Shown here piece after piece: positions 1 through 60,709 of a stretch of 60,709 nt of DNA. Origin of the DNA: Planctomycetota bacterium (GTDB lineage Bacteria > Planctomycetota > SZUA-567 > H5-PLA8); the NCBI GenBank assembly GCA_045863855.1, contig BTVV01000029.1, positions 1 through 60,709 of the forward strand, given 5' to 3'. Within the stretch, counting starts at the first letter, position 1. Each line of letters begins with the position of its first letter. Made by a program: the position numbers and the translations under genes. Under the pieces are notes generated by a model that saw nothing but the letters and a program-made list of their open reading frames with translations, did not search any database and was not told the origin of the DNA.

Positions 1-1355
1 CCCTCCATGAGCCGCGCTTGCATTCGCGCATTCAGCGCTCGCACGACTTCCGGCCGTGCGGCGGCGATGTTGCGCCGCTCCTGCGGATCTTCCTCGAGAT
101 CGTACAATTCGGTCCGGTCGTTGATGCTTTGTATGAGTTTGAAGCGGTCGGTGCGCAACAGCCTGAAGTTTTCGAGCGCGCTCAAGCAGTCCTCGCGATG
201 TTCGGTTCGCTCTCCGCGCAGAATCGACGCGAAGCTCCGCGCGTCGATATCCGCTTGAGGCGGCAGGCCCGCCAGATCGCAGACCGTCGCGTTCACGTCG
301 ATCAGCTCCACCAACGCGTCGCTCGTCCGCCCGCCAGAAATGCCCGGCCCGGCGGCGATCAGCGGTACGCGCAGCGCCGCCTCGTACGGCACGCTCTTGG
401 CGTATTTGCCGTGATCGCCCAGCATCTCGCCGTGGTCGCTGCTGAATATCACGTACGTGTTTTCGGTCCAGCCGCGCGCGTCCAGCACGGCGAGGATCTC
501 GCCTACCGCGTCGTCGATCGCTTCGATCGCCGCGGCGTACTGGCGCCGCGTCTCGAGAATTTTCTCCTGCGGGATTGGCTTCGCGCGTTTGGCGAACCAG
601 GCCGGTTTGTCCTCGGCGGAAAACGGGATCGCCTCCGGCATCGCCGCGTTCCGGTAGCGCTCGGCGTACGCGGTCGGCGGATCGTACGGATCGTGCGGGC
701 CGACGAAGCTTACGAAAAGGTGCCATGGGTAATCCCCGGGAATCGTCCGCAGCCACTCCGCGCTGCGCCGCCCGATGTACGTGTCTTCGAATGCTTCCGC
801 GGGCAGTATCGAATCCCACGCCGACGTTGGCCAGCCTTCTTCCGCGCGCTTCCGGTAGTCCTTATGGAAGCGCTCGTATAGGCCCTGTTCCTGCAGCCAG
901 AAGCCGTACGGGCCTTGCGGCGACGAATAATTCCCGGCGTGCATCTTGCCTTCGCATTCGATCGGATGCGTGAAGCCCCACATGTACGCGGCCGGACGGT
1001 TGCCGTGCCGGCCGTTGTAGGAATCGGGCTTGGCCAGGTCGAGCTTCCCCGCGCAGCCGACGTAGTATCCGGCGTCGCGCAAGCGCTGGTAGAAGGTGGT
1101 CGTCCGGTGCGGCAGGTACGCGGTGTTGCCCAAGGCGCCCAGGCGATGCGGCTGCACGCCGGCCGAAAGCGCGATCCGAGCCGGCACGCAGACCGGAGCG
1201 TTCGTGCAGCAATGCGTGAAGCGCACTCCGCGAGCGGCCAATTTGTCCAGGTTCGGCGTGCGCAACCAGTCCGCACCCGCGCTGCCCAGCCAGTCGAAAC
1301 GGTGCTGGTCGTCCAGAATCACCAGGATGTTCGGGGCGCGCGAGGGCTGGTCCAT
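1..1355 (-). CDS. Sulfatase (formylglycine-dependent), 3' end runs off the window
   Basis: Not in the ORF track because it is truncated. Hand translation from ATG 1355 (AAGGAG upstream) gives MDQPSRAPNILVILDDQHRFDWL...RTPNLDKLAARGVRFTH...PVCVPARIALSAG (CxPxR motif). The same frame near base 1 reads ELYDLEEDPQERRN. Confidence 0.9.
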   Translation of the reverse strand, partial: MDQPSRAPNILVILDDQHRFDWLGSAGADWLRTPNLDKLAARGVRFTHCCTNAPVCVPARIALSAGVQPHRLGALGNTAYLPHRTTTFYQRLRDAGYYVGCAGKLDLAKPDSYNGRHGNRPAAYMWGFTHPIECEGKMHAGNYSSPQGPYGFWLQEQGLYERFHKDYRKRAEEGWPTSAWDSILPAEAFEDTYIGRRSAEWLRTIPGDYPWHLFVSFVGPHDPYDPPTAYAERYRNAAMPEAIPFSAEDKPAWFAKRAKPIPQEKILETRRQYAAAIEAIDDAVGEILAVLDARGWTENTYVIFSSDHGEMLGDHGKYAKSVPYEAALRVPLIAAGPGISGGRTSDALVELIDVNATVCDLAGLPPQADIDARSFASILRGERTEHREDCLSALENFRLLRTDRFKLIQSINDRTELYDLEEDPQERRNIAAARPEVVRALNARMQARLME

Positions 1356-1390
1356 GCGGTTCGTCTCCTTACTCGTAGGAATGGCGTGCT

Positions 1391-1789
1391 TCAGTCGGCG
1401 CTCTTCCAGGCCGCCCACGCCAGGCACACCCAGCCGGCCAGATACGCGGTCCCGCCAAGCGGCGTGACCGCGCCAAGCCATTTCAGACCGCTTAAGCAGA
1501 GGACGTACAAGCTGCCCGAGAAGAACAGCGTGCCCGCGATGAACAGCCAGCCCGCCCACGGCGCGATGCCGCCCGGCCAGCGCGCGCACGCCCAGGCCAC
1601 CGCGAAGAGCGCCAGCGCGTGATACATCTGGTACCGCGCCGCCGTCTCCCAATGCCCCAGCATCTTCGCCGCCTGATCGGGCTCGTAGCGTGTCTCGAAA
1701 AAGCCCTTGAGCCCGTGCGCGCCGAACGCGCCGGTAGCTACCGAAGCGCACGCCAGCAAAGCGCCGATGATGACGAAGAGTCGATCCAT
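1391..1789 (-). CDS. DUF423/YgdD (TMEM256) family membrane protein
   Basis: GAFGAHGLK, WETAARYQMYHALAL, LFFSGSLY and LGAVTPLGG motifs; start trimmed to MDRLFV. Confidence 0.9.
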   Translation of the reverse strand: MDRLFVIIGALLACASVATGAFGAHGLKGFFETRYEPDQAAKMLGHWETAARYQMYHALALFAVAWACARWPGGIAPWAGWLFIAGTLFFSGSLYVLCLSGLKWLGAVTPLGGTAYLAGWVCLAWAAWKSAD

Positions 1790-1914
1790 GAGCCTGCGCC
1801 GCCTCGATCCGAAAATGAGCGTGCAGTTTAGCATAAGGAGGGCAGAAAATGAAACCGCGCCGGACTCGGTCTCCCAAGCACGGCGCGGCGCTATCCCTTG
1901 TTACGATTCACGAT

Positions 1915-2757
1915 TCACGCGTCACGCTTTTCCGCCTCCCGCTCCAGCAACCCCAGATGCGAACGCAGCGATCCCGGATCGATCGCTTCGCCTTGGCGTT
2001 GGTAGCGGAAATCGAAGCTCAGCCGCAGCCGGTCGGGCGTGTGATTGTCCAGCGCGCCGTGAATCGTGTGGCTGTGGAAGAGCACGAAATCTCCGGCGCG
2101 GTAATCCGTGGTCAGCCAGCGGTTGGGCCAGCCGGCGGTGGGAATCCCGTGGTTGCCCGCGCCGATGGCCGGGACGTGCGGGAGGAACCCCTGAAGGTGC
2201 GAACCTTCCAGCAGCGCCAGGCCGCCCAGCTCGTTCGGGCAGTCGCCGCAGGGAATCCACGCCGTATAGGTTTGCGGCGTGCCGCGGATGTAGAAGAAGT
2301 CCTGGTGCGGCTGCGTCGTGTTTTCGTAGTGCCGCGGAAACGAGACCCGCGCGATCGTGCGCCGGTGCGATTGCACCGGACCGTCCAGCACCGCTTCGCA
2401 GATGCGCAGAATCTCCGGCGAAACTGCGAAGCCGTTGAACGAATCGAGCTCCAGCAGCTCGCGGTATAGCTTGTTGTAAGCGGGATGATCGGGGAACGGG
2501 ATCCCGCTGTAGACCCCGTCCTGCAGGTCGCTGCCCGGCCTAATCCAGCCGTGCGCGCGGCAGAGCTTCAAAATATCCAGCCGCGCGTCCAGCAGCCGCT
2601 CCCGGTTCAGCGCGCCGCGGAAGAACAGGTAGCCGCTCTCGGCCAGCCGCGCCCGCAGCGCGGGCGGATCCTTCAACAGCGCGTTCGACGCTTCGTACTC
2701 GCCGGTGGGCCGGATGCGTTCGGCCAGGCGCGGGGCGGGTGCGGCGGTGGCGGTCAT
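1915..2757 (-). CDS. Phytanoyl-CoA dioxygenase (PhyH) family Fe/2OG dioxygenase
   Basis: PHQD, TAWIP, GGLALLEGSH, GDFVLFHSHTIHGALDN, RLSFDFRYQ. Confidence 0.9.
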   Translation of the reverse strand: MTATAAPAPRLAERIRPTGEYEASNALLKDPPALRARLAESGYLFFRGALNRERLLDARLDILKLCRAHGWIRPGSDLQDGVYSGIPFPDHPAYNKLYRELLELDSFNGFAVSPEILRICEAVLDGPVQSHRRTIARVSFPRHYENTTQPHQDFFYIRGTPQTYTAWIPCGDCPNELGGLALLEGSHLQGFLPHVPAIGAGNHGIPTAGWPNRWLTTDYRAGDFVLFHSHTIHGALDNHTPDRLRLSFDFRYQRQGEAIDPGSLRSHLGLLEREAEKRDA

Positions 2758-2851
2758 CGGTTAGCTCCTCGAGTCTCGGTACGCTCCGATTGAACCTCTT
2801 TGGGCTTGAAACCGCCATGGCGCGGACGGCAATCTTTTGTACTATTCGTCA

Positions 2852-3760
2852 ATGGCCGTGCCGCGCGCCGAGACTCCGTTCGACCCCCTGAGCACGCCGC
2901 CGCGGGTGCTTCTGGCCAATTTCTACCCCTTCGCCCCCGGCGAATTCGCTCCGCCGCGCTGGAGCCGCAGCAACCTGTTTCTCCCCTGCACCGCCGGGCG
3001 CGGGATCGTCCAGGTCGGCACGAGGCGCTTCGCGTTGAGCGCCGGGCAGGTGCTGCACGTGCCGTGGGCCACCGCGCTGCAGTACGAAGCCGACGCGCGC
3101 GAACCCTTCGTGCTCATCGGCGTGCACTTGGCGTATGCGCCTTGGCAGGACCAAGCCGGCCCGCGTCCGCACCACGCGTACCGGAATATCACCATGCGCG
3201 ACGAGGCCTTCGAGCGCCCGCCCGCGCGGCAGCCGTACGCCGAGCCGTTTGTCGTATCCGTCCCGCCGGACTCGAACCTGCTCGAGTATGCCGCCGCGGT
3301 CGCCACGGCCTACGAGCGCGGCCTCGACGAACGCGACGCGCCGGACCGCGATGCGCGCCTGCGCGCGGCGGCGCTGACCTTCTTGCTCGAATTCCGCGCC
3401 TGCCTGCGGCGTAGCGCGGGAGGTGCGCCGCATCTTCAGGCCGGACGGGTCCGCGAGATCATCTCGTTCATGGAACTGTCGTACGCGCGAACGCATACGC
3501 GCGCCGGTCTGGCCGAACGCGCCGGGGTCAGCGAATCGACGCTCGCAGCCGCGTTCCGCGCCGTCACCGGCCGCTCGCCTATCGACTACCTGATCGACGT
3601 GCGCCTCGCCCACGCCCGACGCCTGCTCGCTTCCAGCCGCCTGCGTGTCGGCGAAATCGCCCGCGCCGTCGGCATGCCCGACGTGTACCACTTCTCGAAG
3701 CTTTTCAAGAAGCGCCTGGGCCGCTCGCCGCTGGCCTACCGCCGCCGCCGCGCGCTATGA
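2852..3760 (+). CDS. AraC family transcriptional regulator
   Basis: Cupin-like N-terminus and C-terminal double HTH (LAERAGVSES...SPIDYL...RLAHARRLL...IARAVG...HFSKLFKKRLGRSPLAYR); divergent from the PhyH gene. Confidence 0.9.
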   Translation: MAVPRAETPFDPLSTPPRVLLANFYPFAPGEFAPPRWSRSNLFLPCTAGRGIVQVGTRRFALSAGQVLHVPWATALQYEADAREPFVLIGVHLAYAPWQDQAGPRPHHAYRNITMRDEAFERPPARQPYAEPFVVSVPPDSNLLEYAAAVATAYERGLDERDAPDRDARLRAAALTFLLEFRACLRRSAGGAPHLQAGRVREIISFMELSYARTHTRAGLAERAGVSESTLAAAFRAVTGRSPIDYLIDVRLAHARRLLASSRLRVGEIARAVGMPDVYHFSKLFKKRLGRSPLAYRRRRAL

Positions 3761-3787
3761 TGCGCCGGGTTTGAACGAGACCGTGCC

Positions 3788-4195
3788 ATGAACCGACCCG
3801 AACGAAGGCTGGTTTATCTGCTGCGCGCGCTCAGCGCCGTGACGCTCGCGGCATTGCCCTTCGCCTTCCTGCCGCGCGCGTGGCTGGCCGAGATCCACGC
3901 CGCCATGGGCTTGGGCGCATTTCCCGAAGGCCCCGTCCCCGAATACCTGGCCCGCTCGCTCTCGCTTTTCTACGCCCTGCTCGGAGGACTGCTTGGGTTA
4001 TTCAGCACCGACGTACGCCGCTACGCGCCGGCCATCGCCTTCTTGGCCTGGGCGGGCATCGGCTTTGCCGCTGCGATAACCTGGATCGACTGGCTCGTGG
4101 GACTTCCGCTCTGGTGGATCCTGGGCGAAGGACCGGTAGTGGCCCTATGGTGTTTGGGACTGTTGTGGTGCTTACGTCAGATGCCGCCGGATTGA
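3788..4195 (+). CDS. Small hypothetical membrane protein (about 4 TM helices)
   Basis: Hydrophobic 135-aa ORF directly after the AraC gene, with PVPEYLARSLSLFYA and DVRRY segments. Confidence 0.75.
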   Translation: MNRPERRLVYLLRALSAVTLAALPFAFLPRAWLAEIHAAMGLGAFPEGPVPEYLARSLSLFYALLGGLLGLFSTDVRRYAPAIAFLAWAGIGFAAAITWIDWLVGLPLWWILGEGPVVALWCLGLLWCLRQMPPD

Positions 4196-4292
4196 TCTGT
4201 GGGCCTGTTGGGTCGTAAGCATGCTTTGAAGCCATGACTTTCCTTCGCTTCCTCCATGGACTTTGGGGTGAATCCTTTGGTGTTGCCACCCT

Positions 4293-5447
4293 TCACGCCA
4301 AATCCACATACGCCACCGCGCCCGCGCGCCACGCGTCCGTTAAACCCAACTCCGCCGCCGACCACGCCTTCCCGCCCCCGCGCAACACCGCCTCCGTACC
4401 GGCGGCCACGGGAACCGCAAAGAGCGCCAAGCCGCTCGGATGCCGCCCTTTCGGCGCCCAGATTCGGCCCGCCTCCAGGCGCAGGTCGTCTGCGCCGTGC
4501 CGGACGATCCAGAGCGCGTGATTGGCATGGGCTTCCGGCGCGTGCTCGGGAACCTCGTGCCAAGCTTCGCCGCGCAGCGCCGCACGCAGCAGCGCCCAGA
4601 CCGGATCGTCCGGAGGAATCGGATGGCCCGAGCCGTCGGCGCGCAAGTGTTGCAGCAAGCCTCGGTGCGAACTATGCGCGTAATCCGGCAGCACTCGATA
4701 AGGACGCTCGCGCAACCGACCGGCCGGTGCACCGGGCCGAGCGAACCACGGATTCGGCTGGCTGCACGCCAGCGGCACGATCCCGTCGCTGTCGCGGCCG
4801 CCGACGATCGGCGCCAGCCAGTTCGAACGCCGCAGCACGCTCGTCAGGGCATACATAGGCGGGAGCAGCGCTTCGTGCGCGCGTTCGGCCCAGGTCAGAT
4901 CCCAGAGCCACGGCTGCGGAGCCAGCATCGCCTGAGCCAGCCCGGCGCCGGGGACCAGGCCCCAACGCACCATGGCCCGCGCGGCGCGTTTCAGGTACAC
5001 GCCGTGCCGTGGGGCGCCGCACTCGATGAACAGGCGCACCGGAGGCGCAAGGTTCCGGTCGAGGTAATGGCGGCGCATCCAGACCCGGGCCACCAGTGTC
5101 CCCATACTGTGCGCAAGCACCGTGAGAGGGGCGCCGTTCCACGCCGCTTCCGCCCGAAGCGTCTGCTCCAGCCGGTCCGCCAGTTGCTCTAACGTGATCC
5201 GTCGTCCTTGCGTCGGGTAGGGTAGGAAGCTGGGAAGCACCACGTGCTTAATGGAATTGAGCAAGGTGGGCAAAGCTGCGAAGGTGTGCGCGCCACCCAG
5301 CCAGCCGTGCAGGAGCAAGACCGGTGTCGTGCGGGACGATTCGGGAGGCAGTTCCAAATCTCCAAATGGGTTGGTGCAGCACCAGGGCAGGTATCGGCGT
5401 CCTGCCTTCAGCCCAGAATCGTATAACGCACGCAAGGATCGGTTCAC
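4293..5447 (-). CDS. Alpha/beta-hydrolase (lipase/esterase-like)
   Basis: VLLLHGWLG oxyanion motif, AHSMG nucleophile elbow, GAPRHG, SDGIVP and a downstream His. Confidence 0.8.
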   Translation of the reverse strand: MNRSLRALYDSGLKAGRRYLPWCCTNPFGDLELPPESSRTTPVLLLHGWLGGAHTFAALPTLLNSIKHVVLPSFLPYPTQGRRITLEQLADRLEQTLRAEAAWNGAPLTVLAHSMGTLVARVWMRRHYLDRNLAPPVRLFIECGAPRHGVYLKRAARAMVRWGLVPGAGLAQAMLAPQPWLWDLTWAERAHEALLPPMYALTSVLRRSNWLAPIVGGRDSDGIVPLACSQPNPWFARPGAPAGRLRERPYRVLPDYAHSSHRGLLQHLRADGSGHPIPPDDPVWALLRAALRGEAWHEVPEHAPEAHANHALWIVRHGADDLRLEAGRIWAPKGRHPSGLALFAVPVAAGTEAVLRGGGKAWSAAELGLTDAWRAGAVAYVDLA

Positions 5448-5487
5448 ACAAGAATAGGGTAGACTGTATCCGGGTGGGATCGGACCT

Positions 5488-7323
5488 ATGAAGTTCTACT
5501 TTTGCGAAACCTGCGGCAAACGCGTCACCGAGGTGGACTTGGCCAGCGGCCAAGCTCGGGACAAGAAAATGCGTGGGATGTACTGCGAGGCTTGCGCCGG
5601 CAGCGTGATGACCTTGGAGACCGAGGCGCTGACCGAAGAGCAGGCGCGCGGCGTCTTGAAAGAAGAGTCCCCGGGCGCGACGCCCGCGAAGCCCATTTCC
5701 GGCATTCAGGCGCGCCCTTCCAGCACGGCCTTGCGGCCGGCCAAGAAACAATCCGATCCGATCCATGAGACCGGCGTCGTTCCGGTTCCCGGCTCCACTC
5801 GAATGTCCGGCCGACGCCCCGCGGGGCGCCTCAGCACCGGTCGCAACATGCGTCCGGGCACGCCGGGCGAAAGTTCGTTGAGCCAGACGCCCGTGGCCAT
5901 GGGCGTGCTGATCGTGGGTGGGTTGGTGGCTTTGGTCGGGGGCGGATTGCTGCTCTTCGGCGGCAAGTCGCATTCAACCGTAACGGTCGACCCGGCAGAG
6001 TCCCGGCCGGTCGCCGCATCTCAGCCTCCGGCTGCTCAGAAAGCGCCGGAAGCCGCCAAGTCGGAAGCGCGCTTCGCGCAACGCACCGCGACCGGCGCCG
6101 CTCAGCGCGTGGACGATCCCGCCGCGCCTGCGGCACCCGCCTTGGACGAGGGTAAGTCCGCATTCGATGCTTTCGAAGCGCTCTGGCAGGATCTGGGCGA
6201 CGACCGTAAGGACGAACGCATTGCCTTGGCGCGCGAGTACCTGGATAAGCACGGTTCGAGTTTCGAGGCGGCGCGCGCGCGCGTGATGCTCCAGCGGCTC
6301 ACCGAGGCTCCCGCCGCCGATAAGGCGCCTGGGGCCGCGCAGAAGCCCGTGGAGACCATGGGCGGCGGTTCGGCGCCTCCCGAACGCTTGTCGATCGATC
6401 AATTGGTCTCCAAAGCCCTCGAAGCCGAAAAGCGCGGCGCCGTCGAAGAAGCGCTGGCCCTATACGAGCGCGCAATCAAGATCGACGGGCGCAACCACGT
6501 CGTCCGCTCCAACATGGGCAACCTTAAGCGCATGCAAGGCGACCTGGAAGGCGGCCTGAAAGAGGTCGAGATGGCGCTTAAGCGCAGCCCCGATTTCGGC
6601 AACGCCTGGGCCGTCAAGGCCGTGATCCTGGGCGGGCTGGGGCGCGACGAAGAGTTCAAGCAGGCCCGGGAACGGGCCGTTAAACTGATGGCCGACCGGC
6701 CCGAGATGGGCGCTTCCATCGACTCCGAAGTGCAACGCGCGCTCCTGCACCGCGCCGGAAAGCAGTTCGAGAACGCGGAACCGCAGACCGCGGAGCAGTT
6801 CATGCAGCGCGCCCAGTTCCGGCTGGCACAGAAACGCTGGACGGAGGCGATTGCGGACTTCGAGCAGGCCGTCGAACGCGATACCGCCCTGGCCGCCAAG
6901 GGCGTCTACCATGCCATGGCTCAGGCCGCCGAGCGGATCCCTGACTACCCCAAGAAAATCGGTTACATGCGTCGTTGGTATCAGGCCGCTCCGGAGAACG
7001 CCGAAGCCGCCAACGGCTACGCTTGGGAACTGCTCACCTGCAAGGACGAGACGTTGCGCGATCCGCGCGGCGCGCTGGACCCCGCGCGCAAGGCCGCCGA
7101 TCTGAGCGCCCACAAGAATCCCGCGATTCTCGATACCTACGCTTTGGCGCTCTTCCGTTCGGGGAGCCTCAAGGAAGCGGTGGATACGCAGAAGAAAGCC
7201 ATCGACCTCCTGCCGGCCGAAACCACCGCCGAGGCCAGGAAAGAGTACACGAGCCGCCTCAAGGAATTCGAAGCCGCCCTGCGCCTGGGCAACATCGGCG
7301 AAGCACCCGTCGAGATGCGCTGA
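5488..7323 (+). CDS. Single-pass membrane protein with N-terminal Cys4 zinc-finger-like motif and C-terminal TPRs
   Basis: CETC...CEAC; TM segment MGVLIVGGLVALVGGGLLLFG; TPR helices including NGYAWELLTC...ILDTYALALF. Confidence 0.85.
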   Translation: MKFYFCETCGKRVTEVDLASGQARDKKMRGMYCEACAGSVMTLETEALTEEQARGVLKEESPGATPAKPISGIQARPSSTALRPAKKQSDPIHETGVVPVPGSTRMSGRRPAGRLSTGRNMRPGTPGESSLSQTPVAMGVLIVGGLVALVGGGLLLFGGKSHSTVTVDPAESRPVAASQPPAAQKAPEAAKSEARFAQRTATGAAQRVDDPAAPAAPALDEGKSAFDAFEALWQDLGDDRKDERIALAREYLDKHGSSFEAARARVMLQRLTEAPAADKAPGAAQKPVETMGGGSAPPERLSIDQLVSKALEAEKRGAVEEALALYERAIKIDGRNHVVRSNMGNLKRMQGDLEGGLKEVEMALKRSPDFGNAWAVKAVILGGLGRDEEFKQARERAVKLMADRPEMGASIDSEVQRALLHRAGKQFENAEPQTAEQFMQRAQFRLAQKRWTEAIADFEQAVERDTALAAKGVYHAMAQAAERIPDYPKKIGYMRRWYQAAPENAEAANGYAWELLTCKDETLRDPRGALDPARKAADLSAHKNPAILDTYALALFRSGSLKEAVDTQKKAIDLLPAETTAEARKEYTSRLKEFEAALRLGNIGEAPVEMR

Positions 7324-7378
7324 GACGGCCGAAGCGACGTGCGCGCCGCCCGGGCATGTATTACCATCTTCCCTTCGT

Positions 7379-8449
7379 ATGGATCTGCCACGAATTGAAC
7401 TTTCGGGCTCGCTCCGGCGCATGGGCGAATCCTTCGGCGAAGCCTGCCGCGAGGACGCGCGCGCGTTGTACGAGATCCGCATCGGCTGGGCGCAACGCTT
7501 TGCCGCCGAACACGGACGCAGCTTCAGCCACGAGCAGATTCTGGATACCGCGCGGCGATGCCTCCCCGCCACCGCAAGCTACGACCCCGAAGGATTCGAG
7601 GAGTTTTCCGGCATCGCCCGCGGCGCGAGATTGTCTCCCGAGCAAGCCTACGTACTGATGGGCCTGACCGACCTGCGCGACGTCCTGGCTTGGGGACCGT
7701 TGCCCGACGGCATGGGTTGCAGCAGTTTCGCCGTCGCGCCCGCGCGCGGCGAGAATGGGAACCTCCTGCTGGGACAGACCTGGGATCTGCAGACCGACAA
7801 CATGCCTTTCGTACGGCTGGTCCGCCGCCGGCCCGACCGCGGACCCGCGACGCTCTCTGTCACCTTGACCGGCTGCCTGACCCTGATCGGCATGAACGAA
7901 GCGGGCATCGCCGTCGGCAATACCAACATTCAAACCCGCGATGTCCGACTGGGGGTGCAGTACCTGAGCGTATTGCATCGGGCGATCCGAGCGGCCAGCA
8001 CGGACGAAGCCATTGAGGCGATCGTCTCGGCGCCGCGCGCCGGAGCGCACTATTACTATGTCGGCGGGCCCGACGGGCGCTTCGTGGGCCTGGAATGCAG
8101 CGCGCGCCAGGCGGCGCGGTTCGAACCCGGCGCTCGAGATTTCGTGCACTGCAACCACGCGCTCGACGCCGGTATCGCCGCGCTGCACCCCGATCCGACC
8201 CAGCCCTCGACGCTCTTCCGCCAGAATCGATTGACCGAACTGCTGGCGCAGCACGCCGGCCCCGTCGGCGTCGCCGACCTGAAGCGCATGCTCTCCGACC
8301 GCACCGGCGGAGCGAACTGCCTCTGCCGGTACGAGACCGGCGACGTGAGCACCAATGCGTGCGTGATCATGAGCCCCCAGACGCGCACGCTTCACGCTTG
8401 CCGCGGGCAGCCCGATCGCGGCGTCTGGCGCACCGAACAAGTCGGATAG
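7379..8449 (+). CDS. Peptidase C45 family Ntn-hydrolase (isopenicillin-N acyltransferase-like)
   Basis: G-CSSF autoproteolysis site, GQTWD, IGMNEAGIAV, HCNH. Confidence 0.85.
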   Translation: MDLPRIELSGSLRRMGESFGEACREDARALYEIRIGWAQRFAAEHGRSFSHEQILDTARRCLPATASYDPEGFEEFSGIARGARLSPEQAYVLMGLTDLRDVLAWGPLPDGMGCSSFAVAPARGENGNLLLGQTWDLQTDNMPFVRLVRRRPDRGPATLSVTLTGCLTLIGMNEAGIAVGNTNIQTRDVRLGVQYLSVLHRAIRAASTDEAIEAIVSAPRAGAHYYYVGGPDGRFVGLECSARQAARFEPGARDFVHCNHALDAGIAALHPDPTQPSTLFRQNRLTELLAQHAGPVGVADLKRMLSDRTGGANCLCRYETGDVSTNACVIMSPQTRTLHACRGQPDRGVWRTEQVG

Positions 8450-8474
8450 CGGCTTCTTCGCCGCGTCGGCCGCG

Positions 8475-9056
8475 TCACGGCGAAATGCGCGTCCCCAGCA
8501 CCTTCAGAAACGCCGCCAGCCACGCCGGGTGCGCCGGCCAAGCCGGCGCGGTCACTAGGTTCCCGTCGGTGTACGCGCCGTCGATGGGTATTTCCATATA
8601 GGTGCCGCCCGCCAGCGTGACGTCCGGGCCCACCGCCGGGTACGCCGTGCAGCGCCGACCCTTCAGCACACCGGAGGCCGCCAGGATTTGCAGCGCATGG
8701 CAGATCGCCGCGATCGGTTTGCCGGCATCGGCGAAATGCCTCACGATCTCGCGCACGCGGGGATTCAGGCGCAGGTATTCCGGAGCGCGACCGCCGGGCA
8801 GCAGCAGCGCGTCGTACGCCTCGGGCTGGATTTCCTCGAAGCTCGCATTGAGCGTGAAGTTGTGGCCGGGGCGTTCGAGGTACGTCTGGTCGCCTTCGAA
8901 ATCGTGCACGGCCGTTTTGACCGTCTCGCCCGCGCGCTTGCCGGGGCAGACGGCATGCACCGTATGGCCCACCGCCAGCAAAGCCTGGAAAGGGACCATG
9001 ATCTCGTAATCTTCGACAAAATCTCCGGCGAGCAGAAGAATCTTCTTGGCGGGCAT
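8475..9056 (-). CDS. DJ-1/PfpI family protein
   Basis: [36 protein letters not shown]. Confidence 0.92.
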
Positions 9057-9274
9057 CAGCGGGCTCCAGGGGTCGCGAAGCGCACGGCACCATACTCGAA
9101 AGCGGTCCGGGACGGATAGGGTGAGATGGACCTGCGGCGCGCAATCCGCCCTGCCAAAAGCCCGAGCGGATCGGGTTCGGGCATCTAAGCAGGCGATTCG
9201 GACCTGAATGGAAGCAGTTGGACCGGAGCGGTCTGCGGCTATACGTCGCGGCGCATCTCAAGACTTGAACTCGG

Positions 9275-10003
9275 TTAGTCGAAGCAGCGCAGCACCGGTT
9301 CCCGCACTCGCGAACGGCGCAGCGGGCGCGCGCCCAAGGATTTCAGCGCCGCGTTGACGTGTTTCACAATCTGCCGCGGCGTGGCCCCCGACGTAAGCAG
9401 CCGGTCGTAGATCATGGCATCCGCCAGATTGGCGTACGTATCTTGAACCTCGGTGCGATACGCGATCACCGCCGCCAACCCCGTCGCGTCCACCAGCCGC
9501 TGAAGCGTCTCGCTCAGGCTGCCGATCTCGCAACTGCTGAAGAGCACTACCTTGCCCGCCAAGCCCTCGAAGAGATCGAAGTTCTCTTCCAGCCGGATGT
9601 CTTCGAACGTGAGCGAGAACGTGCCTTCCCGGTGCCCGTGTCCGCAGAAGTGAATCATGCGCACGTTCGGCAACCGCCCCTCGTGGCGCAAGAAGCGGCG
9701 CAGATCCTCCCGCGTGTGCACACGCTCGTAGAGCAACCGAGCGTCGTAGCCGGCGAGCAATTCCTGAATGAACGGGCCCTGCCCCCGCGACGACCGCAGG
9801 CTCCGGTCCAGCCGCGCTTCGAGCATCAGGAAAATTTCGTTATCGGGATAGCCCAGCGTCCGTGCGTGCACCAACCGCCGCTCGCCCAAGTCGGTGACGA
9901 CCCGGCGCATCCAACGGTCCACTTGAGTCACTCTGGCGCCTACGCGCTTGCGGCGCCGGCGCAAAATGACTCGTTCTCCGATCTGAAATGTTCTCGTTCG
10001 CAT
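9275..10003 (-). CDS. Hypothetical protein with a CHAT/caspase-like (DUF6642-like) domain and a basic N-terminal module
   Basis: IHFCGHG ... VVLFSSC His/Cys spacing and GLAAVIAYRTEV. Confidence 0.6.
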   Translation of the reverse strand: MRTRTFQIGERVILRRRRKRVGARVTQVDRWMRRVVTDLGERRLVHARTLGYPDNEIFLMLEARLDRSLRSSRGQGPFIQELLAGYDARLLYERVHTREDLRRFLRHEGRLPNVRMIHFCGHGHREGTFSLTFEDIRLEENFDLFEGLAGKVVLFSSCEIGSLSETLQRLVDATGLAAVIAYRTEVQDTYANLADAMIYDRLLTSGATPRQIVKHVNAALKSLGARPLRRSRVREPVLRCFD

Positions 10004-10334
10004 GGCGGGGTGTGCTCCTACGACTCCTTTTCCTCACGGGGGCTCCAAGCGGCCCCTCCACCCGCCCGTGCTTAACCAAATCATAGGCCATGATTATTGA
10101 AAGCACAATGTGATCCGACGGAATTTTGAGTCTTAATTCGCGCGCTCTTTAGATATTATAAGACGTTTATATATATTGACTTAAGCTAATACATGCGCAT
10201 ACAAAAAGATCCGTATATAAACCTAATTAACAAGGTGATTGTTATACAAGACTCGGCGAAGCCATATTGTAAACCCAAGCCTAGTCTGAGAAGATGCCCA
10301 AGCCTGTTTTTGCAGGTCGTTTGGACACACGTGC

Positions 10335-12848
<2,514 letters not shown>

Positions 12849-13136
12849 ATGGGTTTTGCCTTGCTTCATATAAAGGGTTGATTTTGTGAAGGTTGAGTGA
12901 AGGATAGCCGATCCCGAAGGGGCTGACCGGGATGCGAAACGCTAAAAAATATCATTGGGCCTCGATTGACGCCCTTTTGGTATGGACAGCCAAGCAGGGG
13001 GACGCTACCATTCGGCGTCCAATCAAGGTTGCACCAGAGCAGGACCAGAGTCTGAGCGCGGTTGCGCAGCGGATTCTGAAACGTAGATAAGCGTAGACGC
13101 ATCTCAGCATGCGTTGACCGGAGGGGGCAAACGTAC

Positions 13137-14747
13137 ATGAAGCGTGCCATCGTTTGGGTGCTCAGCCTCGGCGTTTTGGCGGGCCTTTGTGCGCCGTCCG
13201 TACAAGCGGCCTCCAAAGAGGAATTCCAGAAGCTCAAGGACGACTTGAAGAAGCTTCGCGAGCAGATCGAGACGCAGCGGCCGGTCGGTAGCGGTCCGGT
13301 GGGTCAGGCTGCCGCGACCGTCGGCGACAAGTACGGCGAGGGCGGCTTCGGTCCCAACGAAACCGTCATCACCCGCCAAGGCAACCTGAAGATCGGTGGC
13401 TTGGTGCAGGTGTGGTACTACAGCATCCAGAACGACCAGCGCGGTTGGGTCGATCCGGACGCTTCGGCGGATGACACCGATGTCGGCTTCGGCTCCAACG
13501 AAGTCAGCGACAACGACGGCTTCCGCGTGCGCCGCGCGCAGTTGCGCTTTACGATGGACGTTCACGAGAACGTGACGGCCTTCGTGCAGTTCGATAACAG
13601 CCGCGAGGCCTCGTCCTTCCCGAACCTGCCGCAGAACCAGAGTCAAGTGAAGGCCGGCGACGGCACCGCGTTCTACAACGCGGGCGTGACTCCCACGGGC
13701 GGCGCGAACGGCAACTTCAACAACGCCGTCGTGCAGAGCGGTGCGGGCAGCCCGAACTTCACGCTGCAGGACGCTTACATTAATGTGCACGGCATCCTGC
13801 CGCACCACGACATGACGACCGGCCAGTTCCGCCGCCGCTTGGGCGAAGAAGGCGTCCGCGATTCGGGCCAGCTCGATTTCGTCGAACGTGCGATGATCAC
13901 GCAGCTCGCCAACAACCGCGATCTGGGCAGCCAGATTCACGGCTTCTGGTGGGACGACCGCCTGCAGTACTGGGTCGGTGCGTTCAACGGCGCGGGCACG
14001 GCTTTCCAGGCGCATGCCAACCGCGGCGACGACAACGATAACAAGGACTGGGTGGCCTCGATCCTGATCCGCCCGCTCTGGAACAACGAGACCTGGGGCA
14101 GCATCGAACTGGGTTACAGCATCATGTACGGCATCGGCGGCGAAAGCGGCGGGCGCGATGCGGAAAACCTGACCGGCTCCCATGCCGGCGGTCCGGTCGA
14201 TGGCCTGCGCCGCACCAACACCGTCCACAGCCTGCAGTACGCCTACTTGAGCTGGAAGGCCGGCGAAGAGAGCCCGGTATCCGGCTGGTGGATTCGCGGC
14301 GAGTGGGGTCAGTACCGCGACCGCTTCGCCCCCAACGGCGAAGTCGCCAGCAGCACCGCGTTCGCCAACGGTATCGCGTCGCCCGCCGAATTCAACATCG
14401 ACGGCTGGTACGTGGCCACCGGCTACAAGATGTCCGAAAGCGTCTGGGCCGATGGCCTGGATGACGGATGGGGTGCGCATATCCTGAAGCCGATGGAGTT
14501 CACCTTCCGCTACGATGTGATGGATAACCTGTTCTTCCAGGACATGGACAATCCGGACCGCGAACTGGATGTCTTCAAGACCCAGGTCTTCACGGCCGGT
14601 GTCAACTACTACATCAAGGGCCACAACGCGAAGATCCAGGTCAACTACAACTGGGTGCTCGAAGCCGGCGAAGACCAGATCAACGAACGCCAGCTCCGCG
14701 AAGTCCGCAACAACAACCTGGTCGTTAACTTCCAGGTGGCTTGGTAA
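13137..14747 (+). CDS. Outer-membrane porin (phosphate-selective porin O/P-like)
   Basis: Signal peptide, short coiled coil, FRVRRAQLRF, LQDAYIN, LDFVER, RDLG, GVNYYIKGHNAKIQVNY and a C-terminal aromatic residue (FQVAW). Confidence 0.8.
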   Translation: MKRAIVWVLSLGVLAGLCAPSVQAASKEEFQKLKDDLKKLREQIETQRPVGSGPVGQAAATVGDKYGEGGFGPNETVITRQGNLKIGGLVQVWYYSIQNDQRGWVDPDASADDTDVGFGSNEVSDNDGFRVRRAQLRFTMDVHENVTAFVQFDNSREASSFPNLPQNQSQVKAGDGTAFYNAGVTPTGGANGNFNNAVVQSGAGSPNFTLQDAYINVHGILPHHDMTTGQFRRRLGEEGVRDSGQLDFVERAMITQLANNRDLGSQIHGFWWDDRLQYWVGAFNGAGTAFQAHANRGDDNDNKDWVASILIRPLWNNETWGSIELGYSIMYGIGGESGGRDAENLTGSHAGGPVDGLRRTNTVHSLQYAYLSWKAGEESPVSGWWIRGEWGQYRDRFAPNGEVASSTAFANGIASPAEFNIDGWYVATGYKMSESVWADGLDDGWGAHILKPMEFTFRYDVMDNLFFQDMDNPDRELDVFKTQVFTAGVNYYIKGHNAKIQVNYNWVLEAGEDQINERQLREVRNNNLVVNFQVAW

Positions 14748-14769
14748 GTTCCAGTCCGACAGCTTGAAG

Positions 14770-14799
14770 AAACGGGCGGCCCGCAAGGCCGCCCGTTTT
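14770..14799 (+). terminator. Intrinsic terminator after the porin gene
   Basis: AAACGGGCGGCC-CGCAA-GGCCGCCCGTTTT. Confidence 0.8.
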
Positions 14800-14837
14800 C
14801 ATTCCTGAAACGAAGTACGTGAGACGCAGCAGGGGAC

Positions 14838-14865
14838 TTGCACCGGGGCATTCTTGTGGTAAGGT
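14838..14865 (+). promoter_or_regulatory. Putative sigma70 promoter of rpmA
   Basis: TTGCAC-16 nt-TAAGGT with an extended TGn element, about 50 nt upstream of the rpmA start. Confidence 0.4.
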
Positions 14866-14913
14866 GTCGCGCCGCTCGAGTAGACGGGCGCCGAATCTAG
14901 GGAGTGAGCAGTC

Positions 14914-15189
14914 ATGGCACACAAGCAAGGGCAGGGCAGTTCCAAAAACGGACGCGACAGCAATCCGAAGTATCGTGGCGTAAAGGTGTACGGCGGGCAG
15001 GTGGCCAAGGCCGGGAACATCATCGTGCGCCAGGTCGGGACCAAGTTCAAGCCGGGGCGCAACGTGGGCATGGGCCGCGATTTTACGCTCTTCGCGCTGG
15101 CCGACGGCATCGTGACTTTCGATCGCACGGCGCAGCGCCGCGTGCACGTCCTGCCGGCCGTTGCCGCGCAGGCCGCTTCGGGCGACTAA
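14914..15189 (+). CDS. rpmA: 50S ribosomal protein L27
   Basis: [24 protein letters not shown]...GNIIVRQ...[13 protein letters not shown]. Confidence 0.98.
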
Positions 15190-15219
15190 GCCGCAGGCTT
15201 GGCGTCGCAACGCTTTTCC

Positions 15220-15247
15220 AACCCCGGCTTCGGCCGGGGTTTTTTTT
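15220..15247 (+). terminator. Intrinsic terminator after rpmA
   Basis: AACCCCGGC-TTCG-GCCGGGG followed by a run of T. Confidence 0.9.
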
Positions 15248-15332
15248 ATGGGCCGGTGCGGCGGCCTGGGGCTGCTCAAGGCGCGAGCGCGCTAGCCGTC
15301 TCAGCGCTTATCGCCTGGGCGGTTGCCCGGCC

Positions 15333-16160
15333 TTATCCCCGTTCCCAAGCCAGCATGGCCTTCTTGCGTAACGGGCCCCAGCGGTATCCGCCGCAGACAC
15401 CCATCTGAGCCAGGACGCGGTGGCAGGGAATCAGGTACGCCACCCGATTGCGGGCCAGCGCCTGGCCTACGGCGCGCGCCGCCGCGGGCGCCCCCAACTG
15501 CTCGGCCAGATCGCGATACGTGGCCGTACGGCCCGCGGGGATGCGCAGGAGCGCCTGCCAGACGCGCGCTTGGAAGTTGGTGCCCGCCGCGAAGACGCGC
15601 AGCGGCTCGCCGGAGGGCTCACGCGCGAAGATGCGCTCGATGAACGACGCGGTCTCCTGCGGCGCCTGGACCAGCTTCGCGCGCGGCCAAGCCGTTTGCA
15701 GCGCCTCGCGTTCCGCGGCGGCGTACTCGGGCTCGATGAAACTCAAATGGCAGATCCCGCGCTCGGTGACGCCCAGTAGAGCCGTCCCGAAAGGGGTCGG
15801 GTGCAGGCCGCAGCGAATCTCCAACCCCGCGCCGCCGGCTTTGAATTCGCCCGGGGTGACCGCCTCCAGCGTGACGAACAGATCGTGCAAGCGACCGGGG
15901 CCGCTCAGGCCCGCGTCCCAGGCCGCATCCAGCAGGCTGGCCCGTGCGTCCAGGCGCGTCTTGGCCAGTTCGAGCGTCACGATCTGGAGGAAGCGCTTGG
16001 GCGAGATCCCGGCCCAGCGCCGAAAGAGACGCTGGAAGTGAAAGGGGCTCAAGTGGAGGTGCTGGGCGGCTTCGGCCAGCGCGGGCTGCCGAGTCGCGTT
16101 CGCTTCCAAGAAGTGCAGCGCGCGTTCGATGCGCGCGTAATCGGCGGCGGCCTGTTCCAT
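15333..16160 (-). CDS. Ada-type AraC HTH / methylated-DNA--protein-cysteine methyltransferase fusion
   Basis: LSPFHFQRLFRRWAGISPKRF, GTNFQARVWQALLRIP, IPCHRV active site; start taken as MEQAAADY. Confidence 0.92.
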   Translation of the reverse strand: MEQAAADYARIERALHFLEANATRQPALAEAAQHLHLSPFHFQRLFRRWAGISPKRFLQIVTLELAKTRLDARASLLDAAWDAGLSGPGRLHDLFVTLEAVTPGEFKAGGAGLEIRCGLHPTPFGTALLGVTERGICHLSFIEPEYAAAEREALQTAWPRAKLVQAPQETASFIERIFAREPSGEPLRVFAAGTNFQARVWQALLRIPAGRTATYRDLAEQLGAPAAARAVGQALARNRVAYLIPCHRVLAQMGVCGGYRWGPLRKKAMLAWERG

Positions 16161-16390
16161 GTCCGGCACGATACCGCCGGAGCCCGCCCTCGAACCACCC
16201 GATTCTTGCGGACTTTGGGGTCTTAGATCCGCTCGCAAAGCCAGCGTCGAGGCGGCTGCGCCGCGCCGGTCAAGCGGGACCAAGAAGGCGCAGAAGCCGG
16301 ATCGGGACGAGCATCCGGCGCCTGAACCTGCTGACGTCCCGCGAAGCACCGCCGCAAGCAGACGACCGATGCTGCTTTGGTGAATGGCTC

Positions 16391-17638
16391 TTACTTGCCC
16401 GCGCGCTGGTGGCGATATACCCAGGTGTTCGCGCCGCGGCTGATGACCAGTACGTTGCGCGCTTCGTCGAAGTAGCCGATCGTGCGGCCGCCTTCCGGGC
16501 AGACCGGCCCCGAGGGCTTGACCGAGGTCCATTTCTTGGCGTCCGGATCGTAGGCCCAGACCGTGTCCAGGTTCTTGCTCTCGAAAAGCAGCGCCTGCTT
16601 CGAGACCGTATCGAAGTACATCACGCTCCGCGCGTCGTGCCCCAGCGGCGCCTCGGCGCTCTCCTTGCCGGGATCGAGCACCTTGGTCCACTTATGCGTG
16701 GCGAGGTCGTAGTGGTGGGTGGAGCGGTGGTGCGACTGCGCGATGACGATTTTCCGGCTGGGGTCGTAGCAGGTGAGCGACTCGTTGTCGGGCGCTTCCT
16801 TGTCGGGTTTGGCGAGCTGCGTCCAGGCGTTCTTGCCGTGGTCGTAGAGCCACGCGCCGGCGGCGTCCCAGCTTCCGCTGAGAAAGAGCGCTCCGCCCAA
16901 GTCAGGCACGTATTCCATTTGCTTGGCGTACCCGATGCGCGGGTAAGGACCGGGCGAAAGGACCAGCTTCCACTGTTTCTCCGCCGGATAAAAGGCCCAC
17001 ATCGGCGGACCGCGGTAGATCCCTTCCTTGCTGCCGGTCGTCTTTTCGATGTACGCTCCGGGCGAGGAACCGATGGGCACGTTCATCCACAGGCCGGCTT
17101 TCATCTGCGGATGGTAGCAGAAGGCCCACCACGTATGCCCGTAATGCGTGGGTCCGCCGCGCTGAGTCTGGACGAACTTCACCTTCTCGCTCGTGCCCGG
17201 GATCTCGCCCTCCTTGATCTCCATCACGCCGGCGGCGTTGTGCGGGTCGGGCGCGAAGAGCAGCGCCCAGGTGTTGGAGAGCAGGTCGTACTCCCACGCG
17301 TCGTTGACGCGGTGCGGGCTGCCGTGATTCGCGCCGCAGAAGAGCGCGCGGCGGCGTTCGGGCATCCAGACGGCTTTGTTCGTGTAGTCGCGCCCGTTGG
17401 GCCCGCGTTTATCCATGTAATGCTCTTTGCAGAGCGCATTGATCGGGCCGACCACCTTTAAGGGCGCCAGCACCGCGGAGCTTCGATCGCCCAGCGCCTC
17501 CAGCGTCGCGACGATTTGCGGATCGGGCGGCAGGGCGGGGTCCAACGCGGTCTGTGCCGTCGCGGCGGAAGCGGCTGCTTGAGCCTGCGCGAATCCGCAG
17601 AAAGTGGCCAAGATCAGAGCGATTCCCAATCGAGTCAT
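16391..17638 (-). CDS. Secreted Kelch-like beta-propeller protein
   Basis: Signal peptide (MTRLGIAL...AQA) and repeated W-x-Y-D...W blades (WEYDLLSNTW, WLYDHGKNAW, WAYDPDAKKW). Confidence 0.7.
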   Translation of the reverse strand: MTRLGIALILATFCGFAQAQAAASAATAQTALDPALPPDPQIVATLEALGDRSSAVLAPLKVVGPINALCKEHYMDKRGPNGRDYTNKAVWMPERRRALFCGANHGSPHRVNDAWEYDLLSNTWALLFAPDPHNAAGVMEIKEGEIPGTSEKVKFVQTQRGGPTHYGHTWWAFCYHPQMKAGLWMNVPIGSSPGAYIEKTTGSKEGIYRGPPMWAFYPAEKQWKLVLSPGPYPRIGYAKQMEYVPDLGGALFLSGSWDAAGAWLYDHGKNAWTQLAKPDKEAPDNESLTCYDPSRKIVIAQSHHRSTHHYDLATHKWTKVLDPGKESAEAPLGHDARSVMYFDTVSKQALLFESKNLDTVWAYDPDAKKWTSVKPSGPVCPEGGRTIGYFDEARNVLVISRGANTWVYRHQRAGK

Positions 17639-17662
17639 GTTTTGCTTCCTCCGTGCCTGCAC

Positions 17663-17809
17663 GTCATCAATACCCCGGCGTAAATGTCATTAATTTCAGT
17701 TCTCGAGCTTATATGGACGACGTTTAGTTTCATAAATTTCGCTTTAACAATAGTTTATGGTTGAACTTTATGCGTAATCAATAAAAATGAGTGTCATTAA
17801 AGTCATTAA
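17663..17809. promoter_or_regulatory. AT-rich divergent promoter region with repeated GTCATTAA boxes
   Basis: GTCATTAA at 17686, 17793 and 17802, plus GTCATCAA at 17663. Confidence 0.55.
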
Positions 17810-17824
17810 TTCGGAACTCGCTTC

Positions 17825-18925
17825 ATGAACGCCTTCGCCAGCCAAGTGCAGGCTGCTAAAGAGCGCATGCGGGGCCTGGTTTTCCGGGGCGAGCTGCCGG
17901 AAGGCACGGTCATCCGCGAGGACGATTTGCGCCGCGAGCTGGGCGAGTCGGTCCGGGTGGTCCGCCAAGCGCTGCGGGAACTGGCGCGCGAAGGGTTCCT
18001 GATTCGCAAGCCGCGCGTGGGTACGGTCGTGGGTGGCGCGGCCAGCGCCGGACGGCTGCTTCCGCGCATGCGGTCGGTCGGCATCCTGACGGGGTACCGC
18101 GAGCGCGCGCTGAAGACCGATCTGTTCATGGCTCGCGTGGCCTACGGCATCGAAAAATCGCTGCTGGCGCCGCGCCAAGTCACGATCTTTGCGCAAAACT
18201 CCGCCAGCACCGGCGGCGTGGACGATCCGCCGCGCCTGGTGCCCGACGAGACCAAGCGCCGCGTGCAAGGCGTGATCGCACTGGAGGCCAACCATACGCC
18301 GTCGCTGAACCAGTTGGTTGCCGCGGGGCTGCCGGTGGTGGCCGTCGATTACTACGATCCGGCCGGGGCGTTCGATGTCTCGGCCGTCGACCATCAAGGC
18401 GCGGGGTACGCGGCGGCGGCGCATTTGCTGCGCCTCGGCCACCGCCGTATCGCCTTTGCCGGCGAAGGCCCGCGCGCGGGCAGCAGCGATCCCACCTGGC
18501 AGGATCGCCTGATGGGCTACCTGCGCGCCATGGCCGAATCGGGGCACCTGCACGCGCAGCCGCTGGTCTTCGACATCCGCTTTCGCACGCACCGGCATAT
18601 CCCGGCTGAGCTGCCCGCATGGCACCGCGCGCAGACGCCGAGCGCTTACGTACTCTGCTCCAGCCGCTCCGCGCCCTTCGTGCTCGAAGCACTGGGTACG
18701 CTGGGCCTGCGCTGCCCGCACGACATCAGCCTGGCCTGCGCCGACGGGACGCTCGTCGAAGCCCCCGGCCGCCTGCGCCTTTCGCGCCTGCGCGTCGATT
18801 ACGAGGATCTGGGCGAGAACGCGGTCCGCCTGCTCAACGCCCGGCTGGCCTGCAAAGACGCGCCGCCCGTGCGCGCGATCCTGCCGGTCGATTTCGAAGC
18901 GGGGGACAGTTCGCGGGCGGTCTGA
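17825..18925 (+). CDS. GntR-HTH plus LacI-type effector-domain regulator (AraR-like)
   Basis: VVRQALRELAREGFLIRKPRVGTVV; DHQGAGYAAAAHLLRLGHRRIAF; LRCPHDISL. Confidence 0.88.
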   Translation: MNAFASQVQAAKERMRGLVFRGELPEGTVIREDDLRRELGESVRVVRQALRELAREGFLIRKPRVGTVVGGAASAGRLLPRMRSVGILTGYRERALKTDLFMARVAYGIEKSLLAPRQVTIFAQNSASTGGVDDPPRLVPDETKRRVQGVIALEANHTPSLNQLVAAGLPVVAVDYYDPAGAFDVSAVDHQGAGYAAAAHLLRLGHRRIAFAGEGPRAGSSDPTWQDRLMGYLRAMAESGHLHAQPLVFDIRFRTHRHIPAELPAWHRAQTPSAYVLCSSRSAPFVLEALGTLGLRCPHDISLACADGTLVEAPGRLRLSRLRVDYEDLGENAVRLLNARLACKDAPPVRAILPVDFEAGDSSRAV

Positions 18926-18931
18926 AGCGTG

Positions 18932-18966
18932 AAAAAAAGCCCGCGCCGAATCGATCGGCGCGGGCT
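18932..18966 (-). terminator. Intrinsic terminator after fusA
   Basis: Plus strand AAAAAAAGCCCGCGCCGA-ATCGA-TCGGCGCGGGCT gives a hairpin followed by a U-tract on the minus strand. Confidence 0.85.
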
Positions 18967-18993
18967 CGAAGACCTTCGCGAAAGAAATCCGGC

Positions 18994-21129
18994 TTAGCGG
19001 CGGCCGCCTTCCTTTTCGCCGTCGCCGACGATTTCCTTGTACTTGCTGCGCGGCACGGGCTCGTAGCCGAACGGCTCCATGCTGTAGCTCGCGCGCCCGC
19101 TGGACAAGCTGCGGCAGGCGTTGGAGTAGCTGAACATTTCGGCCAGCGGACACTTGGCGCGGACGACCTTGAGGTGGCCGCGGTCGCCCAGTTCGGTGAT
19201 CACCGCGCGGCGGCTCTGCAAGTCGCCGATGATGCTGCCCATGTATTCCTCGGGCGTGACGACTTCGACGTTCATGATCGGCTCGAGCAGGATCGCGCCG
19301 GCTTTGCGCGCGGCTTCCTTGTAGCCGATGCTGCCGGCCATTTCGAAGGCGAGATCCGAGCTGTCCACTTCGTGGTATTTGCCGTCGAGCAGCGTGATCT
19401 TGATGTTGATGGTCGGGTAACCGCCGATGATGCCGGTGAAGGCCGCGCCACGCGCGCCGCGTTCGACGGACGGGATGAATTCGCGGGGAATCGAACCGCC
19501 GACGATCTCGGACTCGAAGAGCACGCGATCGGGCTCGTCGTTCGGGAACGGTTCGAGCTTTAGGTAACAGACGCCGTACTGGCCGCGGCCGCCCGACTGC
19601 TGCACGAACTTGCCTTCGGCCTCGGCTTCGGCGGTGAGCGTCTCGCGGTAACTGACGCGCGGCGAACCGACGTTGGCGTCGACGCCGTGCTCGCGCATCA
19701 GCTTCGACTTGATGATTTCCAGGTGCAGTTCGCCCATGCCCGAAATGATGAGCTGGCCGGTCTCGTTGTTGAACTTATGCGTGAACGTCGGATCTTCCTT
19801 GGCCAGCTTGGACAGGCCGATGGCCAGCTTGTCCTTGTCGCTGTTCGTCTTGGGCTCGATAGCCATCGAGATGACGGTGTCGGGGAACTTGGGCGGTTCC
19901 AAAAGGACCGGCTTGTCTTCGCTGCAGATCGTGTCGCCGGTGTAGGTGTACTTGAGCCCGCCGGCGGCGACGATGTCGCCCGCCACGGCCTTATCGAGCG
20001 GCTCGCGTGCGTCGGCATGCATCAGGAAGAGCCGGTCCACGCGCTCTTTCTTGTCCTGCGTCGCGTTGAAGAGCTTGTCGCCCTTGTTCAGCGTGCCGGA
20101 GTAAATGCGCAGGAAAGTCAGGTCGCCGAATTTGTCGTAGATGGTCTTGAAGGCCAGCGCGGTGAGCGGCTGGTCGGGGTAGGGCTTGCGTTCGATTTCC
20201 TTCGAATGGTCTTCCGGATCGAGTCCGATCGTGGGCTTGGCTTCCAGCGGAGAGGGCAGGTACGCCACCACGGCGTCGAGCAGGCGCTGCACGCCGATGT
20301 AGTGGTAGGCGCTGCCGCAGAGGACCGGGACGGCCTTGCCGGAGCAGACGACGCGACGCAACGCGGCCGCGAGCTGGTCGTTGTCGGGTTTCTCGTCGGC
20401 GAGGAACATCTCGCCCATCTTCTCGTCGTCGTCGGCCAGGAGCGTGAAGAGTTCGTCGCGGCGCATGTTGGCCTCTTCGAGGAACTCGGGCGCGACGTCC
20501 ATCTCCTCGACCTTCTGGCCCTTGGAATCCTTGTCGAAGACGAACTGGCGCATCTGGACGAGGTTGATCACGCCGGTAAAGCTGTGCTCCTTGCCGATGG
20601 GCATTTGGATGGGCAGGGCCTTGCCGCCCAGGCGCGTCTTGATCTGCTCGACGACATTCCACATGTCCGCGCCGACGCGGTCCATCTTGTTGATGAAGCA
20701 CAGCCGCGGGACGTTGTAGCGGTCGGCCTGGCGCCAGACGGTTTCGGACTGCGCTTCGACGCCGTCCACGCCGCTGAAGACGACGACCGCGCCGTCGAGC
20801 ACGCGCAGCGAACGCTGCACCTCGGCCGTGAAGTCGATGTGGCCGGGCGTGTCGATGATGTTGATGTTGTAGCCCTTCCAGTGGCAGCTCACCGCGGCCG
20901 ACGTGATCGTGATGCCGCGCGCGCGCTCTTCGGGCATGTAGTCGGTGGTCGTGGTCCCTTCGTGGACCTCGCCCATCTTGTGCTGCTTGCCCGTGTAGTA
21001 CAGGACGCGCTCGGTCAGCGTCGTCTTGCCCGCGTCGATGTGCGCGATGATGCCGATGTTGCGCAGCAGCATGATCGCCTGCTCGGCCTTCGAAAGCTCG
21101 GGCGCCGAAGTCGTCTGGGGGGCCGCCAT
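18994..21129 (-). CDS. fusA: Elongation factor G
   Basis: [53 protein letters not shown]; lies downstream of rpsG. Confidence 0.97.
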
Positions 21130-21425
21130 GGTTAACGTGCTCCTGTTGCGAGTGCCTGAATCCCGGGATCGACACCGATGCGGCGCATTTCGTGACCTTC
21201 CCCGCGGGCGTTCACGAACATGCCCACGGGCGCCCTGGCGAACCGGCCAGGGGCCGTTGCCCGCTGCCTCTCGTCCTCGACTCGGGATACGGCTGCCGCT
21301 CGTGCGGTGACCTAGATCCGGGAATGGGATGCGTGAAGGAAGGGGCTGACGAGGAAACTTATGCGCTCATCGTAGGTTCCAAACCTCCCACGCCGGACGG
21401 TCCCGGTGCCGTCCAAGCAAGGCCA
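21130..21425 (-). promoter_or_regulatory. Candidate structured 5' leader of fusA with a 3-codon upstream ORF
   Basis: Several hairpins; long-range pairing of 21323-21315 with 21170-21161; GGAGG at 21388-21384 precedes ATG AGC GCA TAA (21370-21359). Confidence 0.5.
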
Positions 21426-21428
21426 AAA

Positions 21429-21456
21429 AATATACCGACGCCTAACTTAAAGGCAA
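21429..21456 (-). promoter_or_regulatory. Putative sigma70 promoter for fusA
   Basis: Minus strand TTGCCT-16 nt-TATATT just downstream of the rpsG terminator. Confidence 0.55.
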
Positions 21457-21481
21457 CCCTAATCTTGCCGCGGCGGAACTC

Positions 21482-21510
21482 AAAAAAAACGCCCTCGCAG
21501 GGCGAGGGCG
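21482..21510 (-). terminator. Intrinsic terminator between rpsG and fusA
   Basis: Minus strand CGCCCTCGC-CCT-GCGAGGGCG-TTTTTTTT. Confidence 0.85.
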
Positions 21511-21534
21511 GTCGATTCGGTTCGCGAGGACGGC

Positions 21535-22053
21535 TTAGAACGCGAAGTGCGAGAAGGCCTTGTTCGCTTCGGCCATCTTGTGCGTATTCTCGCGCTTGGT
21601 GATGGCCGCGCCTTCCTTCTTCTGAGCGTCCATGAATTCGCCGGCCAGCCGCTCGGCCATCGGGCGGCCCTTCTTGCCGCGGGTGGCTTCGAGAATCCAG
21701 CGGATCGCCAGGCTCTGCGCGCGCTTGCGACTCACTTCGATCGGGACCTGCCACGTCGCGCCGCCGACGCGCCGCGACTTGACCTCGACCATCGGCTTCA
21801 CGTTGTCCAGCGCCGCGTGGAAGACTTCCAGCGGGCTCCCGTTCGTGCGCTTCTGGACGATGTCCATCGCTTCGTAGAAGAGGTTCTGGCTCTTCCCGCG
21901 CTGGCCGCTGTACATCATGCAATTGATGAACTTGGTCACCAGCAGGTCGTTGAAGCGCGGATCGGGCTTCAGGCCGCGGCCCGTAACCCGGATATGCTCC
22001 GGCAGCGCCGGAACTTCTTTCCGCTCTTCGCGTTTCTTCCTCATGAAAGCCAT
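21535..22053 (-). CDS. rpsG: 30S ribosomal protein S7
   Basis: PDPRFND, NVKPMVEVKSRRVGGA, LAIRWI, HKMAEANKAFSHF. Confidence 0.97.
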   Translation of the reverse strand: MAFMRKKREERKEVPALPEHIRVTGRGLKPDPRFNDLLVTKFINCMMYSGQRGKSQNLFYEAMDIVQKRTNGSPLEVFHAALDNVKPMVEVKSRRVGGATWQVPIEVSRKRAQSLAIRWILEATRGKKGRPMAERLAGEFMDAQKKEGAAITKRENTHKMAEANKAFSHFAF

Positions 22054-22098
22054 CTTGTTTGCTGCTCCCTACGGTATGGTCCTGGGTTTCGTTCCGGC

Positions 22099-22476
22099 TT
22101 AGCCCGCCTTCGGGCGCTTGGTGCCGTACTTCGAACGACTCTGCTTGCGGTCCTGCACGCCCTGGCAGTCGTAGACGCCGCGGACGATGTGGTAGCGCAC
22201 GCCGGGCAAGTCGCGCACACGGCCGCCGCGCACCAGAACGATGGAGTGTTCCTGCAGATTGTGGCCTTCGCCGGGAATGTAGACCGTCACTTCCTTCCCG
22301 TTGCTCAGCCGCACGCGCGCGATCTTCCGCAGCGCCGAGTTCGGCTTCTTGGGCGTCATCGTGCGGACCGCGAGGCAAACGCCCTTCTTAAAGGGATTCG
22401 ACTCCAGCACCGGGCTCTTCGACTTCGTGCGCTGAACCCTGCGCGCCGAGCGCACCAGTTGATTGATCGTTGGCAT
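22099..22476 (-). CDS. rpsL: 30S ribosomal protein S12
   Basis: MPTINQLVR...[11 protein letters not shown]...[13 protein letters not shown]...RDLPGVRYH...[10 protein letters not shown]. Confidence 0.98.
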
Positions 22477-22862
22477 GTATTGCTTCCAGGAAAAAAGGCT
22501 CCCACGTCCCGCACCGGGACGCTCGTAAGGCCACCGACGCGTTAGACGCTGCACCGGTGAAGGGGCATTTCATACCTCAATCGGCAACCAGTTCAAGTCT
22601 ATATTGCAAGGCGTTCCGCCGCTGTTGCACAGGTGGGTGAAACAGAAGCGAAAGAAGATGCTGGCCATGGCATCGCCATTGCCGATGAGTAGATACGCAG
22701 AGCGTTCCGCTTGGCGTTTAAGCGGAAGGGTTGCACTATGCGTCGTTGCACGGCGCAGGTGTGCTACTTGCGGAGCGAACTGCGGCAGTATAGCGTTGCC
22801 GTTTGTGACAAAGCATGCACATAGTGTAATGTGTCTGCGGCAAACGGCGAGGGGTTGAATTC

Positions 22863-23228
22863 GTGAACGATCCGAAACCGCGTCCTGGCTCTGGGCGATC
22901 CGCGAATCGTAGGCACTTGTGCCGGTTCGTGGATGGCCGGATGGAAGTGCAGGGCGTCATCTTGCGCATGGACCTGGGACTGTTCTGCCGGACGATGGAT
23001 GAAATGGCTACCTGTCCGCAAAAGCGGGTGGTCTTCGATTTCACCCGCTGCCCGTATCTCAGTTCCCTGTTCATCGGCCATCTGGTGGATGGCGTGATAC
23101 GCGCCCGCGAGAGCGGTAAGGACGTCGAGATTCTGCTGAGTCCCGAGCTGGGTAAGTTCTTCGACGGGGCGCAGCTTTTCCACCTGCTGACGTATCAGGT
23201 GGTCGACGCGCCGGGTGCGCCTGCGTAA
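22863..23228 (+). CDS. STAS-domain protein (anti-sigma-factor antagonist-like)
   Basis: VVFDFTRCPYLSSLFIGHL; GAGGGG upstream of the GTG start. Confidence 0.65.
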   Translation: MNDPKPRPGSGRSANRRHLCRFVDGRMEVQGVILRMDLGLFCRTMDEMATCPQKRVVFDFTRCPYLSSLFIGHLVDGVIRARESGKDVEILLSPELGKFFDGAQLFHLLTYQVVDAPGAPA

Positions 23229-23265
23229 GCGGTGCGATACGGGCGCAGGCGAACGGGGGCGGGCG

Positions 23266-24225
23266 TTGAACGAACCGGCCAAGGCGCTCCGGCCTTCCGA
23301 ATCGTCCGCGGCGCTGGCCGCGGTGCTGGCCCGTACGCTGCCGCGCCTGGCGCAGTTGGCGGGATCTCGTGAAGTGCCCGTGCCGACGGCGGATGCTCAA
23401 GCGCTGGGCGAACAGCTCGATACGCTTCTCGCGCGCTGCGAACGCCGCTACATGATCGTTCCCGATGCCGGCCCTGTCACCGCCACCGGCCGCTTCGAGG
23501 GCTTGAAGGCGCGTTTCCTGCGCAGCGTTTCCCATGAATTGCGCACGCCGCTGGCCTCCATCGAAGGCTTCGCGATGGCGCTTTTGCGCGACGTCGAGGG
23601 CGGGGCGGGCGAGATGCCGGCCGAGATGCGCCAGCGCTTCATCGAGATCATTTACAAAGAGTCGCGCCGGCTCAGCGAGCTGATCGAGGACGTGCTGGAT
23701 CTGAACGAGATCGAAGAAAATCCGCTCAACGAGGACCGGCAGGCGCTTCCGGCGGAGGCGCTTTTTGCCGCGGTGCGAGCGACCTTCGGAAAACGCCACG
23801 GCACGGAAGCCGCCCAGCACATCCAGGTGGTGCTGCGTCCCGCCGCGCCGGGGCCGCAGGTGTTCGCCAACGAAGAAGCACTGAAGGATATCCTGCGGCA
23901 TCTGCTGGACAACGCGGCGAAGTTCGGAGGCGGAAAGCCGATCGAACTGGGTGCGGAGGCGTTGCCCGGAAGCGGCGCCGCTCCGCAGACGCGGTTGTGG
24001 GTGCGCGACCAAGGTCCGGGCATTCCGGCGCAGGAACACGTCCGCATCTTCAACAAGTTTTACCGCCTCGACAGCGACGTCCACACGCTGCCCGGCACCG
24101 GGCTGGGTCTGGCGATCGTCAAGACACTGGCCGAACAGAACGACGGCCGCGTGCGCGTCGAATCGAGCCCCGGGCAGGGCGCCACGTTCAGCCTCGAATT
24201 TCCCAGCGGACCACCGGTCAAGTAA
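23266..24225 (+). CDS. Soluble histidine kinase (HisKA + HATPase_c) with no recognisable sensor domain
   Basis: VSHELRTPL, LLDNAAKF, VRDQGPGIP, IFNKFYR, GTGLGLAIVK; start uncertain (23215 or TTG 23266). Confidence 0.9.
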   Translation: MNEPAKALRPSESSAALAAVLARTLPRLAQLAGSREVPVPTADAQALGEQLDTLLARCERRYMIVPDAGPVTATGRFEGLKARFLRSVSHELRTPLASIEGFAMALLRDVEGGAGEMPAEMRQRFIEIIYKESRRLSELIEDVLDLNEIEENPLNEDRQALPAEALFAAVRATFGKRHGTEAAQHIQVVLRPAAPGPQVFANEEALKDILRHLLDNAAKFGGGKPIELGAEALPGSGAAPQTRLWVRDQGPGIPAQEHVRIFNKFYRLDSDVHTLPGTGLGLAIVKTLAEQNDGRVRVESSPGQGATFSLEFPSGPPVK

Positions 24226-24303
24226 GCGCGGCCGATTTTTCCCGTCATTTTAAAAGAGATCGTGCGATTCCCCCATTTCCATGCCGGAAACGGAGAGATC
24301 GCA

Positions 24304-25260
24304 TTGAACGCTGGCCTGTTCTTCCGACGATCGCACCCTACGGCGCTTCGCCGGAGCCGCGAAACCGACAGGGCGCGGCCGCGGCGGCGCTGGCGGCTCG
24401 CGATCTTCGCCGCCGTCGTGGGCCTGCTGTGGCTCTTTCCCGGCGTGCGCGGAGCGCTGGTCGCGCGCGTGGTCGAGCGCGTGAGTCCCGCCCAGGAAGC
24501 GGACTTGGGCAAGAGCGCATTCGAAGGGATGCGTTCGAAGCTCCGGTTGATCGCGGATCCCGGCATTCGGGCGGAGATCGCGAAGCTTTCCGCGGCCGTG
24601 CAGGCCGGCATCCCGGAGCAGGACCGCAAGTATCCGTTGCGCGTCTACGTATCGGCGGACTCCTCCGCCAACGCGTTTGCGCTGCCGGGCGGTTACGTGG
24701 TGCTGAACGCGGGGCTCTTGCTGGAATCCGAGAACCCGGAGGAGATCGCGGGGGTGCTGGCGCACGAATTCGCCCATGTGACGCGCCGCCACGGCTTGCA
24801 GCGCCTGGTCGAGTCGATGGGTTTGCGCTTGCTCTACTGCGCCTGCTTCGGCGATTCGGACTCCACGTTGGATGAGATCGGCGGCGGCCTGATGCTGATC
24901 GCCGGCGAACTGGAATTCAGCCGGGCGCACGAGCGCGAGGCGGATGCCGTGGCGCTCGAGACGCTGGCTCGCGCGGAGATCGATCCGCGGGGCTTGATGG
25001 CCTTTTTCGCGCGCCACGACCACGACGAGGACGGCGTCCTCAGCGGCGGCGAGATTGCGATGACCTTCCTGAGCAGCCATCCCTCGCACCCCGAACGCAT
25101 CGCGATGATTCGTGAAGCGGTGCAGGAAGAGTGCCCAGCCTACCGCACGCTGGAGGTGGACTGGGCCGCCTTTAAGGTGCGCCTGGCCGGCCTGCCCGAA
25201 CTGGAGGGATCCGGACAGGAACTGGAGCGCGCACCGGTTCCGGAAGCCGGCGGTAACTGA
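24304..25260 (+). CDS. M48 family zinc metallopeptidase
   Basis: NAFALPGG, GVLAHEFAHV, FSRAHEREAD, FLSSHP; N-terminal TM segment; start uncertain (24262 or 24304). Confidence 0.9.
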   Translation: MNAGLFFRRSHPTALRRSRETDRARPRRRWRLAIFAAVVGLLWLFPGVRGALVARVVERVSPAQEADLGKSAFEGMRSKLRLIADPGIRAEIAKLSAAVQAGIPEQDRKYPLRVYVSADSSANAFALPGGYVVLNAGLLLESENPEEIAGVLAHEFAHVTRRHGLQRLVESMGLRLLYCACFGDSDSTLDEIGGGLMLIAGELEFSRAHEREADAVALETLARAEIDPRGLMAFFARHDHDEDGVLSGGEIAMTFLSSHPSHPERIAMIREAVQEECPAYRTLEVDWAAFKVRLAGLPELEGSGQELERAPVPEAGGN

Positions 25261-25383
25261 CCGCCGGACCCGCCGGAACCCGCACTTCCGCGCTCAAGCC
25301 CCGCCGCGATCTGGCCGAAACCATCCCCGTAGCTTCCACTCGTCTTTCTGGCTGGGGGGGAACCCGGCCGGAGCGCGGCAACC

Positions 25384-27156
25384 GTGGCATTTCGTACGGT
25401 CCCCGCTTTATCTCGTGGCTTTCTGCTGGCCGTCTTGGGCGCGGTCTGCGCGTACGGCGCGGACGGTCCCAGCCCCCTTGCGGAATTTGCCCGGCGGCAA
25501 AGCGAGGTCTGCGAGCGCATCGCGCCGGCGGTGGCGGCCATCGAATGCCAGGCCGGACCGCGCCGCGAACGCTACTACGGCGCCGGCGTGCTGGTGGCTC
25601 CCGAAGGCCTGGTCCTGACCGCCGCTACCGTCGTACCTCCGCACGCCGAAGCGATTTCCGTGATCCTGAAAGACGGCCGGCGCTTCCGCGCCGAATGGGC
25701 GGGTTCCGACGCCGCGACCGAGGCGGTAGTCTTGCGTCTCGCCGATCCGGGAGGCGCACCGCTTCCTTTCTTGAAGCCCGGGCGGCCGGAAACGGTCGCC
25801 GTTGGCGCGCGCGTCTACGCGGCGGGCAATCCGCATCGAACGCTGGAGCGCGACGGCGAAGTCTACTTCCGCGCCCTGACGCTCTCCGGACGTTACCGGG
25901 TGGCCAGCGACGACGAACGCAGCCGCTACGCGGGGCCGGCGCTGGAATTGGACCAAGTGGTCAACTTCGGGAGCGACGGCGGCGTGCTGGCCGATGCCGA
26001 CGGACGGCTGCTGGGCCTGCTGAGTCTCGCCTACGCGCGCGAACGCGGCCTGGGTCTGGCGATCCCGCTCGACCGCATCCGCGCGGCGCTGCCGGACGCG
26101 CTCGCACCGATGAAACGCTACGACGCCTTGGACGAACCCGTGCAGGGCGCATCGAACGATCCGAACGCCGCGCTGGAACGCGCGCTGGCCGCGGCTGCGC
26201 AGCGCGCGGAACCTGCGCTGGCGTGCATTCTGCTGCCGGGACGCACGGGGACGCCGGCGCTCCAGGCGCAGGCCGAGCCGGCCGCGCCGCGGCCGGTGAG
26301 CCAGCCGTACGAGATGCCGGCGCCGGCGGCGCGTGGTCCGGGCGAGGACGGCGCGGTGCTGACGGGCGTGCTGGTCGAACCGCGCGGAACGCTGCTGACG
26401 GCGGCGTCCGCGCTGCCCGAAGAGCCCGAACGTTTCGAAGTTCGGCTCTCCGACGGGCGGGTGCGCGCGGCGCGCCGCGCCGGACGGCACCGCGGTCTCG
26501 ATCTGGCGGTGCTTTTGCTGGAGCTTCGGGACGACGAGCCGGTTTCCACGCTGCACTTAAGCGCCGCCGGTCCGCCGGAGGCGGGCCGCTTCGTGGCGGT
26601 TTTGGGCGCGGCCCCCGACGCCGAGTCGCCGCCGACGCGCGTGCGCGGGATCGTCAGCGCTTCGAACCGGATGGAAGGGCAGGCGCTGCAACTCGACGCG
26701 CGCTTGAACCACGGGAACGCCGGGGGCGCGGTGCTGGATCTAAGCGGGCGGCTGGTGGGGATCGTCGCGCACCTGGGTTTGAAAAAGGTCTGGGCGCCGA
26801 ACTCGGGGGTGGGCTTCTGCGCGCCGTCGGAGCGGATCGCGGCCGAACTGGAGGGCTTGCGCGCGGGGCGCGACGTGGCCGCGGCCACGCAGGCTTACCT
26901 AGGTGTTTCGCCCGCGGTGGGCGAGACGCTTTACGAAGGCGTGCGGCTGGCCGGCGTGCAACCGGCTTCGCCGGCCTGGGAAGCGGGGCTGCGCGCGGGG
27001 GATACGATCACGGCGCTGGACGGCGAGAGCGTGCGGAGCTGGCCGTCGCTGGTGGCGCGCTTGAAGCGCTGCGCGCCGGGCGCGGCGGTGGCGGTGCGCT
27101 TCCTGCGCGAGGGGCGGCTGCTGCGCGCGGCGGTGACGATGGGCGCCGCCGAGTGA
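25384..27156 (+). CDS. Secreted protein with two trypsin-like domains and a PDZ domain; both protease domains predicted inactive
   Basis: Signal peptide. Domain 1 has LVLTAATVV and NFGSDGG; domain 2 has LLTAASAL and NHGNAGG; PDZ has YLGV...SPAWEAGLRAGDTI. Confidence 0.8.
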   Translation: MAFRTVPALSRGFLLAVLGAVCAYGADGPSPLAEFARRQSEVCERIAPAVAAIECQAGPRRERYYGAGVLVAPEGLVLTAATVVPPHAEAISVILKDGRRFRAEWAGSDAATEAVVLRLADPGGAPLPFLKPGRPETVAVGARVYAAGNPHRTLERDGEVYFRALTLSGRYRVASDDERSRYAGPALELDQVVNFGSDGGVLADADGRLLGLLSLAYARERGLGLAIPLDRIRAALPDALAPMKRYDALDEPVQGASNDPNAALERALAAAAQRAEPALACILLPGRTGTPALQAQAEPAAPRPVSQPYEMPAPAARGPGEDGAVLTGVLVEPRGTLLTAASALPEEPERFEVRLSDGRVRAARRAGRHRGLDLAVLLLELRDDEPVSTLHLSAAGPPEAGRFVAVLGAAPDAESPPTRVRGIVSASNRMEGQALQLDARLNHGNAGGAVLDLSGRLVGIVAHLGLKKVWAPNSGVGFCAPSERIAAELEGLRAGRDVAAATQAYLGVSPAVGETLYEGVRLAGVQPASPAWEAGLRAGDTITALDGESVRSWPSLVARLKRCAPGAAVAVRFLREGRLLRAAVTMGAAE

Positions 27157-28451
27157 TCCGATCGCGTGTACGGCTCCCGCACCGAACCGTGCTGCTGTTG
27201 CTGTGCGGTCTGGCGCCGTCCGCCGCGCGCGCGCAGGACGATTCGTCCGCCGCGCGGCTGGAGGCGGAGCTGTCCGCTTCGATCCGCCAGGCGCAGGCGG
27301 CCTTTGTCTTCGTCGGCGGCGGTTCGGGCGTCTGCATTTCGGCCAACGGCTACGTTCTGACCAACCACCACGTGGTGGCGCGCAAAGCGGACTGGACAGT
27401 GCGCATCTACGGGCGCGAACGGCTGTACCGCGCGCGCGTGGAAGGCCGCGATCCCGTGGGCGACGTGGCGCTGCTGAAGCTCGAGGACGCTCGCGATCTG
27501 CCGTGGCTTCCGCTGGCCGATCTGTCCCGCGCGCGCGTCGGCGATCCGGTGCTGGCCTTCGGCGATCCGTTCAAACTCGGCGATTTGGACGGCGCACCCA
27601 GCGTAAGCCTTGGCACGTTATGCGCGCGGCACCGCTACCAAGGCGATCCGAACAATCCCTTTCTGGATACCTTTTACGCCGATGCGTTGCAGACCGACGC
27701 GGCGGTGAACCCAGGGAACAGCGGCGGGCCGCTGGTGAGCCTGTCGGGCGAACTGCTGGGCCTGACCGGGCAGATCATGGCGCGCTTCAACGGGCGCGCG
27801 AATTCGGGCGTGGCGTACGCGGTTCCCGCGGATCAATTGGCGCGCTTCCTGCCCAAACTCAAAAATGCCGGAGGCGGCTCGGTGTACCACGGCACGCTGC
27901 CGGCGGGCCTGCGGCTGGTGTTGGAGCCCGATGCTCGCACACCGGGAGGCGCCGTGGTGGAAGCGGTGGAACCCGGCAGCGCCGCGGAAGCCTACGGCAT
28001 TCGCGTGCGGGACCGCATCGAGACGGCGGACGGCGAGCGCGTGGCGACGCCGTGGCGGCTCCTGAGCATGCTCCAATCCCGGCCCGAAGGCACGCGGGTG
28101 GCGCTGGGCATCCGGCGCGGCGAGACGCTTTGGACCTTGAACCTGGCGCTGCCGCGGCTGGAGCCGAGCGCGCCGCCGGGCGAGGCGCGCGCGCTGGGCC
28201 TCAAGATGGAATTGCCCGAGCCGGGCAGTGCGGGGCTGCCGGTGAGCGACGTACGGCCGGGCAGTCCGGCGGCGCGGGCGGGGTTGCGCGCCGGAGACCG
28301 GTTGCATTGGATCGGGAGCTGGCATGCGGTGCGCGACTGGCCGCAGGCGCGGGTCGCGCTGGCGCAGCGTCCGGCCGGGAACCGCCTGACGTTGCGCTTC
28401 GCGCGCGGAAGCGAGACGGACCTGCTGGTCGCCGAGGCTCTGCTTCCGTAA
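27153..28451 (+). CDS. HtrA/DegP-like serine protease with two PDZ domains
   Basis: GTG start overlaps the upstream TGA (GTGA); signal peptide; intact triad in LTNHHVV, GDVALL and AVNPGNSGGPL. Confidence 0.9.
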   Translation: MIRSRVRLPHRTVLLLLCGLAPSAARAQDDSSAARLEAELSASIRQAQAAFVFVGGGSGVCISANGYVLTNHHVVARKADWTVRIYGRERLYRARVEGRDPVGDVALLKLEDARDLPWLPLADLSRARVGDPVLAFGDPFKLGDLDGAPSVSLGTLCARHRYQGDPNNPFLDTFYADALQTDAAVNPGNSGGPLVSLSGELLGLTGQIMARFNGRANSGVAYAVPADQLARFLPKLKNAGGGSVYHGTLPAGLRLVLEPDARTPGGAVVEAVEPGSAAEAYGIRVRDRIETADGERVATPWRLLSMLQSRPEGTRVALGIRRGETLWTLNLALPRLEPSAPPGEARALGLKMELPEPGSAGLPVSDVRPGSPAARAGLRAGDRLHWIGSWHAVRDWPQARVALAQRPAGNRLTLRFARGSETDLLVAEALLP

Positions 28452-28558
28452 ACGGCCGTAACGCGTTTGCCCGGTATTCTTGAATCCCCGGCGCAAGCGG
28501 GTATAGAGAGACGCGAGCGGACCGGTTCGAGCAGGCCGGCCGCCGGTGGAGAGCGACC

Positions 28559-29068
28559 TTGGCTACCGTTCCGGCCGAAACATCGGGGAATACCTCCGAT
28601 TTCGATACGCTGATCAAGGAACTGAACCACCGCATTTGGGAAGTGCGCCGCGACGCCTGCGAAGAGCTGGGCTTGCGCGCCGATACGCGCGCGGTGCCGC
28701 ACCTGCAGCGCATGCTCAACGACGGAGTGGGGGCCGTGCGCTACGCGGCCGTCGAGTCGCTGGGCAAGCTGGGCGACCGCAGTTCCATTCCGGCGCTGCT
28801 CAAGCTCCTCAGCAACACCCATTTCGGTTCTTACGGTCCGGTGATCGAAAGTCTGGCGAACCTGAAGGCGCGCGAAGCCGTCCCGTCCTTCATCGCTTTG
28901 CTGCGCGATCCCGACGCTCGCGTTCGCGGCCTGGCCGCCAACGCGCTGATGGTCATGACCCGGCAAGTGATCGCCTTCAAGGCCAAAGGCACCGAGGAAG
29001 AGCGCGAACAGGGCATCCAGCTCTGGGAGCAATGGTGGGCGAAAAACAAGGACGCCTGGACGCCGTAG
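28559..29068 (+). CDS. HEAT-repeat (PBS lyase-like) protein
   Basis: VRRDACEELG, VRYAAVESLGKLGD, LRDPDARVRGLAANAL, C-terminal WEQWW. Confidence 0.82.
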   Translation: MATVPAETSGNTSDFDTLIKELNHRIWEVRRDACEELGLRADTRAVPHLQRMLNDGVGAVRYAAVESLGKLGDRSSIPALLKLLSNTHFGSYGPVIESLANLKAREAVPSFIALLRDPDARVRGLAANALMVMTRQVIAFKAKGTEEEREQGIQLWEQWWAKNKDAWTP

Positions 29069-29125
29069 CCGCGGTCCGGGCCGGACGGCCGATCCCGCTG
29101 TCGCGCAGCGCTTCGTTTTAAATGC

Positions 29126-29153
29126 ACACGGCCCGGAGGCATCCGGGCCGTGT
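29126..29153. terminator. Hairpin between convergent genes
   Basis: ACACGGCCCGGA-GGCA-TCCGGGCCGTGT. Confidence 0.6.
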
Positions 29154-29178
29154 CGCTTCCCTCGAGTATCGCCAAGCC

Positions 29179-30294
29179 TTACAGGCCGGGAACGATCGCT
29201 TTCGCGGGATCCCCGGCGTCGCTGGCTTTGTTGGGGCCGGATTCGCTGGCGCGGGAGCCGTCGGTGAAGTCGACGTTGACCATGGCTTTGATGGCCTTGG
29301 CGGCACGGTTGTTGTTGTCCATGTCGGTGATGGCGACCAGTTGGAGGCTCTGCCCGCCCAAGACCTGGTGCGATTCGGCGGTCAAGCCGCAGCCGTCGGG
29401 CTGGGTGAGCGGGTCGGCGGCGTTGGGGTCCATCTTGGCGTACTCGAAGATCCCGTGCGCTTCGCTCAGATCGCCGTTGCCGCCGTCTTTCAGCATCGCG
29501 GTGATGCGGCCGATGCGTTTGCCGGCTTCGCCCTTGTTGTAAAGCTGAAAGTAGACGAAGACGAACTTGTCCTTCACGCGAATGCGGTCCACCGAGATCG
29601 GCGGCGCTTTGTCGCCCCAATCGCGGAACGGCCCGTCGGATTTCGGTTTTGCCTTCGGCTTATCGCCCTCTTCGCCTTCCGCTCCGCCGCCCGCGGCCGC
29701 AACGCCCGGAGCGTCTTCGGCATCGGCTGCGTCTTCGGTCTTGGCGTCTTTCTTGACCATCAGCGCGGCCATCGCCTTCTGCTGCTCTTCGGCCTTCTTG
29801 CGTTCGGCTTCTTTCTTCTCTCGTTCGGCGACCAACGGATCGACCGCCGCCGCCACGGCCGTGGTCTTGATGCCTTCTTTCTTGCGCAGTTCGGCCAGAC
29901 GCTTCTCTTCTTCTTCCTTGCGCTTGGCTTCTTCCTTGATCGCCTTCTGCTTCTCCTTCTCGATCTCCATCTTCGAGAGTTCCTGGGCGATGCGCGTCTC
30001 CAGGTCCTCCAGCGCCGGTTTTTCGCGCTGGAGCGCCTTGCGACGGCCCTGCTGCGCGGATTCCAGCCCTTCCCGCAGCGCCGCCAGCGCCGTATCGAAG
30101 TCGCCCTGCGAACGCCACGTCTGAGCGCGCGTGAGGGACTCTTCGGCCGCCGCGATTTCCTTTTTCGCCCCCGGCTTTGCAGGCGCTCCGCCGCCGCCCC
30201 CGCCGCAACCGCCCAAGCCTAAGATCGTGCACGTGAGCAGTGAAAGAGCCGCGCCGCGCTTCCAAGCTTTTCGATGGTCAAGGTTTACGCTCAT
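29179..30294 (-). CDS. Putative lipoprotein with Lys/Glu-rich coiled coil and C-terminal beta-rich domain
   Basis: GGAGG before MSVNLD; lipobox-like LGGC followed by a Gly run; KE-rich helix. Confidence 0.7.
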   Translation of the reverse strand: MSVNLDHRKAWKRGAALSLLTCTILGLGGCGGGGGGAPAKPGAKKEIAAAEESLTRAQTWRSQGDFDTALAALREGLESAQQGRRKALQREKPALEDLETRIAQELSKMEIEKEKQKAIKEEAKRKEEEEKRLAELRKKEGIKTTAVAAAVDPLVAEREKKEAERKKAEEQQKAMAALMVKKDAKTEDAADAEDAPGVAAAGGGAEGEEGDKPKAKPKSDGPFRDWGDKAPPISVDRIRVKDKFVFVYFQLYNKGEAGKRIGRITAMLKDGGNGDLSEAHGIFEYAKMDPNAADPLTQPDGCGLTAESHQVLGGQSLQLVAITDMDNNNRAAKAIKAMVNVDFTDGSRASESGPNKASDAGDPAKAIVPGL

Positions 30295-30389
30295 GATGAA
30301 CCTCCAAGACAGAGTGCGAACAAAACCCGAATGCGAGAACACAGAACATCTTACGCTGAGTTTAACGGGCGGCGCGGGCCTTCCGTTCA

Positions 30390-32066
30390 TCATTCGTAAA
30401 CTATTTTGTACTCGAGCTTACCCCGGTATTCGGCGCGTTTGACGGTGTGGACCTGCTTGACGCGGAAGAGTTTTTCCGCGGCCATGGCGCGCAGAATCTC
30501 GACCTGCGTCTCCGAACGCTGCGCGGTCCACCATACGTTAGGGTCGTCGGACTCGGCGGGGTCTTCCTTCGTTTCGGCATCGATCAAATTGGAGGCGTTG
30601 TTGGGTGTGCCGCCGGTCGTGCGCGGGCGCTGCGGATTCTGGGCCTGCGTGAGGGCTTGCTGCGCCTGTTTTTCCTGGAGGTAGGTCGAGCCGTCGCGCA
30701 GCCATCCGCCCAGCCCGTAGCTGGTCTCGTGGACGCTGGCCCAGACCTTGCTTTTCACGAGCTGCCCGTTTTCGTACGCGGCGGTCTGGTTGAAGCGCCC
30801 CTGCCACGCGTCGCGGACCTTGGCTTCGTCGCTGCCCAGCACCTTGGCGATGCGTACGATCACGTCATTGCCCAATCCGCCCTGCGCGTCTGTGACGTAC
30901 TGCTTCAATTCGTCGTACGTCTTGGCCACCGTGTGGTGGGCTGCGCTGAGATCGATGTCCAGCGTCGAGACGATCTCGGCGCGCGGGATTTCCACCGTCG
31001 TGCCGTCGAGCTGCTGGATCGTGACTTTCTCGGTTCCGTCGCCGCCCAGCGTGCCGCGGAAGACGTGGCCGTGCTTGGTGGTGACTTGCTTGCCGGGCAC
31101 CGAGGGCACGGGCCGGCCCTTGTCGTCCACGCGGGTGCGTTCGGCCACCTTGGCCTGGATCAGTTCGCTGAAGTAGGTGTAATACAGCAGCACCACCTGC
31201 TTCTGGTAGTTCTCGGCGCGGAGCTTCTCGGCCTTGGGCTGGAGCGCGTCGCACTTGGTGTAGTACTCGCTGTTGGGAAAGTGCTGCTTGAGGCGTTCGA
31301 TCTTTTCGACGGCCGCGGCATAAAGCTGGCGGTCCATGTCGGTGAGGATGCCGCGATAGAGCGCTTCAGCCTGCTGGTCGGCGAACTTCTCGGCTTGTTC
31401 GGCGCGGAATTCGGCGCTGCGTTCCACGAGGCGCGGGTCGATGGATTCGGCCATGTTGAGGTGGTCGAGCGCCTGTTCGTGAAGCTTCATCTGGCCGCAC
31501 CAGCGGGCGAAGTCGAGGTGGTCCTTCGCCGCGTCCTTGGCCGGCGGGCGTTCGAGCATGCGGCGGTCGTAGAGTTCGCGCGCGCTGTAGACGTCGGAGG
31601 CGTCCAGCTCCACGGCTTCCTCGGCTTCGATGCCGGGCGCGGGGATCTGCATGAGCTGGCTGGGGGTCTTGAGCGCGCGGAAACCGGGCCGGGCGCGGTC
31701 GGGCAGTTCGAGCCCTTCGATCGAGCGCCCCGTGTTCAGCTTGAAGCGCACGCCGGTCACCTTATCGCCCGAACGCGGGCGCTCGACGGGGCCTTCCTCG
31801 GGGAGTCCGTACAGCTTGCGGATGCGCCGCGCTTCATCGGGCGCGAGGCTGCTCCACCGCAGCGTCAGGATGTCGCCGGTCTCTTTGAGCTTGAATCGAA
31901 AGGTGGCGTCGGTAGGCGGCTGCAGGAGCGTGCCGCTGTAGGGTTCGCCCCCCACAACCACCGTTTCGTCGGGGACTTCGGACGCGCCGGGCGGCGCGGC
32001 TTCCCCGGCGCTTACGAGGGTCCCACAGAGCGCGAGCACCGGCAGGAAGAAACGAATCGCGCGCAT
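30390..32066 (-). CDS. Secreted hypothetical protein, paralogue B of a tandem pair
   Basis: Signal peptide; collinear with 32077-33858 (VGGEPY, DHLDFARWC, FPNSEYYTK, VDDKGRPVPSVPGKQVTT). Confidence 0.85.
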   Translation of the reverse strand: MRAIRFFLPVLALCGTLVSAGEAAPPGASEVPDETVVVGGEPYSGTLLQPPTDATFRFKLKETGDILTLRWSSLAPDEARRIRKLYGLPEEGPVERPRSGDKVTGVRFKLNTGRSIEGLELPDRARPGFRALKTPSQLMQIPAPGIEAEEAVELDASDVYSARELYDRRMLERPPAKDAAKDHLDFARWCGQMKLHEQALDHLNMAESIDPRLVERSAEFRAEQAEKFADQQAEALYRGILTDMDRQLYAAAVEKIERLKQHFPNSEYYTKCDALQPKAEKLRAENYQKQVVLLYYTYFSELIQAKVAERTRVDDKGRPVPSVPGKQVTTKHGHVFRGTLGGDGTEKVTIQQLDGTTVEIPRAEIVSTLDIDLSAAHHTVAKTYDELKQYVTDAQGGLGNDVIVRIAKVLGSDEAKVRDAWQGRFNQTAAYENGQLVKSKVWASVHETSYGLGGWLRDGSTYLQEKQAQQALTQAQNPQRPRTTGGTPNNASNLIDAETKEDPAESDDPNVWWTAQRSETQVEILRAMAAEKLFRVKQVHTVKRAEYRGKLEYKIVYE

Positions 32067-32076
32067 CCGGCCGCCC

Positions 32077-33858
32077 TTACTCGTAAAATACGCGGAACAG
32101 ATACTGTAAGCCGCGGCAGGTCGGGCAGCGGTAGATCTTGAGGGAGCCGAAGCCGTCCCAGGTTTCGATGTAGCCCTTGGTCGCGCACTGCGAGCAGCGG
32201 TCGCCAGCGACCTGCTTGACGCGGAAGAGCTTTTCGGAGGCCAGCGCGCGGAGCACGTTGAACTTCACCTGAGTGCTCTGGCCGGTCCACCAGATCTCCG
32301 GATCGTCGGAGTCGTCGGGGTTCACGGCTTCGGGATCCATGACGAGGTTCGAACCGCCGGCGTTGTTGCCTTGGTTCTGGTTGCGCCCGCCGGGCCTGCG
32401 GCCCTGCCCTTGGCCTTGCCCCTGACCCTGATTGGCCTGCACGGGCTGGACGCCGTCGCGCAGCCAGGCGCCTTTGCCGTAAGGGGCTTCGTGGAGCGAG
32501 GTCCAGACTTTGCTCTTCTCGAGCTGCCCGTCCTTGTACTCGGCGACCTGGTTAAAGCGGCCTTGCCAGGCGTCGCGGACCTTTGCTTCGTCGACGTGCA
32601 GGCGCAGCGCGACGCGGGCGATCAGATCCTTGCCGATCCCGCCCTGCGCGTCGGTGACGTACTGCTTCAACTCGGCGAAGGTGGGCGAGATCTCGCGGAA
32701 CGATTTGCTCATGTCGATGTCTTGCTTGGTCATCACGTCCTTGCCGGGGATGTCGATGGTCATGTCGCCCTGGCGCAGAGTGAGTTTCTCGGCGGAATCG
32801 CTGACGAGCTGGCCGCGGAATATATGCCCCTGCCGCGTGGTGACCTGCTTGCCGGGGATCGACGGTACGGGCCGGCCCTTGTCGTCCACCCGCGTGCGCT
32901 TGACCATCCGCTCCTGTATCAACTCCTGGAACAAATGGTAGTACATGAAAATGACCTGCTTCTGGAAGTCGGTCTGGCTGTCGGCCTCTACCTTGGGCTG
33001 GAGGCTGTCGACCTTGGTGTAATACTCGCTGTTGGGGAAGTTATCTTTCAGGCGGGTGATCTTTTCGAGCGCGCTGGCGTTATCGCCCGCGTTGAGGCTG
33101 GTGATGATCTGGAGGTACAGCTTCTCGGCCTGCTGGTCGGCGAACTTGGCGACGAGTTCCTCGCGGAATTCCTGGGTGCGTTCCTCGACGCGCGGGTCGA
33201 CGGCTTTGGCCATTTCGAGATGGTCGATGCCGCGGTCGAAAAGGCCCATGTTGGCGCATTGGCGGGCGTAGTCGAGGTGGTCCTTGGCTTGGTCCTTCGC
33301 CGGGGGGCGCTCCAATAGCATGCGATCATAGACCTCTTCGGCCGAGAAGACGTCGCTCTCGCGCTTCTGGATCTTTTCTTCGGCTTCCACGTCGCTCTTG
33401 GGAAGCTGCAGCACCTGCGTGGATGTTTTGATGCAGCGGTAACCGGGGAGCGCGCGGTCGGGCATCTCCAGGCCTTCGACGCTCTTGCCGCTCTTCAATT
33501 TGAAGCGCACGCATTCGATCTCTTTGCCGAATTGGAGGCGGCCGTCTTCGACTTCGATGCTGAGGAGCTTCTGCACGCGGCGGCGTTCGCTCTGGTCCAG
33601 ACTGCTCCAGCGGAAGCGCAGCACGTCGCCGGTCTCGGTGAGGCGGAATTTGAATCCGGCGTCATCGGCGGGAAGCAGCAGCGATCCGGTGTACGGTTCG
33701 CCGCCGACGACGATGGTCACATCCTTTACTTCGGTCGCGGCCGCGGGTTCCGCATCCTGGGCCCGCACGGCGCCCGGCCCGCTCAGCACCGCCGCCATGA
33801 CCGCTCCGGCGAGCAGCTCGAATCGCAGGCGCTTCCGGCCCGTGTACGCGTAACCCAT
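32077..33858 (-). CDS. Secreted hypothetical protein, paralogue A, with a C-terminal CxxC...CxxC zinc-finger-like motif
   Basis: Start MGYAY after a purine-rich tract; signal peptide ending VRA-QD; CSQCATKG...CPTCRG at the C-terminus. Confidence 0.85.
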   Translation of the reverse strand: MGYAYTGRKRLRFELLAGAVMAAVLSGPGAVRAQDAEPAAATEVKDVTIVVGGEPYTGSLLLPADDAGFKFRLTETGDVLRFRWSSLDQSERRRVQKLLSIEVEDGRLQFGKEIECVRFKLKSGKSVEGLEMPDRALPGYRCIKTSTQVLQLPKSDVEAEEKIQKRESDVFSAEEVYDRMLLERPPAKDQAKDHLDYARQCANMGLFDRGIDHLEMAKAVDPRVEERTQEFREELVAKFADQQAEKLYLQIITSLNAGDNASALEKITRLKDNFPNSEYYTKVDSLQPKVEADSQTDFQKQVIFMYYHLFQELIQERMVKRTRVDDKGRPVPSIPGKQVTTRQGHIFRGQLVSDSAEKLTLRQGDMTIDIPGKDVMTKQDIDMSKSFREISPTFAELKQYVTDAQGGIGKDLIARVALRLHVDEAKVRDAWQGRFNQVAEYKDGQLEKSKVWTSLHEAPYGKGAWLRDGVQPVQANQGQGQGQGQGRRPGGRNQNQGNNAGGSNLVMDPEAVNPDDSDDPEIWWTGQSTQVKFNVLRALASEKLFRVKQVAGDRCSQCATKGYIETWDGFGSLKIYRCPTCRGLQYLFRVFYE

Positions 33859-34221
33859 CGAATGGCCCTCTCCCCCTCGCGCCCGCCGCGGAGCGCGTCG
33901 TCGTACCGCATGTCCTTTGGACGCCTCAACCCGAATCGCAGGCCGCGCGAAATCGCGCCGTTTCGAGTCCCACGTATGACGCGGAACCACCGGCGATGCT
34001 GCCTGATCGTACAAGCGCGTTCCTTAAACCAGCCTACCGGCACCGCGCGCTCGGCTCAACTCTAGAGTTGGACGCGAGTTACAGGAGCAGCGACGAACCG
34101 TGTCCCCAGCCGGAATTCGATCCCGGTGCAAAACGCGGGCTCCGGTTAATATGCGGACGCTTCGAAGCGGGACCTTATTGAGCGGTCCTTATAGTAGATC
34201 CGGGATTCCAGGCGGCTTCGC

Positions 34222-35232
34222 ATGTACGAAACGCGTAACCTGATCTTGGGCGCTCTGGGCCTGCTGGTGGCTGCGGCGCTGGCGGGACCGGCTCTCTTCC
34301 GCGCTCGCGCGCAGGAGGTCCGGCCGGCCACCATCGAGCCCAAGCCGGCGCTACCCGCGGCAGTCCCGGCGACGCCCACGCCGCAAGCGCGTTTCGTGCC
34401 CGCCGGCGATCTGAATCTGCGCCCACCGTCTACGCCTGAAGATTCCGAGTCGGGTGAGCAACTGATCTACGATATCCTCTGGAACGGGCTGCCCGCCGGT
34501 AAGGCGCGGATGCAGGTCAAGCGCTACGAACCGTTTCCGGCGCCGGACGGGCCTTTGAGCTGGAACGTGAAGCTGGAAGTTCGCTCCAGCCGCGCGCTCT
34601 CGGCCTTCTACCGCGTGCGCACCAAATCGTCCTCGGTCATCGATGGGAAGGGCGGCTTCAGCCGGTCGTTTCATCTGGAGCGGAAAGAAGGCGAGTATCG
34701 CTACAACGCTCACCGCGACGGCTTCTGGGCCGAAGAGCGGATCGAGTTCGATTACACGTTGGGCGAGAAAAAGGCCGAGTACCGCTGGAAGCGCCACAAT
34801 CTCACTTGGGCCAAGACCGACCTTCCACTCACCGACAACGTGCTCGATCCACTGGCGGCGCTCTACTACCTGCGTTCGAAAGCGGTGGTGCTTGAAGCCG
34901 AGAAGCCCGAAGGCGTCACCGTTCTGCCCATTTGCACCGACAAGCAGATCTGGAACCTCCGGCCCCGATTGCTGCGCAAGGAGAAACTCAGCGTGGCGGG
35001 GGTCGGTCCGGCCGAGTCCTGCCTGATGCTCAAGCTGGAGACGCAGGTCGGAAACGAGTTCGTGCCCGGCTGCGGCTTCAACGGCTTGTTCGAACGGCGT
35101 GGCGAGATGACCTTGTGGCTGCACGAAGCGACACGCATACTGATCAAGCTGGAGGTTGAACTACCGATTGGCCCCTGCGAGGTGCGTTTAGTGGAACACC
35201 GCGACGCGCCATTCCCCGTTCATCAACCTTAA
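34222..35232 (+). CDS. DUF3108-like exported beta-rich protein
   Basis: Signal peptide; GEQLIYDILWNGLPAG, VLDPLAALYYLR, MTLWL...ILIKLEVELPIG. Confidence 0.7.
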   Translation: MYETRNLILGALGLLVAAALAGPALFRARAQEVRPATIEPKPALPAAVPATPTPQARFVPAGDLNLRPPSTPEDSESGEQLIYDILWNGLPAGKARMQVKRYEPFPAPDGPLSWNVKLEVRSSRALSAFYRVRTKSSSVIDGKGGFSRSFHLERKEGEYRYNAHRDGFWAEERIEFDYTLGEKKAEYRWKRHNLTWAKTDLPLTDNVLDPLAALYYLRSKAVVLEAEKPEGVTVLPICTDKQIWNLRPRLLRKEKLSVAGVGPAESCLMLKLETQVGNEFVPGCGFNGLFERRGEMTLWLHEATRILIKLEVELPIGPCEVRLVEHRDAPFPVHQP

Positions 35233-35249
35233 TGGCACTTTCGCACCGT

Positions 35250-35335
35250 TTTTACACACCTATAACTATAATTGATATAATGGATTACAAGTTTTCCATA
35301 CACTTATCCACAGGCGCTGGAAAAAGCGTGGATAA
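35250..35335. promoter_or_regulatory. DnaA-box cluster around an AT-rich tract (candidate oriC or other DnaA-binding locus)
   Basis: TTTTACACA (35250), TTTTCCATA (35292), TTATCCACA (35304) and inverted CGTGGATAA (35327); AT-rich TATAACTATAATTGATATAAT at 35261-35281. Confidence 0.6.
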
Positions 35336-35533
35336 CCCTGAAAGCTTACATTGGGTCGATTGCACGGTGCATGAAAGCCGGATTTGCGGTTGACCTAGCC
35401 GCTATGCGCTCAATCATTTAGGGGCTTCACTTGGAACCTTTACAGTCTGCTTGGGCCGGCAATGCTGTTCCCCAACCCGTGGGTGACGGGTGGGCGGCGA
35501 GCTTGCGGCCTTGCTTTGGCACGGAGCACCCTC

Positions 35534-36706
35534 ATGTCCGACGCGTATACCCCCAAACCGGAGCATAAGTTCACGTTCGGGCTCTGGACCACCGCCAACC
35601 CCGGCCGCGATCCGTTCGGCGAGCCGACACGCCCGGCGTTGGATCCGGTTGAGAACATCCGCAAGATGGCGGAGGTCGGCGCGTACGGGTTCAACTTCCA
35701 CGACAACGACCTGATTCCCTTCGGCGCGAGCGCGAAGGAACGCGACCGGATCGTGAAGGACGCGAAGAAAGTGATGAAGGACACGGGCATCGTCTGCTCG
35801 ATGGCGACCACGAATCTGTTCGGTCATCCGGTCTTCAAGGACGGCGCGTTTACCAGCAACGACACGCGCGTGCGGGCGTACGCGATCCAAAAGACGATGC
35901 ACGCCATCGATCTGGGCGTCGAGATGGGCGCGAAGATCTATGTCTTCTGGGGCGGGCGCGAAGGCGCGGAAGTGGATCTGGCCAAGGATCCGGTCGAGTC
36001 CATGAAGCGGATGCGCGAGGCCATGAACTTCCTCACGCATTACGTAAAGGACCAGGGCTACGACCTCAAGTTCGCGCTGGAAGCCAAACCCAACGAGCCG
36101 CGCGGCGATATTTACCTCGCCACCACCGGCAACATGCTGGCCTTCATCGAAACGCTGGACCACAAAGAAATGGTCGGCGTGAACCCCGAGTACGCGCACG
36201 AAACGATGGCGGGGCTGAATTTCAGCCACCACGTCGCCCAGGCGATCGAGTGCGGGAAGCTCTTCCACGTCGACTTGAACGGCCAGAAGATGGGCCGCTT
36301 CGACCAGGACCTGCGCTTCGGCAGCGAAGACCTGAAGGGCAACCTGCTGCTCGTCCGGTTGCTCGAGAACCGCAGCTATACCGGTCCGCGGCATTTCGAT
36401 GCGCACGCGTACCGCACCGAGGATTCCGACGGAGTCTGGGACTTCGCGCGCGGCTGCATGCGCACCTACCTGATCTTGAAGGAGAAGGCGCGGCAGATCG
36501 ACGACGACGCCGAGATCCGGGCGCTGCTCAAGGAGATCCGCAACGACGACGAGCAGTACCAGTCGCTGATCGAAGCGCACGATACGGACGGCTTCGAGAA
36601 GCTCAAGCGCGCCAAGCTCAATCCCGACGAACTGGCCAAGCGGCCGCTGCGCTACGAACGGCTCGACCAATTGCTCCAGGAGATCATCCTGGGCGTGCGC
36701 GAGTAA
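35534..36706 (+). CDS. xylA: Xylose isomerase (short class I type)
   Basis: KFTFGLWT, FHDNDLIPFG, TTNLFGHPVFKDGAFT, WGGREG, EAKPNEPRGD, NPEYAHE, FDQDLRFG, RHFD. Confidence 0.95.
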   Translation: MSDAYTPKPEHKFTFGLWTTANPGRDPFGEPTRPALDPVENIRKMAEVGAYGFNFHDNDLIPFGASAKERDRIVKDAKKVMKDTGIVCSMATTNLFGHPVFKDGAFTSNDTRVRAYAIQKTMHAIDLGVEMGAKIYVFWGGREGAEVDLAKDPVESMKRMREAMNFLTHYVKDQGYDLKFALEAKPNEPRGDIYLATTGNMLAFIETLDHKEMVGVNPEYAHETMAGLNFSHHVAQAIECGKLFHVDLNGQKMGRFDQDLRFGSEDLKGNLLLVRLLENRSYTGPRHFDAHAYRTEDSDGVWDFARGCMRTYLILKEKARQIDDDAEIRALLKEIRNDDEQYQSLIEAHDTDGFEKLKRAKLNPDELAKRPLRYERLDQLLQEIILGVRE

Positions 36707-36817
36707 CGTCCCGTACCGAAGGCTGCAGCGGTCCGAATGCACCGTTCGTCCAGCGGCGAGCGGTGTACTCCCTTTCGTGCATCTGTGTCGGCGCCGCATC
36801 GGGAAGGGAGTCTCTTT

Positions 36818-37711
36818 GTGCTAAACGTTCGGTCCGTCCTCGTCCTCCTGGCTTGCTCTTTCGGCAACTGCTTGGTGCATGGCGGCGAAGAGACGCCTGC
36901 GCCCAAACTCCCCGAGCTGAAGGAAGGCCAAGCCTGGAAGCTGGTCTGGAGCGACGAGTTCGACGGCGAGCAACTCGATGCCGCGAAATGGGAGACGCCG
37001 GAGTACAAACGCCATGACGCTCAGTGGAGCAAGCGTGCGGCGGTTCTGGAAGGCAAGGGCCACCTTGCCATGAGAACCTTCAAGGAAGGCGAAACGTATT
37101 TCAACGGCTGCGTGCGGAGCAAAGGACGTTTCGAACACGCCTTCGGTTATTACGTCGCGCGCATGAAGCTTCAGAAGAAAGCCGGGCACTGGACGGCGTT
37201 CTGGCTCTTCAACAGCGCGGTAGGCAAGGTGGGCAACGACGGTCGCGACGGCTCCGAGATCGATATCATGGAAAAGCCGAAACTCGACGAGAAGGTTCAT
37301 CACGCGATTCACTGGGACGGCTACGGCAAGGACCATAAGTCGAAGGGCACCAGCGTCGCCGTGCCGGGGGTGTTGGACGGCTGGCACGAGTTCGCGGTGC
37401 TGTGGCTGCCCGACGAATACATCTTCTATGTGGACGGGAAGGAGACATGGCGTTCCAAGGATGGCGGCGTCTGCCAGGTTCCGCTCTACTTGAAGTTCAG
37501 CGACGAGATTCAGTTCAAGGGCTGGGCCGGGGATATCCGCAAGGAAGAGATGCCCGACGAGTTCCTCGTCGACTACGTTCGCGTCTTCGACCTGGTCGAT
37601 GCCGCGACCGGGAAGCCCGTGTATCCGGTCCCGGCAAGTTCGATTCCCAAGCCGCCCGAGGCGGAAGGGGCCAAGAGTCCAGCCGCGCCGGAAGCGTCGA
37701 AGACGCCCTAG
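36818..37711 (+). CDS. Secreted glycoside hydrolase family 16
   Basis: WKLVWSDEFDG, WTAFWL, catalytic EIDIME, FYVDG, VDYVRVF. Confidence 0.9.
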   Translation: MLNVRSVLVLLACSFGNCLVHGGEETPAPKLPELKEGQAWKLVWSDEFDGEQLDAAKWETPEYKRHDAQWSKRAAVLEGKGHLAMRTFKEGETYFNGCVRSKGRFEHAFGYYVARMKLQKKAGHWTAFWLFNSAVGKVGNDGRDGSEIDIMEKPKLDEKVHHAIHWDGYGKDHKSKGTSVAVPGVLDGWHEFAVLWLPDEYIFYVDGKETWRSKDGGVCQVPLYLKFSDEIQFKGWAGDIRKEEMPDEFLVDYVRVFDLVDAATGKPVYPVPASSIPKPPEAEGAKSPAAPEASKTP

Positions 37712-37757
37712 CGCCGCGGTCGTGTCTTTTTCGATTCATGCGAATCCAGAGGTTTCC

Positions 37758-38414
37758 ATGCTGCTTCAACCCGGCCAGAAACTCGTGATGATCGGCGATT
37801 CCATCACCGACTGCGGGCGCGCTCGCCCCGTCGGCGAAGGATTGGGCGAAGCCACCGGCAAGGGCTACGTGGCGTTGGTCGATGCGCTGCTGGGCAGCAC
37901 GTACCCGGGCCACCGCATCCGCGTGGCGAACGTCGGCATCAGCGGGCATACCGTCCGCGACCTGAAAGCGCGCTGGCAGACGGACGTGCTGGACCTGAAG
38001 CCCGATTGGCTCTCGATCATGATCGGGATCAACGACGTTTGGCGGCAGTTCGATCTGCCGCGCCAGCCCGACCGTGGCGTGCCGCTGGAAGAATACGAAG
38101 CGACACTGGACGAACTCTGCGCGAAGACCAAGCCGGTGCTGAAGGGCCTCGTACTGCTGACGCCGTTCTACATCGAGTCCAACGCTGCCGACGCGATGCG
38201 CGCGCGCATGGACGCTTACGGCGCGGTGGTGAAGAAGCTTGCAGCCAAGCACGGGGCGCTCTGCGTGGACGTGCAGGCCGCGTTCAACGCGGTATTGAAG
38301 CACGAGCACTCATCCGCGCTGGCATGGGACCGCGTGCATCCGGGCCTGACGGGGCACGCCGTGATCGCGCGCGCCTTCCTCCAGGCCGTGGAATACCGCT
38401 GGACCGGCGCGTAG
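37758..38414 (+). CDS. SGNH/GDSL hydrolase (carbohydrate acetyl esterase-like)
   Basis: IGDSITD, GISG, IGINDVW, DRVHP. Confidence 0.92.
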   Translation: MLLQPGQKLVMIGDSITDCGRARPVGEGLGEATGKGYVALVDALLGSTYPGHRIRVANVGISGHTVRDLKARWQTDVLDLKPDWLSIMIGINDVWRQFDLPRQPDRGVPLEEYEATLDELCAKTKPVLKGLVLLTPFYIESNAADAMRARMDAYGAVVKKLAAKHGALCVDVQAAFNAVLKHEHSSALAWDRVHPGLTGHAVIARAFLQAVEYRWTGA

Positions 38415-38436
38415 CGCCCGGCAAACGTTTCTTCGC

Positions 38437-39408
38437 CTACCCATCGCACTCAAGGCCGGCGAGCTCGCCGGCGCTGAGCCGGAGATCGGCCGCGGCGAGA
38501 GAGTCGCGAAGCTGTTCGACGTTTTTCGGCCCGACGATAGCGAAGAAGGGGAAGGGCAGCTCAAGCAGGCTGGCGAGAGCCACCTGATTGGCCGAAGCGC
38601 CGCGCCGGACAGCCAGTGCGGTTGCCGCGGCCAAGCGCTTGTAGTTGCGGGGCGACCCGTATTTCTTGAGCACCCCTGGCTTCTGTGCTTCGGGCGGCAG
38701 CCCCGGCCCGTAGCGCCCGCTGAAGAACCCATTGGCTTGCGAACTGTACGCGACCTGAGTGAAGCCTGTGCGGCGATGGAACGCCTCGGTCTCCGCATCG
38801 ACGTAGCGGGTGAGGCTCTTGGGATCGAAGGCCGGCTGCGGCCATGCGAGCGCCCATCCGATCTGGCTGGCGCAAAAGCCGTTCAGGCCGTTCGAAGCGG
38901 CGTAGCGGTTGGCCTCTTCGATCCGCGCGGGGGCCCAGTTGCTGCAACCCAGCGCGCGGAGCTTGCCGGCGCTAAGGTGCTCGTTCAGCCAGCTCATGAT
39001 TTCGCCGACGGGCACGGCCGGATCGTCGCGGTGCAGCCAGTACAGATCGATGTAGGGTGACTGGAGCCGGTCGAGGCTTTCCTTCAAATCCTGCGCGAGG
39101 CAATCGGCGCGCATGCGGCTGGCGCCGGTCTTCATGTCGATGTGCGCGCCTTTGGTGCCGACGACGATGCGCTCTCGCGCGCCGGTTCGTTTGAGCCACT
39201 TGCCGATGGTGCGTTCGCTGGCGCCCGCTCCGTTGGGCAGCCACGCGGCGTAGACGTGCGCGGTATCGAGGAAGTTTCCGCCGCCGGCGGCGAAGGCATC
39301 CAGCAGCGCGAAGGCCTCGTTTTCGGGAAGCTGCGAACCGAAAACGCCGGTGCCCAGCACGAGCTGTGAAGGCGTGGGCTCAAGACCGGCGAGTTCGCGA
39401 TAGCGCAC
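38437..39408 (-). CDS. Aldo/keto reductase
   Basis: LDTAHVY, SERTIG, TKG, SLDRLQSPYIDLYWLHRDD, LGCSNW. Confidence 0.92.
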   Translation of the reverse strand: MRYRELAGLEPTPSQLVLGTGVFGSQLPENEAFALLDAFAAGGGNFLDTAHVYAAWLPNGAGASERTIGKWLKRTGARERIVVGTKGAHIDMKTGASRMRADCLAQDLKESLDRLQSPYIDLYWLHRDDPAVPVGEIMSWLNEHLSAGKLRALGCSNWAPARIEEANRYAASNGLNGFCASQIGWALAWPQPAFDPKSLTRYVDAETEAFHRRTGFTQVAYSSQANGFFSGRYGPGLPPEAQKPGVLKKYGSPRNYKRLAAATALAVRRGASANQVALASLLELPFPFFAIVGPKNVEQLRDSLAAADLRLSAGELAGLECDG

Positions 39409-39418
39409 GGAAAACTCC

Positions 39419-40132
39419 TTACAGCTGCCGGGGTATCAGTTCTTCTTCAAGCACGTTTCCCTCGGCGGTGCGGCTGACTTTATACGCGCGCGCCTCGGGC
39501 TTGCGTCCGACGATCTCTTTCAAATGCGGGCCTTCGTAACGCGCGGCTACGTCGTCGGCCAGAGCGAGCCCCGCGGCCAGTTTGCCTTCTTGAATCAAGC
39601 TGTGGTACAGCGTCCGGCGCTGGCCTTCGAAGGCGTAGTGCGGGCAGTGGCTGCCGGGGAGGAAGCCCAGCCCGTCGTAGATCGGTTTGAGGATCCGGCC
39701 GAACGAATCGGTGGTGCCGCCTTCGTACCAGCACAGCGAACCGGCGCTGCCGCCGGCCAGGACCACGCCCTGTTGCCAGGCTTCGCGGAAGATTTCATGC
39801 AATCCGTGCGCGCGCCAGATGGCAAGCAGGTTCGCGGTGTTGCCTCCGGCGACCCAGATCACATCCTGATCGAGCACGAAAGCGCGCAGGTCTTCGATCT
39901 GGCGGCTGAAGAGCATCAGATGCGATGGGCGGCAGTTGACGCGGCTCATCGCGACGTAAAAGCGCAGGATCGCTCCGTCGTTATCGGCTTGGGCCGTGGG
40001 GACGTAGCAGACGCGCGGGCGCGTCTGGTCGGCAAGGTCGAGGACGTACTGCTCCAACTTGGGCGGATCGGTATCGGCGGCCCAGCCGCCTCCGCCGAGG
40101 GCCACGATGCAGGGCTTACGCAGGTCGCTCAC
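39419..40132 (-). CDS. Peptidase E (S51) family protein
   Basis: YVPTA, WVAGGNTANLL, GGSAG, HCPHY. Confidence 0.9.
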   Translation of the reverse strand: MSDLRKPCIVALGGGGWAADTDPPKLEQYVLDLADQTRPRVCYVPTAQADNDGAILRFYVAMSRVNCRPSHLMLFSRQIEDLRAFVLDQDVIWVAGGNTANLLAIWRAHGLHEIFREAWQQGVVLAGGSAGSLCWYEGGTTDSFGRILKPIYDGLGFLPGSHCPHYAFEGQRRTLYHSLIQEGKLAAGLALADDVAARYEGPHLKEIVGRKPEARAYKVSRTAEGNVLEEELIPRQL

Positions 40133-40557
40133 GGTTTGACTCCCAAGGCGCGCGCGGCGTAGCTGGCTTGGCCGGCGTGATACGCAAAGTGGGCGGGTAG
40201 ACGCGCCAGAAGCTCGGTCTGAGCGTCGTCGAGCGCTTCGGGTTGCACGGCCGCGTAGGCGCGCTGGGCGACCTCGATCCCGGCGCGGAGATTGGCGAGG
40301 ACGGTTTCCTTGGCCACGCCGCGTGCCGCGAACTCGGCCGGGCGGTCGCGGACATAACCGTCCTTCAGCAGCCCCGCGCCCAGAAAGTGGCGCAGGTTTC
40401 CGGCCAAATGCAGCGCCAGATTGCCGATGGGATTCGAACCGCCGGGACCGGGCGCCCAGAGTTGCTCCGGCGTCAGCGCTTCGAGAAGCTTGATCAGGCG
40501 ATCGCCTTCGGTCGCGATCTGCGCGCCGAGCTTCTGCAGCAGCAAGGTGCTGGCCAT
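40129..40557 (-). CDS. DinB/DUF1572 family protein
   Basis: NPIGNLALHLAGNL, RDRPAEF, HFAYHAGQ; 4-bp overlap with the peptidase E gene. Confidence 0.85.
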   Translation of the reverse strand: MASTLLLQKLGAQIATEGDRLIKLLEALTPEQLWAPGPGGSNPIGNLALHLAGNLRHFLGAGLLKDGYVRDRPAEFAARGVAKETVLANLRAGIEVAQRAYAAVQPEALDDAQTELLARLPAHFAYHAGQASYAARALGVKP

Positions 40558-40710
40558 GGCACTTTCTCCCGTGGAGCCGATGACGATGGGATAGCCGATG
40601 AGCCCGCGCGCGTAAAGCGAGAGCGCCGCCAGTTGCCGAAATCGCAGCCTGCCTCTAGCCTGATCCGGCTTCGCTGACCTCTATCTGCCGGGTATCCCAG
40701 GCGCGCGATC

Positions 40711-42777
40711 ATGTGGCGTTATGCTCTGACGATTTTCCTGAGCGCGTTCCTGCTCTTCCAGGTTCAGCCGCTGATCGGAAAGTACATCCTGCCGTGGTTC
40801 GGCGGAGGGCCGGCGGTCTGGACGACTTGCATGCTCTTCTTTCAACTTCTGTTGCTGGCCGGATACGCCTACGCGCATTTGCTCTGCGCGCGGCTGACCC
40901 CGCGCCGGCAAGCGCTGCTGCATCTGCTGGTGCTGACCGCGGCGGCCTTCTGGCTGCCGATCGTGCCGTCGGAAACCTGGAAGCCGACGGCGGGCCAGAC
41001 GCCGGAAGGGCAGATCCTGCTGCTGCTGCTGGCGACGCTGGGGCTGCCCTACTTCGCGCTCTCGGCGACCGCGCCGCTGGTGCAGCGCTGGTTCAGCCTC
41101 GCGCATCCTTCGGCGAGTCCGTACCGGCTCTACGCGCTTTCCAACGCCGGGTCGCTGCTGGCGCTGCTGAGTTACCCGCTGGCCGTCGAACCGCACCTGC
41201 GGCTGCGCGATCAGGCTTGGGTCTGGTCGCTGGGCTTCGGTGCATACGCGCTGGGCGCGGCGGCTTGCGCGTGGTCGGTCTACAAGCTCGAATCGGCAAA
41301 AGCCGCCGTAACCGCGGAAACCGAAGCACCACGGCCCAGTTACCGCACGGTGCTGCTGTGGCTGGGGCTCTCGGGGTTTCCGTCGCTGCTGCTGCTGGCG
41401 GTGACGAACCAGATCACGCAGGAAGTCGCGCCGGTGCCGTTCCTGTGGGTGCTGCCGCTGTGTCTGTACCTGTTGACGTTCGTGATCGCGTTCGACCGCC
41501 CGAGCTGGTATCTGCGCGGTCCCAGCGCGGGATTGTTGCTGGCCGCCGTTCTGGGTACTTGCTTCGCGCTTTCCCAAGGCGTGAATCTCTCGCTGCCGTG
41601 GCAAGTCGCGTCGTACAGCGCGCTGCTTTTTTTCGGCGCGTTATGCTGCCACGGCGAACTGGTACGTTCGCGCCCGCCCGCACGGCATTTGACGCTCTTT
41701 TATCTCGCGGTCTCCGCGGGCGGTGCGATGGGCGGAGCGTTCGTGGCGCTGGCCGCGCCGCGCTTGTTTCACTCTTACACCGAATTGTCCATCGGCGTGC
41801 TGGGCTGCGCGATCCTTACGTTTCTGGCCTGCCTGAGCGAATGGCGACCGCCCGGCGCGAAGCGCCCGACGTTGTGGATCGTCTGGGCGCCGCCGCTGCT
41901 GTTCTGCGGGCCGCTGGCGGCCATCCTGGTGCTGAATACGCGTGAGCATGCGTCGGTCGTCGAGTCCACGCGGAATTTCTACGGCGTGCTGAAGGTGCTT
42001 CAGGAGTCCGACGAAAACGGTGCGTACCTTTCGCTGCGCCACGGCCGGATCAATCACGGCATGCAATATCAGGACGAACTGCTGCGCGAGCAGCCGACGA
42101 CGTACTACGTGGAACGCGCCGGCGCGGGCCTGACCTTGAAGCGGCATCCCAAGCGCCAGGCGCTGGGCGGCGGCGACGGATCGTTGCGCTTCGCGGTGAT
42201 CGGCCTGGGCACGGGGACGCTGGCGACGTACGCGCAGCCCGGCGACACGCTGCGCTTTTACGAGATCAATCCCGAAGTGATCCGCCTTGCTCAAGCGCGC
42301 TTCACGTACTGCGCCGATACGAAGGCCGACGTGGAATTCGTGCTGGGCGACGCGCGCGTGATGATGGAACAGGAACTCCTCGAAGGCCGCCCGCAGCGCC
42401 TGGACGCGCTCGCCGTCGATGCCTTCACCAGCGACGCGATCCCCATGCATCTGTTGACGCAGGAGTGCTTCGATCTGTACTGGAAGCACCTCGAGCCCGA
42501 CGGCGTGCTGGCGGTCCACGTCTCGAACCGCTATCTGGATCTGAAGCCGCTTGTTTTCACCATGGCGCATGCGCGCGGCTTCAAATGCGTATATGTCGAT
42601 TACGACCAGATCGACGCGCCGGGCGCGGACGAGTCGAGCTGGATGCTGGTGACGCGCAACCGCGCGTTTCTGGATCTCGAAGAGATCGCGGTGCACGCGA
42701 GCAAGCTGACGGAAGCAAGCAAACCCCTCGTCTGGACCGACGATTACGGCAGCCTGCTGCACGTGCTCAAGAAGTGA
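40711..42777 (+). CDS. Fused membrane domain / spermidine synthase-like SAM methyltransferase
   Basis: About 13 TM segments (LSAFLLFQVQP, LYALSNAGS) followed by IGLGTGTLA, YEINP, GDAR, VDAFTSDAIP, WTDD. Confidence 0.9.
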   Translation: MWRYALTIFLSAFLLFQVQPLIGKYILPWFGGGPAVWTTCMLFFQLLLLAGYAYAHLLCARLTPRRQALLHLLVLTAAAFWLPIVPSETWKPTAGQTPEGQILLLLLATLGLPYFALSATAPLVQRWFSLAHPSASPYRLYALSNAGSLLALLSYPLAVEPHLRLRDQAWVWSLGFGAYALGAAACAWSVYKLESAKAAVTAETEAPRPSYRTVLLWLGLSGFPSLLLLAVTNQITQEVAPVPFLWVLPLCLYLLTFVIAFDRPSWYLRGPSAGLLLAAVLGTCFALSQGVNLSLPWQVASYSALLFFGALCCHGELVRSRPPARHLTLFYLAVSAGGAMGGAFVALAAPRLFHSYTELSIGVLGCAILTFLACLSEWRPPGAKRPTLWIVWAPPLLFCGPLAAILVLNTREHASVVESTRNFYGVLKVLQESDENGAYLSLRHGRINHGMQYQDELLREQPTTYYVERAGAGLTLKRHPKRQALGGGDGSLRFAVIGLGTGTLATYAQPGDTLRFYEINPEVIRLAQARFTYCADTKADVEFVLGDARVMMEQELLEGRPQRLDALAVDAFTSDAIPMHLLTQECFDLYWKHLEPDGVLAVHVSNRYLDLKPLVFTMAHARGFKCVYVDYDQIDAPGADESSWMLVTRNRAFLDLEEIAVHASKLTEASKPLVWTDDYGSLLHVLKK

Positions 42778-42780
42778 CGT

Positions 42781-43899
42781 TCACCAGTTGTTGAAGCCGC
42801 CGTCGGGGCGCTGCATGAGCGGCGCCTGCCAGGGCTTGAACGGATGATCCTTCAGCGCGTCTTCGCGCACGTCGACGCCCAGTCCGGGGACTTCAGGCAC
42901 CGCGTAATGCGGGGCCTTGAACGCGAGTTTGAAATCGAACAGGTCGGGCGCGTGGTCGGGGCCGGGGCCGTATTCGAGCACCATGAAATTCGGGATTGCC
43001 ACGGCCAGATGCACGCACGCGGCGGCGCTGATGGGCCCCAGCGGGTTGTGCGGGATCACGTCGATGTAATGCGTCTCGGCCATTGCGGCGACTTTCTTCG
43101 CTTCGGTCAAGCCGCCGATGTTGCACAGGTCGATGCGCGCATAATCGATCGCGTCGTGCTCGATCAGATTCTGGAACTCCCACTTGCTGCTGCACTCTTC
43201 GCCCGAAGCGATGGGTACCGACGTGCGCGACCGAAACGCGGCGTAATTGGCGGCGCTGGGGCTGCGCAGCGGATCTTCGACGAAGAAGGGCCGGTACGGT
43301 TCGATCAGCTTGCATGCCTGCGCGGCGGCGGGCGGATTGAAGCGCGTATGAAAGTCGATGCAGAGGCGGACATCTTCGCCGAGCAGTTCACGGGCTTGGC
43401 GGAAAAGATCGCCCACGCCGCGGACTTCGGTATCCGGATCGAAGACACCGGACGACTGGTGCGCCGGGCCCACGGCCAGCCGCAGGTAGCGCCAGCCGGC
43501 GGCGACAAGGTCCTTCGCGTTCTTGAGTCCGCAGCCGAGGTAGCACTCGATCCGGTCGCGGCTGCGCCCGCCGAGCAACTGCCAGCACGGGACGTTGAGG
43601 TGTTTGCCGAGGATGTCCCAGAGCGCCAAGTCCACGGCGCTGATCGCGCCGCCCATAACCGTGCCGCCTTCGAAGAACCCGCCGCGAAACATGAGTTGCC
43701 AGAGGTGATCGATGCGCCGCGGGTCCGCCCCAACCAGGAGCGGCGCGAAGGACTCGACGACGCCGGCCATGGCCTGTTCGCGCCCCGTGATGCCGCCCTC
43801 GCCCCAACCGTGCAAGCCGGCATCGGTCTCGACTTTGACGAGCAGCATCGTGCGATGGCCGTAGGTGATGGGGAAGGGTTGGACGGAGGTGATTTTCAT
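42781..43899 (-). CDS. Mandelate racemase/enolase superfamily dehydratase (galactonate dehydratase-like)
   Basis: VKVETDAGLHGWGE, AVDLALWDILGK, IDFH, FVEDP, ASGE, PHNPLGP. Confidence 0.9.
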   Translation of the reverse strand: MKITSVQPFPITYGHRTMLLVKVETDAGLHGWGEGGITGREQAMAGVVESFAPLLVGADPRRIDHLWQLMFRGGFFEGGTVMGGAISAVDLALWDILGKHLNVPCWQLLGGRSRDRIECYLGCGLKNAKDLVAAGWRYLRLAVGPAHQSSGVFDPDTEVRGVGDLFRQARELLGEDVRLCIDFHTRFNPPAAAQACKLIEPYRPFFVEDPLRSPSAANYAAFRSRTSVPIASGEECSSKWEFQNLIEHDAIDYARIDLCNIGGLTEAKKVAAMAETHYIDVIPHNPLGPISAAACVHLAVAIPNFMVLEYGPGPDHAPDLFDFKLAFKAPHYAVPEVPGLGVDVREDALKDHPFKPWQAPLMQRPDGGFNNW

Positions 43900-43923
43900 G
43901 CGTGGGGCTCCAAAACCTTGAAC

Positions 43924-45462
43924 TCAGCCCTTCTTCTCCCGGTCCAGCGAACGGTATTGCAGCGCCTCGCTCACGTGAGCGGCGCCGATCTGCTCCACGG
44001 CCTCCAGGTCCGCGATGGTGCGCGAGACTTTCAGGATGCGGGCGTACGCGCGCGCGCTGAAGCCCAGCGCGTCCACGGCGTTCTTGAGCAGCGCTTTGGC
44101 CTCTTTGTCGGGCTTGCAGATCTCCTGGACCTGTTTCTCGCTCATGGAAGCGTTGCAGTGCGCATCGCTGCCCTTCAGGCGTTCGAGTTGCAGCTTGCGC
44201 GCCGCGACAACCGTCGCGCGGATCTCGGCGCTGGTCGGGCCCGCACGTTCGCTGGAAAGTTCCTCGTACGGCACATGCGGGACTTCGATATGCAGGTCGA
44301 TGCGGTCCAGCACCGGCCCGCTGATGCGCCCGAAATAGCGCTGGATCTGCATCGGGTTGCATGAGCAGGCGCGCTTGGGGTCGCCGTGGTGCCCGCAGGG
44401 GCACGGATTCATGGCGGCGATCAGCATGATGTTCGCCGGGAAGCGCGCGCGACCGGCCACGCGCGAGACGGTGATCACGCGGTCTTCGAGCGGTTGGCGC
44501 AGCGCTTCCAGCGCCTTGCGGTCGAACTCGGGCAGTTCGTCAAGAAAGAGCACGCCGTGATGCGCGAGGCTGATCTCGCCGGGCTGCGGGTCCACGCCGC
44601 CGCCGACAAGCGCCGGATAGCTGAGCGTGTGGTGCGGATCGCGCACGGGCCGGCGGCGCACAAGCGGCTCGTGTGCCTTGAGCTTGCCCGCTACCGACCA
44701 GATCTTCGTCGTCTCCAGCGCTTCGGGCAGCGTCAGCGGCGGGAGCACCGTCGGGACGCGCTTGGCGAGCATCGATTTCCCGCTGCCCGGGGGGCCGATC
44801 ATCAGGATGTTATGCCCGCCGGCGGCGGCGACGGTGAGCGCGCGCTTGGCGCTCTCCTGGCCTTTCACGTCGGCCAGATCGAATCCGAAGTCGAGCGTCT
44901 CCCGGTCGAAGAGCTCCTGGATGTTCACGCGCACGGGCTGCAGTTCGTGGTTTCCGTTCAGGAAGCCGACGGCCTCACCGAGCGTCGCGGGCGCGAAGAC
45001 ATCGATGCCTTCGACGACCGCGGCTTCTTCGGCGTTCTCGGGAGGGCAGAGCACGCCGCGCTTGCCCTGGGCGCGCGCGAGCAATGCATACAGGAGCGCG
45101 CCGCGGACCGGGCGCAACCGGCCGTCGAGCGCCAGTTCGCCCACCATCAGGTAGGGCGTGAGGCGTTCGGGTTCGAGCTGTTCGGCAGCGGCCATGAGCC
45201 CCAGCGCCATGGGCAGGTCGTACAGCGGGCCTTCCTTGCGCATATCGGCGGGCGCGAGGTTGACGGTGACGCGCTTGTTGATCGGCCACGTGAAGCCGGT
45301 ATGCGCGAGCGCCGCGCGGACGCGGTGGAGCGATTCCTTCACCGCCGCATCGGGGAGTCCGACGATGTGTTCGCGCGGCATGCCCGGCGCGACATCGACT
45401 TCGACCTCGACGGGAGCCGCCTCCACGCCTTGCGCGGCGGCGCTGAGCACTTGAGCAAGCAT
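43924..45462 (-). CDS. comM: YifB/ComM Mg-chelatase-like AAA+ ATPase
   Basis: VGLPDAAVKES, NLAPAD, GPPGSGKSMLA, PGEISLAHHGVLFLDE, AMNPCPCG, LDRIDL, SARAYARILKVSRTIADL. Confidence 0.9.
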   Translation of the reverse strand: MLAQVLSAAAQGVEAAPVEVEVDVAPGMPREHIVGLPDAAVKESLHRVRAALAHTGFTWPINKRVTVNLAPADMRKEGPLYDLPMALGLMAAAEQLEPERLTPYLMVGELALDGRLRPVRGALLYALLARAQGKRGVLCPPENAEEAAVVEGIDVFAPATLGEAVGFLNGNHELQPVRVNIQELFDRETLDFGFDLADVKGQESAKRALTVAAAGGHNILMIGPPGSGKSMLAKRVPTVLPPLTLPEALETTKIWSVAGKLKAHEPLVRRRPVRDPHHTLSYPALVGGGVDPQPGEISLAHHGVLFLDELPEFDRKALEALRQPLEDRVITVSRVAGRARFPANIMLIAAMNPCPCGHHGDPKRACSCNPMQIQRYFGRISGPVLDRIDLHIEVPHVPYEELSSERAGPTSAEIRATVVAARKLQLERLKGSDAHCNASMSEKQVQEICKPDKEAKALLKNAVDALGFSARAYARILKVSRTIADLEAVEQIGAAHVSEALQYRSLDREKKG

Positions 45463-45615
45463 GCGGGAAAGCCTAGCGGGGGCGAAAGAGGTTGCAACGA
45501 GCGAGGGCCGGTGCACGCGTGATTCTAATCCCATGCTCCGAATTCGCGTGAACCTGGCGAGGACTTCGCCGTTTGAGGCTGGCGTACTTGGAAACCCAAA
45601 TCAGGAGTTAGGCCC

Positions 45616-47652
45616 ATGTCGACGCCCACGCCTCCCTGCAAAGACTTTTCCGCGCGCTTGCGCCGCATCCTGCCGCCTTGGCTACGCACGGCGCCGTGGT
45701 GGTCGATCTCGATGCTCTTGCATGCCCTGCTGCTGCTGGCGCTTACCTTGGTGGCGGTGCTGGGCCCGCAGCGCATTTTCGATTGGGGCGACGGGGAGGC
45801 CGTGACGATGCGGACTTCATCGGCCAATCCCGTCTCGCCGTATCAGAACGTTCGGGATGTCTTCAAAAATCCTGTACCCGTCGACTCCGTGTCTCTGCCC
45901 TCCGACACGCCCATCGTGATGCACGAAGAAGCGACCCAAACCGCGGATGTAAGCGATTACCTGGAAACGGCGTCTGGAGACTCAATCGTAGCCCTGGGCG
46001 GCGGGCCTCAACCGCCCTTGGGAATCGGCGGCGGAGGCGTTGGTGCATTTGGCTACCGCAGCGGAGGCGGCCAGCGGCGCATGACCATGCGGAGTGGGGG
46101 AGTCCGAGCCGTTGAGGAAATGCCCAAGCGTTACGGCGGGCAACCGTATCGTTACCTTCCGTTCTACTGGAAAAACGGAAGCGCAGTCGGCGCGCTGGGC
46201 GAGGGAACGAGCCCGGAGACGGATGCAACGAAGCCGCCGCACGAAGAAGCGGAAGCGGTCATTGCGGCCGAAGAGTACGGCAAGTACCAGGAGCAAGCGT
46301 TCAAGCGCACGAGCGATCTGGAGACGCTGAGCACCTTCGCGGTCGATGTCGATACGGCCAGCTATTCCAATGCGCGGCGCATGCTCAACGAAGGCCACCT
46401 CCCGCCCGCCGACGCGGTGCGCATCGAGGAGTTCGTCAATTATTTTGGCTACAACTACGCGCAGCCCAAAGGCGAGCGGCCGTTCGCCGTCCACGCCGAA
46501 GTCGCGGACTGCCCTTGGAACGCCAAGCACCGCTTGGCCTTGATCGGTCTGAAGGGGAAGGAACTCGAATGGGAAAAGCGCCCTGCGGCGAACTTGGTCT
46601 TCCTTGTGGACGTCAGCGGCAGCATGTCGTGCGAGAATAGGCTCCCGCTGGTCAAGAAAGCGCTGCGCATGCTGGTGGATAAACTCGACGGCCGCGACCG
46701 TATCGCCATCGCGGTTTACGCCGGCGCGTCGGGCTTGGCCCTCGAAAGCACGCCGGTCTCGGATAAGGAAAAGATCGTCCGGGCCATCGAGAACATGCAG
46801 GCCGGCGGAGGCACCAACGGCGCGGCGGGCATCCAACTGGCCTATCGGACCGCGCACGCGAATCTGCTCTCCGACGGCTTGAACCGCGTGATCCTCTGCA
46901 CCGACGGGGACTTCAACGTGGGCGTCTCGGACAACGACGCGCTGGTGGAACTGGTCCGCCAAGAAGCAAAGCAGAACGTCTTCCTCACCGTTCTGGGATT
47001 CGGGATGGGCAACTATAAGGACGGCCGATTGGAGGCGCTGGCCGACAAGGGCAACGGGAATTACGCCTACATCGACCACGAGCGGGAAGCGCGAAAGGTG
47101 TTGGTCAATCAGGTCTGCGGGACGCTGGTGACGATCGCGAAGGATGTGAAGATCCAAGTGGAATTCAATCCCGCGACGGTGGCCGAGTACCGGCTGATCG
47201 GCTACGAGAACCGTCTGCTGAAGACCGAAGAATTCCGCGATGACAAGAAGGATGCCGGCGAGATCGGCGCGGGGCACTGCGTCACGGCGCTGTACGAGAT
47301 CGTGCCCGCCGAGAGCGATACGCCTTCCCCCGAAGGCGCGGCCGCGATGGCCGACGAACTCTTTACGGTTTATCTGCGCTGGAAGCAGCCCAAGGCCGAT
47401 TGGGCCAGCGAGTTCAACGTGCCGGTGCGGGACGCCGGGGCGCGAGACTGGCGCGCGGCCAGCGAGAACTTCCGCTGGGCGGCGGCAGTGACGATGTTCG
47501 GCCTGGAACTGCGCGCGTCGCAGTACAAAGGCGCTACCGATTGGGCGCTCATTAAGGAAGTAGCCGCCACCGCCGCGTCGGACGATGGACTGGGCTACCG
47601 GCGCGAGTTTCTCAATCTGGTGCAGATCGCTCAAAAGGCAGCAACCCGCTGA
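45616..47652 (+). CDS. YfbK-like VWA-domain membrane-anchored protein
   Basis: STFAVDVDTASY, VRIEEFVNYF, MIDAS DVSGSM, TDGDFNVG, IAKDVKIQVEFNP, DAGEIGAGH; N-terminal TM. Confidence 0.9.
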   Translation: MSTPTPPCKDFSARLRRILPPWLRTAPWWSISMLLHALLLLALTLVAVLGPQRIFDWGDGEAVTMRTSSANPVSPYQNVRDVFKNPVPVDSVSLPSDTPIVMHEEATQTADVSDYLETASGDSIVALGGGPQPPLGIGGGGVGAFGYRSGGGQRRMTMRSGGVRAVEEMPKRYGGQPYRYLPFYWKNGSAVGALGEGTSPETDATKPPHEEAEAVIAAEEYGKYQEQAFKRTSDLETLSTFAVDVDTASYSNARRMLNEGHLPPADAVRIEEFVNYFGYNYAQPKGERPFAVHAEVADCPWNAKHRLALIGLKGKELEWEKRPAANLVFLVDVSGSMSCENRLPLVKKALRMLVDKLDGRDRIAIAVYAGASGLALESTPVSDKEKIVRAIENMQAGGGTNGAAGIQLAYRTAHANLLSDGLNRVILCTDGDFNVGVSDNDALVELVRQEAKQNVFLTVLGFGMGNYKDGRLEALADKGNGNYAYIDHEREARKVLVNQVCGTLVTIAKDVKIQVEFNPATVAEYRLIGYENRLLKTEEFRDDKKDAGEIGAGHCVTALYEIVPAESDTPSPEGAAAMADELFTVYLRWKQPKADWASEFNVPVRDAGARDWRAASENFRWAAAVTMFGLELRASQYKGATDWALIKEVAATAASDDGLGYRREFLNLVQIAQKAATR

Positions 47653-47686
47653 ATGCGCGGTTCCGAAACAACGCCGACTAATTTTT

Positions 47687-47719
47687 CCGGCCCGAGTGCA
47701 CCTCGGGCCGGCTGGTTTT
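47687..47719 (+). terminator. Probable terminator after the VWA gene
   Basis: CCGGCCCGAG-TGCAC-CTCGGGCCGG followed shortly by TTTT. Confidence 0.55.
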
Positions 47720-47882
47720 CATGTGCAGCACTTGGGAACCTGTTGTGCGCATCGGCCTTAGCTTGTTTAGTGGCGTTGGGCTCACATCCGGGCTCTTTTT
47801 CCACACGGCCTTAATCAGGATCACACACGCAACCGGTACAGGGTATGCAATAAGGACAGCAGGGCATCGGGGAGACCGCATC

Positions 47883-48296
47883 GTGAACACGCTTGTTTCG
47901 GAGTTGGTGAAGCGCAAGGGGGTCGAGCGCTGGAGCATCGCGCCGGACGAAACGGTGATCCAGGCTTTGCGCGAGATGGCTTCGCGCGACTGCGGCGCCT
48001 TGGTGGTGGCCGAAGAGAACGACCGCGTAGTGGGCATCTTTTCGGAACGCGACTACGCGCGCAAGATCGTGCTGCTGGGACGCCACAGCGACGAGACGCT
48101 GGTGGGCGAGATCATGACCACTCCGGTCATCTGCGCGGAAGAGCATTGGACGGTGGAAGAAAGCCTGCGCACGATGATGGAGCATCGCATCCGGCATCTT
48201 CCGGTGGTGAAAGATAACATTCTGCTGGGTGTCTTATCGCTGCGCGATGTGGCGGCTGCGGTGCTCGAGCCGGTGGCCGCCGATTCTTCGATTTAG
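47883..48296 (+). CDS. CBS-domain pair protein
   Basis: VGIFSERDYARK, IRHLPVV, GVLSLRDV; GTG start with GGAG upstream. Confidence 0.88.
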   Translation: MNTLVSELVKRKGVERWSIAPDETVIQALREMASRDCGALVVAEENDRVVGIFSERDYARKIVLLGRHSDETLVGEIMTTPVICAEEHWTVEESLRTMMEHRIRHLPVVKDNILLGVLSLRDVAAAVLEPVAADSSI

Positions 48297-48439
48297 ACGT
48301 ACGAAATTCTACGGGTCGCAATTCGCGCGATACCCGGCATTTCCGATAAATCTTAAAGCTCTACGACGCTCCGGCGCCACTAATTCGCAAAGGCTCGCCG
48401 CCGCTCGGCGTCCTTCCGGAAAGGGCCTGGAGACACGCT

Positions 48440-48877
48440 ATGCGTACGGTTTCCGCTATTCTAAGCCGCAAAGGGCCGCAGGTGCTGGCAATCGGACCCG
48501 ATGCGACGGTATTGGAGGCCATCCGAAAGATGGCCGAATACAACGTGGGCGCGCTGGTCGTGACGGCTCAGGAGCGCCTGGTGGGTATCATCTCGGAACG
48601 CGACTATGCCCGAAAAGTCATCCTGCGCGGACGCTCTTCGGCGCATACCACGGTTCGCGAGATCATGACGCAGGAGGTCGTGACGGCGGAGCCGGATTGG
48701 GACATAAAGCGCTGTATGCGCATCATGACCGACCGGCGCTTCCGTCACTTGCCGGTGTTGTCGCAGGGCCGGTTGCTGGGGCTGGTCTCGATGGGCGACG
48801 TAGTCAAGGCGATCATCGACGAACAGACCTTCATCATCCAGCAGCTCGAACAATACATGCAGGTGCAGGTGCACTGA
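48440..48877 (+). CDS. CBS-domain pair protein
   Basis: VGIISERDYARKV, FRHLPV, GLVSMGDVVK. Confidence 0.92.
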   Translation: MRTVSAILSRKGPQVLAIGPDATVLEAIRKMAEYNVGALVVTAQERLVGIISERDYARKVILRGRSSAHTTVREIMTQEVVTAEPDWDIKRCMRIMTDRRFRHLPVLSQGRLLGLVSMGDVVKAIIDEQTFIIQQLEQYMQVQVH

Positions 48878-48900
48878 AGGACTGATCCGGCGATGGGAAC

Positions 48901-48938
48901 GCATGGCCGCGGAGGACGGTAAGCCTCCGCGGCCATGC
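48901..48938. terminator. 15-bp hairpin between convergent genes
   Basis: GCATGGCCGCGGAGG-ACGGTAAG-CCTCCGCGGCCATGC. Confidence 0.65.
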
Positions 48939-48944
48939 GCCGTT

Positions 48945-49412
48945 TCAGGGCTTTGCGGCGCCGTGCTTCTTGGCGATCTCTTCGTCGAGGAACTTGATCA
49001 TCTCGTCGCAGTCATGGCGCGTGAGGCGGCTGCGAATCTGGTTGGGCAGCTCGAAGCGGCGCTGACGGAAGATCTGGAAGTAGAAGCACGCCTGCAGGAT
49101 CGCGGCCGACTCCTTGCGCCGCACCGGGCCTTCGTTGTCGAAGGCCCAGTCAAACAGGATCTCGCGCATGGCGCGGTCTTCGGTCATCGAAGCGTTGTCG
49201 GACATCTTGGTCTTGACGCGCCGGTCGAGTTTTTTTTGCATCTTGGCTTCTTCGGTGCGCGTCGCAAAGGCGTCCAGGTAGCGCCGGCTCGCCGCCTGCA
49301 AATCCTCCATGGGCAGAGTTTCTTCTTCGGCGAGCGCCCAGCCGGGCGCGAGCAAGCTCAGCACAAGCGCCGCGCACCAGGTGTGGCGATTCAATTCCAT
49401 TCGGGTCGGCAT
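48945..49412 (-). CDS. Secreted hypothetical helical protein
   Basis: GGAGG upstream; signal peptide ending ALA-EE. Confidence 0.75.
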   Translation of the reverse strand: MPTRMELNRHTWCAALVLSLLAPGWALAEEETLPMEDLQAASRRYLDAFATRTEEAKMQKKLDRRVKTKMSDNASMTEDRAMREILFDWAFDNEGPVRRKESAAILQACFYFQIFRQRRFELPNQIRSRLTRHDCDEMIKFLDEEIAKKHGAAKP

Positions 49413-49498
49413 GGAGCACCTCCAGGTACTACGGTTGTTACCTTCTTACGAAAGCCTTGAGCCACCGCAAGCGCCGCTTTGACGGATTCACGGAGTGC

Positions 49499-51376
49499 TT
49501 ATTCGCCCGGCGCCAGCGCGAAAAAGCGCGTCTCGGTCTTCAGGCGGCCTTCCGCGTCGGTGCGATAGACGGCGTCCACGCGGTACAGCTTGCGCCCGGC
49601 CCATTGGCGCAGGATGAACTCCTTAGGGTCGAACTCGTGTTTGCCCACGGCCACGGGCGAAGGAGAGAGTTCGGCGAAGAGCGGTCCGACTTGCAAGGTC
49701 ACGCCGCCGCCCTCGGGGCGTTGGTGCCGTTCGGTGAACGGAAAGAGCGTCCACATCGGGAGCAGCACCCGCGCGTTAGGCTTCGCGGTGACGAAGACGT
49801 CGGTGATGACCATACGCGCCGGGACGCCTTGCTCGGGCTTACCCGTCCAGCGCTCCAGGCTGCGCGTCCAGCTTTTGAGTCCCGCTTCGGGCGGGTACGC
49901 GGCGGTGAGATCCAGAACCAAGCGGGGAATCTCGGCTTCGGGCGTCCACGCCAGCACCTTGCCCGCGGCATCGCGCCCCTGGCGCTGTTCGATCTCGTCG
50001 ATCAGCGGGCAATTATGCCCGCGGCTGCTGGCGGAAACATACGTGTAGCGCTTGGGCCCGAAAAAATCGGTCTTGTAGTGCGGCGCGCCCAGGTCCGGGA
50101 TGACGATCTCTTCTCCGAGCGTGATCTGGTAGTGCCCGAGATCGTTGTGGTTATGCCGTTCGGCGTTGTGCCCGCCGGTCAGGGCGGCGATCATCTCGCC
50201 GCGCGGCGTAGGCGTGCGCAGGATGGCGACCTGCTGGTCGTCCAGAAATTGCGCGGCGCCGGAGCTGCTTGCCAGGTCGCCGGCTTCGTCCAGCGGCGGC
50301 GTCTCGAGCACGCGCAAGTACTGGCCGAGGTGTCCTTTTCCGTAGCTGGGATACGCCCGGCCCCACGCGGGGAGCCAGGTATCGCCGGTGGCCGCCGCCA
50401 GCCACGGTACGAAGCTCAGATCGGCCCGGCAGACCGCCCCGGCGTCGTTGCCGCTGAAGAAGGTGTTGCCGAAGAAGTGCGCGCGGCGCGGATCGTCGGC
50501 GATGCGCTTGACGCGCGGCAGGTTGACCCGGCGTTCGAATTCCGACTGGTCCAGCCGGCTCCAGCCCAAGCACGAAAAGCCGACCCCGTAATTCCAATAC
50601 CCGATGCCTTCGTCGCACTCGCCGTGCGGCGTGAAGCCTTGTTCGACGAAAAGCGCCAGCGCCTCCAGGGCGCGTTCGCGCGCCTGAGGGCGGGGGAGGC
50701 CCTGCTGCGCGAGGGATTCGCACGCCGCGAGGATGCTGCCGGCGCAGACGCCGCACCAGTTGTTCAGGCCGCCGCCGCGGTGATCCCACCAGACCGAGAC
50801 GCCGTCCGCATACGGTCTGAGTACGCGTGCATCGATCTCGCGGACGATCGTTTCGGCGAGAGTCCCGGACTGCGCGTCGATCCAGGGCTTCAGGATCTCG
50901 AGCAGTTCGGCGAAGGTGGCGGCGAGTTCGCAAGCGGCCAGGTCCAGGGTCGGCTCGCCGGAAGCGGGCAGGTCTTTTTCCGGCAGATGCGCCGAGACGG
51001 CCCAGGTGGGATGGGTCAGGTACGCCCAGAGCCAATCGAGAAGCTTCTCGTCCGGCGGACCGTCTTCGATCCCGAGGGCGCAGCGGCGCAGCGCCAGGGC
51101 GCTCAAGTAGCGGCGCTCGGACCAGACTTTGTCCAGCCGATTGCGGTCGTTGCTGCGGCGCGCGGCGAGGAAGTCGCTGGCTTCGGGGTGCGGCGGGCGG
51201 ACCGGCGCGGACTCGGCATCGCGTTCGATTTCAGCCCAGACGGGTGCAAAACGCGGCTCGGCGCGTTTCGCGTTCCAGTAGGCGCGGTCGGATATCGAAT
51301 GCGGCTGGAAGCGGTAGTACGCGAGTGGGGCCGGCATGGCGCGAAGCTCCTGGGTGCATTCCGGCGGTTGGCTCAT
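49499..51376 (-). CDS. Heparinase II/III-like (oligosaccharide lyase-like) protein
   Basis: NNWCGVC, GECDEGIGYWNYG, GGHNAERHNHNDLG, DLG, SRGHN; start at 51376 or 51337; no signal peptide. Confidence 0.8.
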   Translation of the reverse strand: MSQPPECTQELRAMPAPLAYYRFQPHSISDRAYWNAKRAEPRFAPVWAEIERDAESAPVRPPHPEASDFLAARRSNDRNRLDKVWSERRYLSALALRRCALGIEDGPPDEKLLDWLWAYLTHPTWAVSAHLPEKDLPASGEPTLDLAACELAATFAELLEILKPWIDAQSGTLAETIVREIDARVLRPYADGVSVWWDHRGGGLNNWCGVCAGSILAACESLAQQGLPRPQARERALEALALFVEQGFTPHGECDEGIGYWNYGVGFSCLGWSRLDQSEFERRVNLPRVKRIADDPRRAHFFGNTFFSGNDAGAVCRADLSFVPWLAAATGDTWLPAWGRAYPSYGKGHLGQYLRVLETPPLDEAGDLASSSGAAQFLDDQQVAILRTPTPRGEMIAALTGGHNAERHNHNDLGHYQITLGEEIVIPDLGAPHYKTDFFGPKRYTYVSASSRGHNCPLIDEIEQRQGRDAAGKVLAWTPEAEIPRLVLDLTAAYPPEAGLKSWTRSLERWTGKPEQGVPARMVITDVFVTAKPNARVLLPMWTLFPFTERHQRPEGGGVTLQVGPLFAELSPSPVAVGKHEFDPKEFILRQWAGRKLYRVDAVYRTDAEGRLKTETRFFALAPGE

Positions 51377-51521
51377 CCGCTTGCCGCGGATACGTTTAGC
51401 TCCGTTCCTTTCAAGGTTTCTGGAACATTCGGGAATTGCAACTGAAAGGCCGGACGCGCGTTCGGTATCGAATGAGGCGCTCGGTTGGCGCGTCCGTGCC
51501 GAGGGAAGGAGACGTGAATCC

Positions 51522-52751
51522 ATGAGCGTTGCCGCCTTCATTCACTTGATCGGTTCGATGGGCGTCTTTCCGTCGCGGGCTTTCATTCCGGCCTGGGTGA
51601 CGGCCATGCTGCTGCGCTTCGGGCACGAGATTCCGGCGATCAAGAATTCCGGACTGCTCGACTTGTGCACTCAAAGCCCCACTTGGTTCACCCACGACGC
51701 GACGTTGGTGGTGCTGGGCATTCTCGCGCTGCTGGAATTGATCTCCACCAAGAACGCCGAGGTGCGCGCGTTCATGAACGACCTGGACCAATTCATCAAG
51801 CCGGCGATGGCGACGGTCACGGCCTTGGGCGTGCTGAGCAGCACCGACGCGGCGATCGCGCACGAGATCACGCAGCAGGGTTTCGGCGACCTGCCCCTCG
51901 CGCTGATGGTGGGCGCGGGCGTCTGGTTCCTGACCACTATCCGCGGCGCGATCGTCAGCGTGCTGCTCGACGCCGACGAGACCGACGAACTAGGCCTGCA
52001 AAAGGTGATCGCGTGGCTCGAAGACCTGTGGAGCGCCTTCGGCATCCTGCTGCTGGTGATCTACCCGTTGGTGATGCTGGGAATCGCGGCGCTGATCGCC
52101 GGCGGGTTCTGGGCGATGCGCGCCTACCTCGCGCACCGCGAAGAACAGTCCAAGAAGCCGTGCGCGAGCTGCGGGACGCCGATGTACCTGAGCGCCCTGG
52201 CTTGCCCGAAGTGCGCGGCGAAGCCCGAGCGGACGCACGCGGTCGGCTTCTTCGGGAGCACGCTGAACTATCAGGCCAAGGACTTGGCCGCGCATCCGTA
52301 CGAGTTGGCCGAGAAGAAGCGCTGCCCGAACTGCGCTACTCATCTGGAGGAGCGCGATCCCACGCAAAGCTGCCACGCCTGCGGGAAGCGCATCCTGTCC
52401 GATCCGTCCTTTGCGCAGGAGTACCAACGGCGCGTCGGCGAGCGCCTGCCGACGGTGTTGGGCATCTCGTTCGCGCTGAGCCTGGTGCCGATCGTCGGGC
52501 TGATCCCGGGGCTGATCTACTACCGGATCAAACTGGTCGCGCCGTACCGGCGCTACGTCTCGCGGAGCATGGGTTGTCTGCTGCGGGTGGCGGTGCGAAT
52601 CCTGATCCTGGCGCTGATCGTGCTCCAGATCGTCCCGGTGCTAGGCGCACTGATGCTGCCGCTGATGGCGATGCTGGAGTACTCGCTCTACAAGAGCGTC
52701 TTCGAGAGTGCGCTTAAGCAGCCGCCGGCGGAGCCGGTGAAGGCGGCGTGA
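51522..52751 (+). CDS. DUF4126-like membrane protein with double zinc ribbon
   Basis: SRAFIPA...LELISTK...AWLED multi-TM region followed by CASC, CPKC, CPNC, CHAC. Confidence 0.7.
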   Translation: MSVAAFIHLIGSMGVFPSRAFIPAWVTAMLLRFGHEIPAIKNSGLLDLCTQSPTWFTHDATLVVLGILALLELISTKNAEVRAFMNDLDQFIKPAMATVTALGVLSSTDAAIAHEITQQGFGDLPLALMVGAGVWFLTTIRGAIVSVLLDADETDELGLQKVIAWLEDLWSAFGILLLVIYPLVMLGIAALIAGGFWAMRAYLAHREEQSKKPCASCGTPMYLSALACPKCAAKPERTHAVGFFGSTLNYQAKDLAAHPYELAEKKRCPNCATHLEERDPTQSCHACGKRILSDPSFAQEYQRRVGERLPTVLGISFALSLVPIVGLIPGLIYYRIKLVAPYRRYVSRSMGCLLRVAVRILILALIVLQIVPVLGALMLPLMAMLEYSLYKSVFESALKQPPAEPVKAA

Positions 52752-52757
52752 GGGATT

Positions 52758-53885
52758 TCAAGCCGAATGGTCTGGTGGCAGTTGGATGGCTTCCAGCGCA
52801 CGCTCCGCCAATTCGTAGGCATATATGTCATCATCCCGTACAAGATTGCCGATAACTCTCATGAATTCTTTGATCTCGGCTTCGGCGCCTCTTGCCGATG
52901 GTCCAAACATGCCAAGGGCTTCGATTGCAGCTTCAGCCTCCCAAGAATCACCATGCTCAGTCGCATGGCTTAGCATGGCTCGAAGTCCTTCAATAATTTT
53001 AAGCGTTGGAGCTTCAACGCAACCCAATGAACGAGCTGCGCTGGACCGAACGCAGGAGCTAGGATCTTTAAGCAAATCAAGCAGCGCGTCCACGACTTCC
53101 GGTAAATGGGGTGCAATGCTTCCCAAGGCGCTAGCCGCTTTGTCTCGACTTACGGAATCGTTATCCTTCAATAGATTAAGCAGGTCCGGTACTGCTGAAA
53201 CAGCGGGCGGTCCGATCTTCCGCAGTGCATCGCAAGCACGATAAACGTTCTCGCGCAGCTCTTGAATGACGAACTGGATGGCCCTTGGGTCATCCGTGCT
53301 CAGGTTGCCGAATGCATCTAGAATCGCTTGTTGCAGCCTGTGGTTGCCGTTCTTGGAGCGTAGACTTAGCAAATCCTCAAGGACATCGGTTCGACCTTGA
53401 CCCAGACGGCCCAACGCATCTATTGCGGCCAATGAGGTATCGAGGTTACTATCCCTGGCTACAATAAGCAGGTCGGACACCACGTTTTGAAAATCGGCAA
53501 GTAGGCGACTCAGCGACTTGGCCGATTCTTCGCGTACTTTCGGGTTGTGGTCGCTTAAGCCCAACCTTAATGCTCTGATCGCACTCGGCGTGGCTTGGTA
53601 AAACTGGCCAAGCAATTGGGCAGCACTAAGCCGAACTTCCCATGCAAGGTCTTGGAGAGCGGTACACAGTGCTCCCTCGACTTGTGGATCCGTGAGTCCT
53701 GCAGCCGCAAGCTTTCTTCGCTTATAAGAGTCAAGGCTCTCTAGATCAGAATTAAAGTCGCCACCTTCTTCGATCACTCCTGTGCTACTAACCAATTGCT
53801 CCAGCCCTATCACAGCCTTCAAGCGTGCTTGGGCATCGGAATGAAGCAATAATTGCAGGTACTGCGAGATTCTCGGATCGTACAT
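52758..53885 (-). CDS. HEAT-repeat protein with atypically low GC
   Basis: VRLSAAQLLG, VREESAKSL, AVPDLLNLLKD, VRSSAARSLG repeats. Confidence 0.8.
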   Translation of the reverse strand: MYDPRISQYLQLLLHSDAQARLKAVIGLEQLVSSTGVIEEGGDFNSDLESLDSYKRRKLAAAGLTDPQVEGALCTALQDLAWEVRLSAAQLLGQFYQATPSAIRALRLGLSDHNPKVREESAKSLSRLLADFQNVVSDLLIVARDSNLDTSLAAIDALGRLGQGRTDVLEDLLSLRSKNGNHRLQQAILDAFGNLSTDDPRAIQFVIQELRENVYRACDALRKIGPPAVSAVPDLLNLLKDNDSVSRDKAASALGSIAPHLPEVVDALLDLLKDPSSCVRSSAARSLGCVEAPTLKIIEGLRAMLSHATEHGDSWEAEAAIEALGMFGPSARGAEAEIKEFMRVIGNLVRDDDIYAYELAERALEAIQLPPDHSA

Positions 53886-53925
53886 GGGCAACGGTTCCCG
53901 CACGCGTCCGAGAATAGCAAGATGA

Positions 53926-55044
53926 CTACCCCGCCGCCACCGGCTGCGGGGGCGCGTCGATCAGCTCGTAGAAGAAGTTGCGCTGGCGCAGCGTGAGCCC
54001 CAGCTCGGCGCTCATGCGGCGCATCTGCTCGATCTGGACGTGATGCACCGTTCCAGCCTGGCTGACGACATTTTCCTCCATCATCAGCCCGCCCCAATCG
54101 TTACAGCCGAAGAGGAAACTCATCTGCCCGACTTTCGCGCCCTGCGTCACCCAGCTTGCCTGAACGTTGCGAATGTTGTCGAGGTACAGCCGAGCGACGG
54201 CCAGGATGCGCAGGTATTCCGCGGCGCCGGCTTTGCGAATCTTGCCTTCCAGCAGCGTGTGGTCGGGCTGCATGGTCCAGACGATGAAGGCCGTCCACGG
54301 GCCGGCGTCGAGCCCGCCGCATTGATCCTGCACCTGCCGCACGCGCTCGAGGTGCTCGATCCGCTCGGCGAGCGTTTCGTAGTGCCCGATGACCATGCTC
54401 ACGCTGCCCTTCAAGCCTTCGGCGTGGGCCTGGACGTATACGTCGAGCCATTCGTTCGTCATCGCTTTTTTGGGCGCGACGAGCTGGCGCACACGGTCCA
54501 CCAGGATTTCGCCGCCGCCGCCGGGAATCGATTGCAAGCCGGCGGTCTTGAAGCGCCGGATCACTTCACGCACCGGCAGCTTCCATAAGCGGCTGAAGAA
54601 ATGAATCTCGCTGGGGCTGAACGCATGGCGGTGGACGTTCGGGAACTTCGCGCGCAAATCGCCGAGCAGCTCCTCGTACCACGCCAGGTCCAGGCGCGGA
54701 TGGTGCCCGCCCTGCATCAGGATCTGCGTCCCGCCGATCTCGACGAGCTCGCGGATCTTCTGGTACAGCTCCTCGCGCGGGATGACGTACGCCTCCTTAT
54801 CGCCGGGGCGGCGATAGAAAGCGCAGAAGTCGCAATCGGCGACACAGACGTTCGTGTAGTTGATGTTCCGGTCGATCACGAAGGTGGCGAAGGGCTTGGG
54901 GTGCAGGCGGTTCTTCGCGGCCAGCGCGGCGGTGCCCAGGTCATTCAGTTCGGCGCCTTCCAGCAGCGCCAAGCCCTGCTCGGGCGTGAGGCGTTCGCCG
55001 GCGGCGGCGCGTTCCAGGATGCGGGCGATCTCGGGCGTGCTCAT
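53926..55044 (-). CDS. mqnC: Cyclic dehypoxanthinyl futalosine synthase (radical SAM, futalosine menaquinone pathway)
   Basis: FVIDRNINYTNVCVADCDFCAFYR, QILMQGG, SIPGGGGEIL, QASWVTQG, MMEENVV. Confidence 0.88.
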   Translation of the reverse strand: MSTPEIARILERAAAGERLTPEQGLALLEGAELNDLGTAALAAKNRLHPKPFATFVIDRNINYTNVCVADCDFCAFYRRPGDKEAYVIPREELYQKIRELVEIGGTQILMQGGHHPRLDLAWYEELLGDLRAKFPNVHRHAFSPSEIHFFSRLWKLPVREVIRRFKTAGLQSIPGGGGEILVDRVRQLVAPKKAMTNEWLDVYVQAHAEGLKGSVSMVIGHYETLAERIEHLERVRQVQDQCGGLDAGPWTAFIVWTMQPDHTLLEGKIRKAGAAEYLRILAVARLYLDNIRNVQASWVTQGAKVGQMSFLFGCNDWGGLMMEENVVSQAGTVHHVQIEQMRRMSAELGLTLRQRNFFYELIDAPPQPVAAG

Positions 55045-55226
55045 GGCTTCCTATTGTGTTCCGAGCGGCCCCGGACGGCAAGCGCGGGGAAGGGGAGTCT
55101 GAACACGTGCAGCTTTTGATCCTTCAAGTTTGGGCATCTGCTCTTGCGGCGAATAACGGAAGCGCTTAAGCCACGAGGGACCGAAGTCGCGCGCAGTTGC
55201 TATCGAATCGCCGGCGAGGGCCACGC

Positions 55227-56678
55227 ATGACGGACGGCGCACCGCAGAACGATCCGCTGCGCCAGGCGATCGAGCTGCTGAACGAGCACCGTTTCGATCA
55301 GGCCCTCGGCTGGTTGCAGAAACTCGACCAGCCCGCTTTGAGTCCCAAAGACCAGGGCCGCGCGCTGGCGTTCGAGATCGTCTGCCTCGCGCACCAGGAT
55401 CTGGAAGACGACGCGCGCCGGCTGCTGACACGCGCGCAACGCCGCCACGGCGACGACGCGGCCCTGCAACTGGCGCTGGGCATCCAGCTTTCCGAACTGG
55501 GCGCGTACGAGTGGGCCGAAAAGGTCCTGCGCCGCTTGGGCGAGAAGCTCCCCGACGATCCGCTGCCGCTTTACAACCTGGGCCTGGTGCTCGAACGCGA
55601 CGCCCGCTTCGACGAAGCGGTGAACATGTACGCGGAAGCCATCGCCAAGGACGGCAACGCCGATTACCCGCCGTTCCGCGCGCGCCGCGGGCATGTCCTC
55701 GCTCGGCTGGGTAAACTCAACGAGGCCGTCGCGGCCTATCGGGAGTACCTCGTGCTGGTGCCCGAGGACGCTCACGAATGGATCGCGCTGGCGATCGTGC
55801 ACTCAGACGCCGGGCACTACGAGCAGGCCGGCGAAGCGTACCGCAAGGCCCACGCGCTCGATCCGGATTCCATCTCGCTGCACTTTAACTGGGCGACGAC
55901 GGCCTCGCGGCAGCGCGACCGGACGCAGACGGCCGCATGTCTGACGGCGCTGGAGCGCCTCGCGCCGGACGATTGGCGCAGCGAACTGGCCCGCGCATAC
56001 CTGGCCGAACAGGAAGGCGCGGCGTGGCAAGGCTGGGAGGCCTGCCAGCGTGCGGTCGAACGCGCGGCCGAACTTTCCGAGGCCGCCGAGCACGACGAGA
56101 GCGCCGCCGATCCCGCGCCCGCCGCGGCCTGCGCAGCCCTGTGGTACGCCGTGCGCAACCGGCTCGCCGATCACGCCAAGCCGTTCGTGGAGCAGTTGTT
56201 CGAACATCAGCTTTTCGACGAAAGCATTCTCGGCGCGCTGCGCGCTCTGGAGGGCACGCGCTGCCCCAAGGCTCGCGACTTCCACGTGCTCCTGGAAGGC
56301 GAATTGCCGCCCGAGATGGACGAAGAGCAACGCAACGATCCGTTCGAACGCGCCGACGTGGAGTCCGATGCCTGCCGCTTTTTCCGGAGCTACCGCGTCT
56401 GGGCCGAGGATTCCGATCAGGCCGGCCGCTTCGCGCTGGAGTTCGAGCGCCGCTGCGGCGGCCGGGCGCTGGAAGTCGGCGCCGTCGAGCAGCAGGAAGA
56501 GACGCGCGAAGCCCACCTTGGGGTGGCTTGGTGCAGCGAAGCCTGGATCTACGAAGAAGGCGACGGCGAGGAAGACGAAGACGCGGAAGAGGACGAAGAG
56601 GAAGGTCCGGACGACGACGAATTGGATGCCGAAGCCGCAGCGGAAGACGAGGAAGAAAAAGAGGACGACGAGGGTTAG
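55227..56678 (+). CDS. TPR protein with a strongly acidic C-terminal tail
   Basis: YNLGLVL, RGHVLARLGK, WIALAIVHSDAG TPRs; the last ~40 residues are mostly Asp/Glu. Confidence 0.85.
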   Translation: MTDGAPQNDPLRQAIELLNEHRFDQALGWLQKLDQPALSPKDQGRALAFEIVCLAHQDLEDDARRLLTRAQRRHGDDAALQLALGIQLSELGAYEWAEKVLRRLGEKLPDDPLPLYNLGLVLERDARFDEAVNMYAEAIAKDGNADYPPFRARRGHVLARLGKLNEAVAAYREYLVLVPEDAHEWIALAIVHSDAGHYEQAGEAYRKAHALDPDSISLHFNWATTASRQRDRTQTAACLTALERLAPDDWRSELARAYLAEQEGAAWQGWEACQRAVERAAELSEAAEHDESAADPAPAAACAALWYAVRNRLADHAKPFVEQLFEHQLFDESILGALRALEGTRCPKARDFHVLLEGELPPEMDEEQRNDPFERADVESDACRFFRSYRVWAEDSDQAGRFALEFERRCGGRALEVGAVEQQEETREAHLGVAWCSEAWIYEEGDGEEDEDAEEDEEEGPDDDELDAEAAAEDEEEKEDDEG

Positions 56679-56688
56679 CGGTACAAGC

Positions 56689-57066
56689 TCAAGCGCCGGC
56701 GCGGCGTTCGGAAGGCGAGCTGTCTTGATTGAGCCCGGCCAGCGCTTCGGTTTCGGTCGAAAAGCTGCGAACGATCTTAGGCACGCCGAGAATCTCGAAT
56801 ACATCGCGCGGCAGTCCGTTCAGCGCGCAGAACGCCGCCCGACCGCCCGCGCGCCGAACTTCGTCGGCCAGCGCGCAGACCAAGCCCACCGCTTCGCTGC
56901 AAACGTAGGTCACATCGCGGAAGTTCAGGATCACGCGCAATTCGCGCGAAGGGCTGAGCGCCTTGAGGGTTTCCCGAAGTTGCTTGAGACCTTTATGGCG
57001 GTCCAACTCGCCCGAGAGGTCGAGAACCAGGATCTCGTTGGACGTTTTGCGGATACTGAAACCCAC
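56689..57066 (-). CDS. STAS-domain anti-sigma-factor antagonist
   Basis: LDLSGELD, VILNFRDVTYVCSEAVG, DVFEILG; GAGG before the GTG start. Confidence 0.85.
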   Translation of the reverse strand: MGFSIRKTSNEILVLDLSGELDRHKGLKQLRETLKALSPSRELRVILNFRDVTYVCSEAVGLVCALADEVRRAGGRAAFCALNGLPRDVFEILGVPKIVRSFSTETEALAGLNQDSSPSERRAGA

Positions 57067-57246
57067 GGCGGCACCTCTGAAGCCACACATACCGACCACT
57101 CATTCGTATCCCAAGCACGTGGGGACTCAACTGGTTTTCGTTTTATTCGTTTCGAAAACGCGTCGAAGCGTGCTGGCCGGTCAATTAATTCAAGCCTCGC
57201 GGGGTCTGGCACCTCATGCGCGAGCGTGCTAGACTGAAAAGGTATC

Positions 57247-57918
57247 GTGAAGCGGCAGAAACGTTCCCGAGGAATGCGCGTGGCTCGTGTATCGTCGTCC
57301 GGCGGACGGGAATCGCGCCGTATCGAGCCGCGCAAGCCGCTCCCCGGCCCCCAGGATTCCCCCGAAGCGCACGCTAAACATGAAGCACTGTGCACGAATT
57401 GCGGCAAGTGCTGCTACAAGAAGATCATCGTAGGGCGGACCGTCTTCATCACTCCTTTTCCGTGCGAGTTTCTCGATACCGGGACGAACCGCTGCACGGT
57501 TTACGAGGAGCGTTTCGAGAAAAACCCCGATTGCCTGGCGATCCGCGAGGGTTTGCAGCACAGCGCGTTCCCCTCCGACTGCCCGTACGTCGAAGAGTAC
57601 GCCCCGGCGGAATACCGGCCGGCGGTCGACAGTTGGGATTGGGAAGGCGAGTGGGCCGACTTCGACAATCTGGCCGAGTTGCTGGAAGTAAGCGACGAGA
57701 TGCGCGAGCGCATTCGCGCGCGCGGCCCTTGGGCCAAACCGTTGTGGGCCGAAGCGAACGAACGGATCCGGCGCGAACGCGAAGCCGCGGGCGACGGCCG
57801 GCCGCTGCCGCCCGCCGCGCAGCCGAAGGTCGTCGATCTGCGCCAAGCGCCGCGCGCCGAGCCCGCTCCGAGGCTGAGCGCCTTCCTGCGCGGACGCGAA
57901 CCGAAGGATCGCGCGTGA
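57247..57918 (+). CDS. CxxCxxCC (YkgJ/UPF0153-like) cysteine-cluster protein
   Basis: CTNCGKCC, PCEFLD...RCTVYEERF...PDC, PSDCPY. Confidence 0.8.
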   Translation: MKRQKRSRGMRVARVSSSGGRESRRIEPRKPLPGPQDSPEAHAKHEALCTNCGKCCYKKIIVGRTVFITPFPCEFLDTGTNRCTVYEERFEKNPDCLAIREGLQHSAFPSDCPYVEEYAPAEYRPAVDSWDWEGEWADFDNLAELLEVSDEMRERIRARGPWAKPLWAEANERIRREREAAGDGRPLPPAAQPKVVDLRQAPRAEPAPRLSAFLRGREPKDRA

Positions 57919-57922
57919 CGCC

Positions 57923-59482
57923 ATGAACCGTACGACGCGTTCTTCGACCCGTATCTTACGCCCGCAGCGCACTTCCCTGCGGCTGGTGGCCATCACGCCC
58001 AACGCGCCGCTGCAGGAGCAGGCGCGGGCTCAAGCCGAAGAGATCGAGAAGCTGTACCTGCTGCTGGAGTCCGCGCGCGATCTGGGCGGCGAAGTGAACA
58101 TGGAGACGCTGGTGCCCAAGATCGTCGCGCGCACCAGCCGCATCATGCGCTGCGAGCGTTCGTCGGTCTTTTTGCTCGACCGCGAGCGGCAGGAACTCTA
58201 CACGCTGGTCGCGGAAGGGTTGGAAGCGAAGGAATTCCGCTTTCCGGCCAGCAAGGGCTTGGCCGGACACGTCGCACGCACCGGCGAGACGCTCAATGTT
58301 CCCGATGCGTACGAAGACGCGCGCTTCAATCCCGAAGTGGACCGGCAGACGGGGTATCGCACGCGTTCGGTGCTCGCGATGCCGCTGCGCGACCGCAAAG
58401 GCGGCGTGCTGGGCGTGGTGCAGTGCCTCAATAAGTCCGTGCCGGGCGGCGCGGTCGCGTTCGGGCAGGAAGACGAGAATTTTCTGGGCGCGCTGGCGAA
58501 CCTGCTGGCCAGCTACCTCGAAAGCGCGCAGCTTTACGCGCAGATGGACCGGCTCTTCGCGGCCTTCGTATCGGCGATGAGCCGGAGCATCGACGACCGC
58601 GATCCGTGCACCAGCGGCCACAGCCGGCGCGTGACGCTTTACGCGCTGAACCTCGCCAAGGCTGTGCACGAATCGGACGCGGTGGCCTTCCGCGCGATCC
58701 GCTATACGCGCGAGCGTATGCGCCAATTGCGTTATGCGGGGTTGCTCCACGATGTCGGCAAGATTGGCGTGCGCGAATACGTGCTTTGCAAAGCCGACAA
58801 GCTTCCGCCGCTGGGCATGGACCTGATCCGCGCGCGCTACGAGAATCTGGCGCTGCAACGTAAGGCCGAGGTGCTCGAGCGAGCGGCGCGCAGCCAGAGC
58901 GATCCGGAAGCGATGCTGCGCGAAGAGTACGAACCGCTGGCCGGGCAACTGGTGGCGGCGCGGAAACTGGTTGAAGCCAAGAATCGGCCCGCTCCGGTGA
59001 ACGACGAAGAGTTGGCGGCGCTGAAGGCGTTGCACGCCCAAGGCTGGTTGACGTCCGAAGAATTGGAAGTGCTCTCGATCCGCCGCGGAAACCTGACAGC
59101 GGCGGAATGGGAGGACATCAAAGCGCACGTGACCAAGAGCTACGAAATCCTGCTGCGCATTCCGTGGCCGCGCGAACTGTCGGAGGTGCCGGAAGTCGCC
59201 TACACGCATCATGAAAAGCGGGACGGTTCGGGCTACCCGCGCGCGCTAAAAGGAGACGCGATCCACTTCGACGGGCAGGTACTTTGCGTGGCCGATATCT
59301 ACGACGCGTTGACCGCCAGCGACCGCCCATACAAGAAGGCCATCCCCCACGAGATCGCGTTGAAGATTCTCATGGATGAGGAAGCGGGGCGCTTCAAGCT
59401 GTTGCCCGAGCTTGTGGAACTATTTTTTGAGAAACGGTGCTTTGAAATCAACGACGTGCAGCTCAAAGAGCTACAAGCCTAA
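57923..59482 (+). CDS. GAF + HD-GYP phosphodiesterase
   Basis: GAF (CERSSVFLLD, NVPDAYEDARFN, GVVQCLNK); GHSRRV, LLHDVGKIG, HHEKRDGSGYP, ADIYDALTASDRPYKKA. Confidence 0.92.
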   Translation: MNRTTRSSTRILRPQRTSLRLVAITPNAPLQEQARAQAEEIEKLYLLLESARDLGGEVNMETLVPKIVARTSRIMRCERSSVFLLDRERQELYTLVAEGLEAKEFRFPASKGLAGHVARTGETLNVPDAYEDARFNPEVDRQTGYRTRSVLAMPLRDRKGGVLGVVQCLNKSVPGGAVAFGQEDENFLGALANLLASYLESAQLYAQMDRLFAAFVSAMSRSIDDRDPCTSGHSRRVTLYALNLAKAVHESDAVAFRAIRYTRERMRQLRYAGLLHDVGKIGVREYVLCKADKLPPLGMDLIRARYENLALQRKAEVLERAARSQSDPEAMLREEYEPLAGQLVAARKLVEAKNRPAPVNDEELAALKALHAQGWLTSEELEVLSIRRGNLTAAEWEDIKAHVTKSYEILLRIPWPRELSEVPEVAYTHHEKRDGSGYPRALKGDAIHFDGQVLCVADIYDALTASDRPYKKAIPHEIALKILMDEEAGRFKLLPELVELFFEKRCFEINDVQLKELQA

Positions 59483-59704
59483 GCCATCGAAAATCAAGTG
59501 ACCGACCGATTTCGAGACAACTCCCATAGTGCAAGAATCACAACAGGATGGCCAACATGAGGTGGCTTAGGGCGTTCATTAGGGTGCTGAGTTGTAATTT
59601 GCCCAGCCTAGACTTAGGAGCGGTACCAATAAGGGTTAATTCTTCGTATTTTACTCCTTTAGTGAGCCGGGAAATGCCGATAACACCCCTAATCCCATTT
59701 GCGT

Positions 59705-59719
59705 TGGCACGAAGAGTGC
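59705..59719 (+). promoter_or_regulatory. Putative sigma54 (-24/-12) promoter
   Basis: TGGCACGAAGAGTGC has exact GG-N10-GC spacing, in an AT-rich spacer about 230 nt upstream of the last CDS. Confidence 0.45.
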
Positions 59720-59950
59720 GACTTGCAATTGCCAGCTTAATGAAACAAAATGTAGCTGCCGAATAGACTTTCGCTTGCTTCGTTCAGAACCTGATTAGGC
59801 TGTTGAGTGCTGAAGCAGAAAACGAAGTACCGCAAAAGGAAAGGTTGCGCAGTGCCGAGTGGCGCTGTGCTCGGGAAGCATACTCTGTTGTTCCAAAATG
59901 GTTGGGCGGGGACATCCGGAAGGATGAGAGCCCAGGAGGAGGCGGTAGAC

Positions 59951-60709
59951 ATGCGATTCATGACGCGTAGGTCGTTGGCGGTTTTCAGCGTGCTGGCCTT
60001 GGTGCTGGCGTGCGGGGTACAGGCAGCGGATGCCACGCCGAACGAAGTGCCGTTCGAAGAAGGCAAGGGTCCGCCTCCGGCGAAGCCCGGCGACGGGTGG
60101 TGCTTGGTGACGATCCCGGCGAAGTACAAGACGGTGACCGAGCAGGTCACGGTCCAGCCGGCGACGCACTACACCCAGGTGGCTCCGGCGAAGTACGAGA
60201 CGAAGGAAGAGACGATCCAGGTTGCCCCGGAGAAGAAGGTGGCTTCGGTGGTGCCGGCGCGCTTCAAGACCGAGAAGGTGAAGGTCAAGGTCCGCGACGA
60301 GTACGAGACGTACGAAGTGATCCCGGCGCAGTGGGATTGGGTGGACGAGCAGGTCGTCGTGCGCGCCGAAAGCCAGACGCTGGAAGTGGTTCCGGCCTCG
60401 TACAAGACGGTGACGGAGCAGATCGAGATCAGCCCGGCGAAGAAGTACTGGAAGACGGGCAAGGACAACAACTGCTACTGCTTCTGCGAAACGCCGGCGA
60501 AGTTCGTCACGGTCGCCAAGGAAGTTCTGGATGCAGACGTGCAGACGCGCAATGTGCCGGTTCCTGCGCTGACGAAGGCGATCAAGGTGCGCAAGCTGGT
60601 CAAGCCGGCCGAAGTCAAGAAGGTGACGGTCCCGGCCGAGTACATCGAGATCGATCGCGAGAGCGTCGATGCGCCCGCGACGGTCACGAACAGCACGATC
60701 CCGGCTCGG
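59951..60709 (+). CDS. Secreted protein with 23-aa PAx(Y/F/W)-led beta-rich repeats, truncated by the window end
   Basis: Not in the ORF track. AGGAGG upstream; MRFMTRRSLAVFSVLALVLACGVQA signal; repeats PAKYKTVTEQV, PAKYETKEETI, PARFKTEKVKV, PASYKTVTEQI. Confidence 0.88.
   Translation, partial: MRFMTRRSLAVFSVLALVLACGVQAADATPNEVPFEEGKGPPPAKPGDGWCLVTIPAKYKTVTEQVTVQPATHYTQVAPAKYETKEETIQVAPEKKVASVVPARFKTEKVKVKVRDEYETYEVIPAQWDWVDEQVVVRAESQTLEVVPASYKTVTEQIEISPAKKYWKTGKDNNCYCFCETPAKFVTVAKEVLDADVQTRNVPVPALTKAIKVRKLVKPAEVKKVTVPAEYIEIDRESVDAPATVTNSTIPAR

What the first reader, a model, noticed from the sequence alone, without database searches (positions are those of the whole stretch)
21130..21510. 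fusA has its own promoter and a ~290-nt structured leader with a Met-Ser-Ala mini-ORF: candidate sensor of EF-G activity
Seen, 5' to 3' on the minus strand: a terminator right after rpsG (21482-21510); a TTGCCT-16-TATATT promoter (21456-21429); a GGACGG/CCGTCC hairpin; GGAGG (21388-21384) followed 13 nt later by ATG AGC GCA TAA (21370-21359); a pyrimidine tract (CCTTCACGC) able to pair back on the SD region GCGTGGGAGG; and a ~165-nt domain closed by TCCCGGATC/GATCCCGGGA with nested CACCG/CGGTG and GCGGC/GCCGC stems and two internal hairpins, ending shortly before the fusA AGGAG. Known: fusA is usually co-transcribed with rpsL-rpsG, and EF-G does both translocation and, with RRF, ribosome recycling. 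Inference: how long a ribosome stays on a 3-codon ORF depends on EF-G/RRF, so it could switch leader folding and autoregulate EF-G. I do not recognise the structure as a known RNA family.
Basis: partly seen in the sequence, partly recalled or inferred. Interest (0 to 1): 0.78.

Follow-up and report, generated by a model that had tools for sequence, protein, structure and literature searches.

The report
Three-codon leader switch before EF-G gene
In one family of uncultured Planctomycetota bacteria, the gene for the protein-synthesis factor EF-G is preceded by a conserved three-codon mini-gene and a co-evolving RNA helix, which probably lets the cell adjust EF-G output to how long a ribosome lingers on the mini-gene.

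Summary
An SD-led ORF of exactly three codons lies in 19 of 35 distinct fusA leaders of this Planctomycetota family (1.1 expected by shuffling). Outside the family it is at chance level. The peptide and the stop codon vary. The SD spacer is unusually long (11-14 nt). A C/U-rich tract just after the stop co-evolves with a GAAGG block 70-130 nt downstream (helix P1, own versus swapped partner p=0.00005). A conserved hairpin and a pause-like sequence follow. The unit travels with fusA, not rpsG. The anti-SD pairing is undecided. The own promoter is found in only part of the family. Best reading (inferred, about 45%): a ribosome-dwell timer. Fast EF-G-driven translocation and recycling clears the mini-ORF, Rho loads on the C-rich tract and terminates at the pause. 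A lingering ribosome holds Rho off until P1 closes, and fusA is transcribed. It works like the tufB, corA and tnaC attenuators and the vmlR and fusB leaders, but matches no Rfam family. I found no EF-G autoregulation of this kind in the papers searched.

The parts
21482..21510 (-). Intrinsic terminator after rpsG (9-bp stem, T8)
   Evidence: a terminator precedes the leader in only 6 of 26 family leaders; RNA-library contigs of two runs cross it
21429..21456 (-). Sigma-70-type promoter TTGCCT-16-TATATT; start site inferred near 21423
   Evidence: a TTG..TA...T site with its -10 end 57-63 nt before the mini-ORF ATG in 7 of 26 leaders, 9 of 26 at any distance; not mapped
21395..21414 (-). 5' hairpin GGACGG/CCGTCC
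   Evidence: hairpins of other sequence seen by eye at the same place in L034, L035, L038, L164; not tested statistically
21384..21388 (-). Shine-Dalgarno GGAGG of the mini-ORF, 13-nt spacer
   Evidence: 14 of 23 ORF-bearing leaders have a perfect GGAGG, all 11-14 nt before the start; genome-wide about 69% of GGAGG-led starts have 5-9 nt and 17% have 11 or more
21359..21370 (-). Three-codon mini-ORF, Met-Ser-Ala-stop
   Evidence: 19 of 35 leaders vs 1.1 expected; peptides vary; stops TAA 13, TAG 7, TGA 3
21331..21358 (-). C/U-rich tract (candidate Rho loading site; holds the 5' strand of helix P1 at 21346-21335)
   Evidence: C/G = 2.96 over nt 13-40 in 21 leaders; most pyrimidine-rich tract among the 28 GGAGG-ATG-two codons-stop sites of the genome
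21278..21330 (-). Variable arm enclosed by P1 (the GAAGG block starts 67-133 nt after the ATG across leaders)
21258..21277 (-). Conserved GGACGA(G)AGG block, 3' strand of helix P1 (21272-21258)
   Evidence: own vs swapped partner -3.48 kcal/mol after centring, p=0.00005, n=21; one leader per clade, n=15, median p=0.0005
21229..21255 (-). G+C-rich hairpin directly after P1 (candidate pause hairpin)
   Evidence: 36-nt window 20 nt after the block start has z<-1.5 in 16 of 21 leaders; windows away from it (offsets -60 to 0 and +30 to +90) 0-6 of 21
21213..21224 (-). Pause-like sequence G-11 G-10 ... U-1 G+1, U-rich in most relatives; predicted RNA 3' end at 21214
   Evidence: G-10 Y-1 R+1 in 14 of 21 vs 8.3 shuffled, p=0.008; best score 7.02 vs 5.92 in local shuffles, 0 of 1000 as high
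21140..21144 (-). fusA Shine-Dalgarno AGGAG
18994..21129 (-). fusA, the only canonical EF-G gene found in this assembly
   Evidence: TIGR00484 886 bits vs cut-off 659; next paralogue 31% identical; assembly 94% complete

Best explanation
A ribosome-operated transcription attenuator that matches EF-G supply to EF-G demand, most likely through Rho. Shown by conservation: the SD-led short ORF, the long spacer, the C-rich tract, helix P1, the hairpin and pause-like sequence, and attachment to fusA. Inferred steps: (1) A ribosome loads on the nascent leader, makes two translocations slowed by the long SD spacer, terminates and waits for RRF and EF-G to split it. (2) With enough EF-G it leaves before the GAAGG block is transcribed; Rho loads on the exposed C-rich tract and arm and releases RNA polymerase at the hairpin pause. 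(3) With too little EF-G activity the ribosome lingers at the upstream edge of the tract and keeps Rho off until P1 closes over it; polymerase leaves the pause and transcribes fusA. P1 acts as a latch and the variable arm sets the time window. I put about 0.85 on the broader claim that this is a uORF-operated cis control of fusA, and about 0.45 on this specific mechanism.
For: Three-codon ORF in 19 of 35 leaders vs 1.1 expected; 1 of 46 and 1 of 33 outside the family, at chance level; present in all three main branches of the family's EF-G tree. No residue and no stop type is conserved and no ORF contains Pro at codon 2 or 3, which argues against amino-acid, EF-P, RF1 or RF2 sensing. The leader stays with fusA where rpsG lies elsewhere (L035; L180 and L183). 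P1 co-evolves. Its 5' edge lies 18-25 nt from the A of the start codon (median 21); the mRNA channel holds 11 nt after the first P-site base (PMC7282821, passages), so a ribosome at a three-codon stop abuts P1. In L173/L194 the start codon is lost and P1, the hairpin and the U-run look decayed with it (by eye). C/G is about 3 in the tract; rho is found in 17 of 17 family genomes. Spacers beyond 6 nt slow translocation 5-10 fold in vitro (bioRxiv 10.1101/2020.04.16.045807, abstract and passages). Recycling takes a larger share of time on short ORFs (PMC4838388, abstract and passages). EF-Tu autoregulates tufB through Rho and ribosome speed (table row in PMC12360218).
Against: No expression, termination or ribosome data: the RNA contigs show cover only, and two runs cross the upstream terminator. 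C-richness of the tract is also explained by its pairing with a G-rich strand; the arm beyond it has C/G 1.16; the tract alone (about 28 nt) is shorter than the 60-90 nt given as optimal for Rho. Modelled ribosome cover changes P1 little in most three-codon leaders (10.9 to 8.4 pairs) but removes it in 5-6-codon ones (9.7 to 1.5), so P1's state at the stop differs between variants. RNAalifold found no consensus on the MAFFT alignment. 12 of 35 leaders lack an intact element at the homologous place, and L222 appears to keep hairpin and pause without an SD-led ORF. rho is also present in the genomes that lack the element.
Confidence: 0.45

Rival explanations
1. vmlR-type three-helix switch with factor-assisted intrinsic termination (closest to the first reader's idea). 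Without a ribosome the SD pairs with the tract, P1 cannot form, and the hairpin extends to the U-run as a weak NusA/NusG-dependent terminator. A lingering ribosome frees the tract and P1 antiterminates.
For: P1's 5' strand is nearly always CCUUC-like, as an anti-SD would be. The early fold pairs the SD region with the tract in 15 of 21 leaders. P1 rises from 8.3 to 10.9 pairs when the SD is covered. U content after the hairpin is 3.9 vs 1.75 expected in 9 nt. Some leaders (L183, L047, L045, L038) have extended stems that reach a U-rich stretch. Weak terminators helped by NusA/NusG are described in PMC9226507 (passages).
Against: No co-evolution of a terminator lower stem: p=0.42, 0.35, 0.76, 0.96. 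This window's site has no U-run, although the genome makes canonical terminators nearby. SD-tract pairing is no better than other windows of the same leader.
Confidence: 0.22
2. Same architecture but a general sensor of translation stress (antibiotics, any slow step), with EF-G simply the gene that is raised.
For: Every step from initiation to splitting lengthens dwell time. The vmlR leader responds to antibiotics and to ribosome assembly defects (PMC9226507); the fusB leader responds to fusidic acid.
Against: The model and motif scans found the element only before fusA. Variable codons and stops and a long SD spacer bias it towards the EF-G-dependent steps.
Confidence: 0.15
3. P1 and its junction form a protein-binding site (uS7, EF-G or another protein) that controls fusA; the mini-ORF only keeps the RNA folded or protected.
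For: The GGACGAAGG block and the preceding UYAAG are more conserved than pairing alone needs. uS7 represses the E. coli str operon (PMC10931766, passages). L222 seems to keep structure without the ORF.
Against: No Rfam match. The site is not between rpsL and rpsG and is kept when fusA leaves rpsG. The ORF length is tightly conserved.
Confidence: 0.1
4. Translational or stability control: ribosome occupancy of the mini-ORF sets the folding or the decay of the full leader and so fusA initiation, without premature termination.
For: In this window a long outer domain can close 16 nt before the fusA SD. fusB is regulated by translational attenuation.
Against: The outer domain is not conserved. The region between the pause and the fusA start varies in length and sequence and shows no folding signal (z near 0).
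Confidence: 0.08

Closest known systems
Salmonella tufB autoregulation (EF-Tu, Rho-dependent; Brandis et al. 2016, seen only as a table row and reference in PMC12360218)
   Same: An elongation-factor gene controlled by ribosome speed on its own mRNA, proposed here to act by masking or exposing a Rho site
   Different: tufB is listed as 'uORF-like'; here there is a separate three-codon ORF, a long SD spacer and a long-range helix, and the factor is EF-G
Rho-dependent uORF attenuators corA/corL, mgtA/mgtL, tnaC, speFL (PMC12360218, PMC5314796; passages)
   Same: uORF, C-rich tract after it, a helix able to sequester the tract, hairpin plus consensus pause, no intrinsic terminator
   Different: No conserved peptide or effector-specific codon; the ORF is three codons; Rho dependence is not shown here
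Bacillus vmlR leader with uORF MIN (PMC9226507; passages)
   Same: Three-codon uORF, pause hairpin, alternative pairing near the uORF
   Different: vmlR has a true intrinsic terminator and controls an antibiotic-protection ABCF; here no conserved terminator, variable peptide, target is EF-G
Staphylococcus fusB leader (as described in PMC4838388; passages)
   Same: Short ORF proposed to report blocked EF-G function, partly at the recycling step
   Different: 20-codon peptide, translational attenuation, a resistance gene responding to a drug; here the target is EF-G itself
E. coli uS7 control of the str operon (PMC10931766); predicted Streptococcus rpsG-fusA attenuator (PMC2965389); Pelagibacter rpsL motif (PMC2704228); passages only
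   Same: Cis control inside the str operon that reaches fusA
   Different: uS7 binds between rpsL and rpsG; the passages read for the Streptococcus and Pelagibacter elements mention no uORF; I did not align their sequences with this leader

Membership tests
Rfam RNA families | Covariance-model match at gathering score | tested here: not met
   0 hits in the window and in 20 relatives' loci; best local match 16 bits vs cut-off 50
Rho-dependent uORF attenuators (corL, mgtL, tnaC, tufB type) | Conserved SD-led uORF upstream of the gene | tested here: met
Rho-dependent uORF attenuators (corL, mgtL, tnaC, tufB type) | C>G tract next to the uORF that a helix can sequester | tested here: met
   C/G 2.96 in nt 13-40 and co-evolving P1; the tract is short and the arm is only 1.16
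Rho-dependent uORF attenuators (corL, mgtL, tnaC, tufB type) | Pause site downstream and rho in the genome | tested here: met
   sequence signature only; rho 17 of 17
Rho-dependent uORF attenuators (corL, mgtL, tnaC, tufB type) | Premature termination that depends on Rho | not testable with these tools
   RNA runs are contigs only
Arrest-peptide attenuators (tnaC, speFL) | Conserved peptide sequence | tested here: not met
   23 peptides share only Met
vmlR-type antibiotic attenuators | Three-codon uORF | tested here: met
   18 of 23 ORFs at the homologous place have three codons
vmlR-type antibiotic attenuators | Anti-antiterminator overlapping the uORF or its SD | tested here: inconclusive
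   p=0.83 for co-evolution (low power); early fold pairs in 15 of 21
vmlR-type antibiotic attenuators | Conserved intrinsic terminator exclusive with the antiterminator | tested here: not met
   no U-run in this window
Amino-acid leader-peptide attenuators (trp, his) | Control codons for one amino acid | tested here: not met
uS7-binding str-operon leader | Located between rpsL and rpsG | tested here: not met
   lies after rpsG and follows fusA
uS7-binding str-operon leader | Binds uS7 | not testable with these tools
   needs a binding assay
fusB-type translational attenuator | Conserved helix that hides the downstream gene's SD | tested here: not met
   no conserved folding signal near the fusA start; outer domain not conserved

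The most novel reading that the evidence does not exclude
EF-G regulates its own gene through a minimal-ORF timer: a long-spaced SD and a three-codon ORF make the ribosome's stay depend mainly on EF-G-driven translocation and RRF/EF-G recycling, and a long-range helix records whether the stay outlasted transcription of the arm. This would be a natural in-vivo reporter of ribosome recycling rate, an autoregulatory loop I did not find described for EF-G. Unchecked earlier notes of this scan on a six-codon uORF before fusA in Solirubrobacterales would make it a repeated invention.
Probability: 0.4. Interest if true: 0.87.

Novelty: new variant of a known kind. Interest (0 to 1): 0.72.

Why it matters
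Autoregulation through ribosome behaviour is known for EF-Tu (tufB) and, from my own recall, for IF3 and RF2. For EF-G the control I found in print is indirect, through uS7. A peptide-independent three-codon sensor in front of fusA would fill that gap and show how cells measure translocation or recycling capacity. It would also give a portable reporter for ribosome recycling, a step that is hard to follow in vivo. It is a new structured leader in a lineage with no cultured model in the records seen.

Tried and rejected
Folding z-scores of the single leader: not better than shuffles. An unanchored best-duplex search against composition-shuffled tracts: 1 of 23 leaders at p<0.05 for P1 and 2 of 23 for SD pairing, so no signal with that test. 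RNAalifold on the 22-sequence MAFFT alignment: no pairs; I then used own-versus-swapped partner tests. A helix between the stop-proximal bases and the stretch after the hairpin looked good by eye in L037, L164 and L180 and appears in this window's fold. It was tested four ways (p=0.43, 0.027, 0.53, 0.78; one per clade 0.22) and is not accepted. Terminator extension of the hairpin, and pairing of the GAAGG block with the hairpin's 5' strand: null. Likeness of GGACGAGAGG to the sarcin-ricin loop (recalled, from no call): lost in G002, G001 and the family consensus, rejected. A second ORF from the ATG inside AAAATGGACGAAGG: no SD, and absent or in another register in several leaders, rejected. 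tRNA or tmRNA remnant: 0 in 16 loci. Repeat element: single copy. Second sites elsewhere: the sequence-only model R1 gave strong hits at 8 fusA leaders (7 training sequences plus G002), missed 8 family leaders, and gave weak hits at E of 1e-4 or worse; of the 7 inspected, all lie within long open reading frames and none precedes a fusA. RNA runs: 4 of 23 listed runs were laid; contig depth cannot rank genes, and the stretch without cover (22506-22667) proves nothing. Paper searches for an EF-G or fusA uORF or autoregulation found no description of this element. The library lacks most subscription papers, and I opened no supplements; motif tables of comparative-genomics screens could hold it.

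Full report
1. Observation. The genes are rpsL, rpsG and fusA. fusA is followed by its own terminator-like site and a convergent regulator gene, not tufA. The leader does not fold better than shuffles (z=+0.12 and -0.70), matches no Rfam family and is single-copy. The four closest named records read 'Planctomycetota bacterium'.

2. The sample. I took the fusA upstream regions of all 17 genomes of the family and scanned metagenomes with an EF-G pattern, which gave 61 loci. I kept the 25 with at least 72% identity to this EF-G, dropped 4 with spacers of 150 nt or less (L190, L198, L202, L220; L202 looks like a family member without a leader), and removed 3 duplicates. That left 35 distinct leaders. 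The 36 loci below 72% were viewed but not counted.

3. The mini-ORF is conserved. An SD-led ORF of exactly three codons occurs in 19 of 35 leaders against 1.1 expected, and one of 2-6 codons in 26 against 4.8. The spacer window was chosen after seeing the first sequences; widened to 4-15 nt, the count is 20 against 1.5. Two of the 19 are doubtful (a TTG relic in L039, an out-of-frame GTG in L041) and one hand-picked case with a weak SD (L183) was missed. At the homologous place I count 18 three-codon and 5 five- or six-codon ORFs, 23 of 35. Outside the family the rate is chance: 1 of 46 tested among 60 phylum regions, and 1 of 33 among 34 class regions; these are samples, taken from the best-scoring matches. 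On the EF-G tree the three-codon form is in all three main branches, the longer forms lie in one of them, and the element is missing in L046, L222 and most of one subclade. Kin are not independent, so the counts overstate, but the spread over branches does not depend on that. Peptides share only Met, and all three stops are used. The leader follows fusA: in G007 rpsG is followed by another gene on another contig while fusA keeps promoter, ORF and motif; L180 and L183 show no rpsG in 900 nt upstream.

4. The SD spacer is long. All 14 ORF-bearing leaders with a perfect GGAGG have 11-14 nt before the start; a rough genome-wide estimate gives 69% at 5-9 nt and 17% at 11 or more. In vitro such spacers slow EF-G-driven translocation 5-10 fold and keep the SD paired up to 21 nt (bioRxiv 10.1101/2020.04.16.045807; abstract and passages).

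5. The conserved structure is not the one first proposed. In 21 leaders the tract (nt 15-38 from the ATG) pairs better with its own GAAGG block than with swapped ones: -16.9 against -13.3 kcal/mol, -3.48 after centring, p=0.00005. Eight other segment pairs were null. With one leader per clade the median p is 0.0005. Sequence changes on both sides are visible, for example GCACUUC/GAAGUGC in L180 and CCAUCU/AGAUGG in L036. A cruder unanchored test and RNAalifold on a MAFFT alignment did not detect the helix. A strong hairpin follows P1 in 16 of 21 leaders, then a U-enriched stretch that fits the pause consensus G-10 Y-1 G+1 (consensus and the 11-13 nt hairpin distance from passages of PMC10268239). 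No terminator stem, no stop-proximal helix and no SD-tract helix co-evolve; the last test is weak because both strands are near-constant. The outer 165-nt domain has a broken pair in G002 and no counterpart in G001. The promoter is positionally conserved in 7 of 26 leaders and present in 9; in four leaders the ORF starts 17-29 nt after the rpsG stop.

6. Geometry. P1 begins 18-25 nt from the A of the start codon in both short and long variants. In folding with a covered 5' end it is intact up to nt 21, half lost at nt 27 and largely gone by nt 30-33. A ribosome at a three-codon stop therefore abuts P1, and one at a six-codon stop melts it. In this window's leader P1 fell from 11.9 to 0.3 pairs when the SD region was allowed to re-pair behind the ribosome, but it survived when that region was excluded, so single-sequence models are fragile. 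A mechanism that works for both ORF lengths is one in which any ribosome occupancy protects the tract and P1 closes afterwards.

7. Mechanism. I favour the Rho timer given in Best explanation. It accounts for the C-rich tract, the latch helix, the pause without a U-tract terminator, rho in 17 of 17 genomes and tolerance of 3-6 codons. It gives negative feedback whichever EF-G step is limiting. The genome has one canonical EF-G, and the motif was found only before fusA. The direction of control, the role of Rho and the identity of the signal are inferred, not shown. RNA-library contigs of 4 of 4 runs laid cover the leader, carrying the alleles of G002; two cross the rpsG terminator, which means read-through or DNA, and contigs cannot show starts, ends or levels.

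8. Comparison. It works like the Rho-dependent uORF attenuators and tufB (PMC12360218, passages; PMC5314796, passages) and resembles vmlR (PMC9226507, passages) and fusB (PMC4838388, abstract and passages). It fails the defining tests for arrest-peptide, amino-acid, vmlR-type and uS7 leaders. A predicted Streptococcus rpsG-fusA attenuator (PMC2965389, passages) and the Pelagibacter rpsL motif (PMC2704228, passages) are the nearest by position. PMC8632094 has no mention of fusA or EF-G in its main text. Six searches found no description of this element or of EF-G autoregulation by a uORF; subscription papers and supplements were not seen. Two earlier notes of this scan report a six-codon uORF and terminator before fusA in Solirubrobacterales; I did not test them and do not count them as support.

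9. Verdict. A real, family-wide, apparently undescribed uORF leader on the EF-G gene, with strong comparative support for its anatomy and a plausible but untested mechanism. New variant of a known kind; interest 0.72.

Noticed in passing
L156, L157, L160, L161, L287 (family f4, within about 110 nt upstream of the fusA start): A different short motif, CAGAAG - hairpin - AAGYCCUUCUG, closes just before the fusA SD. A loose pattern hits 6 of 34 class regions outside the family (one, L154, looks like chance) and 0 of 60 other phylum regions; no Rfam match in L156 or L160. Possibly a second fusA leader without a mini-ORF.
   Followed up: partly
L090, L094, L099, L103, L107, L111, L112, L117, L125, L126 (rpsG-tufA spacers, mostly Treponema-labelled records): Spacers of about 600 nt share several conserved blocks, one just before the tuf SD; no Rfam match in L103, L107 or L111. 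Candidate structured RNA or leader.
   Followed up: partly
L186, L193, L197 (upstream of fusA, 62-65% identical EF-G): Three metagenome loci share a long conserved leader of about 300 nt with several hairpins, unrelated by eye to the one studied.
   Followed up: no
window 21073-21129 (-): EF-G of this family has a low-complexity N-terminal extension of about 19 residues before the TIGR00484 match; similar extensions are seen in relatives.
   Followed up: no
L173, L194 (mini-ORF position): The start codon reads AAG and the helix, hairpin and U-run look decayed relative to the close relative L164: a natural loss-of-function pair.
   Followed up: partly
L039, L042, L045, L171, L215, L219 (rpsG-fusA spacers): Short tandem and palindromic repeats have entered these spacers; in L039 only a TTG-led three-codon relic remains.
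   Followed up: no
L049 = G005:C10:85660-89154: G005 has a second EF-G (69% identical over the N-terminal part) whose upstream region does not show the leader by eye.
   Followed up: no
window 22863-24225: rpsL is preceded not by rpoC but by a 121-aa gene with no NCBIfam match and a divergent sensor-kinase-like gene, and tufA does not follow fusA: the str operon is cut out of its usual context.
   Followed up: no
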